Positions 1 to 64,000 of a stretch of DNA of 64,000 nt are shown one piece after another. Source of the DNA: a virus. The stretch lies in IMG/VR virus record IMGVR_UViG_3300032116_000013, positions 96,001-160,000 of that record. One strand, written 5' to 3'. The notes below the pieces were generated by a model. It was not told the DNA's origin, did no database searches, and saw only the letters and a program-made list of their open reading frames with translations. Position 1 is the stretch's first letter. Each line of letters starts with the position of its first letter. Position numbers and translations under genes: made by a program.

Positions 1-542
1 ATGTAGATGATACTCTGTTTCACACAACAGCCAGAGTCAGGGTGATGAAAGGGAAGAAGGAAGTCGCCTCTCTTTCCAACTCAGAATACAATACACATAC
101 TCTGCCTCCTGGTCACCACTATGACTTCTCAGAGTTCAGAGACGCTGAGAAGTTTGCAAGTGAATCAAAACCAATTCAGAGAATCATGACGAAGATGAAA
201 AGCCTCCACGGTAAAGGTGGCAACGTCATGATCAATACTGCAAGAGCAGACTTCGATAACAAAGAGCGTTTTCTAAATGCCTTCAGAAATCATGGCGTGG
301 ATATTGATAACATTCACGTCCATAGAGCAGGAAACATAGAAGGACCAGAGAGCGTTGCTGAAAAGAAAGCGTCAATCATACGCAACCAACTAAATAAAGG
401 TGCATACAGAAACGTATCTTTGTATGACGATAGCGAACAGAATTTGAATCATTTTCTACAGTTGAAGAAAGAATTCCCGCATATTAATTTTAATGCACAT
501 CATGTGAAGCCAGACGGAAAGGCAAAACGATATAGAGGATAA
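1..542 (+). CDS. HAD-superfamily hydrolase, 5'-truncated by window edge
   Basis: The frame of the 42..542 ORF is open to the window start and reads (D)VDDTLFHT, the HAD motif I DxDxT. YDDSEQN matches motif IV. Confidence 0.7.
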   Translation, partial: VDDTLFHTTARVRVMKGKKEVASLSNSEYNTHTLPPGHHYDFSEFRDAEKFASESKPIQRIMTKMKSLHGKGGNVMINTARADFDNKERFLNAFRNHGVDIDNIHVHRAGNIEGPESVAEKKASIIRNQLNKGAYRNVSLYDDSEQNLNHFLQLKKEFPHINFNAHHVKPDGKAKRYRG

Positions 543-546
543 ACTT

Positions 547-864
547 GTGCCAACATATGAATTTGTGAATACGAAAACTAAGAAGATCGAAGAACATGTT
601 ATGTCTATCAATGCCTATGATCAATTCAAGGCAGACAATCCTCACCTAGAAAGATATTACAGCGACGCGCCAGCACTCAGTTATTCAGGAACTGGAGACT
701 TCAGTGGTAAGAAAACCGATGGCGGCTGGAAAGAAATGATGCATAAGATCGCTGAGCAAAATCCAAGAAGCCCACTTGCAGATAAAGTCTTGAGAAAAGA
801 TACAAAGCGTGTCAAGACTGATCAAGTTTTAGAAAAACACATCAAGAAGAAAGCCGCCAAATAG
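547..864 (+). CDS. Conserved T4-like hypothetical protein (FmdB-like MPTYEF N-terminus, no Cys ligands)
   Basis: MPTYEFVNTKT start and DGGWKEMMHKIAE motif; GTG start after GAGGA. Confidence 0.55.
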   Translation: MPTYEFVNTKTKKIEEHVMSINAYDQFKADNPHLERYYSDAPALSYSGTGDFSGKKTDGGWKEMMHKIAEQNPRSPLADKVLRKDTKRVKTDQVLEKHIKKKAAK

Positions 865-881
865 GTGGAAGAGAGGCACTT

Positions 882-1634
882 TTGAGCAAGAAAAAAGGTT
901 CTAACACTGTAATAGAATTTACAGAAACTACAGAAAAGAAACCTGCTCGAATCAAGGCAGCAGAACTAAAGAAGTTTGATCCTCTAACAGAGAATCAATC
1001 TAAATTTTTCGAAGCCTACAAACGTGGTGACTATTTCGTAATGCTTTGCGGTTCAGCGGGAACTGGTAAGTCATTCATTGCAACATACAAAGCACTAGAA
1101 GAAGTTCTAGATAAATCATCATCCTTTCACAGAGTTGTCATTGTACGCTCCGCAGTGCAGTCAAGAGATCTTGGCTTCACACCTGGATCGGTTGAAGAAA
1201 AGATGAGTCTCTATGAACAACCATACATGCAAATTTGTCACACGCTATTCGGTCGTCGTGACGCCTATGAAGCACTGAAAGAATGCGGTCGTATTGAATT
1301 CATTTCTACAAGTTTCATTCGCGGTATGAGTTTCGACGATGCCGTTATTATTGTAGACGAATGTCAAAACATGACGTTCGAAGAATTGTCTACAATTATG
1401 ACAAGAGTTGGCTATCGTTCCAAGATTATTTTCTGTGGTGATTACAAGCAAACGGATCTATACAGAAATAACAAGGATAAGAGTGGACTCAAAAAGTTCC
1501 ATGAAATTGCTAAAATGATGCAGTCGTTCACCAATATTGAGTTTACAACGGATGATATTGTGCGCTCAAGTATTGTAAAAGACTTCTTGATTGCGGTTGA
1601 GAGATACGAAAAATTGTCAGAAAATAATACTTGA
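882..1634 (+). CDS. phoH: PhoH-like ATPase
   Basis: Walker A GSAGTGKS, then RSAVQSRDLGFTPG, FIRGMSF, IVDECQN and GDYKQTDL motifs. Confidence 0.93.
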   Translation: MSKKKGSNTVIEFTETTEKKPARIKAAELKKFDPLTENQSKFFEAYKRGDYFVMLCGSAGTGKSFIATYKALEEVLDKSSSFHRVVIVRSAVQSRDLGFTPGSVEEKMSLYEQPYMQICHTLFGRRDAYEALKECGRIEFISTSFIRGMSFDDAVIIVDECQNMTFEELSTIMTRVGYRSKIIFCGDYKQTDLYRNNKDKSGLKKFHEIAKMMQSFTNIEFTTDDIVRSSIVKDFLIAVERYEKLSENNT

Positions 1635-1659
1635 CTTTTGCTTGACAATACGTTATAAT
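1631..1659 (+). promoter_or_regulatory. sigma70-type early promoter
   Basis: TTGACT, 17-nt spacer, TATAAT, lying 17 nt upstream of the exonuclease ATG. Confidence 0.8.
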
Positions 1660-1676
1660 AACTATGTGCCTTTGTA

Positions 1677-2369
1677 ATGAGTAATTCTATGTTTAATCAT
1701 ATACACCATGACTTCCCGAAACTGATTCAAGAAAACTTGGATGGTACTCGAGTTTATGTTACACCGACTGGAGAAAAGTATCCGTCAGTGACTACTGTTC
1801 TTGCTGAACATGGCAAGGAAGCAATTCTTGAATGGCGCAAGAGAGTTGGTGAAGAGAATGCCAATAAGATTTCTCGTCAGGCTACCACTCGCGGCACTGG
1901 TGTTCACAAAGCCATTGAGACTTATCTAAAGAACGAAGATATCTCTCAACTTGAAATGATGCCCAATGTCAAGTCTCTATTCTATCGTATGAAGAAAGAA
2001 CTTGATGGTAGAGTTAACAATATTCACTGCTTGGAAGAGAAATTGTTTTCTCACAATCTAAAACTTGCTGGAACGGTTGACTGTGTGGCTGAACATGACG
2101 GCGTTCTTTCAGTCATTGACTTCAAGACTTCCATTCGTCTCAAGAAGAAAGAGAACATCGGTGGATACTTTATGCAGGGTGTTGCTTACGCAAAGATGTT
2201 TAGTGAAATGACAGATCTAGAGATCAATAAAATTGTCATTCTCATCGGCGTTGATATGGCAGACTTTTGCCAAACGCTGGTGATCAAGAAAGAAGACTTT
2301 GGGCATCACGAAGAATTGCTACAGAGTTACATTGATAAATATCACAAGAATAACTTGTCTTTGGTTTGA
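1677..2369 (+). CDS. PD-(D/E)XK exonuclease (T4-like, Cas4/RecB-type fold)
   Basis: YPSVTTVL, RGTGVH, E...LAGTVDCVAE and IDFKTS...Y..Q..AYA motifs. Confidence 0.88.
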   Translation: MSNSMFNHIHHDFPKLIQENLDGTRVYVTPTGEKYPSVTTVLAEHGKEAILEWRKRVGEENANKISRQATTRGTGVHKAIETYLKNEDISQLEMMPNVKSLFYRMKKELDGRVNNIHCLEEKLFSHNLKLAGTVDCVAEHDGVLSVIDFKTSIRLKKKENIGGYFMQGVAYAKMFSEMTDLEINKIVILIGVDMADFCQTLVIKKEDFGHHEELLQSYIDKYHKNNLSLV

Positions 2370-2383
2370 TAGGAGAGTATAAT

Positions 2384-2551
2384 ATGGATCTGCCAATTAA
2401 TGTTGATGAACTTCGTGAAGTGGTTGTCGCTCTAGAGGTCAAGGGTGATAATCTTGAACTTGCTGATCGTTTGAAACTTGTGTGTCGCTTGGCTGAAGAA
2501 GGAAAGCCATACAAGAGAATCCTTCGTGAAGAATATGGGATTGTAGCCTAA
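2384..2551 (+). CDS. Small hypothetical protein
   Basis: AGGAG RBS before ATG 2384; stop overlaps the next start. Confidence 0.6.
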   Translation: MDLPINVDELREVVVALEVKGDNLELADRLKLVCRLAEEGKPYKRILREEYGIVA

Positions 2552-3105
2552 TGAAAGGGACTCTAATTTTTATTGGTGTATGCATTATTGCATTCTTTCT
2601 AGGAATCTATAATGTATATGTGAACAACAAGGAACGTTATGGCTCTTATTCTGCAGCAGTTGAAGAAACATTTTCAACTAGCAAAAAGATAGCAACAGAT
2701 GAAATCAATCCCATTGATGACTTTAAGGAAGCCAATCAAAAGTATAACAGCGAAGTTGGCGATATGCAGGAAACTCACTGCAACGACAATAAAGTTGTGA
2801 GTATTATCGTTGATCCATTGACTGAGGACTTTAAGGCTGAAGTTGCTCCTCTCGGTTTTATGGAATATGATAGAACAATGACACAATTAGGACGTGTTTT
2901 GAGTAAGCACTCGAACACTAAAGGCGCAGATAACATCACAAAATGTCGAATGGAAGTTTCTTTTGTATTTGTAGACAGCAGAGATTTCAGTAATTATGCA
3001 TATCGTGTGACCATTGAATATGATGTTCATAACTATTGGGAAACTGTATACCCAGAGAAAACTACGCTGACTGGATTTAACATTAATTCTATAGATACCT
3101 TTTAA
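2551..3105 (+). CDS. Hypothetical protein with N-terminal membrane anchor
   Basis: Hydrophobic LIFIGVCIIAFFLGIY segment at the N-terminus. Confidence 0.55.
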   Translation: MKGTLIFIGVCIIAFFLGIYNVYVNNKERYGSYSAAVEETFSTSKKIATDEINPIDDFKEANQKYNSEVGDMQETHCNDNKVVSIIVDPLTEDFKAEVAPLGFMEYDRTMTQLGRVLSKHSNTKGADNITKCRMEVSFVFVDSRDFSNYAYRVTIEYDVHNYWETVYPEKTTLTGFNINSIDTF

Positions 3106-3115
3106 GGAGAACAAA

Positions 3116-3274
3116 ATGTCACAAACAAATCAAGCACAATGTCGCTGCGGTCGCAGTCCAACAGGCACCTGTAATGGAATGCACTCAATGACGAATGAAC
3201 AATATCAGAAGTATCTTCAAGAACAAATGAAGAGTTTGAATGAGCAAACAAAGCCACAGTTTTTGGTTGATTGA
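3116..3274 (+). CDS. 52-aa CDGSH-like (3Cys-1His) miniprotein, not in the ORF track
   Basis: AAGGAG RBS; my translation is MSQTNQAQCRCGRSPTGTCNGMHSMTNEQYQKYLQEQMKSLNEQTKPQFLVD. Confidence 0.65.
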   Translation: MSQTNQAQCRCGRSPTGTCNGMHSMTNEQYQKYLQEQMKSLNEQTKPQFLVD

Positions 3275-3291
3275 TAAAGGAGTTTTATTAT

Positions 3292-3861
3292 ATGGATTAT
3301 TTTGATATGGATGATGTAGCGTTACCGACAGTTCTCCCAGCAGTTGTGTTCAAGACACGAGTGCGCGATGAGTCTGTTGGCGGACCGAACCCATACCGAT
3401 GGCAGGATGTATCATCGTATGACTATTTCGGTGGCAAGCGTGTTGTAATTTTTTCACTTCCTGGTGCATTCACACCGACTTGTTCGACAATGCAACTTCC
3501 TGGCTTTGAAGAAAAGTATGACGTGTTTCGTATGTTTGGAATTGATGAAATCTACTGCGTGTCAGTGAACGATGCATTTGTGATGAATGCTTGGGCGAAG
3601 GCTCAGAACATTCAGAACGTAAAGGTCATTCCTGACGGTAGTGAGAAATTCACACGTGCGATGCGCATGCTTGTTGATAAGGACAACCTTGGGTTTGGAT
3701 TCCGTTCATGGCGTTATGCGGTTGTTGCCAACAACGGCACCATTGAGAAGTGGTTCGTTGAGCCAGGCAAGGAGCATAACTGTGCGACTGATCCGTATGG
3801 TGAGACTTCGCCTGAGAATATTTTGACTTATTTGAGGTCAGAACATTTGAAGACACTTTGA
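3292..3861 (+). CDS. Peroxiredoxin (Prx5/redoxin family)
   Basis: FSLPGAFTPTCS active-site motif, CVSVNDAFVMNAW and RSWRYA; AAGGAG RBS supports ATG 3292. Confidence 0.92.
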   Translation: MDYFDMDDVALPTVLPAVVFKTRVRDESVGGPNPYRWQDVSSYDYFGGKRVVIFSLPGAFTPTCSTMQLPGFEEKYDVFRMFGIDEIYCVSVNDAFVMNAWAKAQNIQNVKVIPDGSEKFTRAMRMLVDKDNLGFGFRSWRYAVVANNGTIEKWFVEPGKEHNCATDPYGETSPENILTYLRSEHLKTL

Positions 3862-3876
3862 ATAAATAAGAACTAA

Positions 3877-4193
3877 TGGTTGTAAACTGACGACTAAAGG
3901 TGTTTCGGACGTGGGTTCGACTCCCACCTTCTCCACCAAAAGCATACTCGCCATCCCTCTACGATGGTCTCGCAAAGTCTTCCTAGGAGATGAGATAGTT
4001 GCAAGTAGTATGCTCCTGATGGGGAAGAAATGGCTTCGACGGGGCAAGTAATAAACCGACAGCAACCAGTGAGGCGACTGACTTAATCAGCGCAAAACTA
4101 GTAAACGCAAACGATGATGTTTACGACATGGCTCTTGCTGCTTAATAGCAGTATAAGAATACCAGAGTTGACCACTTGGTAACAGAAAGGTCA
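3877..4193 (+). ncRNA. ssrA: Circularly permuted (two-piece) tmRNA
   Basis: T-arm GTGGG-TTCGACT-CCCAC and acceptor CTTCTCCACCA (ends 3938) come before the 5' end GGGGAAG...TTCGAC (4021). The stem has a G3:U70 pair. Tag 4107-4145 reads ANDDVYDMALAA*. Confidence 0.92.
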
Positions 4194-4195
4194 GG

Positions 4196-4223
4196 AGGGT
4201 GGGGTAACACCCACCCTTTTTTT
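4196..4223 (+). terminator. Rho-independent terminator after tmRNA
   Basis: AGGGTGGG-gtaaca-CCCACCCT followed by a T run. Confidence 0.85.
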
Positions 4224-4236
4224 GGAGAATAAATTT

Positions 4237-4929
4237 ATGAAGATTAATTTTGCTATAGCGACAAATAAAAAATTTGAGAATTTAACCGTCCCAGTGATTT
4301 TGACTTCACTTATTAATAATGGCATTGAATCAGATTTAATCCATGTATTTTCTGCTGGCTATGAGCAGTATGAATACATTAGCACAAAATATTGTCATTA
4401 TCACAAACTAGATCATAACTCTTTCGAGTACAGTCCACTTATTACAATTGTTGAAAGACAATTAGAATCAGAATATTGGTTTCTTATACATGATACTTGC
4501 CAAGTAGGTCCTAGATTTAAATCTATTGTATATTCAATACCAGAAAGTAAACCTGAAAAACTTGCTCTAACTGTAACTCCATCTATGTCTATAGGATCGT
4601 ATAGATATGATTATTTGATGACTGATGAAGTTAAAAACAAACTTTTGGCTATAAAGAATACAGACTATTCTGAAAAATCTATGACTGACTGGAAATTCTG
4701 GGGAGTTGATGCAGAGGATTACATTCTGCATAAAACTGCCCCGCCAGCGCAGTACTATAGTCCAGAACTATTGCGACCGCATGGTCAAGACTTCGTAGTT
4801 GTAGACTATAATAATTGGTATGGAACTAACGTCACCAGAAGAACTGAATATTTCAGATCTATGGATCTTTATAAAAATAAATCTAACTGGGTCCTTAAAA
4901 AACCAGAAGAGTATATTCGCGATCTTTAA
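4237..4929 (+). CDS. Putative glycosyltransferase-like protein
   Basis: GGAG RBS; YWFLIHDT resembles a GT-A DxD-type strand; sits in a sugar-enzyme cluster. Confidence 0.4.
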   Translation: MKINFAIATNKKFENLTVPVILTSLINNGIESDLIHVFSAGYEQYEYISTKYCHYHKLDHNSFEYSPLITIVERQLESEYWFLIHDTCQVGPRFKSIVYSIPESKPEKLALTVTPSMSIGSYRYDYLMTDEVKNKLLAIKNTDYSEKSMTDWKFWGVDAEDYILHKTAPPAQYYSPELLRPHGQDFVVVDYNNWYGTNVTRRTEYFRSMDLYKNKSNWVLKKPEEYIRDL

Positions 4930-4931
4930 AA

Positions 4932-5891
4932 ATGAAAATTGCAATTATAGGCGGAGGTTGGATTGGTTGTCACCTAGCATCTAAATTGATGTCCAATCAC
5001 AGCGTAAAAATTTTTGAGCAAAAAGATAAACTGTTTACTCAGACTTCATATAACAATCAAAATAGATTACATCTAGGTTATCACTATCCTAGAAATTTTA
5101 AAACTAGACAGTTGTGTAAAGAAACATATGATAAGTTTCTGAGGGACTATGGGCAATTTACCAATCACATTGATAGAAATTATTATTGTGTTCCAGAAAA
5201 TTCTAACATAGACTTTGAGACGTATCTGCAAATTTTTGATCATGATGTTTACATTGTCAATAGTGGTTTGTTAAATATTGAAGGCGCCATAAACACAAAA
5301 GAAAGGCATATTGATTTTTATGCAATTCACCAGCATTTCAATAAAACCTTAAAAGACATATTCGTCCAAGAAAACATAGACAATTCTAGCGATTTGTCTA
5401 ACAGTTTTGATTTAGTTTTGAATTGTACCAATAATTTTTTGAGTCCATCTAAAAATAGTTATTATGAGTTGACTCTCACTTTGATATACGATAGAATAAA
5501 GTCGTCAACTTTTGATTCTATAACTTTAGTTGATGGAGACTTTTTCTCAATCTACCCTTATCAAAAAAACAAATATACCTTAACTGATGTAGAACATACA
5601 CCCTTAAAAGTTTTCAGTTCAATTGAAGAATTGCATTCGTTTGAATTTACAACAGAAATGTTAGACGAAAAGAAAAATCTAATGGAATCCAAGGTAAAAT
5701 ATTATTATCCAGAATTTAATAGTCATTTTAGATACCATGGATTTTTTCTATCAACTAAGTCTAAAACTGTTAATAGTTCAGCTAACAGATATCCTGTGAT
5801 TCAACAAAACGAAAATGTTATTTCGTGTTTTACTGGAAAAATACAAGGAATCTATCCTATAGAAAATTTTATAACTAGAATTATATCATGA
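4932..5891 (+). CDS. FAD-dependent oxidoreductase (DAO-like)
   Basis: IAIIGGGWIG Rossmann motif, SYNNQNRLHLGYHYPR and C-terminal FTGKI. Confidence 0.85.
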   Translation: MKIAIIGGGWIGCHLASKLMSNHSVKIFEQKDKLFTQTSYNNQNRLHLGYHYPRNFKTRQLCKETYDKFLRDYGQFTNHIDRNYYCVPENSNIDFETYLQIFDHDVYIVNSGLLNIEGAINTKERHIDFYAIHQHFNKTLKDIFVQENIDNSSDLSNSFDLVLNCTNNFLSPSKNSYYELTLTLIYDRIKSSTFDSITLVDGDFFSIYPYQKNKYTLTDVEHTPLKVFSSIEELHSFEFTTEMLDEKKNLMESKVKYYYPEFNSHFRYHGFFLSTKSKTVNSSANRYPVIQQNENVISCFTGKIQGIYPIENFITRIIS

Positions 5892-6940
5892 ACGAAGAAA
5901 CCTTAAAAAAAATATTTTTACAATATTTACGCAGAGAACCAGAAGAGAACGAATACGTTTATCATTTGAATAGAAATATTCGGGTGGAAGATTTTATTGA
6001 GGAAATAAAAAATTGTTCCGAGAGAACACTTCTTTTGGATAAACATAAACATGGAGACGGTCGTCCGTTTTCTATTGCTATTCTTTTATCTGGTCATGTC
6101 AGAAATTTAAATATAGTAAATGGTATTCTGCGCAAAATAGTAGAGGCGCATGACGTTGATATTTTTGTGTTTGCTTGGGATCAGATTGGGATGAAAGGAA
6201 CAGAAAAAGATGTCAGTAAGAATACTCAAAGAAAACTAATAGAACTTAAATTGCAAGAAATACCTAATTTGACTGCATACAAAATAGAGAACAATGCAGA
6301 TTTTGTTGAGAATAATTACAGCGAAAAAATTACATATTTTAATCATTCTTCCCCAGAAGTATTCATTAAATCTCAGTTGTATGCTATTCAACAGTCATAT
6401 AAACTGATGGAAGAACATGCTAAAAAAGAAAATAAACAATATGACCTAGTCATTAAGGCTAGAATGGATTTAAAGTTTTCTTCTTTTATAGTTGATTTAG
6501 AATTATTAGAAGATATAAAAAAGAAAATAATTTTTGTCCCAAACTCAGACATTTCGCACACTCACCCAGATCATGGAACTAGTTGCTGGGCTTGTGATAA
6601 AATGTATTACAAACATAAATTTAAATATCCGCACGTTTTTGACCACACTAATGTTGTATGTGATCTATTTGCTTATGGTAGCATGAGTTCTATGAAAGAA
6701 TATTGTTCTATGTTCGAGCACTACGATAGAATTAATCAAGAATATTCTGAAAAAAATCTAAAGATTTTAAAAGAAAACGATGATCTAAAAACTGTATTCA
6801 GAAATAATGTTTACATGGTGACCGATCACGTACAAGCATTATACTATGTAAACTGTTCATTCCCAGAAAGAATATTAACAACTTTACTCAAAGATTACAT
6901 GCTACCAGAATCTAGAAAAGTTCAAATGTACATGGAATAA
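5888..6940 (+). CDS. Hypothetical glycan-related protein, possible DUF4214-like N-terminal helical domain
   Basis: IAILLSGHVR...SQLYAI...YDLVIKARMDL...CDLFAYG pattern recalls capsule/LPS-locus proteins; N-terminal YLRREPE motif. Confidence 0.45.
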   Translation: MNEETLKKIFLQYLRREPEENEYVYHLNRNIRVEDFIEEIKNCSERTLLLDKHKHGDGRPFSIAILLSGHVRNLNIVNGILRKIVEAHDVDIFVFAWDQIGMKGTEKDVSKNTQRKLIELKLQEIPNLTAYKIENNADFVENNYSEKITYFNHSSPEVFIKSQLYAIQQSYKLMEEHAKKENKQYDLVIKARMDLKFSSFIVDLELLEDIKKKIIFVPNSDISHTHPDHGTSCWACDKMYYKHKFKYPHVFDHTNVVCDLFAYGSMSSMKEYCSMFEHYDRINQEYSEKNLKILKENDDLKTVFRNNVYMVTDHVQALYYVNCSFPERILTTLLKDYMLPESRKVQMYME

Positions 6941-6941
6941 T

Positions 6942-7697
6942 ATGAAAATTTTAGTAGGAAACACTGGATTAATTGGAAAAACATTAGTCAATTCTATAGA
7001 CTTCGACTTATGTTTTAATAGTTCTAATATCCATGAGTTCGAATCAAAAGTTCAGAATAATTCAGAGATTTATCTATCCTGTTTACCTGCAACTAAATGG
7101 CTTATCAATCAAAATCTTCGAAAAGATATCGAGAATATTAATAAAATTATTCAAATAATCGCTACTAAAAACTATTCTAAGGTCACATTGTTTTCAACCA
7201 TAGACGTATACAATAGTTCTCCTCTTAGAGTAAATGAGGAATATAGCCCTAACATAAAAAAATTAAGTTATGGCGAAAATAGATACTTTTTTGAATTGTT
7301 AATTACTGAATTTATAAAAACCGACAGATTATGCATTTTTAGATTACCCGCATTATTTAATAGATTCATCAAAAAAAATATACTGTTCGATCTATTAAAT
7401 AATAACAATGTTGAACAAATAAATATCAACTCTGCATATCAATGGTACAACCTAAATAATCTACACAAAGATATTGACTTTTTTAGCAATGGGTATAATT
7501 ATCGTACTGTGTTCAATCTATTCCCAGAACCAGTCGAGACTGCAGAAATAATTAAATTATTTCCAGAGTATAGTAAATTTACTAACTCTAAAAGAGTTGA
7601 ATACGATTATACCACTGTGTTTAACACGTATCTTCATTCTAAAGAAGAATCATTAAATCAAATTAAGGATTTTATAAGTGAATCTCGCAGTAAGTAG
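6942..7697 (+). CDS. NAD(P)-dependent epimerase/dehydratase-like protein
   Basis: LVGNTGLIG, STIDVY, YGENR and FRLPALF extended-SDR-like motifs. Confidence 0.75.
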   Translation: MKILVGNTGLIGKTLVNSIDFDLCFNSSNIHEFESKVQNNSEIYLSCLPATKWLINQNLRKDIENINKIIQIIATKNYSKVTLFSTIDVYNSSPLRVNEEYSPNIKKLSYGENRYFFELLITEFIKTDRLCIFRLPALFNRFIKKNILFDLLNNNNVEQININSAYQWYNLNNLHKDIDFFSNGYNYRTVFNLFPEPVETAEIIKLFPEYSKFTNSKRVEYDYTTVFNTYLHSKEESLNQIKDFISESRSK

Positions 7698-8466
7698 TCT
7701 GGCGTGGGATCAATCTAACGAAAGGCAAATGTTTGATTTCTTTGAAAAATCAAATATATCCCAAGTAGAGATAGTATTTAATAAAATAAAACCATGGGAT
7801 AGTTTAACTGAAGAAGACGTTTTGAGGTATAGACAAAAATTAGACTATCATGGATTAAAGGCTATATCAGCGCAATCTATATTTTTTGGAACTAATATAG
7901 AATTAACTGATAAAGAACAAATAAAAAACCACTTTGACAAACTGATAAATTATTCTAAAATTATCGGATTAGATTATTTGGTTTTCGGTTCACCTAAAAT
8001 GAGAAAAGGCGCGTCAGAGGATGTCAGAGAAACTCTTAATGCAATAGATTCATTGTTGGATGGAACAAGAATAAAGTTACTCTTAGAACCTAATGCCAGA
8101 AATTATGGTGGCAATTATTGGTTCAATGTTAAAGAAATTGTACAATTTTTAGGCGACAAGTATTGCAATATTAGCACAATGCTTGACTTACACAATGTTT
8201 TATTAGAGAATAGAAACGAGCACGAAGATTTTATCGAATACATGGACAAAATTGATCATATCCATGTATCTGAAGTTAATTTAGGTTTACTAACCAATTT
8301 TGATAGACACGAGAAGTTTGCAGAGACTCTTAGAAAATTTCATTATCAAAAAACTATATCATATGAAGTTTTAAAGGCTGATGGAATGATTGAAAGTATC
8401 AATAATTTTTCAAGGATATATAAAAATGAGCAACCTAAATCTAGTAAACACTCTAAATCGCATTGA
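7678..8466 (+). CDS. Sugar phosphate isomerase/epimerase (xylose-isomerase-like TIM barrel)
   Basis: LVFGSPKMR, LLEPN, MLDLHN, HIHVSE and SYEV metal-binding pattern. Confidence 0.8.
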   Translation: MNLAVSSLAWDQSNERQMFDFFEKSNISQVEIVFNKIKPWDSLTEEDVLRYRQKLDYHGLKAISAQSIFFGTNIELTDKEQIKNHFDKLINYSKIIGLDYLVFGSPKMRKGASEDVRETLNAIDSLLDGTRIKLLLEPNARNYGGNYWFNVKEIVQFLGDKYCNISTMLDLHNVLLENRNEHEDFIEYMDKIDHIHVSEVNLGLLTNFDRHEKFAETLRKFHYQKTISYEVLKADGMIESINNFSRIYKNEQPKSSKHSKSH

Positions 8467-9061
8467 GAACTACTTTGATCGCAATCATAATTTGTTTTTG
8501 AAATTTGGTTTTTTATTTTCGGTATTCTTTTTTGGATTGTTTGTTCCACATCAAATGATCACAAAATTGTCTGCGGAGATTAGAGCACAGGAACAAGCAA
8601 ACAGTATTCTAACTTCGCAAGTCCGTGACATGAGTACACAGGTAGAGTTTCTCAATCTATCCTATGAAAAGCAAAAGCGAGTTCGCACTGAAGTCGAATG
8701 TCTAGCAAAGAACATTTACTTCGAGGCAGGATCAGAACCACGCGCAGGTAAAATTGCTGTTGCTGAAGTGACGATGAATCGCGTTCGCAGTAAGCAATTC
8801 CCGAAGACTGTTTGCGGTGTAGTGTATCAGCGTCATGGTAAGACTTGCCAGTTCTCTTGGGTCTGTCAGAATAAAATGGCAATTCGATCCAATCACACTT
8901 GGAATGAATCATACAAGATTGCTGAAAATATTTTGATTTTGAAGAAGCGATACGGTATAATTGGATCTGCTAAGTATTTCCACGCAGACTACGTTGAACC
9001 GACTTGGGCTGCTGAAAAGCAAATCGTGATGCAAATTGGTCAGCATATCTTTTATCATTGA
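8426..9061 (+). CDS. SleB/Hydrolase_2 cell-wall hydrolase with N-terminal TM and coiled coil
   Basis: CLAKNIYFEAGSE, AVAEVTMNRV...FPKTVCGVVYQ, CQFSW, YFHADYV and IGQHIFY. Confidence 0.9.
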   Translation: MSNLNLVNTLNRIENYFDRNHNLFLKFGFLFSVFFFGLFVPHQMITKLSAEIRAQEQANSILTSQVRDMSTQVEFLNLSYEKQKRVRTEVECLAKNIYFEAGSEPRAGKIAVAEVTMNRVRSKQFPKTVCGVVYQRHGKTCQFSWVCQNKMAIRSNHTWNESYKIAENILILKKRYGIIGSAKYFHADYVEPTWAAEKQIVMQIGQHIFYH

Positions 9062-9067
9062 GGCTTT

Positions 9068-10111
9068 ATGCGAATAGAATATGACGTGAAGTTGGATTAC
9101 AAAGATGTTTTGATTGTTCCTAAACGGTCAACTCTTTCTTCTCGAAGCCAAGTAAAGTTAGATAGAGCATTTGTATTTCGTAGCAGTAACAGTTGGTCAG
9201 GCGTACCAATTATTGCTGCTAATATGGATGGAGTCGGAACTCTTGAGATGGATCAGCAGTTCAGTGAACATAATTGTTTAGTTGCTGTCACTAAGCATTA
9301 CGACAGCGAAGTGTTGGGCGAGCACTTCAAGAAAAAGATGTCTAGCAGCATTTATTCTTTGGGCATTTCTGATACTGATTTGCAAAAGTTTCAGTTCGTT
9401 TATAGCGTTGCGCAGAATCCATACATGAGAGTTTGCGTTGACGTTGCCAATGGATACACGCAAAGTTTTGTTGATTTTATCAAACGATTTCGCGACAAGT
9501 ATCCGAATATTGTATTGATGGCTGGTAATGTTGTCACGCCAGAAATGACAGAAGAACTTATTCTTGCTGGTGTTGATATTGTGAAAGTCGGTATTGGTCC
9601 TGGTTCAGTTTGCACTACACGCAAGATGACAGGCATCGGCTACCCGCAGTTGAGTGCAGTTATAGAATGCGCTGACGCTGCTCATGGTCTCAAGGGTCAT
9701 ATTATAGCGGATGGAGGGTGTTCCGTTCCTGGAGACGTCGTGAAAGCATTTGCTGCGGGTGCCGATTTTGTGATGATCGGAGGTATGCTTGCTGGGCATA
9801 AAGAAGGATTGCCATCTGAATATAAAGATACTACTGAGGGCAAGTCACTAGTTGATTTCTATGGTATGAGTTCAAAGTCAGCGATGGATCTTCACAGTGG
9901 CGGAGTTGCCAATTATCGCGCCAGCGAAGGCAAACATGTAAAGATTCCATATCGTGGTGAGGTGAGCAGAACACTACAAGATATTCTTGGTGGTCTGCGT
10001 TCGGCATGTACTTATGTTGGAGCAAGTGAGTTGAAGGAATTGAGTAAGCGTGCAACATTTGTTCGCGTCACTCAGCAACTGAATAATTCCTTGAGTAATT
10101 ATGAGATCTAA
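9068..10111 (+). CDS. guaC: GMP reductase
   Basis: [39 protein letters not shown] and YRASEGK. Confidence 0.93.
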
Positions 10112-10112
10112 T

Positions 10113-10334
10113 ATGGCAACTCGCGAAGAAAAAAATAACTTCTCCATGATGATCATGAATATGGCAATTGAAGAAAAGATTGATCATATGGATGCAATCA
10201 CTTCATACTGCGAACGTAACAATCTTGAGATTGAGGTTGCAGCAAGTTTGATCAATGACTCGCTGAAGAGCATCATTGAAGGCGAAGCAATGGAGTTGCG
10301 TTATTTGCCAAGAGGAAGCAGACTTCCGATATGA
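10113..10334 (+). CDS. 33: Late transcription coactivator gp33
   Basis: MDAITSYCERNNLEIEVAASLI..SLKSIIEGEA.EL..L; position before gp59 and gp32. Confidence 0.85.
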   Translation: MATREEKNNFSMMIMNMAIEEKIDHMDAITSYCERNNLEIEVAASLINDSLKSIIEGEAMELRYLPRGSRLPI

Positions 10335-10954
10335 ATGGTTACGATTTGTACGGTCTCTATCAAGCCATCAAATTACATTTCACTTCTGACAAATATAACT
10401 TCTTTCAATATGATGGCAAGACAAGAGTATCAATAGATGCATTCCAAAAAAGAAAAGACAAGTTTCTATTCCACCGTCTCGCGCGCAAGTACAGCGACGC
10501 TGACATGGTGCCATTTTTGGTTGCTAATTTTGTATACAGTGACAATCATTGGACCAAAAGTCTACTTGAAGAAGATGCTGATCAAGTATACAGGGATTGG
10601 AGAAGAACCACGGATTCGATGAGTAAGATCTATGAAGAAGATCTAACTCGCGTTTGCCCTGATTCAAAAGAATTCAATAAGTTATTTGAAGTTGAAGATG
10701 GACAGCATCCAAAACTGTTAGTTGCTTTTCTCCAAAAAGAAGTAACGATTGAGACTCTTGTGATTCTCAATAACATCTTCGACTTCATTCGTATCTGGGA
10801 CAAGAAGATTTCTGATGACATCGTTTATCCCAAGATTTCAAGAAAGGTTCGCAAATATGGTGCGTTTTTAAATGTAAACGTCGACAAGTACAAACTCTTG
10901 ACAAAAAAGATTTTACTTGGAGATGAGATTAATGTGTCGCAACATTCTAACTAA
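10331..10954 (+). CDS. 59: Helicase loader gp59
   Basis: YQAIKLHFTSDKYNFFQYDGK, FQKRKDKFLFHRL and IETLVIL. Confidence 0.9.
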   Translation: MNGYDLYGLYQAIKLHFTSDKYNFFQYDGKTRVSIDAFQKRKDKFLFHRLARKYSDADMVPFLVANFVYSDNHWTKSLLEEDADQVYRDWRRTTDSMSKIYEEDLTRVCPDSKEFNKLFEVEDGQHPKLLVAFLQKEVTIETLVILNNIFDFIRIWDKKISDDIVYPKISRKVRKYGAFLNVNVDKYKLLTKKILLGDEINVSQHSN

Positions 10955-10969
10955 ACCATAACAATTATT

Positions 10970-11566
10970 ATGCCATATTCTGCAAATACTTTTGATCATA
11001 TTCTACAAGAACATGTAATGCGTTTAAAGCCTATATCAATATTAGATGTTGGCGCTGGTGCAGGCAAAAACGGTAAACTTGTGCGTCAAACTGGTTATGA
11101 TTACCAACTAGATTGCTTAGAGCCAACTAACAATTATATATCTGAATACAATTTAACATCTATCTATAATACAGTCTATCCCTACAACATATCGCAATTT
11201 ATTGATAGCCTTTACAAATTTAATTATGATCTAGTTATATTTGGAGACGTGCTAGAACATTTATTTCGCAGTCAAGTGATTGATTATATCGACTATATTT
11301 TATACAAATGTAAGTGGGTAATAGTTATATGGCCAAATAATATGCCTCAAGATGACTATGGCAATAATCCTTATGAAATTCACAGGAGTAATTTTACTAT
11401 ACACGATCTTACTTCAAAATTTGATGTTCAATTTTACTTAAAAGATTTCGTGTATTATAATAATAACGATAGTAACTTATTAGAATCTTATATGAATTAT
11501 ACCTTGATCAAGGGTTACTTGACTCCGAAAAATGCATCAATATACAACTTTAGCACAGTAAGTTGA
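10970..11566 (+). CDS. Class I SAM-dependent methyltransferase
   Basis: ILDVGAGAG motif I and YDLVIFGDVLEHL; visibly AT-richer than its neighbours. Confidence 0.82.
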   Translation: MPYSANTFDHILQEHVMRLKPISILDVGAGAGKNGKLVRQTGYDYQLDCLEPTNNYISEYNLTSIYNTVYPYNISQFIDSLYKFNYDLVIFGDVLEHLFRSQVIDYIDYILYKCKWVIVIWPNNMPQDDYGNNPYEIHRSNFTIHDLTSKFDVQFYLKDFVYYNNNDSNLLESYMNYTLIKGYLTPKNASIYNFSTVS

Positions 11567-11602
11567 ATTGAATACAAAAAAATAAAATTGACATAAAAAT
11601 AC

Positions 11603-11631
11603 TTTACTTGGTGGCGAAAATACTATATAAT
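11603..11631 (+). promoter_or_regulatory. sigma70-type promoter of gene 32
   Basis: TTTACT, 17-nt spacer, TATAAT. Confidence 0.72.
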
Positions 11632-11699
11632 AATATGGTAATGCAAAAAGTGGACAAGTCGTTTATACAATTTATACATCGCAATACGGAGATATACAT

Positions 11700-12599
11700 A
11701 TGAGTCTAGCAAGTCTAAAGAAGGGTTCATCCCTTGATAAGTTGAAGAAGGCAGTCGAGCAGTCTTCATCAGGTGGCAATAATAAGTCAAGCGCAGATGA
11801 TCGCTTTTGGTCCCCAGAAGTTGATGCGTCTGGCAATGGATACGCAGTTATCCGTTTCCTCGATACCCCAGCAGTTGATGGTGAAGATGGTCTTCCTTGG
11901 ATCCAGATTTGGAATCATGGTTTCCAGGGACCAGGCGGTTGGTACATCGAGAATTCTTTGACCACCATCGGTAAGAACGATCCAGTGTCTGAGTACAATT
12001 CAGTTCTTTGGAATAGTGGCATTGAAGCCAACAAGGAAATCGCTCGCAAGCAGAAACGTCGATTGTCCTACATCAGCAACATTCTTGTTGTCTCTGATCC
12101 GAAGCGTCCGCAAAACGAAGGTAAGGTTTTCCTCTTCAAGTTTGGAAAGAAGATCTTCGAGAAACTCAAGGCGCAACTCGAACCAGAGTTTCAGGATGAG
12201 ACACCGATGAATCCGTTCGATTTCTGGAAGGGTGCAAACTTCAAGTTGAAGATTCGCAACTACGAAGGTTATCGTAACTATGATAAGTCGGAGTTTGAGG
12301 CTCCTTCTGCTTTGTTCAACGGTGACGACGCTCAGATCGAAAAGGTCTGGAAGTCTGCCTTTTCACTCAAGGAATTTTTGAAGCCTGAGAACTTCAAGTC
12401 TTATGATGAACTCAAGGCGAAGTTGGATAAGGTTCTTGGTGCTGGCGGAAGTGCCGCTGCAAGCGCAAAGCGAATTGACGATGAACAGGTTGCTGCTCCT
12501 GTCGTTCGTTCTGCTCCTGCCAAGAAGGTCACTGCTGAAGAAGTCAGCGTCTCTGATGATGACGATATGGCTTTCTTTGAGAAGTTGGCTGCAGAGTAA
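11700..12599 (+). CDS. 32: Single-stranded DNA-binding protein gp32
   Basis: DDRFW, GNGYAVIRFL, YIENSLTT, FKFGKKIF, NPFDFWKGANFKLKI, NYDKSEF and an acidic tail. Confidence 0.97.
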   Translation: MSLASLKKGSSLDKLKKAVEQSSSGGNNKSSADDRFWSPEVDASGNGYAVIRFLDTPAVDGEDGLPWIQIWNHGFQGPGGWYIENSLTTIGKNDPVSEYNSVLWNSGIEANKEIARKQKRRLSYISNILVVSDPKRPQNEGKVFLFKFGKKIFEKLKAQLEPEFQDETPMNPFDFWKGANFKLKIRNYEGYRNYDKSEFEAPSALFNGDDAQIEKVWKSAFSLKEFLKPENFKSYDELKAKLDKVLGAGGSAAASAKRIDDEQVAAPVVRSAPAKKVTAEEVSVSDDDDMAFFEKLAAE

Positions 12600-12627
12600 T
12601 TCGATTCAGAAAACTAAATTGTTTTCG

Positions 12628-12651
12628 GGGGGACTTCGGTCCCCCTTTTTT
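12628..12651 (+). terminator. Rho-independent terminator with cUUCGg loop
   Basis: GGGGGAC-TTCG-GTCCCCC-TTTTTT. Confidence 0.92.
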
Positions 12652-15401
12652 CATCCATATGCTAAAGTTGGATCTGACGCAGAAGGTTTTTCTATTTGAT
12701 TAATTTGATTTTCTCTTAACTCTATAACTTGTCTAGTTAAAAAGTTAACTCTTTTATCAATATTTTGACCAACCATCAAAGCAGCCAATGCTGTTTTTTG
12801 AGCATTATCAACATTTAATTGAGAAACGCTGTCTTCACCTAGTGCAATAGATTCTTCTTGTTTAGACATTACTGTAGATTCTCTAGGTAAAGTTGACATA
12901 ACTCCTAAAGCCTTTTCAATATATGATCTATTAAAATCTGCTGTTTGACCGAATGCATCAGCAAACATAGAAGGTTGCACTTTTACATCATTTGCTCTTG
13001 CTGCTAGTTCATCTACTGTTATGTTTCCATCCCCATCTAAATCTAATTTATCATTTAATTCATAAGCCTTAGTTCCTGAGGATATTAGAACATTGGAACC
13101 TTTTTGAGCAGCCGCAGGCTGTAAAACATATGCGTAGATAGTTCCTAAATCTGATCCCACTGGAAGACCCCATTTATCAAAATACTTTTCAACCCATTTC
13201 ATTTGCTCTGCTGCAGATAAACTGCCTAAAACTCCAGTTGAACCGCCTTTATCTTTTGGTTTTCCTATTGCTCCAGGAACACCTAAATCTGCTGCAGTAA
13301 TTGGCATAAACTGAATCAATCCAGTAGCACCAGTGACATTATTTTCTGCTTTAGGATCAATTGCGCTTTCTTTGTACATAACCTTTAATAAATCAGCAGG
13401 ATCAATCATGAATTTCTCAGAAACTCGCATAACTTCACTAGCAAAAGCAGAATCTTCACCTAGAACCTTGTTCACCCTTTCTTTATCGGTTGTTCTAGCA
13501 CTAATAGTGGCTATTTGCTCTTTTGTTAGATTATAATTTGTTGCAAATGGGTCAAATTCTTTCGACAATTCTTCTTGGGTTGGTTCTGGTGGTAATACAA
13601 TCCCACTCATCCATCCGAATATTTTTTCAGATACAGCCATGGATTCATCGTTTAAAAATAAACTTGCTATAGTACCGCCGCCAAGTCCAGCAAAAAATCC
13701 AGCAGGACCACCAAACACACCACCTACGGCTGCAGCCAACCCACTAACTCCTATTGTTTGAACGAAAGTGTTTATTCCACTTATCATTGTTTCTTTGTAT
13801 TGAGTAGGGCTAATTACACCATTTTTGTATTGTTCGATTGCAGTGCTCATGCTGATTATGGCAGGAACTAAAAGCAATCCGCCAACTGCAGCCGTTTTAG
13901 TATATCCCATAAATCGATTTCTTTTTACAAATAGTTCTAATTGTATTAATGCCTTAGTAACTTTCAAAGGCACAACTCTTTGAGTGAATTTGTAAGTAGA
14001 ACCAGTTGTTGTTGCTTTAGGCGCAGCGCCAATAGGGGTTTGCCCTTTGGGCGACTTTACAAACTTTCCGCTTATCGGATCTTTGAATCTTTGGGAAATA
14101 GGATCAAAAACTGGAGTTATCCACATTTTTCTTTTAGCGTCCCAAACTCTACCGCCGATTATAGTACCACTTAAAGTAGCATTATTAGCAATACCAGTCA
14201 TTGATGCACCAGGCGCTGCAGCGGCTGGTACTGCCTCTGGGCGAACTGCAGTTGCTGCTAAAGGTGGAAGTCTTACTTGAGATGCAAGAGCACCACCACC
14301 AGGAATAGAACCCAATACTTTAGGTAACAATTTTCTGAGATATCTATTTCTCCCAGCAAAAACGGCAAATTTTCCAGCACTAGAAATAGCAGTGTATGCT
14401 ACCAATCCTGCCAATACTTCATCTATTTCTTTGAGTGGAGTTTCAATCAGATAATTTACTGACTTTTTAAATTCTATTTGCTGCTGTCTTAAATAGTATT
14501 CCTGCGTGCCAACGATTTCTTTATTTTTATATTGATCTTTGTCTTCTAATTCAAATCCTACCCCGCCCTCCATTCTTCTACCAATTCTTCCAGCCAACGA
14601 TTTTGCAGGTTCTATTAATAGACCTACGGTAAACGCTTTTCCTAGAATAGGAATTGCAGACTTTATAACTTTTCTAGTTACTTCAGCAGAAATCGCGCCA
14701 GCGGCAGTTGCTGCTGCACCACCAGCAGCTAACAGTTTGTTTCCGCCCATCACTCCTGCGCCTACGGCAGTCAAACCTGCTCCAGCTAACGAAACTGCAA
14801 CTATGGATTTAACCATTTTTTTGAGTTTTTCGTTTTCTTTTTCTCTTCTTTCTTTGGCTTCTTTTATTCTTGGGTCAACATAATATGGATCTGCAGGAGC
14901 CTTCATAGATTTGAGCATTTCAATTTCTTTGTTTATTGCTTCAATTCTACCTTTGACTGATCTTGATGATAGAGGTGCTCTAGGGGCTGTTATTTTTCCG
15001 CTTTGAGTTAATACATTGAACTTTCTTTGCCCTTTGAAATATCCAAGATCGCTCATAATTGTATTAATCAGGGCTGTATTTTTTTCTGAAACAGCAGTTA
15101 AAATTGTTACTTGATTAGACAATGTTTTAATAGAGCCAGTGACGTAACTTTTGAATTTCTCATTTTGAGCCTCAATAGCCATGTCACTTTTCATCTGTCT
15201 TTCTTGATCAACTTTATTTGCATATCTCATCAAGGCTATTTGCTTTAGCGTCTGAGATCGAGTTAAAGTTGCAGCCATGCCCAAAACAGAAAATCTTGCC
15301 ATGACATTCTGTTTGACTGATTCTCTCATCAATCTGGTGATTGATGCACCGCGCATAGACTGCATCATCATCAAATTAACTGCTACGTCTCTTAAAGCCA
15401 T
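12651..15401 (-). CDS. Tape measure / gp29-equivalent with C-terminal lytic transglycosylase (SLT) domain
   Basis: Long Ala/Gly-rich helical protein directly after gp51; LLKVMYKESAIDPKA...GATGLIQFMP SLT motif. Confidence 0.75.
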   Translation of the reverse strand: MALRDVAVNLMMMQSMRGASITRLMRESVKQNVMARFSVLGMAATLTRSQTLKQIALMRYANKVDQERQMKSDMAIEAQNEKFKSYVTGSIKTLSNQVTILTAVSEKNTALINTIMSDLGYFKGQRKFNVLTQSGKITAPRAPLSSRSVKGRIEAINKEIEMLKSMKAPADPYYVDPRIKEAKERREKENEKLKKMVKSIVAVSLAGAGLTAVGAGVMGGNKLLAAGGAAATAAGAISAEVTRKVIKSAIPILGKAFTVGLLIEPAKSLAGRIGRRMEGGVGFELEDKDQYKNKEIVGTQEYYLRQQQIEFKKSVNYLIETPLKEIDEVLAGLVAYTAISSAGKFAVFAGRNRYLRKLLPKVLGSIPGGGALASQVRLPPLAATAVRPEAVPAAAAPGASMTGIANNATLSGTIIGGRVWDAKRKMWITPVFDPISQRFKDPISGKFVKSPKGQTPIGAAPKATTTGSTYKFTQRVVPLKVTKALIQLELFVKRNRFMGYTKTAAVGGLLLVPAIISMSTAIEQYKNGVISPTQYKETMISGINTFVQTIGVSGLAAAVGGVFGGPAGFFAGLGGGTIASLFLNDESMAVSEKIFGWMSGIVLPPEPTQEELSKEFDPFATNYNLTKEQIATISARTTDKERVNKVLGEDSAFASEVMRVSEKFMIDPADLLKVMYKESAIDPKAENNVTGATGLIQFMPITAADLGVPGAIGKPKDKGGSTGVLGSLSAAEQMKWVEKYFDKWGLPVGSDLGTIYAYVLQPAAAQKGSNVLISSGTKAYELNDKLDLDGDGNITVDELAARANDVKVQPSMFADAFGQTADFNRSYIEKALGVMSTLPRESTVMSKQEESIALGEDSVSQLNVDNAQKTALAALMVGQNIDKRVNFLTRQVIELRENQINQIEKPSASDPTLAYG

Positions 15402-15599
15402 TTATCTTTTTCTTTTAGTTTTGGTTTTAGAAATTAGGGCATTCATTTTAGATTCTTGTTCCATTCGCTTCTGTTTAACTTTCTCAGACTCTTCTTTAAC
15501 CCAACTGTTCACCATTCCAATGTACGTATCTCGTTCCCATGGAATCATATTTTCTAATTCAGTCAATGTGTATTTGTACTGATGAACTAGAGTAAACAT
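15402..15599 (-). CDS. 51: Baseplate hub assembly protein gp51; frame stays open upstream to the slippery site at 15650
   Basis: KYTLTELENMIPWERDTYI motif. Confidence 0.85.
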   Translation of the reverse strand: MFTLVHQYKYTLTELENMIPWERDTYIGMVNSWVKEESEKVKQKRMEQESKMNALISKTKTKRKR

Positions 15600-15601
15600 G
15601 T

Positions 15602-15665
15602 TTCCGTAATAATTCTTTAAAGAACCATCACGGAAGGTTAGGTAAAAAAATCGTTGAGTCCCTCC
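15602..15665 (-). promoter_or_regulatory. Putative programmed -1 ribosomal frameshift signal (gp26 to gp51)
   Basis: GGAGGG (15665-15660), 9 nt, T_TTT_TTT (15650-15644), 8 nt, then a 15-bp hairpin (15635-15602). Confidence 0.75.
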
Positions 15666-16393
15666 AGATGCAATTGATGTTTAAATCCGCATTTCTGACA
15701 ATCATGTTCTTTGTCATATGATATAGTTGGAAGGCTCTCAAAAAATTCTGTGATCTTTAAAAATTGTTCTTGAGTTAAACTTTCAAAGAACGTATAGAAT
15801 TCTTCAACAGGCGTTTCGTTTTTATAATACACTTCTTTAGCATCAAAAATATATTCAGTGCAATCATAAATGAGGTCAAAAACTTCCTTATTGCCGTCTG
15901 ATAAAATCATGCTTTCGATAGATTTATAATTGGATAGATTTGGGAATTTTAGTTGAATTCCTATGTCTTTAGTTAGATAAATTCTGGTTGGTAGATTTTC
16001 AATGGCTGGTTTGATTTCCAGAAGATTTACGCTGACTGGCATCATGTGCATACAGTAGTCATCTTCTTCAACGCCTTCCTCGTTAGTCTTTTTTCCAACT
16101 ACGTTTCTGCAAACAAAGTATGTTTCTACTTTTTCGCCTATAGATCTTGCTCTTATGTTTAAAAACAAATACTCAATATCGAAGATTGGAATCTTATCAA
16201 TATCCATCTCGTCGATAATACAATTATTGACTACTTGTTTGATTGTTTTTAAAATATCTTCTTCTTTACCAGACTGTAGTGCCATCAAAAGAAGTTTTTC
16301 TTCTTTGACGAGAAATGGTCTGAATTTAATAGGAGTTTCGTGGGAAACAAGTTTCAATTCAAATATAGGTAAATCAATTTTAGGTAATGGCAT
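15638..16393 (-). CDS. 26: Baseplate hub assembly protein gp26
   Basis: MPLPKIDLP.FEL, FRPFLVKEEKLLLMA, FDIEYLFLNIRARSIGE and C-terminal CQKC...LEGLNDFF. Confidence 0.92.
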   Translation of the reverse strand: MPLPKIDLPIFELKLVSHETPIKFRPFLVKEEKLLLMALQSGKEEDILKTIKQVVNNCIIDEMDIDKIPIFDIEYLFLNIRARSIGEKVETYFVCRNVVGKKTNEEGVEEDDYCMHMMPVSVNLLEIKPAIENLPTRIYLTKDIGIQLKFPNLSNYKSIESMILSDGNKEVFDLIYDCTEYIFDAKEVYYKNETPVEEFYTFFESLTQEQFLKITEFFESLPTISYDKEHDCQKCGFKHQLHLEGLNDFFT

Positions 16394-16407
16394 ATAATAA
16401 CCTCAAG

Positions 16408-17196
16408 TTATCCCAATCCAGCAGTGTTATTCCAAATCATATCTATTATCGACTCAGTAGATTCATCAACTGCAGATCTAGAAGGAGCAGTAGTATATCT
16501 ACCATCATTAATTTTAAAATGTTCATAAGCCCAAACAACTGTAACTCTATGGAATCCATCATCACTCCAGTTTGATTGCATAGAAGTAACATTTACTGGA
16601 TATGCATTTTCTAGTTTTACCGAATAGTAAACATTTCGTTTTTCATTTGTATTGGCTAAAGAATTAACTCTGTTGACAAAAGTTTGTCCTAAGTCTACTG
16701 CTTTGAATACTTTAGAAGATTCAAACAGTTTAGCATTAATTTTGTCAACACTATTTAAAAATGCAGATAGTCCGCCGAAAATTTTATTTCTTCCGTATGG
16801 AATATCTGAAAATTGTAGCAATTCTATATCAGCAACAGTCTCGTCAAAGTACCAGTTTCTTGTAGTTGGAAGTCCTGCAGAACCTCCACCAAAACACGTT
16901 TCTACCCAAGAATTAAAAAAGTCATAGACTGGGATATTAGTATTATGGACAAATGTTGTGGTTATTTCATTATCTTCTCTGGAATAACCAACTCTGATTT
17001 TATTTCTGCCTGGTATTTTATAGTCTACCGTCTGTACTGTTTTTCCAGGAAACTCTACAGATTCGCATAGAGTCATAAACTCTCTCATATCAAAAGTTCC
17101 TTGCTCGATAAATGGAACGACTGGTATTCTCACTAAAAATTGCGAAGACTTCAAGAAGTCCTGCGACATAAACTTTTGCAGTGAAGGTGTTTCCAT
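16408..17196 (-). CDS. Tail-tube-fold protein, probable gp54 tail tube initiator
   Basis: CESVEFPGK, FFNSW, LENAYPVNVTSMQSNW and VTVVWAYEHF. Confidence 0.7.
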   Translation of the reverse strand: METPSLQKFMSQDFLKSSQFLVRIPVVPFIEQGTFDMREFMTLCESVEFPGKTVQTVDYKIPGRNKIRVGYSREDNEITTTFVHNTNIPVYDFFNSWVETCFGGGSAGLPTTRNWYFDETVADIELLQFSDIPYGRNKIFGGLSAFLNSVDKINAKLFESSKVFKAVDLGQTFVNRVNSLANTNEKRNVYYSVKLENAYPVNVTSMQSNWSDDGFHRVTVVWAYEHFKINDGRYTTAPSRSAVDESTESIIDMIWNNTAGLG

Positions 17197-17224
17197 TTAA
17201 CTTGAATCTCCGAAGGCTAATCTA

Positions 17225-17232
17225 TATTTATT
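17225..17232 (-). promoter_or_regulatory. T4-type late promoter (AATAAATA)
   Basis: Intergenic near-consensus TATAAATA upstream of the gp54-like gene. Confidence 0.6.
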
Positions 17233-17235
17233 GAG

Positions 17236-17781
17236 TTAATTATAGATAAACTTTTCTGTTGGAAGGAATATGGCTGACTCCCATTGGTCTGGTTCAACGT
17301 AGATAATTGAAGACCTGATGTGCTGGAATAAGTATCTTTTTGTACACTGTTCTATCATATTGTATCTTCTGGACTTCGACAAAAGGTCATAGGATAGATT
17401 AAACTTGGTTGTATCGTCGTATTTGGTATTGTTTATGAAGTCATGGAGCCTGTCCAGCAAAACCAATCTGGTGTATGGATCCAAATAATGGAGATTCAGA
17501 CCTAGAAATCCATTGTCATAGGTGTTGACTGGTATGACTAGCGGGAATTTATCCCAAACTGGTAGAGTTTCTTTGTATTTTGGGTCATAGTGGTAGAAAT
17601 ACATTCTACCGATAAACATCTTAGACGTAACTCTCTTGGCGTCATTTAGGACGTTCGATCTATTGGATGGCATTTTAAGACTATAGAGTTTCTCTCCTAG
17701 CCAATTTCTAGCGGCTTGGGTTCTTGGGCGAATCCCAGCGGCTGTCATTTCTTTACTCAATTTATCAAATAGAGATGGCAT
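17236..17781 (-). CDS. 2: DNA end protector protein gp2
   Basis: GRMYFYHYDPKYKETLPVWDKFPLVI, GFLGLNLHYL and KRYLFQHI. Confidence 0.9.
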   Translation of the reverse strand: MPSLFDKLSKEMTAAGIRPRTQAARNWLGEKLYSLKMPSNRSNVLNDAKRVTSKMFIGRMYFYHYDPKYKETLPVWDKFPLVIPVNTYDNGFLGLNLHYLDPYTRLVLLDRLHDFINNTKYDDTTKFNLSYDLLSKSRRYNMIEQCTKRYLFQHIRSSIIYVEPDQWESAIFLPTEKFIYN

Positions 17782-18215
17782 TAGATACCTAATTCCTTTT
17801 CAGTTACAAGTTTAAATGTCCAATTTCGGTCTTTACAGTACTCGTCAGCGGCTTTCCATTTAGCCTCATTTATACCATAAGTTGCGACTTCTTTGATATA
17901 TTGTCTGGTTACTCGTTTTTTAGTTTGAGGTGCAACTGTTTGTTTGGAGGGTTTAATCTCTATAATTATGGTTTCGACCACTCCAGCCCTGTTTTTAACC
18001 TTCACTAGAAAATCTGGGAAATAACGATGCCAACGATTGTCAACTGGGGATAAATATGGTATGATTATTTCTTCACTAGACCAATGTAACACGTTTTGGT
18101 CACAGTCCAGATGCACCATGACTCGACGCTCCCACAAACTTCTATACCATATGTTCGTAGGGTCGCCTAAATATTTATTAGGGTTTTTAGGACTAAATTT
18201 TCCGCTGTACGCCAT
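17781..18215 (-). CDS. 4: Head completion nuclease gp4
   Basis: YSGKFSPKNPNKYLGDPTNIWYRSLWE, YFPDF, IEIKP and NEAKWKAA. Confidence 0.95.
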   Translation of the reverse strand: MAYSGKFSPKNPNKYLGDPTNIWYRSLWERRVMVHLDCDQNVLHWSSEEIIIPYLSPVDNRWHRYFPDFLVKVKNRAGVVETIIIEIKPSKQTVAPQTKKRVTRQYIKEVATYGINEAKWKAADEYCKDRNWTFKLVTEKELGI

Positions 18216-18219
18216 CAAC

Positions 18220-18227
18220 TATTTATA
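18220..18227 (-). promoter_or_regulatory. T4 late promoter TATAAATA
   Basis: Exact consensus on the minus strand, 4 nt before the gp4 ATG. Confidence 0.8.
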
Positions 18228-18239
18228 GAGAAATCATAG

Positions 18240-19451
18240 ATGAAGATAACCTTAGATGAGAAGCCTGTATCCTATGAAGTTCTTCCAGAGTTTATTGAGG
18301 GCGGCGGTACTATAGGCGAAGACGGGGTCCCAGAAGTAGGCGTATCTTCTACTAAACAAACGCAAGAAAAATTAAGAGAGGCTATCAGATACAAAAAAAG
18401 TCAATTAAATGTTTTGACTTTTCCTCTAGATTTAAACCAAAAAGATATGCCTCATGTTCTGTTTAAGATTTTTCCAACAGTAACAGGAGAAGTTGAGTCT
18501 CAAAATCAAAATCCTACGCAAACCAGTATCGGGGCTGGGATAGGAGTAGTTGGGGAAAAATTCTCAGAAGTAGCAAATAAGGCTGCCGAGTTAGGTCGAC
18601 AGGGGTTAAATGCCGTTGAATCTAGCGGATCTTTAGGCGCTGCTGCAGTTAATGCTGCGACATATGGTGTAGATAAACTTAAAAGCGGCGTGACAGGTCT
18701 GGTGCAAAAAGGCGGAGAATCTATTATAGGCAGCGAAGATATAGTTGCAGACGTTAAGAAAAGTTTTAGCAACTTCTCTTTGAATAGAAATGCTGACCAA
18801 TTGGCTGCAGCCATTGCGCTTTTTATGCCAGATGGAATATCAACAAACTATAGCCATTCATATGATGAATTGAGTCTAACTTCAACCTTGGGTGGGGCAG
18901 GATTGTTCCTTCAGGCTTTAGGTTCTAAGACTGGTAGTGCAGCCACTAGAGACGCATTTATAGTTGAAGGGGCAGCATCTTTGGCAGGAAACGTCTTGCA
19001 AGTTTCGCCAGAACTGACCAATGCGTTAGTATTTGCTACAACTGGCAAGGCTATAAATCCTCAACTTGAGATGCTATACAAATCTCCTAACCTTAGAACT
19101 TTTACCTTCGACTTTAGACTCGTTCCTAGAAACCAATCAGAGGCTGCGACTATAGTTGGAATTATTAATCTGCTAAAACATCATTCTTCACCTGAGATTC
19201 CATCAGGAACGACTGGAAGATACTTTATTCCTCCATCTCGGTTTGAGATAGAATTCTATAATGATAAAACAGACTCCTCAAATCCATATTTGTTTAAAAC
19301 TAAGAAATGCGTTTTAACCGATATATCTGTCGACTATTCTCCAAATGGATATGCATCTTTTTATGATGGTGCTCCAGTTGAAACTAGATTGCAACTACAG
19401 TTTAAGGAAACAGTCATTCTGGATAAATTTGACGTATTAGCAGGATACTAA
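18240..19451 (+). CDS. 48: Baseplate tail tube cap gp48
   Basis: IALFMP, INPQLEMLY..P.LRTFTFDF...PRNQSEA, PSRFEIEF, CVLTDISVDYSP and LQFKET. Confidence 0.87.
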   Translation: MKITLDEKPVSYEVLPEFIEGGGTIGEDGVPEVGVSSTKQTQEKLREAIRYKKSQLNVLTFPLDLNQKDMPHVLFKIFPTVTGEVESQNQNPTQTSIGAGIGVVGEKFSEVANKAAELGRQGLNAVESSGSLGAAAVNAATYGVDKLKSGVTGLVQKGGESIIGSEDIVADVKKSFSNFSLNRNADQLAAAIALFMPDGISTNYSHSYDELSLTSTLGGAGLFLQALGSKTGSAATRDAFIVEGAASLAGNVLQVSPELTNALVFATTGKAINPQLEMLYKSPNLRTFTFDFRLVPRNQSEAATIVGIINLLKHHSSPEIPSGTTGRYFIPPSRFEIEFYNDKTDSSNPYLFKTKKCVLTDISVDYSPNGYASFYDGAPVETRLQLQFKETVILDKFDVLAGY

Positions 19452-19452
19452 G

Positions 19453-20142
19453 ATGCAATTCTTTCGATCAATACCTAAAACACTGTACTCATTTGATTTT
19501 AAAAATCAAAGCCCTAAAGTCATAACAAACATTTTTTCAAGGTTTAAAGTTAAGAGTTCAGTCTTAACTAATGCTTTTGCATTTAACAAGTATCAAATAG
19601 AAGATGGCGATACTCCAGAGATAGTGGCTTACAAACATTATGGCGACCCAAAGTTACACTGGATAATTTGCTTGACTAATGATCTGATAGATCCACAGTT
19701 TGATTTTCCTCTATCAGCACAATCTTTAGAAAACTATATCCTAAAAAAATACAATTTAAATACTATAGAAGAATCGTTTTCTATAAATCCGCCGCACCAT
19801 CACGTTTTAAAAATTGAAAAGACTCTTTCTGAAGTAAACGGTATAACATCAACAACTACAGAAGAATGCATAGTGACACTAGAACAATACAATCATATTT
19901 CGAATTCACTAGTCAATAAAATAACAAATTCACCAACCACAGAAACAATTGTGTTTAGACAGAATAACTCAGACCCTAATTCACCTATATCCTCAACTCT
20001 ATCAATAAAATCAACATACATACCAGTTTCTATTTTTGATTATGAAACTGAAGTTAATGAGTCTAAAAGACAAATTAAAATATTGAAACCCGAATATGCG
20101 CAAGCAATGAGTATGGAACTGGAAAATATTTTAAATGGCTGA
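19453..20142 (+). CDS. 53: Baseplate wedge protein gp53
   Basis: YQIEDGDTPEIVAYKHYGDPKLHWII, N..KRQIKILKP. Confidence 0.9.
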   Translation: MQFFRSIPKTLYSFDFKNQSPKVITNIFSRFKVKSSVLTNAFAFNKYQIEDGDTPEIVAYKHYGDPKLHWIICLTNDLIDPQFDFPLSAQSLENYILKKYNLNTIEESFSINPPHHHVLKIEKTLSEVNGITSTTTEECIVTLEQYNHISNSLVNKITNSPTTETIVFRQNNSDPNSPISSTLSIKSTYIPVSIFDYETEVNESKRQIKILKPEYAQAMSMELENILNG

Positions 20143-21517
20143 AGTTAATAGCGAAAAATCTGCTCTTACTTCGCAGAACAATACTTCGACTCGAGATGTT
20201 ATAGTTAATACTATCTCGATTATCACAGCACGCGGAGAAGTCATAGATATCTCCAGCCCACCGATTTATAACGTATTGAACATATATGAAGATATCTTTA
20301 AGAGTTGCATAACTGGAACAATACAAATATTTGACGGAATAAATTTAATCTCTAAGTTACAATTTAGAGGAAATGAGTTCATTAGAATCAGTTTTCAGCG
20401 CCCAAGAGAACCTGTAGATTCAATTAAATTTGATAAAATCTACAGAATCTACAAAGTTTCAAATCGACAACCTACTAAATCTCAAGATCAGACTTACGTT
20501 TTGCATTTTTGTTCTGAAGAGCAAATCTTCTCAAATCAAATAAACATATCAAAGGCATACACAGGAAAAACTGTAACTGATTATATCTTGAGTATTTGTA
20601 GAGAAAACTTAAAAATTCAAGAAAATAAACTTGGAGAATTTGAGCCATCCAGCGGAATTCAAAAAGTAATCGTTCCTAGAATATCTCCATTCGATGCAAT
20701 AAAATTGATGGAGAAAAAAGCATACAATGATACTGAATCGCCATATCTATTTTTTGAAAATAAAGACGGATATAATTTTGCCTCTCTGAGCAGATTATTT
20801 GCTAGAGGTGCTGTAACAAAACTAACTTATGATGGCGCTAAAATGGCAGTGGAGAAAAATTCTCCATATGTTAATTCAACAACCATATTAGATTTCAATA
20901 TTAAGAAGTCTATAGACCTTTGGGAAACAACTAAAAAATTAACATATTCTGGTAAATTGTCAACATTAGATTTAGTCAGACAAAAATATACAGAATATGA
21001 GTATACTGCTGCCAATTTAAATAAAAACAACTTTATAGACAAAGCAAATTTACCTGTTGGGAATTCTAAAAACAGAGATAATAAAAGTGTGTATGATGTT
21101 TATGACTCTAACTACTATTTTTCTTTGACAAACAAAGATCACTCACAAATAAACTATAGAAACACAGTCTATAGAGAAACAGATACAAACGTAGAAAGAG
21201 TATTGCTACAACGCGAAAGTCAGTTAAATCTATTAAATAACATTTTTATCGACTCTTGTACGGTGCCAGGTAACATGGCATTCTCAGTTGGGTATGTTGT
21301 CGAGTTAGATTTACCAGGATTTACAGTAAACTCTCAGTCAAATAGAGAACTTGACCCATATCTGTCAGGCAACTATCTAATAACAAACGTCAGACATGTA
21401 ATAGTTCCTTCTGGAGGACACCAAACAATTCTTTCTTTAGCCAAGAACTCGCTAAAAACTTCTGTCGGGTTCAGCGATTCTTCTTCTGAAAATTTCATAA
21501 AGGCTAGAAGTCTATGA
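20135..21517 (+). CDS. Baseplate hub protein (gp27-like)
   Basis: IYEDIFKSCITG, YLFFENKDGYNFASL, VPGN...VG.VV.L.LP and SGNYLITNVRH. Confidence 0.75.
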   Translation: MAEVNSEKSALTSQNNTSTRDVIVNTISIITARGEVIDISSPPIYNVLNIYEDIFKSCITGTIQIFDGINLISKLQFRGNEFIRISFQRPREPVDSIKFDKIYRIYKVSNRQPTKSQDQTYVLHFCSEEQIFSNQINISKAYTGKTVTDYILSICRENLKIQENKLGEFEPSSGIQKVIVPRISPFDAIKLMEKKAYNDTESPYLFFENKDGYNFASLSRLFARGAVTKLTYDGAKMAVEKNSPYVNSTTILDFNIKKSIDLWETTKKLTYSGKLSTLDLVRQKYTEYEYTAANLNKNNFIDKANLPVGNSKNRDNKSVYDVYDSNYYFSLTNKDHSQINYRNTVYRETDTNVERVLLQRESQLNLLNNIFIDSCTVPGNMAFSVGYVVELDLPGFTVNSQSNRELDPYLSGNYLITNVRHVIVPSGGHQTILSLAKNSLKTSVGFSDSSSENFIKARSL

Positions 21518-22887
21518 GTGATATTGAAAATTCTTACATGGGTATGGGTAGTTTCGTTTGGTGGTTCGGTGTAGTCGAAAGCCGAGATGATCCATTGCAT
21601 TTGGGCAGATGTAAGATTCGTTTCTTCGGCGCACACTCAGCAAATAAAAATGAGATTGCTACGGAAGATTTAGAATGGGCTCACCCAGTTGTTCCATTTG
21701 GATCTAACACAGTAAAGCCACCAGCAGAAGGCGAACACGTTTTTGGTTTCATGGCTGATGGTAAAAATGGCAAGTTTCCCATACTTCTAGGAACTGTTCC
21801 AGGAATACCTGAAGAATTTGAAGAATCAAATACTGGATTCTCCGATCCATACACTGAAGAACAAAAAGCCGAAGCAGGATTCCCTCGCGCTGTTGCTAAT
21901 TCTAGAATTACAACCAATGCATCTGGACCTAATGTAACAACTAAAACTCCAGCCAGATACCCGACTAAACACTTAAATGAGCCAACCACTCACAGACTTG
22001 CCAGACCGAGCCGAGCAGATGAAGGCGAGAATTATTTGGGTATTAGAGCAAGTTCTATTGAAGAAACTCCGATTAGTTTTCAGAGAAAAAACAGAGTCTC
22101 TGGTATTAAAACCTCAAATGGAACTTTCTGGAATGAGCCATTCCCTAGTTACAATGCAAAGTATCCATACAATTATGTGATCTATGGAGAATCTGGTCAT
22201 ACCATAGAAATAGACGATACTGCTGGATTCGAAAGAGTGCAAATTTCCCATAGAACTGGCTCAACGCTAGAATTTCTTCCAACAGGTTCAGTCAAGCAGA
22301 AAACATTTAATCACAAATATGACGTAACCATGGGTAACAGTAAAGAATACGTCAATGGTGATAAAAGTGAAACTGTGCAAGGCGATTCTTACATACGAGT
22401 CAATGGTAAACTAGTAATCGAAGCAGATTCCATTGAATTTATTTCTACTTCAGATTTAAAGTTGAAGGGCAAGAATATAAATGCAACCTCGCTACAGGAT
22501 ATAAATCTGCATGCTGATAACAATATCAGAGGAACTGCAATTAAACAAATGGACTTGAGAGGTGAAACTAAATTTGGCGCATTTGGCGGTTTGGGTGGCG
22601 CTGCTCTTTCAAGTTCTACCAGAGCAGTTGTACAGGCAACAGAAAGTGTTAAAATTTCAGCAGCAACAGTATTTACTGTAGGCTTGACTAGTATGATTGA
22701 TACTGTAATCACCAATGTTCTTCCTCCTGTGGTTGTATTGCCAAATTCACCTGAGGCTGCGCAACCAGCATCACGCTATAATAGAGCAGTGGCTAATAAT
22801 CTTGTAAAAACAACCTCATCTAATCGTAAAGAGTTTACTGATGTTTTCGCTAATGCTAATACGTCAGTTGCTCTTACCTCGGGCTAA
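21514..22887 (+). CDS. 5: Baseplate spike gp5 (OB fold plus beta-helix, no lysozyme domain)
   Basis: WWFGVVESRDDPLHLGRCKIR, VFGF..DG..P..LG and YPYNYV...SGHTIEIDDT. Confidence 0.9.
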   Translation: MSDIENSYMGMGSFVWWFGVVESRDDPLHLGRCKIRFFGAHSANKNEIATEDLEWAHPVVPFGSNTVKPPAEGEHVFGFMADGKNGKFPILLGTVPGIPEEFEESNTGFSDPYTEEQKAEAGFPRAVANSRITTNASGPNVTTKTPARYPTKHLNEPTTHRLARPSRADEGENYLGIRASSIEETPISFQRKNRVSGIKTSNGTFWNEPFPSYNAKYPYNYVIYGESGHTIEIDDTAGFERVQISHRTGSTLEFLPTGSVKQKTFNHKYDVTMGNSKEYVNGDKSETVQGDSYIRVNGKLVIEADSIEFISTSDLKLKGKNINATSLQDINLHADNNIRGTAIKQMDLRGETKFGAFGGLGGAALSSSTRAVVQATESVKISAATVFTVGLTSMIDTVITNVLPPVVVLPNSPEAAQPASRYNRAVANNLVKTTSSNRKEFTDVFANANTSVALTSG

Positions 22888-22894
22888 TAAATAA

Positions 22895-23053
22895 ATGTGT
22901 TGTTCAGCGCAAGATGTAAATAAGTTTCGTCCAATTTTTGAAAAAATTGTCAAAAATATCCCAATTACCAAAGAAGAATATGATTTTTGTCTCTCTTTGG
23001 ATTATCCTGTAGAAAAATTAAAGGTTAAGACCGAGGAGAACGTGCTTTCTTAA
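22895..23053 (+). CDS. 52-aa hypothetical protein, not in the ORF track
   Basis: My translation is MCCSAQDVNKFRPIFEKIVKNIPITKEEYDFCLSLDYPVEKLKVKTEENVLS. Confidence 0.5.
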   Translation: MCCSAQDVNKFRPIFEKIVKNIPITKEEYDFCLSLDYPVEKLKVKTEENVLS

Positions 23054-25008
23054 GTTTAAGTAAAGTCATAAAATGGATTTTATGTCTGATTGGCGGAATT
23101 CCGCTTCTGCAGACGCTTTCCATCACCTTCACGGGATCGCCTATCCCATTCGGAAAGACTAATTTTCCTCCAAAGGGCTTACAGGATCTAATAAAAACTA
23201 TTAAAGAAAATATTAAGGCTGGTAAAAGTTGGGTAAATGCTCAAAAAGACCATTTCAAAAACCCTATAACTCCTGCGCTAGATGATTTAAGTGCTAGTTT
23301 GCGTAAATGGACTGATAATGGGTTTGAAGGATTTAAAAATTCTCTGCCAGCCCTCTTCACAAATAATAGTTCTATAGTTTCTCAGGCTAGAACTAAATTG
23401 ATGGAAAAAATTGGTAATGCTCAAGGCGCAGCAAACCAAAAATTCCTAGGTTTTTCAATGTCTGAACTGAGTGTTCTAGGCGACACGCTATATGACTCAG
23501 TTCAATCGTTTAAAAATCACACCGATCAACTATCTGGTGTTGCTCCAGAAGATAAAACATTCGTAACAGTTCCAATTTATGGCAATGTTGCGATTTCAGG
23601 GGCTACTGTAAATGTTTCCAGCAGACTCATATTACCGAATACATCCAAAGAAGTGTATCCGTCTGTAGGTGTTGGCGATGTTTTGGTTGTTGGATGGAAA
23701 GAAGCAACTGTTATAGGCAAATTATACAATACTATTTCCACCGGAACGGTCAGCGTAGACGTCTCAGCCAACTCTGTAAAGGTCTTGAGCGACTCAGTTT
23801 CTACTCTAAACCTATCCAATCTATCCATTTATCCTGGTATGCACATTAGAGTTAATGGCGAGCCAAAAAGAGTATCTGAAATTGACCCTGCTGGACAGTT
23901 TTTAGTAGTCGAGACGCCATTCAGATCTTCTGCTCAGTCAGTTGAATTGGGTAAAGAGTATGCCATCTTAACTAATACTCAGTTCCCATCAACGCTTGAG
24001 GCTCAAAAAGATTTAACTGTAAACGTCAAATCAGAATTTATTGCAAGTAGTCTCTGTTTGGATACCTTTATATCTGGAATCGGCGTAGATTTTACGGGTG
24101 TGCTGGCTGTTAATGATAAGGTTTTGTATGACGAGAAAGAATTTTACGTTGTTTCAGTCCAACAAGATAAAATTGAAGTTGATGCGCCGTTAACATTACT
24201 CAATAACAAACCAATTAAAAAGATTATGTCTGAGTCATCCTTCATTAGACTTAACGAAGGAATGAACGTTGATGACATTTTAAGTACATTTGATGCCCTA
24301 GACCAACTTACAGGGAATATGGGTGGAAATTTAACTGAGGATTTGAGTACAAGATATCTTGCTCCAACTGGAGAGGTCAGAGTTGTACAAGCCAGAAACC
24401 CATCAGACGTTACTAAATCGTTGACACAGAGCAAACTTATCAGTAATGTGAATAAACTTGTTAAAGATCTAGTGGAAGATCTACAAGACGACGCAATTAG
24501 ATCATTTACGGATAGTCAACTCGCTGTATATCTAGACGAAAAGACCACTTTGGTTGATGATACTATAAAACAGGTAAACACGATCATAGAAGATGACCTC
24601 AAAGCATTTAATGCCGTTAAGGGTCTATTGAATGGTCTATTGAAAATGTTCAATATCTCTTGCTCTAAGAAGAAATCCTCGACTGGAAATACAACCTCAG
24701 ACGACTATCTAGACCTCATATTGGCTCCAGATCCAAAAACACACCCAGATGGTTGCGCCGCCACAAAGAGCAATTTAATCCAGACTTTTGACCAGATAGA
24801 TGCCGATTTTAAGACTCCAGATATTCCAGATCGCGAGTTTGAGCCATTCGTAGACGATGGCGGTGGAAGAACAGTCGAAAATGACGATCCATACCCAGAC
24901 TTTGAAGAAGAACAAGAAAGATCAACTGGAAATGATGGCGATATTATTATCGGTCCAGAGCCAACTGATCCTCCTGAAGTCGTTGATCCTTGCGCGAAAC
25001 CTTGCTAA
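23029..25008 (+). CDS. Large virion-associated hypothetical protein; true start uncertain (frame open from 23029, first TTG at 23299)
   Basis: 90 stop-free codons upstream of the called start; internal beta repeats, an acidic tail and a terminal CAKPC. Confidence 0.6.
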   Translation, partial: DRGERAFLSLSKVIKWILCLIGGIPLLQTLSITFTGSPIPFGKTNFPPKGLQDLIKTIKENIKAGKSWVNAQKDHFKNPITPALDDLSASLRKWTDNGFEGFKNSLPALFTNNSSIVSQARTKLMEKIGNAQGAANQKFLGFSMSELSVLGDTLYDSVQSFKNHTDQLSGVAPEDKTFVTVPIYGNVAISGATVNVSSRLILPNTSKEVYPSVGVGDVLVVGWKEATVIGKLYNTISTGTVSVDVSANSVKVLSDSVSTLNLSNLSIYPGMHIRVNGEPKRVSEIDPAGQFLVVETPFRSSAQSVELGKEYAILTNTQFPSTLEAQKDLTVNVKSEFIASSLCLDTFISGIGVDFTGVLAVNDKVLYDEKEFYVVSVQQDKIEVDAPLTLLNNKPIKKIMSESSFIRLNEGMNVDDILSTFDALDQLTGNMGGNLTEDLSTRYLAPTGEVRVVQARNPSDVTKSLTQSKLISNVNKLVKDLVEDLQDDAIRSFTDSQLAVYLDEKTTLVDDTIKQVNTIIEDDLKAFNAVKGLLNGLLKMFNISCSKKKSSTGNTTSDDYLDLILAPDPKTHPDGCAATKSNLIQTFDQIDADFKTPDIPDREFEPFVDDGGGRTVENDDPYPDFEEEQERSTGNDGDIIIGPEPTDPPEVVDPCAKPC

Positions 25009-25032
25009 ATACTACGAAAATGGGAATATTAA

Positions 25033-25425
25033 ATGTCGTTAGAAGTTAGAGAGTATAAAGACCTAAATTTGAACTTCCAGGCTCACCCAGTCACAAAAGA
25101 TTTGGTGAAAAGAACTGGCAATTCAGCCATTATAGGTGCAATTAGAAACCTTCTACTCACTAATAGATTTGAAAAACCGTTCCAGCCTAACTATGGGTCA
25201 AGGGTTAGAAGTTTATTATTCGAAGATGTTTCATTTATTATTGCAAATGTACTTAGAACCGAAATAGAAAATACAATAACTAATTATGAACCTCGTGTTA
25301 CCATACAGTCATTAAAAGTTGAGGCTCAGCCTGAAGAAAACAGATATGTTGTTTCTTTGAGTTTCTACACTAATAATTTAGAAGCACCCGTAACTATTAA
25401 TCTATTCCTAGAAAAGGTCCGCTGA
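25033..25425 (+). CDS. 25: Baseplate wedge subunit gp25
   Basis: YKDLNLNF..HPVT.D, IRNLLLT...EKPFQPNYGS and NYEPRV. Confidence 0.93.
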   Translation: MSLEVREYKDLNLNFQAHPVTKDLVKRTGNSAIIGAIRNLLLTNRFEKPFQPNYGSRVRSLLFEDVSFIIANVLRTEIENTITNYEPRVTIQSLKVEAQPEENRYVVSLSFYTNNLEAPVTINLFLEKVR

Positions 25426-27494
25426 TGGCAAATACAGACCAAAAACTGGTTATAACAGAGTTAGACTTCTCTGATATTAAGAATAATCTCAAGAACTTTT
25501 TGCGCGATCAGTCAGAATTTACTGACTTTGACTTCGAGGCTGCTGGCATAAATGTGCTATTGGATATTCTAGCATATAATACTCACTACATGTCATATTA
25601 CAACAATATGATTGCTAATGAAATGTTTTTGGATACAGCGGTTCTAAGAGATTCAGTTGTTTCTCACGCTAAACTATTAGGCTATACGCCAGTCTCTAGC
25701 ACAGCAGCCAGAGCAAAAATTGATCTACAGATCACCAGACCAATTAATAATTCAGAAATCTCGCTAACTCTGCCTAAATTCACCAAATTCCAATCTTCTC
25801 CTATTGACTCAATTTCATATACTTTTGTCAATACAGAAGCAACTGTAGGTAAATATGATCCTGCCTGTGGAAGATTTTGTTTCGATGATCTCTACATCAA
25901 ACAAGGTCAGCCACTATCTTATACGTTTGCATTTAATGCAACTAATAATCCTGCTCAAACATTTGAACTTCCTGATACTGGAATAGATACTAGCACTCTA
26001 GAAGTTGTAGTTCAAGAATCTGCAACAAGTTTAAAGTCAGAAAAGTTTACACTGTCAACTGATGCAACTACCGTCACAACTACTTCCCCTGTTTTTTACA
26101 TAGACGAAAGCAGAAATGGAAAGTACAAAATCTATTTCGGCGATAATGTGATAGGTAAAGGATTAACTAATGGAAATTTAGTTACTGCAACTTATCTAAA
26201 GACCAATGGCGCTTCTGCAAACAAAGCCAATGCATTTACTTTGATTGAAAGCGTAAATGGTCTAAGTACGCACATCATTTATCCTTTGGAGGCAGCCAGT
26301 GGTGGTGCATCTCAAGAATCAGTCGATAGAGTTAGAACTATTGCACCAAAAGTTTTCGTATCAGGTAATCGTGGCGTAACTACTGGCGATATTATTTCTC
26401 TCATTAATGCAAAATATCCATATTTTGAATCAGTAAATGTTTGGGGTGGAGAACAAAATGATCCGCCAGTTTATGGTAAAGTATTTGTCGCTGCTAAACC
26501 AACTATTGGATATGAAATAACTGAATCAGAAAAATTAAATGTTATCAACAACATCATTAAACCTCTCTGTGTGGCAACTGTAATTCCAGAGTTTGCTGAT
26601 GTTGACTATAATTTCTTAAATGTTTTCGCAACAGTATACTACGATCCAACAAAAACAACAAGATCTGAAGATGCTATAAAAACTTTAGTTAGAAATGCAA
26701 TTATAACATACAGAAATAATGAATTGAATGATTTTAATAGTAAATTTAAAATCTCAAAGTTACTAAGAAATATTGATGACTGCGAAATTTCTATCGGATA
26801 TAGCGATGCACAATGCACCATTCAAAAGAGAATAGTTCCTCAATTAAATACAGAAAGAAACTACACCTTCAATTTCGGCGTTCCTATTTCAAGAGAAGAT
26901 CCAAAATATAGAATTTTCTCATCTCCAGGATACACTCAATATGATGCACAAGGTGTTCTAAGAACTTGTTTTATTGAAGAAACTCCTGGATCATCTTCTG
27001 GAATTGAAAAAATTTCAATTCTATCATCTACTAAAATTTATGAGTCTAGTCCTTCCATAGTAATATCTGGAGATGGCGTAGGAGCAAATGCTTATCCAGT
27101 ATTAGTAAACGGAAAACTTACATCAGTTGTTGTAGATAATCCTGGAATTAACTATAAATCAGCAACGGCATATTTGTACTATCAAGATGAATTACAAACT
27201 TCTGCAACGTTCTCTGTTTCAGTTCAAGGCAGATATGGTATTTTAAGAAGTTACTATTTTGATGAGAATAATATTAAAACCATATTTAATCCTAAAGTAG
27301 GAACAGTTGATTATTTTGATGGCAAGATAACTTTGTCGCAATTAAATCCAGTTGATGTTTTGGATACATCAAAGGCTTTAACAGTTACTGCTAAACCAGC
27401 AACTAATTATTTTAGTTCATCTAGAAATAGAATTCTAACAATAGATGATACAGATACAGTTTCTATTAACATCGAAGTTCAAGCAATCGAATAA
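25425..27494 (+). CDS. 6: Baseplate wedge subunit gp6
   Basis: ELDFSDIKNNLK.FL, DFDFE, LDILAYNTHY and NEMFLDTA.LRDSVVSHAKLLGYTP. Confidence 0.95.
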   Translation: MANTDQKLVITELDFSDIKNNLKNFLRDQSEFTDFDFEAAGINVLLDILAYNTHYMSYYNNMIANEMFLDTAVLRDSVVSHAKLLGYTPVSSTAARAKIDLQITRPINNSEISLTLPKFTKFQSSPIDSISYTFVNTEATVGKYDPACGRFCFDDLYIKQGQPLSYTFAFNATNNPAQTFELPDTGIDTSTLEVVVQESATSLKSEKFTLSTDATTVTTTSPVFYIDESRNGKYKIYFGDNVIGKGLTNGNLVTATYLKTNGASANKANAFTLIESVNGLSTHIIYPLEAASGGASQESVDRVRTIAPKVFVSGNRGVTTGDIISLINAKYPYFESVNVWGGEQNDPPVYGKVFVAAKPTIGYEITESEKLNVINNIIKPLCVATVIPEFADVDYNFLNVFATVYYDPTKTTRSEDAIKTLVRNAIITYRNNELNDFNSKFKISKLLRNIDDCEISIGYSDAQCTIQKRIVPQLNTERNYTFNFGVPISREDPKYRIFSSPGYTQYDAQGVLRTCFIEETPGSSSGIEKISILSSTKIYESSPSIVISGDGVGANAYPVLVNGKLTSVVVDNPGINYKSATAYLYYQDELQTSATFSVSVQGRYGILRSYYFDENNIKTIFNPKVGTVDYFDGKITLSQLNPVDVLDTSKALTVTAKPATNYFSSSRNRILTIDDTDTVSINIEVQAIE

Positions 27495-30400
27495 TGTTTG
27501 CAAATAATAATATTACAGCAATTGTTGAGGCTCAACTGCCTGATTTTATCAGAGCAGATCACCCTGAATTCGTGACATTTATAAAGAAATATTATGAGTA
27601 TCTAGAACAGGAAGATAAAGCAGTATATACAAATAGAAATTTGTATGATTATGCTGACTTAGATACTACTAGAGCAGATCTACTAACATATTTTAAACAA
27701 AAAATAATACCAGATTTTCCAGAAAAATCCGAATTATCTAAAGAAAAGATAATTAAATCAGCAAGAGAATTTTATGCTAAAAAAGGAACTGCTGATTCTT
27801 TTAAATTTCTCTTTAGAGTTTTGTATGGTGAGGATATTGATGTCTATTTTCCTAAAGAAGATATTTTAAGAGCCTCAGATGGTAAGTGGAAATTGCCACA
27901 GGCTCTTAGAATTGCACTAACTGATAAAATTACTCTAATCCCTTCTGCGAATGTAAACGTATTTGTATCAACAGCAAATACGGTAAGAGCAAATGGATTT
28001 AATTTAATTAGTTCTGGTGTGGTTGCCAATTCATATATTAGAATTGGCGGTCAAAAGAGAAAAGTTTTGACTGTAAACAGCCTTGGAGATTTCGCTAACA
28101 CTGAAGTCCCATTTATTAACGCTAACTCAGAACCAACTCAAATATTTAATTCTTTTAGTATCTATAAAGTAGAATTAAATGAATATGATTCTTTAGACTT
28201 TAATCTATTAGAAAGAAGATTAGGTGTAGGCGAAACCTCTAAAACCACATGCGTCATAGAAAATGCAGTTAAGACTGTAGATAAAGATACTGGTAGAGAA
28301 TTCGTAGAATTATATGTCTCGAATGTTAAGAAACCATTTACCACAAACGAAAATATTATTGTAAAGTATGTCGACAATGGGACTGAGAAAACATTTAAAT
28401 CTAAAATTGTTTCTCTAATTTCTAACTTGACTCTATCTAGAAATAGATTTGGTCAAGTTCAATCAGGAAAGAGTTATAATATTGGAGACCCAGTTGTTTT
28501 CTATAAGGGATTGAATGAAGATTCTCCTGATGCCGTTTCAGCAGTTGCTACTGTAAAAGAAGTGAGTATCGGTGATATTGAATATGTTACCTTAGTTAAG
28601 GGTGGTTATCTTTTCAGAGATTCTCCTAATTCAATTGTAAACGTAAGTTCAACAACAGGTATTGGCGCTAATGTTTTAATTGATGCTATTTGGGAAACTA
28701 CTGGCAATTCTGAGTTGTTTACATTTAATACTGATGCCTTGTTTTATAAACGCAATACTTTACTGAATGATTCCATTAGCGGATATTCATTCGAAAATGT
28801 TGCAACTGATATTAATTTTACAACTGGTTCTGGACATACTGTAAGTACAGTAAATCTATACAGCACAACATATAATCCAAGTTCTATAGATAATTACTAT
28901 CAGTCATTTGTACTAAAGGTTATTGGTGGTACAGGTGCTGCTGCATCTCCTAATTCTGCAGTAATTTCTAGTTATAATGGAACTACTAAAATAGCAACAT
29001 TAGAATCTCCATTGGGAGTAACACCATCAGGAACTAGTCAACTTAGATTATTTGCTAACGCCAACACTCAAATCGGTAGAGCATTATCATTCGAGACTAT
29101 GAGGCTTGGAACTATCCGTTTTATCACTCTTCCAGAAAGAGGATCATTTTTTAATTCTCCTCCTACATTTGATGCAATATCAGTATATGAGTCAGACTAT
29201 TCTATAGATTCTGGTTTCTTTACTATTCCTTCTGGACAATTTTTAGAATACAACAAAACAAATAAAACTATAAAGTTGAATCCTAATAATCCAAGTTACA
29301 GCACACAAAGCGGATATTATACTGGTGCAAGATTATTCGTTGACGTAGGTAAGACTGCACATTATGCTAATATTATTGATTATGTGGTTCAAGATCCAAA
29401 CTTACCAACTATGACTAAAACATTGTATTTGGACAGACTATTTGACAGTAACATAGACGCAGCGACAATTTTAAACATGACTCTGTTGATAGATTTTAGA
29501 CCAGATGTTAGAGGTACTGGTAAAATTGGCGCAGTTGAAGTTTTGAATCAAGGTTCTAACTATTCATCAACAGATAAAATTCAATTTATCGGAACTGGTT
29601 ATGGTGGAACTGCAACTCCAGTTATACAAAACGGAAAAATAACTGCGGTCAATATAACTAACCGAGGCGAAGGTTATTTTAAACCACCATCAATAACAAT
29701 CACTAATTCTACTGGCGGTCAATCTACTGGATCTGGAGCCACTTTTAATATTTACACGTTGAGCGACGGAGAACTATTTACAGCAACTGTAAACGATATT
29801 GGCGCAATCCAATCTTTCGATATTAAAAATAGAGGATTTGATTATGAATCTAACCCTCAAGTATCATTAAAGATTATTGATATAGCAGTCCAAGGACTAC
29901 TTCCTGACGCAACTATTATGAGCGGAGATAGCGTCTGGCAAGGTCCAGGTTCAACTAATGCTGATGCTATATTCAGTGGAGTAGTTGATGGCGCACACAG
30001 AGATGTATCTAACACTATTATTAGAGTGTTTGACTACAATGGCACTCTGCTGGCTCCAGGAACAATTAAAATCAATACTGCATCGCAAAATATTACAGCG
30101 ACTATTTCTACTGCAACTGAATCTATTTCTTACAAGGGAATAAATGAAGCCAAACCTAGAGCATATCCATACATTTATGGTAATGGTAAGGCTAAAGCCA
30201 ATGCAGAATTTTTAAGTGGATTGATCAAATACAATGGATTCTATTTGAATACTGATGGACATATAAGTTCAGATAAAAAAATACAAAACAAAGACTATTA
30301 TCACAATTACTCATATGAAATTCAGTCTGAAGTTCCTCTATCAGATTATAAAGAAACAATGTACAGAGTAGCACACCCCGCTGGTATGCAACTACTCTCA

Positions 30401-30940
30401 AAATACTTGATTAAAGGTGATTTGAATGAAACAATCAGAGTCGCAACCTCAAACGTCTTTACAGTTAACACCAATGCATCCACAAACGCTAACACAAGTT
30501 TTGCTAGCAATGTCGTATATGGTAATGGTTCCAACTGGCTCACCACAGTCAATGTTGGTGATATTCTAATCATAAATAGTGGTGCCCAATATGATGGATT
30601 AAAGTATTCTAGAGTCGTTTCGCAAATTATTAATAACGATGAACTTCGCCTAGAATCTCCTATTGGTGGAGTCGGTGATGGAAGAATTTCAACAAATACT
30701 GGTTCTGCGGTTGGTCAATTGATTAACAACACATATCCTATAAACACAATATTGAGTATAAATGACGCTATAAGATTTAACATTGGTGCAACGCAGTTTG
30801 ATAGAACTATCCTTGGAATCGCTCAAAATAATTTAACATTTAATTCAGCAGTTACACAAACTGGAAATGTTGTTTACGCTAAAATACCACAACTAAACGT
30901 AGTAGATTATGAGATTATCTCTTTTAGAGGGGCAGGTTGA
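27494..30940 (+). CDS. 7: Baseplate wedge initiator gp7-like
   Basis: QLPDFIRADHPEFV.FIKKYYEYLE, KGT..SFKFLFR.LYGE, YYHNYSYEIQS and HPAG. Confidence 0.8.
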   Translation: MFANNNITAIVEAQLPDFIRADHPEFVTFIKKYYEYLEQEDKAVYTNRNLYDYADLDTTRADLLTYFKQKIIPDFPEKSELSKEKIIKSAREFYAKKGTADSFKFLFRVLYGEDIDVYFPKEDILRASDGKWKLPQALRIALTDKITLIPSANVNVFVSTANTVRANGFNLISSGVVANSYIRIGGQKRKVLTVNSLGDFANTEVPFINANSEPTQIFNSFSIYKVELNEYDSLDFNLLERRLGVGETSKTTCVIENAVKTVDKDTGREFVELYVSNVKKPFTTNENIIVKYVDNGTEKTFKSKIVSLISNLTLSRNRFGQVQSGKSYNIGDPVVFYKGLNEDSPDAVSAVATVKEVSIGDIEYVTLVKGGYLFRDSPNSIVNVSSTTGIGANVLIDAIWETTGNSELFTFNTDALFYKRNTLLNDSISGYSFENVATDINFTTGSGHTVSTVNLYSTTYNPSSIDNYYQSFVLKVIGGTGAAASPNSAVISSYNGTTKIATLESPLGVTPSGTSQLRLFANANTQIGRALSFETMRLGTIRFITLPERGSFFNSPPTFDAISVYESDYSIDSGFFTIPSGQFLEYNKTNKTIKLNPNNPSYSTQSGYYTGARLFVDVGKTAHYANIIDYVVQDPNLPTMTKTLYLDRLFDSNIDAATILNMTLLIDFRPDVRGTGKIGAVEVLNQGSNYSSTDKIQFIGTGYGGTATPVIQNGKITAVNITNRGEGYFKPPSITITNSTGGQSTGSGATFNIYTLSDGELFTATVNDIGAIQSFDIKNRGFDYESNPQVSLKIIDIAVQGLLPDATIMSGDSVWQGPGSTNADAIFSGVVDGAHRDVSNTIIRVFDYNGTLLAPGTIKINTASQNITATISTATESISYKGINEAKPRAYPYIYGNGKAKANAEFLSGLIKYNGFYLNTDGHISSDKKIQNKDYYHNYSYEIQSEVPLSDYKETMYRVAHPAGMQLLSKYLIKGDLNETIRVATSNVFTVNTNASTNANTSFASNVVYGNGSNWLTTVNVGDILIINSGAQYDGLKYSRVVSQIINNDELRLESPIGGVGDGRISTNTGSAVGQLINNTYPINTILSINDAIRFNIGATQFDRTILGIAQNNLTFNSAVTQTGNVVYAKIPQLNVVDYEIISFRGAG

Positions 30941-30943
30941 CAA

Positions 30944-32578
30944 ATGGCAGCAATTATAACTAGAGATTTTAACATAAAGTGTGCAGAGAATTTCGAAGAT
31001 TCTGCCGATTCTTTGTATGTACTGTTAGGTAAGGCTAATTCTTGGCCAACAGTTGCTGGAGTCCCAGATTCTCCTGAGGCTCCATATGATACTACAGACT
31101 ACAAAAATACTATTTTTAGAAACGGCTTCATACTCAAAAAGGTATTATCGAGCGACATTCAGGCAGTTATTCCTAGAGTAGACTGGACTTCTGGGACTGT
31201 ATACACACAGTACACTGAAACAGCAAATCTGTATATTAAAGTTTCCGAGACTGCTGTTGCAGGAGGAAATGTTAATGTAAAGACTGGTCTAGCCAATACT
31301 GTAAATGCAAATGCAATTAACTTTTTGACGAGCAATCCAGTTATAAACTCTGGAGATTTTATCAAAATTAAGGGTGAACTGAAGGAAGTTGTGAGAGTTA
31401 ATACTGCAGGCGATTTCATTCAAGTAAATTCCAATTTTGCCATTGCTGCATCACAGGACGTATTGGCTCAAACGATCTATAAAATTGTAAATACTAGTCC
31501 GCAATATGCAAATAAATTCTATGTTAGAAATTCAGAAGATCAAGTCTTTAAGTGTTTATACAATAATAATTCTGCTGTTTCTACTGTAAAACCTGAAATT
31601 ACTATTGGCGGGCAGTTACCAGAAAATCCATTTATCGAAACTAGCGACGGATATAAGTGGAAATACATGTACACAATCCCAACTGGATTGAAAAATAGAT
31701 TCTTCAATTCTAAATATATGCCAGTTATTAATGATAATCTAGTTTTTGCTAATAGAAAGGCTGGTAGAATAGACATTATAGACATAATTTCAGGCGGAAC
31801 TGGATATTTTAATGGTTCTACTCAGAGCAATTACCCTATCGTAACTATTATAGGCGATGGCACAGGCGCAACTGCAACAGTAAATGTCGTTCAAGGTGTA
31901 ATCACTAAAGTTAACATTACAAATGGTGGTCAAGATTATACTTGGGCATCGGTTGTAATCAGCGACAGTATTCAAACGCAAACAGGGACTGCTGCTACTC
32001 TAAAACCAATAATTAGCCCTCTATATGGGCATGGTTCTAATTCTATGAGGGAACTCGGTTCTTCAGATAGAATGGTTTCAGTGGACTTTCAAGGTAGCGT
32101 AAATGGGAATCTACCTGTAGTAGATTCTGCAACTGGGACTAAAGTTACAGAATACAGACAAGTTTCTTTGGTGAGAAACCCTAGATTGACTAATAACGAA
32201 GTCGCAACTAGTGCAGTTATACCTACCTATACCAGAATATATGTTGAGTCTCCTGCAGCCCCTGGATTCGCCAACGATCAGATCGTTTATGTGTCAAGTA
32301 CAGGTAACTATGTTGACGCGACATTTACTGCGAATGTACTATATTTTGACGAGGTTCAGTCTGTGGTTTATGTGAATAATATCTCTGGAAATTCTGCTGC
32401 AATAGTCTCTGAAGTGCTAAGACAGAAGGATACTCCAAGTATTTTTGGTCAAATTTTCTCAGTAACCCAACCTGATATAAATATTTTTTCAGGTGAAATA
32501 TTATATGCTGAAAATAGACAAAAAGTAATAAGAATGGCAAATCAAACAGATTCCGTAAAACTTGTTCTGGAATTTTAA
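30944..32578 (+). CDS. 8: Baseplate wedge subunit gp8
   Basis: VIPRVDWTSGTVY, FYVRNSEDQVFKCLYNN, DGYKWKYMYTI and ILYAENR. Confidence 0.88.
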   Translation: MAAIITRDFNIKCAENFEDSADSLYVLLGKANSWPTVAGVPDSPEAPYDTTDYKNTIFRNGFILKKVLSSDIQAVIPRVDWTSGTVYTQYTETANLYIKVSETAVAGGNVNVKTGLANTVNANAINFLTSNPVINSGDFIKIKGELKEVVRVNTAGDFIQVNSNFAIAASQDVLAQTIYKIVNTSPQYANKFYVRNSEDQVFKCLYNNNSAVSTVKPEITIGGQLPENPFIETSDGYKWKYMYTIPTGLKNRFFNSKYMPVINDNLVFANRKAGRIDIIDIISGGTGYFNGSTQSNYPIVTIIGDGTGATATVNVVQGVITKVNITNGGQDYTWASVVISDSIQTQTGTAATLKPIISPLYGHGSNSMRELGSSDRMVSVDFQGSVNGNLPVVDSATGTKVTEYRQVSLVRNPRLTNNEVATSAVIPTYTRIYVESPAAPGFANDQIVYVSSTGNYVDATFTANVLYFDEVQSVVYVNNISGNSAAIVSEVLRQKDTPSIFGQIFSVTQPDINIFSGEILYAENRQKVIRMANQTDSVKLVLEF

Positions 32579-32589
32579 AGGTAAACTAA

Positions 32590-35500
32590 ATGACAGATTT
32601 TAATGCAGAGCCATATTGGGATGATTTTGAGGCGACCAATGGTGCGCTAGAGAAGAACTATATGCGTATCCTTTTTCGTCCTGGATATGCAGTTCAGGCT
32701 CGCGAATTAACTCAGATACAGTCTATTATTCAAAATCAAATTAAACAGTTTGGTAATCATATTTTTCAAGATGGTTCTCCAGTAACTGGCGGTCATCTAA
32801 CTTTAGACACGTCTGTAATATATGTAAAACTTGACAAACAATACAATGGAAAAGATATTGATGTTGACAATTTTTATGGATTAACTGTTTTCAATTCCCT
32901 CGTCCCTAGAACAAGAGCCAGAGTTATTCAGACTTATTCTGATGGTGACGACAGAGCCATATTGATAAAATATCTAAGAGGTAGCGTTTTCGGGTCAGGG
33001 CAAACTCTATTTACTGCTGGGAATGTAGAAACTGGTAATGTGGCTATTAGCAACTTTACTGGAACTGGATCTGTAGTTTCTATTAACCAAGGTATTTTCT
33101 ACGTTGGTGGATACTTTGTAAACGTAGCACCACAAACTATAGTTCTTGACCCTTACAGTTCAACTCCAACATATCGTATTGGATTAGAAATTGACGATAG
33201 TGTAGTAACAGAAAGCGAAGATAGTGCTCTATTAGATCCAGCACAAGAATCATTCAACTACCAAGCCCCAGGCGCACATAGATATAAATTTAATCTAGTT
33301 TTGGCTAAAAGAACTATAACTTCTGTAGATGACAGTAGATTTTTTGAATTGCTTCGTGTTGAAAACGGTGTAATCACAAAACAAGTCAGTTATCCGATTT
33401 ATTCTGAGTTAGAAAAAACTCTTGCACGTAGAACATACGACGAATCTGGCAACTATGCAACTAAGCCATTTAGAATTAATCTAAGCGCAAATAATGTTCC
33501 TGGACTTCCAGAAAATACTGAAACATTTATGATTAACATTGAGCCAGGAAAGGCTTATGTTAAGGGGTTCGAGTTTGAAACTGTAGGAACGACTAAAATT
33601 TCTGCCAGAAGAGCCAGAGATTATAAGTCAAGTAACACATACAATCTATCAGTTTATTATGGCAATAAACTTGATATTACTGACGTAGATTCTGGCACAT
33701 CAGGTTTTCCGTTCAGCAAAGATTTAAGGCAAGTAGATGTTCACTGCGCGAATAAAAATGCAGTAAGTTTAGATGGTGATTCTAGAACATACTATGCAAC
33801 TAGAATTGGTACTGCTAGAATTAGAAATTTTGATTACTCTGGTAGCGCAAACGTATACTCAACTTATTTGACTGATATTAATTTTACTCCAATTATCGGT
33901 CACGCTAAAAAGAATTCTAATTATCTAGATGAAATCTATCTACCACTATATTTTTCTAACAGCACAGGCTCGTATGTTGATGGTATACTTACAATTTTAA
34001 CTGGCAACGCAAAGGGTTCTAGCGCAGTAATAACTCGCTATGATGGAACTGGTCAAGTTGCAGGACTCAGCACTAAACTCTCAGCAGTCGTCCAACAGGG
34101 CGATATGTTTTCAATATCACTACCAATGAGTTCTGCTGAGTCATTAGTTGTACCAAATTCAACAACTTTTGCTGCTGCAGCAGGTCTAAAGGCTAATGTT
34201 GCTCGATCAAGTATTGATCAAACTGAAAGAACTTTCTTGCAAGATACAACCTTTAACAAAAATATTTTTGAATTGCCTAACTATTATATCAGATACGACA
34301 GCGATAAGAATGTAAATCTACACAGAAGATTGACTAGAAGAGTTTCTTTTGGTGGGGGAAATGGTTCTTATGTATTTGGTCTAGCAGGTCCAGAACAAGG
34401 AATATTCGATTTTGGAACTGAAGGTCAAAACGTATCTGCAGCAGAAATTTTAGAAAATATTATTGTAATACCTCTTGCTGGATCTAATGCTGGTAAACCG
34501 CTAGATTTAACTGCGCCAGGTAGAAGTGTATTCAAAGATACTAATAATCAAATTACTATCTTCACCAACAGTGGCTCTGGTGCACTATTTGACGCAGATG
34601 TTTATGTGACAGTAAAACTACAATCAGTCTCAAATACAAAAAGAACCAAGACTTTAATTAAATCTAATAATACACTAACAGCAGGTGATACTGCTGCAGG
34701 CGGAAGTGCATTACTAGGAAACTTTAACGTAAGAGTTAATTCAGCCAATGGTATTGCTTGGTATAAAACATCTGACGTAATTAATAAACTCCCAGGCGAA
34801 AAACAATCTCTGTATGTTTCTGATGTAATTAAAGTCAGCAAAGTTTATGACTCAGGAAGTTTAACTGTAGAGCCTACTTCTGCATCACTAGACATTACAG
34901 ATCGTTATATTTTAGATAGCGGTCAAAATGATAATTATTATGATCATGCTTCTATCATTTTAAAACCAGGTGCTCAGCCACCAAGTGGTCAGACCGCAGT
35001 TTTATTTGATTATTTCACTCACACTGGTATAGGTCATCTTTCAGCCAAATCTTATGCTGAGACAATGTACAACAATGAACAAATACCTCTATACAAGAGC
35101 GAAGGTGGAAAGATCTATAATCTAAGAGATTGTATTGATCTTCGTCCTATAAGATTACCAGGAACTTCTGTCTTATCAACGTCAAAAACACAATTAACAC
35201 CAAGAGTTAATGTTGTTTCAGGTGGAGTGATCGTTCAGGCTAATACGTCATTGTTATCTAATAATATTACTCCGCCTATAACAACTGGTAGTGTTATTGA
35301 AGTTAATGGTCAAATTAGAAAAGTTTCTAATGTAAATAATAGTCAGGCTGTAACTGTTTCGACTGCATTTACATCCACCTCAACTAATACTGGAATATTT
35401 GTTGTATCTGAAAATAAAATTTTTAATGAGTCATATATTCAAAAGCCAACTGATCCATTCGAGTTAGACTATGATTATTATCTACCTAGAATTGATAAAG

Positions 35501-36579
35501 TTATAGTTACAAAGGATAAAGAATTTAAAGTATTGACTGGCGTTCCTTCTTTGGCACCTCAAGAGCCAATCGAAAACGAAAACGCCATGGCGATCTATAG
35601 ATTGAATATCCCTGCATTTACTTCATCTGTACAATCAATAGGACTAGAGTATATCGACAACAGAAGATATACCATGAAGGATATTGCTGCTATAGATCAA
35701 AGATTGAATGATCTAGAAGAATTTGTTCGATTGAAGGAATCTGAAAAGGATATTATTAATAATCCTCCAAAATCCCCTTCAACTCCACAAATTAACAAGC
35801 CAATTTATGGAACTCTTGTAGACGAATTTAATGATCTAACTGTTGCTGACGTAAACAACGATTTTGCAAGTTCAATTGAAAATGGTAAACTAACTTGCTA
35901 TAAGAAATTAGATTCTTTCCAAATTATTCCAATGTATGATCCAGATTATGCTTATATTTTGTCTGAACCAGCAATTAAAGACAAATTTATTAATCTACCA
36001 TACAGCGAAGTTCCTGCAGTAACTCAAAAGAACTACACTGCTGACGGGACTGAAAAAGTACAAACTGCAATTATTGGTAAATTTGAGGGATTTGTAACGC
36101 TAACTCCAGAAAGCGATTACTTCTACTCTCAAGAGCATCAACCACTCGTAACTGACAGCATCGGAAGATTCTATGAGATTAAACAAGACGCAGTTCCTTC
36201 TGATCCAGCACTAACTGATGCATTCATTCAAAGCATCGGTGGAAATCAGTACAATACATTTAATTATAATAATTCATTAATAGTTGGAAGTAATCAACCT
36301 GCTGGTGCTGGTGGAAGTGTAATTTATGCACCTAACTATACAACCAATCCTAATCTATATGAGCCTACAATTACAACTCCAATTAAGATTTCGTTCGCTG
36401 GAGTTGCTGTGGGAACATTCTTAAATAAGGAATGGACTGGACAAAATTATGCTGATTCTATTGGCAACAATCCAAATATATTTGCTCCTGGCTGGATTGA
36501 TAATGGGTACATATCTGCTGGTACTATTGGATCTGGTCTCGGTGGATCGTTTGATTCTGGATTATATAATTTAAAATAG
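32590..36579 (+). CDS. Large virion structural protein (DUF4815/VrlC-like, N-terminal part)
   Basis: PYWDDF, ILFRPGYAVQARELTQIQS, LARRTYDESGNY, GKAYVKG and YYLPRIDK. Confidence 0.8.
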   Translation: MTDFNAEPYWDDFEATNGALEKNYMRILFRPGYAVQARELTQIQSIIQNQIKQFGNHIFQDGSPVTGGHLTLDTSVIYVKLDKQYNGKDIDVDNFYGLTVFNSLVPRTRARVIQTYSDGDDRAILIKYLRGSVFGSGQTLFTAGNVETGNVAISNFTGTGSVVSINQGIFYVGGYFVNVAPQTIVLDPYSSTPTYRIGLEIDDSVVTESEDSALLDPAQESFNYQAPGAHRYKFNLVLAKRTITSVDDSRFFELLRVENGVITKQVSYPIYSELEKTLARRTYDESGNYATKPFRINLSANNVPGLPENTETFMINIEPGKAYVKGFEFETVGTTKISARRARDYKSSNTYNLSVYYGNKLDITDVDSGTSGFPFSKDLRQVDVHCANKNAVSLDGDSRTYYATRIGTARIRNFDYSGSANVYSTYLTDINFTPIIGHAKKNSNYLDEIYLPLYFSNSTGSYVDGILTILTGNAKGSSAVITRYDGTGQVAGLSTKLSAVVQQGDMFSISLPMSSAESLVVPNSTTFAAAAGLKANVARSSIDQTERTFLQDTTFNKNIFELPNYYIRYDSDKNVNLHRRLTRRVSFGGGNGSYVFGLAGPEQGIFDFGTEGQNVSAAEILENIIVIPLAGSNAGKPLDLTAPGRSVFKDTNNQITIFTNSGSGALFDADVYVTVKLQSVSNTKRTKTLIKSNNTLTAGDTAAGGSALLGNFNVRVNSANGIAWYKTSDVINKLPGEKQSLYVSDVIKVSKVYDSGSLTVEPTSASLDITDRYILDSGQNDNYYDHASIILKPGAQPPSGQTAVLFDYFTHTGIGHLSAKSYAETMYNNEQIPLYKSEGGKIYNLRDCIDLRPIRLPGTSVLSTSKTQLTPRVNVVSGGVIVQANTSLLSNNITPPITTGSVIEVNGQIRKVSNVNNSQAVTVSTAFTSTSTNTGIFVVSENKIFNESYIQKPTDPFELDYDYYLPRIDKVIVTKDKEFKVLTGVPSLAPQEPIENENAMAIYRLNIPAFTSSVQSIGLEYIDNRRYTMKDIAAIDQRLNDLEEFVRLKESEKDIINNPPKSPSTPQINKPIYGTLVDEFNDLTVADVNNDFASSIENGKLTCYKKLDSFQIIPMYDPDYAYILSEPAIKDKFINLPYSEVPAVTQKNYTADGTEKVQTAIIGKFEGFVTLTPESDYFYSQEHQPLVTDSIGRFYEIKQDAVPSDPALTDAFIQSIGGNQYNTFNYNNSLIVGSNQPAGAGGSVIYAPNYTTNPNLYEPTITTPIKISFAGVAVGTFLNKEWTGQNYADSIGNNPNIFAPGWIDNGYISAGTIGSGLGGSFDSGLYNLK

Positions 36580-36600
36580 TAAATTTAAGAGGAAAATAAC

Positions 36601-39549
36601 ATGGCATCGGCTTACGACGAAGTAAAGTATGGATCATCCAGAAGAAATAAGAACAGAAGAATCCAAGAAAATTTGTTTTTAAGTAAAACAGATCCAGAAT
36701 ACACTCAAAGCAAAGTTGGACTAACGCCTTTTATTCGTGAGAATGATGTAAATTTTGCTGCTAGAAATTTAAAACCAGACGCAGTCCCAAATTATTTTCT
36801 AGACGAAATTAAAGTTAATAATTTTTGTCAAAGAGCCTCTATAATCAATGTTGCTTCTAGTTCTGCACTTACATCGGTTAAAGTTAATCAAGGAATTTAT
36901 GGTTTAACATCAAAATCTTACGGTGAAGTCTTAGGCACTTCATTAACTGCAACTCAAAATTTAATTTATGTTAACAATAATTTTTTAACTATTAGAATAG
37001 AAAAAATTAATGATCCATTGAGTGCAACTGATTTTAAACTTGATGAACTTGTATATCAAACTGCACAAAATTCTCCTGCAGATCTACTCACATATACTGG
37101 TAAATTGGAGCCAGAATTTACATTCTTAGGAAAAGTAAAGAAGTGGGATTACGATCCAGCAAATCCTAATGTAGGATTCCTGGTTGTAGAACCGCTAACA
37201 GGTAGAGCAAATGTTCAGTCAACTTCTGCGACTTCTCATTATGTCTGGAATTTGTCTAGGGGTTACACTACAGTAAAACTCGCTAAGAGTTTGAATGCAA
37301 ATCAAAGATTCCAGGCAACTGAAACTCTACTCTATTCTGGAAATGGAACTCCATTTACCACTATGAGTTCTACGAATGCATACAGCGCATACTCTTCAGT
37401 GGTTCCTGGCGCAAATACTGCTAATATTCCAAATAGATCAATCATACTTTCTACAGATAATCTATCCAGAGATGCTCTTTCTACATTAATAGGAAACAAT
37501 ATTAATATTGTTTCAGGTACAAATATGGGCTTCTCAGCCAATGTTTTACAAGTAGTTTCTAACACAGCACTAGGATGTTTAGAAGCAATTGTTGATGCAA
37601 CTCTACCATCATACTCTACGTCAAATACAGTATATTCTATTGGAATGCATAAAGTAGATGACGTTGGCGGTCTATATGGAATATTCCATATCCCTTCGCA
37701 AGATAAACTTCGATGGTTGACTGGAGAAAGAGTATTTACTATCACAGATACTGCAACTCATAATGACAACAATTATAAAATGAGAGCAATATCCAAATAT
37801 ACTGTTCTAGGTAAATTAAACTCCACTGAAAACGCCAGAAATTTTGTTTTGAGAGAACAGACTCCAAGCAATCAACAGGCTGTTCCAAGTATTTTACAAG
37901 AAACACAGAAAATAAATGACAGAAAATACATGGCACAAACTTTCTTCACGCCAAAGGCTAATGAGATAGTCAATGGTCAAGTGAAGAATTCATATGGAAT
38001 ATTTTTAAGTTCTATTGATCTATTCTTTAAGTCTAAGCCTACTGATCCAGATGAATACTTGCCATTTACTGTAGCAATTTGTAAAGTGGAAAATGGATTA
38101 CCAAGCGATTCTATCATAGCAGAAAGAACATTAGAACCAGGATATATTAAAGTATCAGATAAACCTAGCACTGGTAATGTGCTATCTATGACTAAGTTTT
38201 CTTTCGCTGACCCAGTCTATTTGCTACCATCAACTGAATATGCGATTAAATTAATTACTGAATCTCCAGATTATGAGGTTTGGACTGCAACAATGGGCGC
38301 TGACTATACTGACGAAAGTGGTAATATTCGCAAAGTTTCAGATCAGCCTTATGTTGGTAATTTCTTTACTTCTCAAAATGCCTCTAACTGGAATCCTATT
38401 CTAAACAAAGATTTAATGTTTGTTTTAAATAGAGCATCTTTTGAAGCAAGCAAAGAACTATACTTTACTGTTGCTGCTGATTCTGATACTATCAAAAATA
38501 TAGTTATGGACGCTGTTAAAATTTCTGCAACAGAGCAGCAATTTGCTCCAACTTCTATCAAATATGAAATTAAAACTTTATTGACTGATGGAACAACAGT
38601 AGCGGATTTTGTTAAATTAGACAATAATGAAATCTATAACTTTGGAAAAGACACAGATATCTCTAGCATAAATTCTAAGAGAAGAAGATTAATTCCTGTT
38701 GCAAATGTGACCTCACTAAACGTAAAGGTTACTATGTCTACAACAGACTCTACTGTTTCCCCAATCATCAATAGAGAAAGATTTGGATTATTTACAATTC
38801 AAAACATTATTAATAATGCTGGTATCTCTAATAACTTGATTTCTATTACAAGTTCTGGAACTCATATCAATCCAGCAAATATTAATGTTGAAATTAGCGA
38901 ACCTGATTTTGGTGGAAATAGAGCAACTGCTAATGTAACACCTGCTCTATTCAGTTCTGGTAAGGTTCTTGGAATAAATATTATAAATCCAGGTTCTGGA
39001 TATTTCTCAACACCAACAATTAAAATTACTGAAGTTGGATCGTCATCCAATGCTACTGCTGTGGTAAACGGTGAGACTGATTCTTCTGGTGGTAATATTC
39101 TTGCCAAGTATCAAACAAAAATTGTGACTTTAGCAGATGGATTTGATTCTGGTGATCTAGTTGTTAAAATGGAAGCAATTAAACCTTCTGGCACTGAAAT
39201 TGCTGTGTATTTCAAGGTTCTATCTGCTCTAGATAACGAATCTATCACAGTCAAGAAGTGGCAAAGAATGAGAGAAACTACTAACCCATCTAAATACTCT
39301 CCAGATCAAGTAACAAAAGTTCCTATTGAGTTTAGACAATCATTAGATAACGGACAAATAGAATACTTTGAAGGCGGCAAGTCATATCCTCTAGGTGGAA
39401 CATTTAAATATTTTGCAATCAAAATCAGAATGACTGCTCAAGATCCTACTGTTGTTCCTATGGTTGAGTCTCTAAAGGTAATCGCAGTTCCAGGCGAAAT
39501 ACCTCTCAAGAAGGATGTCGACGGCGGCTTGTACGCAGGTACTGTGTAA
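36601..39549 (+). CDS. Large virion structural protein (DUF4815/VrlC-like, C-terminal part)
   Basis: PFIRE, AQTFF, LSSIDLFFKSK, YAIKL, QNASNW...DLMF and FKYFAIKI. Confidence 0.75.
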   Translation: MASAYDEVKYGSSRRNKNRRIQENLFLSKTDPEYTQSKVGLTPFIRENDVNFAARNLKPDAVPNYFLDEIKVNNFCQRASIINVASSSALTSVKVNQGIYGLTSKSYGEVLGTSLTATQNLIYVNNNFLTIRIEKINDPLSATDFKLDELVYQTAQNSPADLLTYTGKLEPEFTFLGKVKKWDYDPANPNVGFLVVEPLTGRANVQSTSATSHYVWNLSRGYTTVKLAKSLNANQRFQATETLLYSGNGTPFTTMSSTNAYSAYSSVVPGANTANIPNRSIILSTDNLSRDALSTLIGNNINIVSGTNMGFSANVLQVVSNTALGCLEAIVDATLPSYSTSNTVYSIGMHKVDDVGGLYGIFHIPSQDKLRWLTGERVFTITDTATHNDNNYKMRAISKYTVLGKLNSTENARNFVLREQTPSNQQAVPSILQETQKINDRKYMAQTFFTPKANEIVNGQVKNSYGIFLSSIDLFFKSKPTDPDEYLPFTVAICKVENGLPSDSIIAERTLEPGYIKVSDKPSTGNVLSMTKFSFADPVYLLPSTEYAIKLITESPDYEVWTATMGADYTDESGNIRKVSDQPYVGNFFTSQNASNWNPILNKDLMFVLNRASFEASKELYFTVAADSDTIKNIVMDAVKISATEQQFAPTSIKYEIKTLLTDGTTVADFVKLDNNEIYNFGKDTDISSINSKRRRLIPVANVTSLNVKVTMSTTDSTVSPIINRERFGLFTIQNIINNAGISNNLISITSSGTHINPANINVEISEPDFGGNRATANVTPALFSSGKVLGINIINPGSGYFSTPTIKITEVGSSSNATAVVNGETDSSGGNILAKYQTKIVTLADGFDSGDLVVKMEAIKPSGTEIAVYFKVLSALDNESITVKKWQRMRETTNPSKYSPDQVTKVPIEFRQSLDNGQIEYFEGGKSYPLGGTFKYFAIKIRMTAQDPTVVPMVESLKVIAVPGEIPLKKDVDGGLYAGTV

Positions 39550-39550
39550 T

Positions 39551-39757
39551 ATGAAAGTTCAAATTGAAGGAACACAATACAGTCGAGATTTGACTAATAT
39601 GGCTGTACTGTGTACAGATAATTCCATTGCTGAAAAGTACAAAAGAGATTTAATGTCTCACTATCAAAATCAGCGTAGGGATGAAGAAATAAATATGCTA
39701 AAACAAGAGATGTCCCAAATTAAAACTATGTTAAAAGAATTGATTGACAGAGGATAA
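39551..39757 (+). CDS. Small coiled-coil protein conserved after VrlC-like genes
   Basis: MKVQIEG...RD..NMAVL...EINMLKQEMSQIKTMLKEL. Confidence 0.65.
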   Translation: MKVQIEGTQYSRDLTNMAVLCTDNSIAEKYKRDLMSHYQNQRRDEEINMLKQEMSQIKTMLKELIDRG

Positions 39758-39758
39758 A

Positions 39759-41255
39759 ATGGCAAACGCAAATATTTCAATTGTAAATTTAGTTAATACG
39801 TTTGATGAATGGCGTACAGCCACAAATGTCCTAATTCAAGACAGAAACATTCTCAGAAATCATGCTTATGTGAAGGATGAGTCTGATTTTATACTGGCTA
39901 ATGGTGCAATTACTCTTGCTAGATCCACCAATGGAACTCTCTTAACACTATTGGGTTATGCCAATGCTTACATTGGTGGTGACGTTAGCACAGGCAATTT
40001 AACTGTTCGTCAGAATGCAACTATAGGTAATTTGACTGTCACAGGCAGACAAACTAATCTAGGCGATGTTGTAAATGATTCTGATAAAATTGTATTAAGA
40101 GCAACTTCATCTACTGATGGGACTGGAACTCTTAGAGTAAACAGAGGATTGCCAACTAAAAATGCTGAGATATATTTCAATAATACAGCAGAAGTCTGGC
40201 AGACTAACTATGATACATCAACTCAAACGTATAAAACAATTTTAACAACTGCAAACGTAATAGATTCAGTCACATCAACTAGTACTGCAAATGCTGCTGC
40301 GCCGAATTCAGTAAAATTAGCATATGATACTGCTGGCGCTGCAGCAAATACAACCAGAGTTTCAGCAAACGGTCTGTCTACTCTTTCGCTAAGAGGATTA
40401 AATTTTGTTAATACCGCTACTGTTACAGTAAGTATTACTGATGGCGCAGGTGCTGCTGCTGGTAATGCAAATATTGCATTTACAGCCACAAATATTTCTC
40501 CAGCGATCACAGTAAAAGATGAAGGAACAAATTTAACTACAACTCTTTCTAGTATAGATTTCACAGGCACAGGCGTCACAGCATCTGCTGTTGGAAATGC
40601 TGTTACTGTAAACATTCCAAGTGCAGGTGGTTCACAAGGTATTCAAGGTCTCCAAGGCATTCAAGGAATACAAGGAATACAAGGACCACAAGGATTACAA
40701 GGTCGCCAAGGAATACAAGGAATACAAGGACCACAAGGTCTTCAGGGTATACAAGGTCCTCAAAGTGTTCAAGGTCTACAAGGGTTACAGGGCATTCAAG
40801 GAATACAAGGACCAACAGGTATTGCAGGAACTCAATATCTTCATCATGTAACCAGTGGTTACACCAGCAGCGGAAAAGTTCATGTTCGTTCTTCTGCACC
40901 ACCAGCAGGAAATACTCAAGGCGACATTTGGATTGATACTGCTGGTACTGAAGGGTTCGATCAAATTCTTACTTCCAATGGATATACGAAACTTCCGAAT
41001 GGATTAATTATGCAATGGGGTTATTGGGAATCTACATCAACTTTTGTAGGCGAGCAAGCAATAGTATTCCCTACAACATTCCCAACTGCATTTTTAAATG
41101 CAACTGCTACTGCGATAGGAGTAGATGGAAATTCAGACTGCTGGGCGGAAGTAACTTGGCAAACGCCAACTACTACAGGCATGACTGTAAGGTTACAGAC
41201 TACTCGCGCAGGTGCAGCAACTAAGGGCTTTTATTGGACAGCAATAGGATATTAA
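39759..41255 (+). CDS. Tail fibre with short G-X-Q collagen and a C-terminal gp53-like/lectin-type tip
   Basis: NTFDEWR..TN anchor, QGIQGLQG run and [15 protein letters not shown] tip. Confidence 0.75.
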   Translation: MANANISIVNLVNTFDEWRTATNVLIQDRNILRNHAYVKDESDFILANGAITLARSTNGTLLTLLGYANAYIGGDVSTGNLTVRQNATIGNLTVTGRQTNLGDVVNDSDKIVLRATSSTDGTGTLRVNRGLPTKNAEIYFNNTAEVWQTNYDTSTQTYKTILTTANVIDSVTSTSTANAAAPNSVKLAYDTAGAAANTTRVSANGLSTLSLRGLNFVNTATVTVSITDGAGAAAGNANIAFTATNISPAITVKDEGTNLTTTLSSIDFTGTGVTASAVGNAVTVNIPSAGGSQGIQGLQGIQGIQGIQGPQGLQGRQGIQGIQGPQGLQGIQGPQSVQGLQGLQGIQGIQGPTGIAGTQYLHHVTSGYTSSGKVHVRSSAPPAGNTQGDIWIDTAGTEGFDQILTSNGYTKLPNGLIMQWGYWESTSTFVGEQAIVFPTTFPTAFLNATATAIGVDGNSDCWAEVTWQTPTTTGMTVRLQTTRAGAATKGFYWTAIGY

Positions 41256-41256
41256 T

Positions 41257-41628
41257 ATGACAATTTATTATAGCAGCACTGGTAGAGGTTTCTACGATAC
41301 AACTCTGAACTACGCAAGTCTTCCTGATGATATTATTGAAGTAACACCAGAACAACACTACGCACTCCTTAAAGAAATTAATAGCAATAATAAAGTTATT
41401 GTTGTGGTTGATGGTGCAATTCAACTAAAGGAAAGACCTGCTCCAGCTAAAACTTGGGAACAAATCAGAATCCAGCGTAATTATTTGTTGGCTGAATCTG
41501 ATTATACTCAGTTACCAGATTTTTCTGGCGACAAAGAGGCTTGGGCAGCATATCGTTTACAACTGAGAGATATTACAATCACATTCTCTACTCCAGATGA
41601 AGTTGTATTTCCGCAAAAACCAAATTAA
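41257..41628 (+). CDS. Tail fibre assembly chaperone
   Basis: YYSSTGRGFY...IRIQRNYLLAESDYTQLPD...WAAYRLQLRDI...VVFPQKP. Confidence 0.85.
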   Translation: MTIYYSSTGRGFYDTTLNYASLPDDIIEVTPEQHYALLKEINSNNKVIVVVDGAIQLKERPAPAKTWEQIRIQRNYLLAESDYTQLPDFSGDKEAWAAYRLQLRDITITFSTPDEVVFPQKPN

Positions 41629-41655
41629 ATTTTAATTTGGCAGTTGATAATTTAA

Positions 41656-45609
<3,954 letters not shown>

Positions 45610-45642
45610 ATAAATGATTGATGAATCAAAGGAAATCAATTC

Positions 45643-46347
45643 ATGGCTTTATTAAGAGTGTGGAACGGGACCACTTGGGTCAAACCATATTTTAATAAAA
45701 CCAGAATATGGAACGGTTCACAGTGGGCATACACAAAAACTAAATTTTGGAAAGATGGTCAGTGGAAAGAATCATCAATAACTATCACTCCAGATATTTT
45801 TAACTCTGGTGTATCTCAAAATATTATTGCTCCTCCTAACTCATTTAGCGTTGTTATTAAACTTTGGGGTGGTGGTGGTGCTGGTTCCTCAATTGCTAAT
45901 GGTTATGGTGCAGGCGGCGGTGGTGGTGCGTATTGTCAAAAAACTATGGCAGTCACAGCAGGTGTTACAGCATTTACATATTCAGTTGCTGCTCAAACAG
46001 CATTAACAGCATATGGAAATCAAAATCCAGCAAGCGGCTATTATTCTGAAGTAACAGGAGCAGTAACATTGTTTGCTGGTGGTGGTGGTAGTGGATATGG
46101 TAATCCTGCTTTAGGTGGTCTAGGTGGATCAGCAACTGGCGGTGATCTAAATATCTCAGGTAACAATGGTTTAGATGCAGTATTTGGTGGTAATGGTGGA
46201 AATGCTGCATATGGCGGAGGAGCAGGTGGAACTGGTTCCGCAGGCGCTGGTGCTGCTCCTGGTGGTGGTGGCGCAGGCGGACAAGATGACGCAGGTGGTC
46301 GCGGCGCAGCAGGAAGAATTATTTTTGAGTGGTATATAAGCGAATAA
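45643..46347 (+). CDS. Glycine-rich fibre-associated protein
   Basis: WNG repeats at the N-terminus, then IKLWGGGGAG...GAGGGGGAY...GAAGRIIFEW. Confidence 0.7.
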   Translation: MALLRVWNGTTWVKPYFNKTRIWNGSQWAYTKTKFWKDGQWKESSITITPDIFNSGVSQNIIAPPNSFSVVIKLWGGGGAGSSIANGYGAGGGGGAYCQKTMAVTAGVTAFTYSVAAQTALTAYGNQNPASGYYSEVTGAVTLFAGGGGSGYGNPALGGLGGSATGGDLNISGNNGLDAVFGGNGGNAAYGGGAGGTGSAGAGAAPGGGGAGGQDDAGGRGAAGRIIFEWYISE

Positions 46348-46373
46348 GTAAATACTAACATAGGCAGAATTTA

Positions 46374-49300
46374 ATGGCAGACGATAGAATTATTCATAAA
46401 AGATCTGGAACTTCTCAAGAAGTTCCGACCGCCGATCAATTAGTATTCGGCGAACTGGCTGTTAATTACGCCGATGGTCGTTTGTTCACTAAACTGTTAG
46501 ATGGTTCTGTTACTGATCTAACAGGTTTGCCTGAATCTAATAATACAATTTATGTTTCTTTGGGTGGTAATGATAATAATAACGGTAAAGAACCCGCTGC
46601 TGCTAAAAGAACAATCAAAGCAGCATTGAATGCTGCTACTCCATTTACAACTATTGATATTTCTGCTGGAGTTTTTGAAGAAGATACTCCTTTGATTATG
46701 CCACAATTTACAACGATTCACGGCATCGATCAGCGTATTACAACAGTTAGACCATTAAGTGCAACATTTACTGCAACAATTTCAGGGACAACAATGACTG
46801 TAACAGCAGTCACAAAAGGTCGCCTAAAAATTGGCATGCAATTAAGTGGAACTGGAATTACAACAGGAACAAAAATTACTGATTTTGTTTCTGGTGATGT
46901 GATGGGATTTGTTGGCGTCTATACTATCAGCACTTCTCATACTATCGCATCACCTACCACTATTAATGCAATTTCTTTAAGAGATATTTTCTGGGTAAAT
47001 AATTCTTGCTACATTGCTGGTCTAGCAATGAGAGGTCATTTAAGTCCATCATTTGCTGTAGCATTCCCAGACGTTGTTGAAACTGGAACAGCAGAAGGTC
47101 CTGGTCCTGGCGCTAATACAATTGTTCTAGATAGAAGACATGCCGTCACTGGAGACGGTTTAGATGATTATTATCGCGAGATGAGATTACAAATCACCAG
47201 TGGAACTGGCGCAGGACAAACTAGAAATGTTCTTTCGTATAGCACAGAAACTAGAACAGCGTATCTAGATGCTAACTGGACTACAGCAATCAATTCAACA
47301 TCAGTCTACAAGATAGATATTGAAATTCCTGCTGTTCCAAATCTTCCAGTTACAAAAAGATACAGCCAACACATTACAGCCTCTCCATATCTCTACAATC
47401 TTGCATCAGTAACTACAACTGGTTCAGGGATGGAGATCGATGGATTTAAAGCGGCTGGACTTCGCTCATTCGTATCTGCGCAGTTTACGCAGTTTAACTC
47501 TGGTGGTGAAGGCGTCGTCATTAAGAACATGGGCTATGCTCAGTTGGTTTCCATTTATGGTATTTGCTGTGATGTTGCATTTAGAGCAGAATCTGGCGGC
47601 ACAGCATCAATGGGTAACTGTAACGTCAACTTCGGTAATCGCGGTCTAGTGGCAAATGGCGTTGGTCCATTGCTAATGACAGGCAAATCTGGCTTCGTGT
47701 ATAATGAAACAAAATGCTCAAGAGACACAAAATTAATTGTTGATGCAGTCGCTCAAGACTTGTTGTTCGGTGGTCAGTCTCAGTCAACATTTGCTGGTAT
47801 TCAATATTGGAACCAAGATCCACTTACAGCAACCAGCGCATCTTCAATTGCAATCGGAACAGGTTCAAAAGCATTCAATGTCGGAACTGGAGTTGCAAGT
47901 TTAGATGCTGGTGAGTATGTCAAGGTAGTTTACGATGAAGATAATATGATGTATGGTACAATTACATCATATGTTGGATCAACTCTTACACTAAACATTA
48001 CTCACGTAGTTGGTAGCGGAACATATGCTAGTTGGTCTATTTACACACCAGGTTCCCTCGAAGTTCCTGCTTCTCAGATAACTGCCACATACCAAGCAAT
48101 TCAACAGGCTGGTATTATAGCAGCAACTTTTGTTGCAACTACTGCAGAAAAGAATTTCGTTACTGCCGCATGCAATAAAATTGTAGATATCATTCGATAC
48201 GGAACAGCAAGATTAACAGATCAAATAGTACCAAACACTTTAGATGCTAGCACAGTTGGCGCTGTGACTGCTGCATATTCAGCCTTGCAAACTAATAAGG
48301 GAAGCAAGACAACTGCTGGAAGTATCATCAAATTAACTCTAGACTGGATTCAGGCTAACTATCCAGCATTGTATGCAGATTCTGCAATTATGGATCGCTG
48401 CGCAACTGACTTAGGATATATCGTTGACTGCGTTTCATTCGATCTTTTGTACAATGCAGATCCAACTTACGCTGCACCATCAAATAAACAAACCATTCAG
48501 GCTGGTGTGTACTATTATGGTTACACGTCAGTGAGTGCAGTTGGTGATGAAATTCCTCAAACTGTTGCTGCTTATGAAAGAATTAAGGCTCTTGCAGCAT
48601 ATGTTGCTATGGACACCGCTGTTCCAGCAGATCTAAAATATCAATCAGCAGTTGCACAAGACCTAACTGGTTCAGGCGGAACATCAACTCAAGCAGCAAC
48701 TTCTAACACTAATTTGACTTGGATCACCAATATTATTCAGAACGGTCCATCCGTTGTTCCTTCTAACTTGTTTACACCTATTCCTTTGACTAGAAGCAGC
48801 GATCCTAATGTTCAAAACGCTGCTAGATTGTTAAAGTTGAATAGAGATTTCATTGCTGCTGAAACTACTGCTTATCTAAACACAGTATTTGGTGGCAATA
48901 ATCAGACAGGATTTACGATCAGAGTAAGTAATATTGTTCCTGTAACTGATATTCGATTCAATATTACACCAGACACGAAACCATATCTCGGTCTTGTAAT
49001 GCAAATTGAAGGTGAAACAACCCTTGATATTCAATTAGGACCAGGATATACTGTCGGCGATGTAATTAAGGTTTCATATGATGCTTCGAACTTCTTCGTC
49101 GGAACAGTTATTGCTTGGGATACTGTAACTGAAACTGCTACGATATCAATTTCAAGTACGACAGGATCAGGCACATACTCCAACTGGAATACAATCATTA
49201 ATGGGCAAACTGCTCCTAATGGAAAACCAGGAAGATTCACGCAAAATATTACTCTCCCAGTTACTGGCACAATATCAATTCCAGGATTGGATACAAGTCT

Positions 49301-49736
49301 TGTAATTCCAAAATACAGAACTATTCTTGCTGCTGAAACTTCAGGTGATATAACTACGCTTGAGTTGGATGAACGAATAACTGGTGCATTAACAATTAAT
49401 GGTGTTGCTTATCCAAACGGACTACCTAAAGGCACTAATGTGAAGTTCTATCAGAAGTCTGCTCTTTCTGCTTCAGGTCAAACATTTGAATTCGTTGGTT
49501 CTGGAACATCTGTTGCTACAGCACTTCCTAGAAACGGCGGCGACATTATTCAAGCAAATGAAACCGTGTCAAGTAATGGTGGTATAGTATACTTCACCTC
49601 TACTGACCAATTCGGTAACTTTAGAATTGGTGAGGATTTGGTTATTAACTTCAATACAGGAACTTTGTCTGGTAGAACATTCACTAGATCATTGTTCGCT
49701 CAAATCACACCGTTCGTTCTTGCTCTAGACTCTTAA
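46374..49736 (+). CDS. Large virion protein with hyaluronidase/Mtd-like N-terminal anchor and probable beta-helix
   Basis: KRSGT...PTADQLVFGELAVNYADGRLF, YVSLGGNDNNNG...KRTIKAAL and C-terminal STDQFGNFRIG. Confidence 0.65.
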   Translation: MADDRIIHKRSGTSQEVPTADQLVFGELAVNYADGRLFTKLLDGSVTDLTGLPESNNTIYVSLGGNDNNNGKEPAAAKRTIKAALNAATPFTTIDISAGVFEEDTPLIMPQFTTIHGIDQRITTVRPLSATFTATISGTTMTVTAVTKGRLKIGMQLSGTGITTGTKITDFVSGDVMGFVGVYTISTSHTIASPTTINAISLRDIFWVNNSCYIAGLAMRGHLSPSFAVAFPDVVETGTAEGPGPGANTIVLDRRHAVTGDGLDDYYREMRLQITSGTGAGQTRNVLSYSTETRTAYLDANWTTAINSTSVYKIDIEIPAVPNLPVTKRYSQHITASPYLYNLASVTTTGSGMEIDGFKAAGLRSFVSAQFTQFNSGGEGVVIKNMGYAQLVSIYGICCDVAFRAESGGTASMGNCNVNFGNRGLVANGVGPLLMTGKSGFVYNETKCSRDTKLIVDAVAQDLLFGGQSQSTFAGIQYWNQDPLTATSASSIAIGTGSKAFNVGTGVASLDAGEYVKVVYDEDNMMYGTITSYVGSTLTLNITHVVGSGTYASWSIYTPGSLEVPASQITATYQAIQQAGIIAATFVATTAEKNFVTAACNKIVDIIRYGTARLTDQIVPNTLDASTVGAVTAAYSALQTNKGSKTTAGSIIKLTLDWIQANYPALYADSAIMDRCATDLGYIVDCVSFDLLYNADPTYAAPSNKQTIQAGVYYYGYTSVSAVGDEIPQTVAAYERIKALAAYVAMDTAVPADLKYQSAVAQDLTGSGGTSTQAATSNTNLTWITNIIQNGPSVVPSNLFTPIPLTRSSDPNVQNAARLLKLNRDFIAAETTAYLNTVFGGNNQTGFTIRVSNIVPVTDIRFNITPDTKPYLGLVMQIEGETTLDIQLGPGYTVGDVIKVSYDASNFFVGTVIAWDTVTETATISISSTTGSGTYSNWNTIINGQTAPNGKPGRFTQNITLPVTGTISIPGLDTSLVIPKYRTILAAETSGDITTLELDERITGALTINGVAYPNGLPKGTNVKFYQKSALSASGQTFEFVGSGTSVATALPRNGGDIIQANETVSSNGGIVYFTSTDQFGNFRIGEDLVINFNTGTLSGRTFTRSLFAQITPFVLALDS

Positions 49737-49755
49737 TAGAAAATAGGATAAAAAA

Positions 49756-50094
49756 ATGGCAGTACTAGTACCACTAAATACATTTAAGTCTTTAACGAAG
49801 ACAGTGACTAACGTAGATCAAATTGCATATACGGCTCCAATAGGAGTTTCAACAGTTGTTCTTCTTTCTCAGTTTGTAAACATTACTTCATCCTCGGGGA
49901 CTGTAACTGCTAAAATTGTAAAGAGCGGAACTCCGACAGAACTTATCAAAGATTTTGCAATTCCAGGAAATGATGCTGGAACTGTTTTAACAGGTAGATT
50001 AGTTTTAGAAGAAGGCGATCAAATCCTCATTAGTGCAAGTGATCTAAATAAATTTAAATTTATTTTTTCATATCTTGAAACCGCCAACGCTTAA
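49756..50094 (+). CDS. Small conserved virion-region protein
   Basis: YTAPIGVSTVVL...GRLVLEEGDQI; AGGA RBS. Confidence 0.6.
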   Translation: MAVLVPLNTFKSLTKTVTNVDQIAYTAPIGVSTVVLLSQFVNITSSSGTVTAKIVKSGTPTELIKDFAIPGNDAGTVLTGRLVLEEGDQILISASDLNKFKFIFSYLETANA

Positions 50095-50108
50095 AGAAGA
50101 TTTTAAAA

Positions 50109-51203
50109 ATGACAAAACTTATTAGTGGTAAAAAGAAAACAGTAGGTCCAGTCGCAGCACAGGACGTAACAACTCGTCATGATTTCGTAGATTTAAGTTT
50201 AGTTGAACCTAATCTTGGAATAAGCACTGTTGGATATGTTCTGTCATATGATCCCAGTGCTCCTGGTCACAGAAAATGGGTAGTTCCTGCTGTTCAAGGA
50301 ACTCAAGGAACAACTGGTGGTCAAGGAATCCAAGGTATTCAAGGCATTCAGGGTCTACAAGGCATCCAAGGTATTCAAGGTATTCAAGGTATTCAAGGGC
50401 TAGTTGGCTCTCAAGGTACTTCTGGTGTAAATCCACCAAGTATCCAAGGCATCCAAGGTATTCAAGGTATTCAAGGTATTCAGGGGCTAGTTGGCTCTCA
50501 AGGAACCTCAGGGGTATCACCCCCAACAGTGCAGGGTCTTCAAGGTATTCAAGGTATCCAAGGTATTCAGGGGTTAATAGGTTCACAAGGTTCCACAGGA
50601 ACTGCAATTAATGGCACCCAAGGTTTACAAGGCATCCAAGGTATTCAAGGTATTCAAGGTATTCAAGGGCTAATTGGTTCGCAGGGTGGAACTGGAACAG
50701 CGAGCCAGGGTTTACAAGGCATTCAAGGCATTCAAGGTATCCAAGGCATTCAAGGTTTACAAGGACCAAAAGGAGATACAACTGGTGGTAATGTCGGAGA
50801 CATAATACCAACACCTTCTGTTGCTGGTAGAGTCGCTGTTTTCAGTTCTCCTACTACGATTACAGGTTATCCAACATTTACATTTAACAACACTACTGGT
50901 ACAGTTACATCAGTTGACTACAATTCAACGTCAGATAAAAAGTTAAAAACCAATATTAAAAACATTGAAAATCCTCTACAGATAATCAATAAATTAAATG
51001 GTGTTACATTTAAGTGGATAAATCAAACTGATGCAACGACACACGTAGGTCTTATTGCACAAGAAGTTGAGAGCGTTATACCTTCTGCTGTAAGCGTTGA
51101 TCTTGGTGGATATCTAGCAGTTAGTTATGATAAACTTATCCCAGTTTTACTAGAGGCTGTTAAAGAATTGAATGAAAGAATAAAAGTTCTGGAAAACAAA
51201 TAG
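50109..51203 (+). CDS. Collagen-like fibre with C-terminal peptidase S74 intramolecular chaperone
   Basis: QGIQG repeats; SDKKLKTNI...GVTFKW...GLIAQEVE...YDKLIPVLLEAVKEL. Confidence 0.85.
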   Translation: MTKLISGKKKTVGPVAAQDVTTRHDFVDLSLVEPNLGISTVGYVLSYDPSAPGHRKWVVPAVQGTQGTTGGQGIQGIQGIQGLQGIQGIQGIQGIQGLVGSQGTSGVNPPSIQGIQGIQGIQGIQGLVGSQGTSGVSPPTVQGLQGIQGIQGIQGLIGSQGSTGTAINGTQGLQGIQGIQGIQGIQGLIGSQGGTGTASQGLQGIQGIQGIQGIQGLQGPKGDTTGGNVGDIIPTPSVAGRVAVFSSPTTITGYPTFTFNNTTGTVTSVDYNSTSDKKLKTNIKNIENPLQIINKLNGVTFKWINQTDATTHVGLIAQEVESVIPSAVSVDLGGYLAVSYDKLIPVLLEAVKELNERIKVLENK

Positions 51204-51216
51204 TAGGCGAAGTAAA

Positions 51217-51552
51217 ATGAGTTACACAGAACTTACAATTGATCAAGGATCAACATTTAATTACGAGATCAATTTAAAACAGCAAGATGGCACAAGTTTG
51301 AATTTGACTAACTGTGTATTCACAGGTCAAATCCGTAAATCATATTATTCTAGAAAACAAACTGCAAATTTAACTATCAATGTAATTGATTCTGCAAATG
51401 GAAAAATCAATTTGACTCTTACTGCAGCCAACACTGCTACTATTGCTGCTGGTAGATATTTGTACGATGTTAAGATGGCAAATACTGCTAACGGCGTTGT
51501 AAGTAGAATTTATGAGGGAGTCGCGACTGTTACGCCACAGGTTACGAAATGA
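51217..51552 (+). CDS. Small Ig-like virion protein (BppU-N-like)
   Basis: LTIDQGSTF...QIRKSY...GRYLYDV...EGVATVTPQVT. Confidence 0.7.
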   Translation: MSYTELTIDQGSTFNYEINLKQQDGTSLNLTNCVFTGQIRKSYYSRKQTANLTINVIDSANGKINLTLTAANTATIAAGRYLYDVKMANTANGVVSRIYEGVATVTPQVTK

Positions 51553-53051
51553 CTTATAAGATTAATAATACAACAGTCATAGAAGACAATGGCGATGCTA
51601 AGTTTACCCAGTTAACAGTAACGGGTGGATCAATATTTTTACCAGACGTCAATCCAACTAGAAATACAGTTGGATACAAATTAAATTCGCAAACTAACAT
51701 CGATACTTCAGGTAGAGGCGTACATTCAAAAGTAATAATAGACGCTGCTTCGCCTAGTAATTTTGCAATAGTTGGTTCTTCTAAGAGTTCAGGATATGCT
51801 GCTGGCGGGGTTGGTATTGGAGTTAATTCAGGTCAGTTTCCTTTTGGTGGATTAGCAAGCAATTTTGCTGTCGGCGATCACCATTTTGCATTCATTAACA
51901 GATTTCCTATTAATTTTAGTGGTGCTCCTGTTTTTGTGCCTAATAGAACAGCAACTACCGAACTTTTTAGTCTCAGTACTTCTTCTTCAGTAAATAAATT
52001 CCCATTTTCTAATGAGTCTAATAACAGTTTAATTAATTCACTAGAAGTTCCTGCTGCATTTGCATCAGGAACATCATCAGAAACAACGGCATATACATTT
52101 GCTGGTACTAGTCTTCTAGATTTTGATGGTTTGATGTCAACACTTAGAGATTTTCCTAGTTTTACTAGTCCTGTTAACGCATATCACCATTTACCAAACT
52201 ATTTACAAGGATTTGTAGATAGAGTAAATATATCTACTGTACAAGGAATTTTTCAAAAATTTACTTTTTCTTCAGATATTAGTGGTTCATTAATTAGCAG
52301 TACAAACACACCACTCACTAAATTTGGAATGATGGGTTATCAAAGTCAGACTAGAGGATATACATTTGGTGGTGTACCACAACTTCCTTCTGCATTCAAT
52401 CCACCTTCTGTTACTGTCCTTTCTAGTAGTGATATGTCTAGATTTCCATTTTCTACTGAGGTTATTTCTTTAACAGGAATTTCTTCTCCATCAGGGACTT
52501 CATTTGGATCTAATGTAAACAGCGCAGAAAGTGGGTATATATTTGGCGGACATAGACTGTATGGTACTATACAGTATAATCCAAATATACCATTTTCGCT
52601 TTTAACCTCAATGATAAAATTTCCATTTGCTACTGAGACTTATACTGTTACTAACTCTAGCCTTCCATTAGGAGATTCTAGAGCATATCAACACACTCAC
52701 CAATCACCTACTCATGGTTACAGCAGCGGTGGGATTAACGACGTTGTTACTCCTGATGAAGCCACTACATATTCTATCAGAAGAAGAAAATTTGCATTTG
52801 CATCTGATAACACAATATTATCTGTTGCAAATTTATCAGAAGAATTGTATACTAGATTTGCCACGCAGTCTTCAGACGCATCTGGATACATAGACTTGAG
52901 AAGAATGACGCCAGTGACTCCTTCTTTTGCAAGAGACACTGTCGTAAGACAGAGAATGAAATTCCCATTTGCTAGCGATTCTGATGCTGCAGATAACGGC
53001 GGTTTTGTTGATTTTGGTATTGCTGGCGCTGTAGGATTTAGTGGTGGATAA
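51549..53051 (+). CDS. Kelch-like beta-propeller protein, paralog 1
   Basis: Repeated GY.xGG ... [KR]FPF[AS] units. Confidence 0.6.
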   Translation: MTYKINNTTVIEDNGDAKFTQLTVTGGSIFLPDVNPTRNTVGYKLNSQTNIDTSGRGVHSKVIIDAASPSNFAIVGSSKSSGYAAGGVGIGVNSGQFPFGGLASNFAVGDHHFAFINRFPINFSGAPVFVPNRTATTELFSLSTSSSVNKFPFSNESNNSLINSLEVPAAFASGTSSETTAYTFAGTSLLDFDGLMSTLRDFPSFTSPVNAYHHLPNYLQGFVDRVNISTVQGIFQKFTFSSDISGSLISSTNTPLTKFGMMGYQSQTRGYTFGGVPQLPSAFNPPSVTVLSSSDMSRFPFSTEVISLTGISSPSGTSFGSNVNSAESGYIFGGHRLYGTIQYNPNIPFSLLTSMIKFPFATETYTVTNSSLPLGDSRAYQHTHQSPTHGYSSGGINDVVTPDEATTYSIRRRKFAFASDNTILSVANLSEELYTRFATQSSDASGYIDLRRMTPVTPSFARDTVVRQRMKFPFASDSDAADNGGFVDFGIAGAVGFSGG

Positions 53052-53053
53052 AA

Positions 53054-54181
53054 ATGGCGTTTAAAACTAACGATACAACTAGAATTGATAATGACAGAAA
53101 AGCATCATTAACAAATGTTGCTATGCCAACTACTGGTGTTTTAGAAGTTAACACTGTTGGTGGAGGTGGCGGTGGTCCTCTCGCTTCACCTATGCAGGGA
53201 ACAGTAAAGGGTTTGGTTGCAGGTGGATCAACAAATTATGGATATCAATTTGATTCAGCACTTAACAAAGTTGAGAGTTTTCCGTTTTCTAATGAGTCTA
53301 ATGTTTTTTTGTATTCATCACTAAAAGTCGGTACTATCAGCAGCACTGGACACAGTTCTACAACTGATGGATATACAGTTGCTGGTTATACACAAATTGC
53401 TCCTAGCACTGGAAATCTTACTCCTGGTCAGCCTGTTTATATCGATCGACATTTTTTAAAATCTATAGACAAAATTCCATTCTCAGCAATAAATGTTTGC
53501 ACTTTTGTCGGCAATCTATCAGCCACGCGACATTTGGCAGGCGGTCATTCTTCACCAACATCAGGATTTGTTTCTGGTGGAGCGCATTTACCAAGCCTAC
53601 TATTAGTTCCATTAACCTCAATAGAATCATTTCCGTTTTCTACTGGTAGTGTTATTTCTTCATATGTTGGAGATTTAGGAGTAGAAAGTTATGAAACTGC
53701 AACTCAGTCAAACGAAACGCATGGATTTAGCTGTCAAAACTCTAATGCGCCATTTGTAAGAACAATTGTTTCTAGACCAGGAGAAGTAAGAATTGACAGA
53801 TTTCCGTTCAGCACTAGTGTGACTTCTACTGATATTGGTGATGCTATAGGAAATCTATATCGAGCAGGGATATCTGCTCCTGGACCAGGTTTCGGTTATA
53901 TTGCAGGTTATTTTGAATCTGGAGTCCATTTAACTGGAATACAGAAGTATCCATTTGCTTCTGGTGGATTTTCAGCTATAATAGGTGGATTGACACAAGC
54001 AACCAGCACTAATGCAGGACTTTCTTCATCCACTAATGGTTATTCCATTGCTGGAGCAACTAATGTGCCTGGCGGAACTACAAGAATTGAAAGATTTCCT
54101 TTTGCGACTGATAACAACTCTTCCTATATCGGAGACATTTCTGAGGCTAGACTCAGTTTGAATTGTAGTTTCCAAGATTAA
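53054..54181 (+). CDS. Kelch-like beta-propeller protein, paralog 2
   Basis: Six [IV][DE].FPF[SA]...[VI]G[DN]L...SS.T.G[YF] units. Confidence 0.7.
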   Translation: MAFKTNDTTRIDNDRKASLTNVAMPTTGVLEVNTVGGGGGGPLASPMQGTVKGLVAGGSTNYGYQFDSALNKVESFPFSNESNVFLYSSLKVGTISSTGHSSTTDGYTVAGYTQIAPSTGNLTPGQPVYIDRHFLKSIDKIPFSAINVCTFVGNLSATRHLAGGHSSPTSGFVSGGAHLPSLLLVPLTSIESFPFSTGSVISSYVGDLGVESYETATQSNETHGFSCQNSNAPFVRTIVSRPGEVRIDRFPFSTSVTSTDIGDAIGNLYRAGISAPGPGFGYIAGYFESGVHLTGIQKYPFASGGFSAIIGGLTQATSTNAGLSSSTNGYSIAGATNVPGGTTRIERFPFATDNNSSYIGDISEARLSLNCSFQD

Positions 54182-54209
54182 TATTATTGTAAATTATGGA
54201 GTTTAAGTT

Positions 54210-55454
54210 ATGGACAAATTACCAAGCCCTAAAGATTATTTTGATAAATTTGGTTATGTTATTCTAAAAGAAGCACTACCAAAGGACGTATGTAAACAAT
54301 TAACAGAACATATGTTCAAGTTATTTGATGAAGGTAAATTAATTAAAGATGAACAATGTCCATTAAGTGATTCCGTCTACGGTGATCCAATTTTTGATGA
54401 TCTTTTGCAAAAATATGCAAAACCTTTGGGCGATCACGTTGGAAAAAATCTACTTCCGACCTATACTTATGCAAGAATTTATCGAAACGGCGAGGTCTTA
54501 AAAAGACATAAAGACCGACCAGCGTGCGAGATCAGCGCAACAATTACTCTTGGATATGATGGTCTAAAGGTTTGGCCAATATTCTTTGACGAAGAAAAAG
54601 AAATTGCAGTTGATCTTGAAATTGGAGAATTAGCACTGTACAAAGGCTGTGATATTACTCACTGGAGACCAGCATTCAAAGGTAAGTGGCAAGTACAAGT
54701 GTTCTTTCATTATGTAGACGCAGATGGTCCATACAAAGAAGAATACAAAGATCGAAGAAAACAATTTGGAGTAGACAAGACGACTGCTCAACAACAAAAA
54801 AATGATGACCAATTGTCGTTCCCGCTACCTTTGTTTAATTCCGTTATTATCCCTCATGCTGATGAAAAATTCCCAGGGTATTTTTGCATAGACAGTAATA
54901 ATCTAAAGGAATTGATGTTTACTAAAGAAGAATGCGATAAGATTATTAAAATTGCAAAAGAAAACTACGCTGCTCCAGCCTCTATCGGCGGCGGAAACGG
55001 AGGAATGATAGAAAGAAAGATTCGATCTGCAGAAATCTACAATGTAGATAATACTGAGGAAAACAGATGGATTTTCGGGAAGATGGCTTCTATCGTATCC
55101 CTAGTAAACAAATATCACTTCGATTATGATATTGCAGGGATTACGCATTCGCTACAATTGATCGAGTATGTTTCGACTGAAAGCGTTAAAGGACACTATG
55201 AGTGGCATACAGACTCAGGTCCTGGTCCTTCTGCTCTTAGAAAGATCTCGGTTACTGTACAATTAAGCGACCCATCAGACTATGAGGGTTGCGGTTTGTT
55301 TATAAATAATCATGGTTCTATTGTAGAAGGCACAAAAGAACGCGGTTCCGTTCATATGTTCCCGAGTTATATGGTTCACAAGGTAGACCCTATTGAAAAG
55401 GGTACTCGATATGCATTGGTTATTTGGATTCATGGATCAAGGAGATTTAAATGA
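54210..55454 (+). CDS. Tandem two-domain 2OG-Fe(II) oxygenase (prolyl-hydroxylase-like)
   Basis: Domain 1 has RHKDRPACEIS...FFHYV. Domain 2 has YEWHTD...RKISVTVQLS...YEG...FPSYMVHKVDP...GTRYALVIW. Confidence 0.88.
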   Translation: MDKLPSPKDYFDKFGYVILKEALPKDVCKQLTEHMFKLFDEGKLIKDEQCPLSDSVYGDPIFDDLLQKYAKPLGDHVGKNLLPTYTYARIYRNGEVLKRHKDRPACEISATITLGYDGLKVWPIFFDEEKEIAVDLEIGELALYKGCDITHWRPAFKGKWQVQVFFHYVDADGPYKEEYKDRRKQFGVDKTTAQQQKNDDQLSFPLPLFNSVIIPHADEKFPGYFCIDSNNLKELMFTKEECDKIIKIAKENYAAPASIGGGNGGMIERKIRSAEIYNVDNTEENRWIFGKMASIVSLVNKYHFDYDIAGITHSLQLIEYVSTESVKGHYEWHTDSGPGPSALRKISVTVQLSDPSDYEGCGLFINNHGSIVEGTKERGSVHMFPSYMVHKVDPIEKGTRYALVIWIHGSRRFK

Positions 55455-56404
55455 GTGAAGTTCAAAGTGATACACAAACATTGGAATTGAAGCAGCCAGA
55501 AAATGTTACCAACAAACAGGTAGCAATTTTTGAAGAAATTCGTAAGGATTTGGCAGTTTCTTCCGAAGTGAAGGTGCCATTGAATTATGTTTTTGGTAAG
55601 GGTCAACTTGCCAATTTGCAAAGTTTTGGTGGAACATCAATTCAGGCTAACGCTGAGAAAGTTGATAAAGCCTTGCAAAATATGAGTGAGTTGCAGAATA
55701 TTTGGAACCATAGCCACACGCAGTGGATTTGGAGGCATTTGAATCTCAGTTATCATTCTCCACATAAGAATATGCGCCAGATTTGCGCAGAAATTGCAGC
55801 AAAAAGATCTGCGCTGAATGATGCTAAGTGGAAACACGTAGAAGCCGAGTTGCGCCTACGTCAAATTGAAGAACAATTGGCAAAAGAAAATCTTGAGTAT
55901 TGGACTGAAGTCAGGCTCAAGATTGAGTTGGTCAGAATTAAAGAGAGTCTATCAGAAGGCGTGACCTATATTGAAGGCGCCATGAAGGATGTTCTAGTGT
56001 TGAATGAACTTTATGAGCAGTTGAAAGAAAAGGTTTCTGACTTCTCAGAATATGATATTGAGAAGGTAGAGACAAAGTCACACCTCAAGAGAGCGCTCGT
56101 TCAATGTATTCGCGACGTTCGCCAGTTCGGTTCAATTTCTAAGGGTGAGCAAGAATATATTGAGCAGATTGGAATTAATCCAATGAAGTTGCAGAACCTT
56201 ATGCGTAAATATGTCCAAGCAGAAGAAAATTCTGATTCTTGGGATGTCAGCGGTCTATATGAGTTCGTTGATAAACTCACAGAAGAGTTGGTTGATGTTT
56301 ATAAGGTTGATGTTGTAAGAATGAGAATGCAGGGATTTAGCGAAAATCCAATCGAGAATTTCTCATACACTGAGAAGGTTGCATTGTTAAACAAAGACAA
56401 GTAA
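55451..56404 (+). CDS. Hypothetical coiled-coil protein
   Basis: Long E/K/L heptad-like helices, no recognised motif. Confidence 0.6.
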   Translation: MSEVQSDTQTLELKQPENVTNKQVAIFEEIRKDLAVSSEVKVPLNYVFGKGQLANLQSFGGTSIQANAEKVDKALQNMSELQNIWNHSHTQWIWRHLNLSYHSPHKNMRQICAEIAAKRSALNDAKWKHVEAELRLRQIEEQLAKENLEYWTEVRLKIELVRIKESLSEGVTYIEGAMKDVLVLNELYEQLKEKVSDFSEYDIEKVETKSHLKRALVQCIRDVRQFGSISKGEQEYIEQIGINPMKLQNLMRKYVQAEENSDSWDVSGLYEFVDKLTEELVDVYKVDVVRMRMQGFSENPIENFSYTEKVALLNKDK

Positions 56405-56416
56405 AGAGAAAACAAA

Positions 56417-56749
56417 ATGGCAGTAGTAGAATATATGGTTTATAAGGAAGGCAGCAGAAGAGTTGTACCTTCTTTTCTATCAGATTGCGGTCATTGGAGA
56501 AACCCAGCCGATAACACTTTTATTGGCTGGGTCGATGATGTCAGAGATTTCTATGTTCCTGACACACTATCTTTTTTGACTAAAGAACAATTTGCTGCAC
56601 GAGCAGTCGAAATGCATCACGCTAATCCTCAAGAAAAACTTGATCCTAATAATCCAGAAGTTAGTGTTCAGTTGACAGATCAAGAAGTGATTGACCTTGC
56701 AAATTTTTGGTATGATGATTATGTTTCTAGAAATTCTCAGCAAACATAA
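56417..56749 (+). CDS. Hypothetical protein
   Basis: Clean ORF with a purine-rich RBS. Confidence 0.6.
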   Translation: MAVVEYMVYKEGSRRVVPSFLSDCGHWRNPADNTFIGWVDDVRDFYVPDTLSFLTKEQFAARAVEMHHANPQEKLDPNNPEVSVQLTDQEVIDLANFWYDDYVSRNSQQT

Positions 56750-56755
56750 TAAAAA

Positions 56756-58189
56756 ATGACCATTAAAGTTTACAGAGACAGAATAGAATTAGGAAACTAT
56801 ACATTAACGGCAACACCAACAGGTGCTTCGTTTAATGGTAGTATTGCTGTTTCTAAATTAGGCAATAATTTTACTGTAGGTCAGGGAAAGTCTTTTGCAT
56901 ATAAACACGGAGCAATAAACAGTTGGGTTGGACCAAGTTCTTTTACAGCATCACCTGTGACTGTTTCTTCTTATAGATTTCCATTTGTTTCTGATCAAAT
57001 AATACAAGACGTCAGTTCCTTTAATCTAGTTCCTATTAACAATGTTTCTAGAGGAACATATCATTCTAGCGAAACTCATGGGTATACTACTAAAGGAGCA
57101 GCAATAGGTAGTGTCGCGACTGCTGGCAGGGCTAATTATTTTAATGGGTTTTCCTCGTGGCATCCTGCTTCTTCTAATGGTCTGCAGCCAATTACGAGAT
57201 ATTCGTTTAGTTCTTTCGCAGGCAGCGAAGATATCGGTGCTCTTTCTCAAACTTTAAATCCTTTTAATTCTGCAACTAATCATATGGTTAGTGTTCCATC
57301 TTTTATAGGATTTTCTTCTAAAGAAAATGGTTATGTCGGCAGCGGTTATTTTCCTGGTTTTTTCTCCCCAGTTTTAGGATTAATTTCAACTAGAATTGGA
57401 TTAGTTAAATTTTCTTTCAGCGATTCAAGTAATAAAGCAGTTTTATTTCAGGAAGATACTAGATTACCATCTGTGCCTACAGCGCCAAATATAGATTCAG
57501 CAGTTGCTACTCCTAATTGGCTCGGCACTAGTCTAAGTAACGAAAATTATGGCTATTTTATAAATTCTAAAAGTGTAACAGTCACTCCACAAGGTTCAAT
57601 ACCTGCCACATTCTACAGAAAATTTCCATTTATCACTGAATCGCAATTGTTTAACATAGGGACGCTTTCTACTAATCCAACAGAACAGTCTGAGCAATAT
57701 ATGACAGGTATTACTGGTCCAACAGCAGGATATTGGGTCAGCGGTCAACCAGAGGCTTTAAACGGTAGTCTAATACTTACTCCGACATCACCGCCAATCT
57801 CGCCTACTCAGTTATTTAGAAGTCAAACTTCTAGTAATAAAACTCATAAATTTCCTTTTGCTACTGATGTAATATCAGTAATCTCTCACACCCCAGAAGT
57901 TGGTTTTGCATATTCAGGAAGTTCTAGTGAGACCAAGGGTTATTTGTTAAACGGATATGTAGAAAATGCACTACCACCATTATCAGTTCCTTTCCAAGTT
58001 AGCAATCGTCAATTCACTAGCATTGTAACTAGCGATGCTTTTTCTCCAGTTAATAATGTCGGTGTTCCTTTTATATTTCAAATTGCTGGTGGTTTTAGAA
58101 AATCTTTTTCTTTTTCTTCCGAGGCTACGATGGTTTCCTTAACCGACGGTTTAAATCAAGATTCTAGCGGCGGAGCACATCAGCAATAA
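56756..58189 (+). CDS. Kelch-like beta-propeller protein, paralog 3
   Basis: MTIKVYRDRIELGNYTL leader; YRFPFVSD, RKFPFITE and HKFPFATD units. Confidence 0.6.
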   Translation: MTIKVYRDRIELGNYTLTATPTGASFNGSIAVSKLGNNFTVGQGKSFAYKHGAINSWVGPSSFTASPVTVSSYRFPFVSDQIIQDVSSFNLVPINNVSRGTYHSSETHGYTTKGAAIGSVATAGRANYFNGFSSWHPASSNGLQPITRYSFSSFAGSEDIGALSQTLNPFNSATNHMVSVPSFIGFSSKENGYVGSGYFPGFFSPVLGLISTRIGLVKFSFSDSSNKAVLFQEDTRLPSVPTAPNIDSAVATPNWLGTSLSNENYGYFINSKSVTVTPQGSIPATFYRKFPFITESQLFNIGTLSTNPTEQSEQYMTGITGPTAGYWVSGQPEALNGSLILTPTSPPISPTQLFRSQTSSNKTHKFPFATDVISVISHTPEVGFAYSGSSSETKGYLLNGYVENALPPLSVPFQVSNRQFTSIVTSDAFSPVNNVGVPFIFQIAGGFRKSFSFSSEATMVSLTDGLNQDSSGGAHQQ

Positions 58190-58190
58190 A

Positions 58191-59429
58191 ATGACTATTA
58201 AAATTTTAGAAGACAAAATAGAATTTGATAATTTTTCATTAACGCTTTCTAACAGAGGATTAAGCGTTAATGAAAAAAATAGTTCATCAATTTTGGCTGA
58301 GTTAAAAGCGGCTTCTATTTTACAGAGCACATATTCTTTTCAGGGCAGTCAATTCGGTTACATTTCAGGTGGGTATTCTATTCCTTCTACTTTCGGTGGA
58401 CCATCACCATCTGGATTAGGATTAGAAGAAACTCAGCAAATTTTAAAGTTTCCTTTAGTTGTTGCTGGTGGTTTACTTTCTCAAGTTTCAAATTTAACTG
58501 ATCAGCAAGGGCATGGACTCACTGGTAATAAATCTGCAATTAGCGGATATACTTGTGGCAGCCTCTACAATACTTTTTCTTGGCCAACTGCACCATCAAG
58601 TCCAGCAAAACCTATTGAGTATACTAGCGTTCGTAGCGGAAAAAGTAGATTATCATTTAGTTCAGATTATAATACAACAGAAGGTGGTACTTTTGACGAT
58701 GGCGCATTTGATTATGCTGCTGGTCACTCTAGTTCCACACATGGATATGTCTCTGGCGGTAGAGTAAGTTATGCAATACCAGGAAATCCAGTTTTTACTG
58801 TAAGTGGAACAACATCAATTAGAAAATTTTCTTTTGCTGCAGATTCTAACGGCACTATAGTTGGTAATTTACAGGGTGTTGATTTGGGCGAAAGAATGTT
58901 TGCCGCTGGTTGCTCTTCTTCGACTGATGGATTTTCTGTTACTAGAAACAATAACAATAAATTTCCGTATGCATCTGAGTCTAGTGTGTCGTTTGCTCCG
59001 AATGTGCTTCCAGGAACTTATGATTTAAGTGCGGCTCTTTCATCTACCACTCATGGGTACATTGCAGGCGGTTCACTTGGAGTTCCAGTGAGTTTCGGGG
59101 CTACAGGCATAGGCGGAAATTTAAACACTGGAGGAACTCCAGGAACTATTAATCCATATGGTCCTGATGATCCAGTAAGAGATATAAGAAAATTTTCTTT
59201 TTCTAGTCACTCTACAGTAACTTTAATTGGTAATTTAATTTATCGTAAAGGAAGTTGCACTGGCATTTCTTCTATTGCACATGGAATAGTAGTTGGCGGA
59301 AGATCTAATCCTACAGGTTATGCTGGACAACAATTAATTGAAAGGTTCCCTTTTGCTGCAGATGTAAATGGGATTGAAGTCGGCGATATGACAAGATCAA
59401 AAAATGGCTCAGCAGGATTCCAATACTAA
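58191..59429 (+). CDS. Kelch-like beta-propeller protein, paralog 4
   Basis: MTIKILEDKIEF leader; SSTHGYVSGG, IRKFSF and IERFPFAAD. Confidence 0.65.
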   Translation: MTIKILEDKIEFDNFSLTLSNRGLSVNEKNSSSILAELKAASILQSTYSFQGSQFGYISGGYSIPSTFGGPSPSGLGLEETQQILKFPLVVAGGLLSQVSNLTDQQGHGLTGNKSAISGYTCGSLYNTFSWPTAPSSPAKPIEYTSVRSGKSRLSFSSDYNTTEGGTFDDGAFDYAAGHSSSTHGYVSGGRVSYAIPGNPVFTVSGTTSIRKFSFAADSNGTIVGNLQGVDLGERMFAAGCSSSTDGFSVTRNNNNKFPYASESSVSFAPNVLPGTYDLSAALSSTTHGYIAGGSLGVPVSFGATGIGGNLNTGGTPGTINPYGPDDPVRDIRKFSFSSHSTVTLIGNLIYRKGSCTGISSIAHGIVVGGRSNPTGYAGQQLIERFPFAADVNGIEVGDMTRSKNGSAGFQY

Positions 59430-60748
59430 TGGCAATTAAAATATCTTCAGATAAAATAGAAATAGGCAATTACACGCTGACTGAATCTTCTGGCGGGATC
59501 ATCGGTATGAGAAAATTTGCTGCAGATAAAATTAAAGGTTCTCTAACTTTTAATGGAACTTTGTCTGTAACTTCTATTTACAGTACAGACTCACAAGCCA
59601 CTCGTGGAACTTTTAGCGGAGGAGTCATAAATCCTCTAAGTAATTCTTGGGCAGGAATAGATAAATTTCCATTTTCTACTATTTCTTTGGCTAGATCAGT
59701 TTCTAACTTATTTCAATCTAGAGCATATTCGGCTGCTGCATCTTCTAGAACTAGCGGTTATGTTTTTGGCGGTACTGCTGGAACAGTTACTCCTCTATTA
59801 AATCCAGCAAATCCAACCAGCGGCGCTGTGAGCACTATAGACAGATTTGCTTTTTATAATGATTTAAATGCAAAAAGTATAGGATCTTTAAGTACCAACA
59901 GAACATTATCTTCTGGTCAATCTTCTCAGAGTCATGGGTATAGCACTGGCGGAATCAGCGGTTTTAACACATACATTTCTACTATTAGTAAATATCCATT
60001 TTCAACAGATAATGGTGCGCAAGATACATCAAATTTACAAACTTCTGGGTTTGGAAGAGCAGGTATTTCTTCTAGTATTAATGGTTATTATATGTCTAGA
60101 ATTGATGCTAGAAATCGTATGTTGAGTTTTACAACTACTGATGCACCGCAAATTAAAAATGGAAAATTTCCATTTGCAAATGATGCTGCTGTTTCACTAA
60201 TACCTACATTTGCAGGAAATTTACCAACTGTAATGACTGGAGCATCAGCACCTGATTCTGGATATTTTGTTAACTATTGCCTCTTTTCAAATTATACGCA
60301 TCCGCAAACGCCATATTTGGGTGGTTCTACTACTAGATTATCTAAATTTCCTTTTGCAAGCGAAATAACTATTAATGTTGCTGGTTATCTTTATGGGGCG
60401 CATCCTTCTACTATAATTAATAGATTTACTCAAAATAACAGTACTGTGGTATTAGGTCCATCTTTCCCTTATTCAGGATCTCCTGCTGAATTTACTGCTC
60501 ATATATCAGAACATAATTACATAGCATGTTCTTCTGGAGAAACTATGGCTGTTTTAGGTGGCGGTTCTCTGGGAGAACCATCGCCAACAACAAATAACCT
60601 AAACCCATTTTTTAATGTGGGAACTCCTAATATCTACTATAAAATGAGAAGAATGGACTCATTTCCTTTTTCTTCTGAGACATTCTGTACCTATGTTGGC
60701 GATTTATCAACTGGTAGAAGTGGTATGGTAGGACACTCTGATAAATAA
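59429..60748 (+). CDS. Kelch-like beta-propeller protein, paralog 5
   Basis: MAIKISSDKIEIGNYTL leader; IDKFPFS, ISKYPFSTD and KFPFAND. Confidence 0.65.
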   Translation: MAIKISSDKIEIGNYTLTESSGGIIGMRKFAADKIKGSLTFNGTLSVTSIYSTDSQATRGTFSGGVINPLSNSWAGIDKFPFSTISLARSVSNLFQSRAYSAAASSRTSGYVFGGTAGTVTPLLNPANPTSGAVSTIDRFAFYNDLNAKSIGSLSTNRTLSSGQSSQSHGYSTGGISGFNTYISTISKYPFSTDNGAQDTSNLQTSGFGRAGISSSINGYYMSRIDARNRMLSFTTTDAPQIKNGKFPFANDAAVSLIPTFAGNLPTVMTGASAPDSGYFVNYCLFSNYTHPQTPYLGGSTTRLSKFPFASEITINVAGYLYGAHPSTIINRFTQNNSTVVLGPSFPYSGSPAEFTAHISEHNYIACSSGETMAVLGGGSLGEPSPTTNNLNPFFNVGTPNIYYKMRRMDSFPFSSETFCTYVGDLSTGRSGMVGHSDK

Positions 60749-60751
60749 ATA
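60740..60751 (+). promoter_or_regulatory. Overlapping T4-type late promoter motifs (GATAAATAAATA)
   Basis: ATAAATA-type cores immediately upstream of gp13. Confidence 0.6.
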
Positions 60752-60774
60752 CATGATAAACCAGAGGGTCTTCA

Positions 60775-61536
60775 ATGGCAGTACCAACTTCGCGCACGGA
60801 ACTTAAAGAATATTGTCTCCGTAGTCTAGGCTTTCCAGTCATAGACATAAACGTCGACGATGATCAGGTTGAAGACCGAATAGATGATGCTCTGCAAAAG
60901 TACAGAGAGTATCATTTCGACGGAACTGAACAGATCTATTTGGCTCATAAAGTTACCAAGGGTAGCATAAAAAACAAATATCTTGAGGTTCCAGACTCAA
61001 TTATAGGTGTAACTCGCCTTTTACCTGTCAGTGCTGGTAGCATTAGTTCTAGCAGCACTCAAGGGTTTAACATTTTTGATATTAACTATCAAATTCGTCT
61101 AAACGACTTCTATAATCTAACTTCTTCGTCATATTCGTACTATGTAATCGCCAGACAACATTTGGCTATGTTGGATATGATTGTAACTGGTGAAATTCCA
61201 TTCAACTTCAATAAGAAAACCTCAAGAATTGACGTTTTTATGGACTGGAACGGTAGAGTTTCAGAGAATGATTACATCGTTTTCGAGGCACTTAGAATCG
61301 TAGACCCAGAATGCTACGAAAAGATTTATTCTGATTCTTGGATCAAAAAGTATACCACTGCTCTAATTAAAAGACAATGGGGAACTAATCTAACAAAATA
61401 CGCCAACTATACGCTTCCTGGCGGTTTGATTATAAACGGCGATAAAATTTATGCTGATGCTGAGGCTGCTATTGAATCTTTAGAAGAAGAACTGAGAGAC
61501 ACATTTGAACTGCCTCCTGCTATGCTAGTTGGATAA
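60775..61536 (+). CDS. 13: Neck protein gp13
   Basis: LKEYCLRSLGFPVIDINVDDDQVEDRIDDAL.Y..HFDG and KRQWGTNL.K. Confidence 0.95.
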   Translation: MAVPTSRTELKEYCLRSLGFPVIDINVDDDQVEDRIDDALQKYREYHFDGTEQIYLAHKVTKGSIKNKYLEVPDSIIGVTRLLPVSAGSISSSSTQGFNIFDINYQIRLNDFYNLTSSSYSYYVIARQHLAMLDMIVTGEIPFNFNKKTSRIDVFMDWNGRVSENDYIVFEALRIVDPECYEKIYSDSWIKKYTTALIKRQWGTNLTKYANYTLPGGLIINGDKIYADAEAAIESLEEELRDTFELPPAMLVG

Positions 61537-61548
61537 TAGGTTACTACA

Positions 61549-62421
61549 ATGCCAACAAGTGTATATTTTAATAATCAGAGTGCTAGTCGAGAACAATTGC
61601 TTCTTGAGGACATGATTATTGAAACAATCAAGAATCATGGGATAGATATTTACTATCTCCCTAGAGAGTCTCGCTCTGAACTGGATGAATTGTTTGGTGA
61701 TGATCCAGTAAAATCATACAGCAAGGCTTTTCCTATAGAGATGTACCTTGAGTCTTCAAATGATTTCGAAGGCAATCAAGAATTCTTCAGTAAATTTGGT
61801 CTAGAAATACAAAAAGCAGCGCGAGTAACGATCGCGAAAAGAACATTTCATAAACATATACCGCTGTCTTTAAGAAATCATCCTAAAGAAGGCGATCTAG
61901 TTTATCTACCAGTTCAGCAAAAAATTCTAGAAATTAAATTTGTTGAAGAAGAAAAAAACTTCTTTCAATTAGGCAGATCAGATCCATATATGTATGGATT
62001 ATCACTAGAAGTGTTTAAATACAATGGCGAACTATTCTCAACTGGAATCGTCACTATTGATAGCATATCAAACGACAGAGGGTTCGGTGTGGAGTATTTG
62101 CTACAACAAACAGGTTCTGGAACATACTCTAAGAATGAGATTGTTTACCAAGGAACTGACCTCGCCAATGCAAATGCTAGGGCTATCGTTTCCAACTGGA
62201 ATAAGCCATCTGGGAAAATTATTCTTCGCAATATCAAAGGCGAATTTAAGAGCAATACTCTTGTTAAAGGAGTTACAAGCAATTCTCAATGGGTTCTTGT
62301 CAGTGGAAACGCTCAGGAAGATGCTAATGATCTATACGATGATAACATTAGAATTGAAGATGAATCAGATACAATTATAGACTGGAGTGAACTAAATCCA
62401 TTCGGAATGCCTAACGAATAA
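61549..62421 (+). CDS. 14: Neck protein gp14
   Basis: EDMIIETIK..GIDIYYLPR, FSKFGL, PKEGDLVYLP and NPFG. Confidence 0.95.
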   Translation: MPTSVYFNNQSASREQLLLEDMIIETIKNHGIDIYYLPRESRSELDELFGDDPVKSYSKAFPIEMYLESSNDFEGNQEFFSKFGLEIQKAARVTIAKRTFHKHIPLSLRNHPKEGDLVYLPVQQKILEIKFVEEEKNFFQLGRSDPYMYGLSLEVFKYNGELFSTGIVTIDSISNDRGFGVEYLLQQTGSGTYSKNEIVYQGTDLANANARAIVSNWNKPSGKIILRNIKGEFKSNTLVKGVTSNSQWVLVSGNAQEDANDLYDDNIRIEDESDTIIDWSELNPFGMPNE

Positions 62422-63503
62422 TGCTAAACAAACAACACTTTTATCATAGAATTACTAGAAAATTAGTTGTCGGTTTCGGCACGATGTTCAACAACATTCG
62501 TCTTGTTCGTTACAACAAGGCTGGAAATATTGAGATTGAAAGAGTTACTGTTCCTCTATCATATTCTGGAAAAGAGAAGTTTTACTCTCGTATCACTCAA
62601 GATCCAAATCTAGCCCAGCAAGTTCAGATCACTCTACCGAGAATGTCTTTTGAATTAACTTCTATCACATATGATCCTTTGCGTAAGGTTTCTTCATATC
62701 AGAGTCAATTCAGCCCAGACACCAAAAATAGTATGAAGAGCGCATACCAAGCGCCATACAACTTTACATTTAATTTGTACATCTACGTTCGCAACGTTGA
62801 AGATGGCACTCAAATCGTTGAGCAAATACTACCATATTTCAATCCAGATTACACGCTAACGATGAATCTCGCCAATGTAGGAAATCCAGTTGACGTCCCT
62901 ATTATTCTAGAAACAGTTGCATCAGATTTAACCAATGATACTGGTTCTGGTGATACTGAGAGAATGATAGTTTGGACTTTAACATTTACTGCCAAAGCCT
63001 ATTTGTATGGTCCTATTAATTCTGGCAGCGGCGCCAAGTTAATCAGAAAAGCAGTGGGAAATACTTTTATAGAGCAATCTTCAGTTGAGCCTGATAGAAG
63101 ATTAGTCATGTATTCTGGTGGCTGGGGAACATATAAATCTGGAGAATTAATTTTCCAGGGAAGAAAATTAGAAGAAGCCACTGCCACTGCATTCGTTAAA
63201 TACTGGAATACTAGTACGAACAATATGATTATTAACGATGTGTCAGGAGTTTTTTTGTCGAACAACAAGGTAAGAGGAGTGGTAACTGGTTCTACATGGA
63301 CCATCGATACTGCTGAAACAATAGAAAGACAGGTATTTAATCTTGAGGTTTATCCTAAACCTTATAATGCGAATGCCAACGATGATTATAGATACATTGA
63401 GGCTCTACAAGAATTTGACTTCTTCGGCGATGACACTGCCGACGCAACTGTCATATTTACTGATAATGATAATACTACCTCTGACGACGACGATAACGGA
63501 TAA
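62421..63503 (+). CDS. 15: Tail terminator / sheath stabilizer gp15
   Basis: FYH..TRKLVVGFGTMFNNI, VPLSY..KEKF, LPRMSFE and QIVEQILPYFNP. Confidence 0.95.
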   Translation: MLNKQHFYHRITRKLVVGFGTMFNNIRLVRYNKAGNIEIERVTVPLSYSGKEKFYSRITQDPNLAQQVQITLPRMSFELTSITYDPLRKVSSYQSQFSPDTKNSMKSAYQAPYNFTFNLYIYVRNVEDGTQIVEQILPYFNPDYTLTMNLANVGNPVDVPIILETVASDLTNDTGSGDTERMIVWTLTFTAKAYLYGPINSGSGAKLIRKAVGNTFIEQSSVEPDRRLVMYSGGWGTYKSGELIFQGRKLEEATATAFVKYWNTSTNNMIINDVSGVFLSNNKVRGVVTGSTWTIDTAETIERQVFNLEVYPKPYNANANDDYRYIEALQEFDFFGDDTADATVIFTDNDNTTSDDDDNG

Positions 63504-63509
63504 AGGTAA

Positions 63510-64000
<491 letters not shown>

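Follow-up and report, generated by a model that had tools for sequence, protein, structure and literature searches.

Tail assembly chaperone genes reportedly have a conserved −1 frameshift (Levin et al. 1993; Xu, Hendrix and Duda 2004), which in phage lambda yields gpG and gpGT. In phage T4, gp26 and gp51 are hub assembly chaperones (Leiman et al. 2010, PMC3004832, Table 2), and gp51 is required, yet it is not found in the particle (PMC3004832). Vladimirov, Gautam and Davidson (Virology 2022;566:9-15, doi 10.1016/j.virol.2021.11.003) are reported to have identified gp26 and gp51 as the T4-like tail assembly chaperones, and a paper that cites theirs presents poly-T −1 signals in these genes as already known. 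PRFect summarizes the 2022 paper as stating that frameshifting is replaced in some T4-like phages by two genes, one short and one a long fusion. When the literature was searched for gp26 and gp51 in connection with frameshifting or tail assembly chaperones, all matches concerned unrelated phages in which the same gene numbers occur by coincidence. A preliminary description of the locus presented here regarded a gp26/gp51 frameshift as undescribed, which is probably wrong in view of the papers citing the 2022 work; the general idea of such a frameshift in T4-like phages appears to be in print already. The value of the present analysis lies in confirmation, in numbers, and in the correction of annotation.

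The locus belongs to an uncultured, T4-like phage with a genome of ∼197 kb. The window that we analyzed, a stretch of 64,000 nucleotides, spans positions 96001-160000 of an IMG/VR virus record of 197,424 bases, judged 100% complete by CheckV, and all coordinates below are those of the window unless another record is named. When the locus was compared with phage records by megablast, a 56-bp match was the only result, and no close cultured relative was found.

A gp26-like gene overlapped by a gp51-like frame

The gp26-like gene (15638..16393, minus strand) encodes in the zero frame a protein of 251 aa, the short form (TAC-N), and ends with the stop codon TAA at 15640-15638. The protein matches PF12322 (T4_baseplate, E 6.9e-53) over residues 11-250, covering profile positions 4-218 of 219, and it matches the baseplate hub family phrog_150 with an E value of 1.6e-59; by these profile matches it is a full-length PF12322 protein of the gp26 family. 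PF12322 is present in a single copy in the 197-kb genome. The genes nearby are gp4, gp2, a tail-tube paralogue, gp48, and gp32. The tail-tube paralogue (262 aa, 16408-17196, minus strand; phrog_45, E 2e-21) lies directly upstream of gp26, and the gp4-like head completion protein (17781-18218, minus strand) contains PF08722, a TnsA-like endonuclease N-terminal domain (E 3.7e-23). The block consisting of gp4, gp2, the tube paralogue, gp26/51, and a large protein has the same synteny in phiM12 (gp19.2), and phiAS5 shares the gene order of the window from gp2 onwards.

On the minus strand, the 3′ end of the gp26-like ORF reads CTG GAG GGA CTC AAC GAT TTT TTT ACC TAA. It includes the heptamer T_TTT_TTT (15644..15650, minus strand) in X_XXY_YYZ phase, which is the proposed −1 shift site. 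An internal Shine-Dalgarno (SD)-like GGAGGG (15660..15665, minus strand) is found 9 nt upstream of the heptamer, and an 8-nt spacer separates the heptamer from a stem-loop (15602..15635, minus strand), a likely 3′ stimulator, with 15 contiguous pairs, three of them G:U, and a TTAA loop. The −1 frame is open from 15680, and from the heptamer it supplies the gp51-like tail of the long form, 80 codons and a stop (15402..15644, minus strand; TAA at 15404-15402). This extension matches phrog_634, the "baseplate hub assembly catalyst" family (gp51), with an E value of 4.4e-19, and it too is present once in the genome. When the minus strand was rechecked, each coordinate that the preliminary description had given for the cassette was correct, and the SD, heptamer, spacer, and hairpin were all found where it had placed them.

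This arrangement suggests how two proteins may be produced from one gene. We consider it likely that the gene yields, besides the 251-aa gp26, a gp26-51 fusion of 330 aa through a −1 ribosomal shift; that the shift occurs, and that it is made by the ribosome, we infer from the sequence of the locus and of its relatives. Most ribosomes would terminate at the zero-frame TAA and release the short form. In a minority, tRNA-Phe bound to UUU in the P and A sites of U_UUU_UUU would slip back by one base, probably aided by anti-SD pairing with the upstream GGAGGG and by the 15-bp hairpin downstream. The slipped ribosomes would then read 80 codons in the −1 frame to give the long form, in which the gp51-like tail is attached to gp26 residues 1-250. 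These two products would be the counterparts of the T4 baseplate-hub/tail assembly chaperones gp26 and gp51, and their probable target would be the large product of the gene directly downstream.

The heptamer and its flanking elements in related phages

Judged in the window alone, the combination of motifs is not beyond chance. The pattern GGAGG-N6-12-TTTTTTY occurs once, against 0.31 times in shuffles, and 22 of 100 shuffles contain it at least once; the case must therefore rest on comparison with relatives. As a separate observation, T7 runs are strongly under-represented in the window, which has 22 of them where dinucleotide shuffles give 61 ± 11; selection to avoid slippery homopolymers in the rest of the genome would fit this deficit.

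The survey drew on 78 loci from IMG/VR, with the gp26 protein as the query, and on 80 metagenome loci, with the extension as the query. Sinorhizobium phage phiM12 and cyanophage Syn1 were added as reference phages. The 161 junctions are made up of 81 from IMG/VR and the reference phages and 80 from metagenomes. An in-phase NNT TTT TTN is present in 161/161 related junctions and precedes the gp26 stop by 0-8 codons, in most cases by one; in every surveyed junction that is long enough to show it, the −1 frame remains open for 57-81 codons from the heptamer. The preliminary description had named the comparison of homologous junctions among the tests that could refute a frameshift; all 161 of these homologues retain both the in-phase slippery heptamer and the −1 phase.

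A conserved Phe-Phe forces part of the T run, and we counted this against the frameshift. In 81/81 loci the codon before Phe-Phe, which may be AGT, GAT, AAT, TCT, GCT, GGT, or CGT, has T as its last base, and TTT is used for the first Phe, whereas in the same genes the background is 56% for T-ending codons and 72% for TTT as the Phe codon. The probability of retaining the heptamer from codon usage alone is ∼1e-18 (41 representatives sharing <60% identity). On these codon statistics the heptamer site is under synonymous constraint, and the lineages that keep it share just 32-45% protein identity. The frame change is pinned to the T run itself by some loci in which the −1 frame becomes open only two codons before the site and the zero-frame stop comes directly after it.

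The upstream element shows a similar bias. A conserved Glu codon, five codons before the first Phe, is GAG in 51/64 loci, as compared with 24% GAG elsewhere in the same genes, and in 22/29 cluster representatives (p 6e-9). The choice of GAG creates GGAGG or GAGGG 8-10 nt before the heptamer, and this synonymous enrichment argues for an internal SD that acts on the ribosome. The SD-like motif is missing in about one-fifth of the loci.

The hairpin of the window is strong, with a folding energy of −18 kcal/mol and a z score of −5.5 against dinucleotide shuffles (1/200 shuffles equal it), and it is restricted to some lineages. Within the subclade of the window it is retained at −15 to −18 kcal/mol in 6/8 members and lost in two (L086 and L088). 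The check for compensatory changes in the stem, which the preliminary description had proposed, found one CG↔UA compensatory pair, in three subclade sequences. The family as a whole does not conserve the hairpin. Covariation support within the subclade is modest, as 21/500 shuffles show at least as many double changes as the real alignment. In the family-wide comparison, the 55 nt after the heptamer have a mean z of −0.90 versus −0.23 in control segments (Mann-Whitney p 0.005), and downstream structure is modestly enriched, not universal. A single hairpin common to the whole family was considered and rejected; the stem registers differ by clade, and many clades have no stem.

A T run of this kind could also act at the level of transcription, with RNA polymerase adding one U on the run and thereby fusing the frames in some of the mRNAs. 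The run is homopolymeric, 7 T's in the window and 6-9 in relatives, and one inserted U would lead to the same fusion. Efficient slippage by bacterial RNA polymerase, however, needs about 8-9 or more A/T, and the T run is just six in 50/81 loci. Moreover, the selection for GGAGG at 8-10 nt and the enriched downstream structure act on the ribosome and have no role in transcriptional slippage. In its summary of the 2022 paper, PMC10885494 gives the other mechanism as two separate genes, not slippage. We therefore regard transcriptional slippage as unlikely and retain the ribosomal −1 shift as the explanation for the fused frames.

The extension, T4 gp51, and the gene downstream

The −1 ORF contains no ATG, GTG, or TTG before ATG 15599 (15597..15599, minus strand), its sole start codon, which lies 15 codons into the conserved extension. 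The match to phrog_634 begins at extension residue 5, 11 residues upstream of this ATG, and the extension aligns without gaps to 22 relatives starting at residue 1. The conserved residues L9, N11, Y13, and F17 precede a core motif around Y-S-L-T-E-L-E-N-M-I-P-W-E-R. The preliminary description had noted a gp51-like motif upstream of the only start codon, and the relatives bear this out, as a conserved L-x-N-Y-Y precedes a first start codon that is itself variable. The position of ATG 15599 aligns with a conserved Asn in relatives, and across the surveyed loci the position of the first ATG in the −1 ORF ranges between −19 and +55 codons relative to the heptamer; in several loci it is found at +32 or +55, within the conserved core.

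These start codons bear directly on the possibility of two independent genes, in which translation of a 65-aa gp51 would start at ATG 15599 and Phe-Phe would be the sole reason for the T run. The ATG is indeed present, and GenBank annotates small gp51 ORFs in Syn1, phiM12, and phiAS5. However, L9, N11, and Y13 are conserved upstream of the ATG, and initiation at the ATG at +32 or +55 in several relatives would remove half of the conserved domain. No SD precedes ATG 15599, which is located 2 nt past the end of the 3′ arm of the hairpin. Nor does Phe-Phe by itself account for the T run, since T4 retains Phe-Phe as TTC TTT without a heptamer and the third base is T in 81/81 loci. Finally, T4 gp51 is a full-length fusion-type protein. 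Taken with the above, independent initiation of gp51 is very improbable. A chance, functionless association of SD-like motif, T run, and hairpin, as an expectation of 0.31 composite motifs and the presence of 22 T7 runs in the window might allow, has a negligible likelihood when set against a site conserved at synonymous positions in 161/161 junctions from lineages with 32-45% protein identity.

In public annotation, gp51 is a stand-alone ORF of 40-53 aa that starts at the first available ATG, and conserved residues are cut off. The annotated small ORFs are found at 2519-2680 of the phiM12 locus (L001), 2561-2692 of the Syn1 locus (L002), and 2262-2384 of the phiAS5 locus (L170), and none of these three public records contains a ribosomal-slippage join. 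If the fusion is produced as proposed, each small ORF labeled "baseplate hub assembly catalyst" in the public records of cyanophages and of Sinorhizobium and Aeromonas phages is a piece of a longer, frameshifted protein; the starts given for these ORFs would be arbitrary, and the records would therefore need such a join.

Comparison with T4 supports the ribosomal −1 shift from the side of the proteins. T4 gp51 (249 aa) contains a PF12322 domain at residues 1-201 (E 3.9e-52) and then a tail that matches phrog_634 (residues 147-246, E 1.2e-23). The predicted 330-residue fusion and the fusions of seven relatives align to T4 gp51 without gaps across the junction, and the gp51-specific C-terminal tail …Y-S-L-x-E-[IL]-x-x-M-I-P-x-E-R… follows the PF12322 domain in the long form. 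T4 gp26 (208 aa) stops exactly at the junction, with the ending …GLKEFFELL. The short form in the window thus ends where T4 gp26 does, and T4 gp51 is matched collinearly by the predicted long form. T4 itself has separate genes 26 and 51, which are transcribed divergently and lack a slippery site, whereas the window genome has a single copy of each part. With a single PF12322 domain and a single tail, only recoding could supply the long form, if it is needed as in T4.

The presence of the slippery site follows the same division. T4 keeps Phe-Phe, written in the non-slippery form GAG TTC TTT, and 5/5 separate-gene Straboviridae (T4 and four others) are without the heptamer. The two-gene phages KPV15 (GAA TTC TTT), fHyAci03 (GAA TTT GTT), AS4 (none), and PSTCR6 (GAA TTT TTA) lack it, whereas Aeromonas phage phiAS5, in which 26 and 51 are adjacent, has GAT TTT TTC.

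The earlier proposal that gp26 and a gp26-51 fusion form the tail assembly chaperone pair is supported both by this collinearity with T4 gp51 and by the predicted fold of the N-terminus. An AlphaFold2 model of the 251-aa protein has a mean pLDDT of 86. An exhaustive structural alignment with VIA-align matched residues 1-87 of the model to 2ob9, the tail assembly chaperone of HK97 (Z 7.5, rmsd 3.8 Å over 83 residues), and to the prophage proteins 3fgx (Z 7.8) and YqbN 3klu (Z 7.5); these chaperone matches are under the caution line of the tool at Z 8, and the next unrelated fold is at Z 4.4. The resemblance of the modeled gp26 N-terminal domain to the HK97 tail assembly chaperone fold is suggestive. 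A Foldseek search of the 251-aa model against the PDB gave no match, a PDB sequence search with the gp26 profile gave none either, and hhalign of this profile against lambda gpG showed no relationship (probability 0.2).

Directly after the stop of the extension, ATG 15401 begins an ORF of 916 aa (12651..15401, minus strand) with an SLT lytic transglycosylase domain (PF01464, E 7.5e-8, residues 661-744). The preliminary description had placed the gp51 stop against the ATG of the tape measure gene: the adjacency is exact, but the identity as a tape measure comes without similarity to T4 gp29. By BLASTP, neither T4 gp29 nor the tape-measure-like protein of phiM12 showed significant similarity to the 916-aa ORF, an NCBIfam search gave sub-threshold transglycosylase matches only, and a look-up in the ESM Atlas returned nothing usable. 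The position and synteny of the gene, its size, the SLT domain, and Gly/Ala-rich hydrophobic segments make it a probable tape measure, the analogue of gp29. Just past the SLT domain, residues 784-800 (13002-13052, minus strand) contain an EF-hand-like calcium-binding loop, D-L-D-G-D-G-N-I-T-V-D-E-L, with a PF13202 match (E 0.0036) below the family cut-off. In phiM12, an additional ORF of 139 aa (phrog_27150; L001 2699-3118) lies between the gp51 tail and the tape-measure-like gene, and the window has no counterpart to it.

Significance and comparison with known systems

The proposed shift would explain the source of the essential long chaperone, the product of gene 51 in T4, in those T4-like phages that have just one gp26-type gene. 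Phages with one gene and a slip site and phages with two genes and no slip site together constitute a clean natural experiment on the need of phages for a fixed ratio of short to long chaperone, and the all-U heptamer with its synonymously selected SD offers a simple cassette for reporters. We think it doubtful that the 2022 paper dealt mainly with the two-gene solution of T4 and never analyzed the U_UUU_UUY shift, the internal SD, and the lineage-specific hairpins. Should this be the case, the present results would point to family-wide recoding in hundreds of cyanophage and other T4-like genomes, in all of which gp51 would be annotated as a truncated stand-alone ORF.

A close parallel is lambda gpG/gpGT. 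As in lambda, the predicted short and long forms have a common N-terminus, the proposed shift is situated a few codons ahead of the stop of the short form, and the gene is immediately upstream of a very large gene, here a probable tape measure. In contrast to lambda gpG, gp26 is ∼110 residues longer, with an extra Cys-rich domain, and there is no detectable sequence similarity between the two. The heptamer is U_UUU_UUY in the gp26 family and G_GGA_AAG in lambda, and the partner of the chaperone in T4 is, unlike in lambda, a baseplate-hub/tape-measure protein. A U-rich heptamer, G_GUU_UUC, is also used in T7 gene 10A/10B (PMC12846349). As in the dnaX/IS-type cassettes of E. coli, the window contains a phased heptamer with an open, conserved −1 ORF, an SD-like element, and a downstream stem-loop, at similar spacing; it differs from them in that the heptamer is all-U and the 3′ stem is lineage-specific. 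The stimulators of such cassettes are an SD-like element ∼8-14 nt ahead of the heptamer and a stable structure 5-9 nt past it, and the window has both. The outcome would differ as well, as the dnaX shift truncates its protein, whereas the gp26 shift would lengthen its product by 80 residues.
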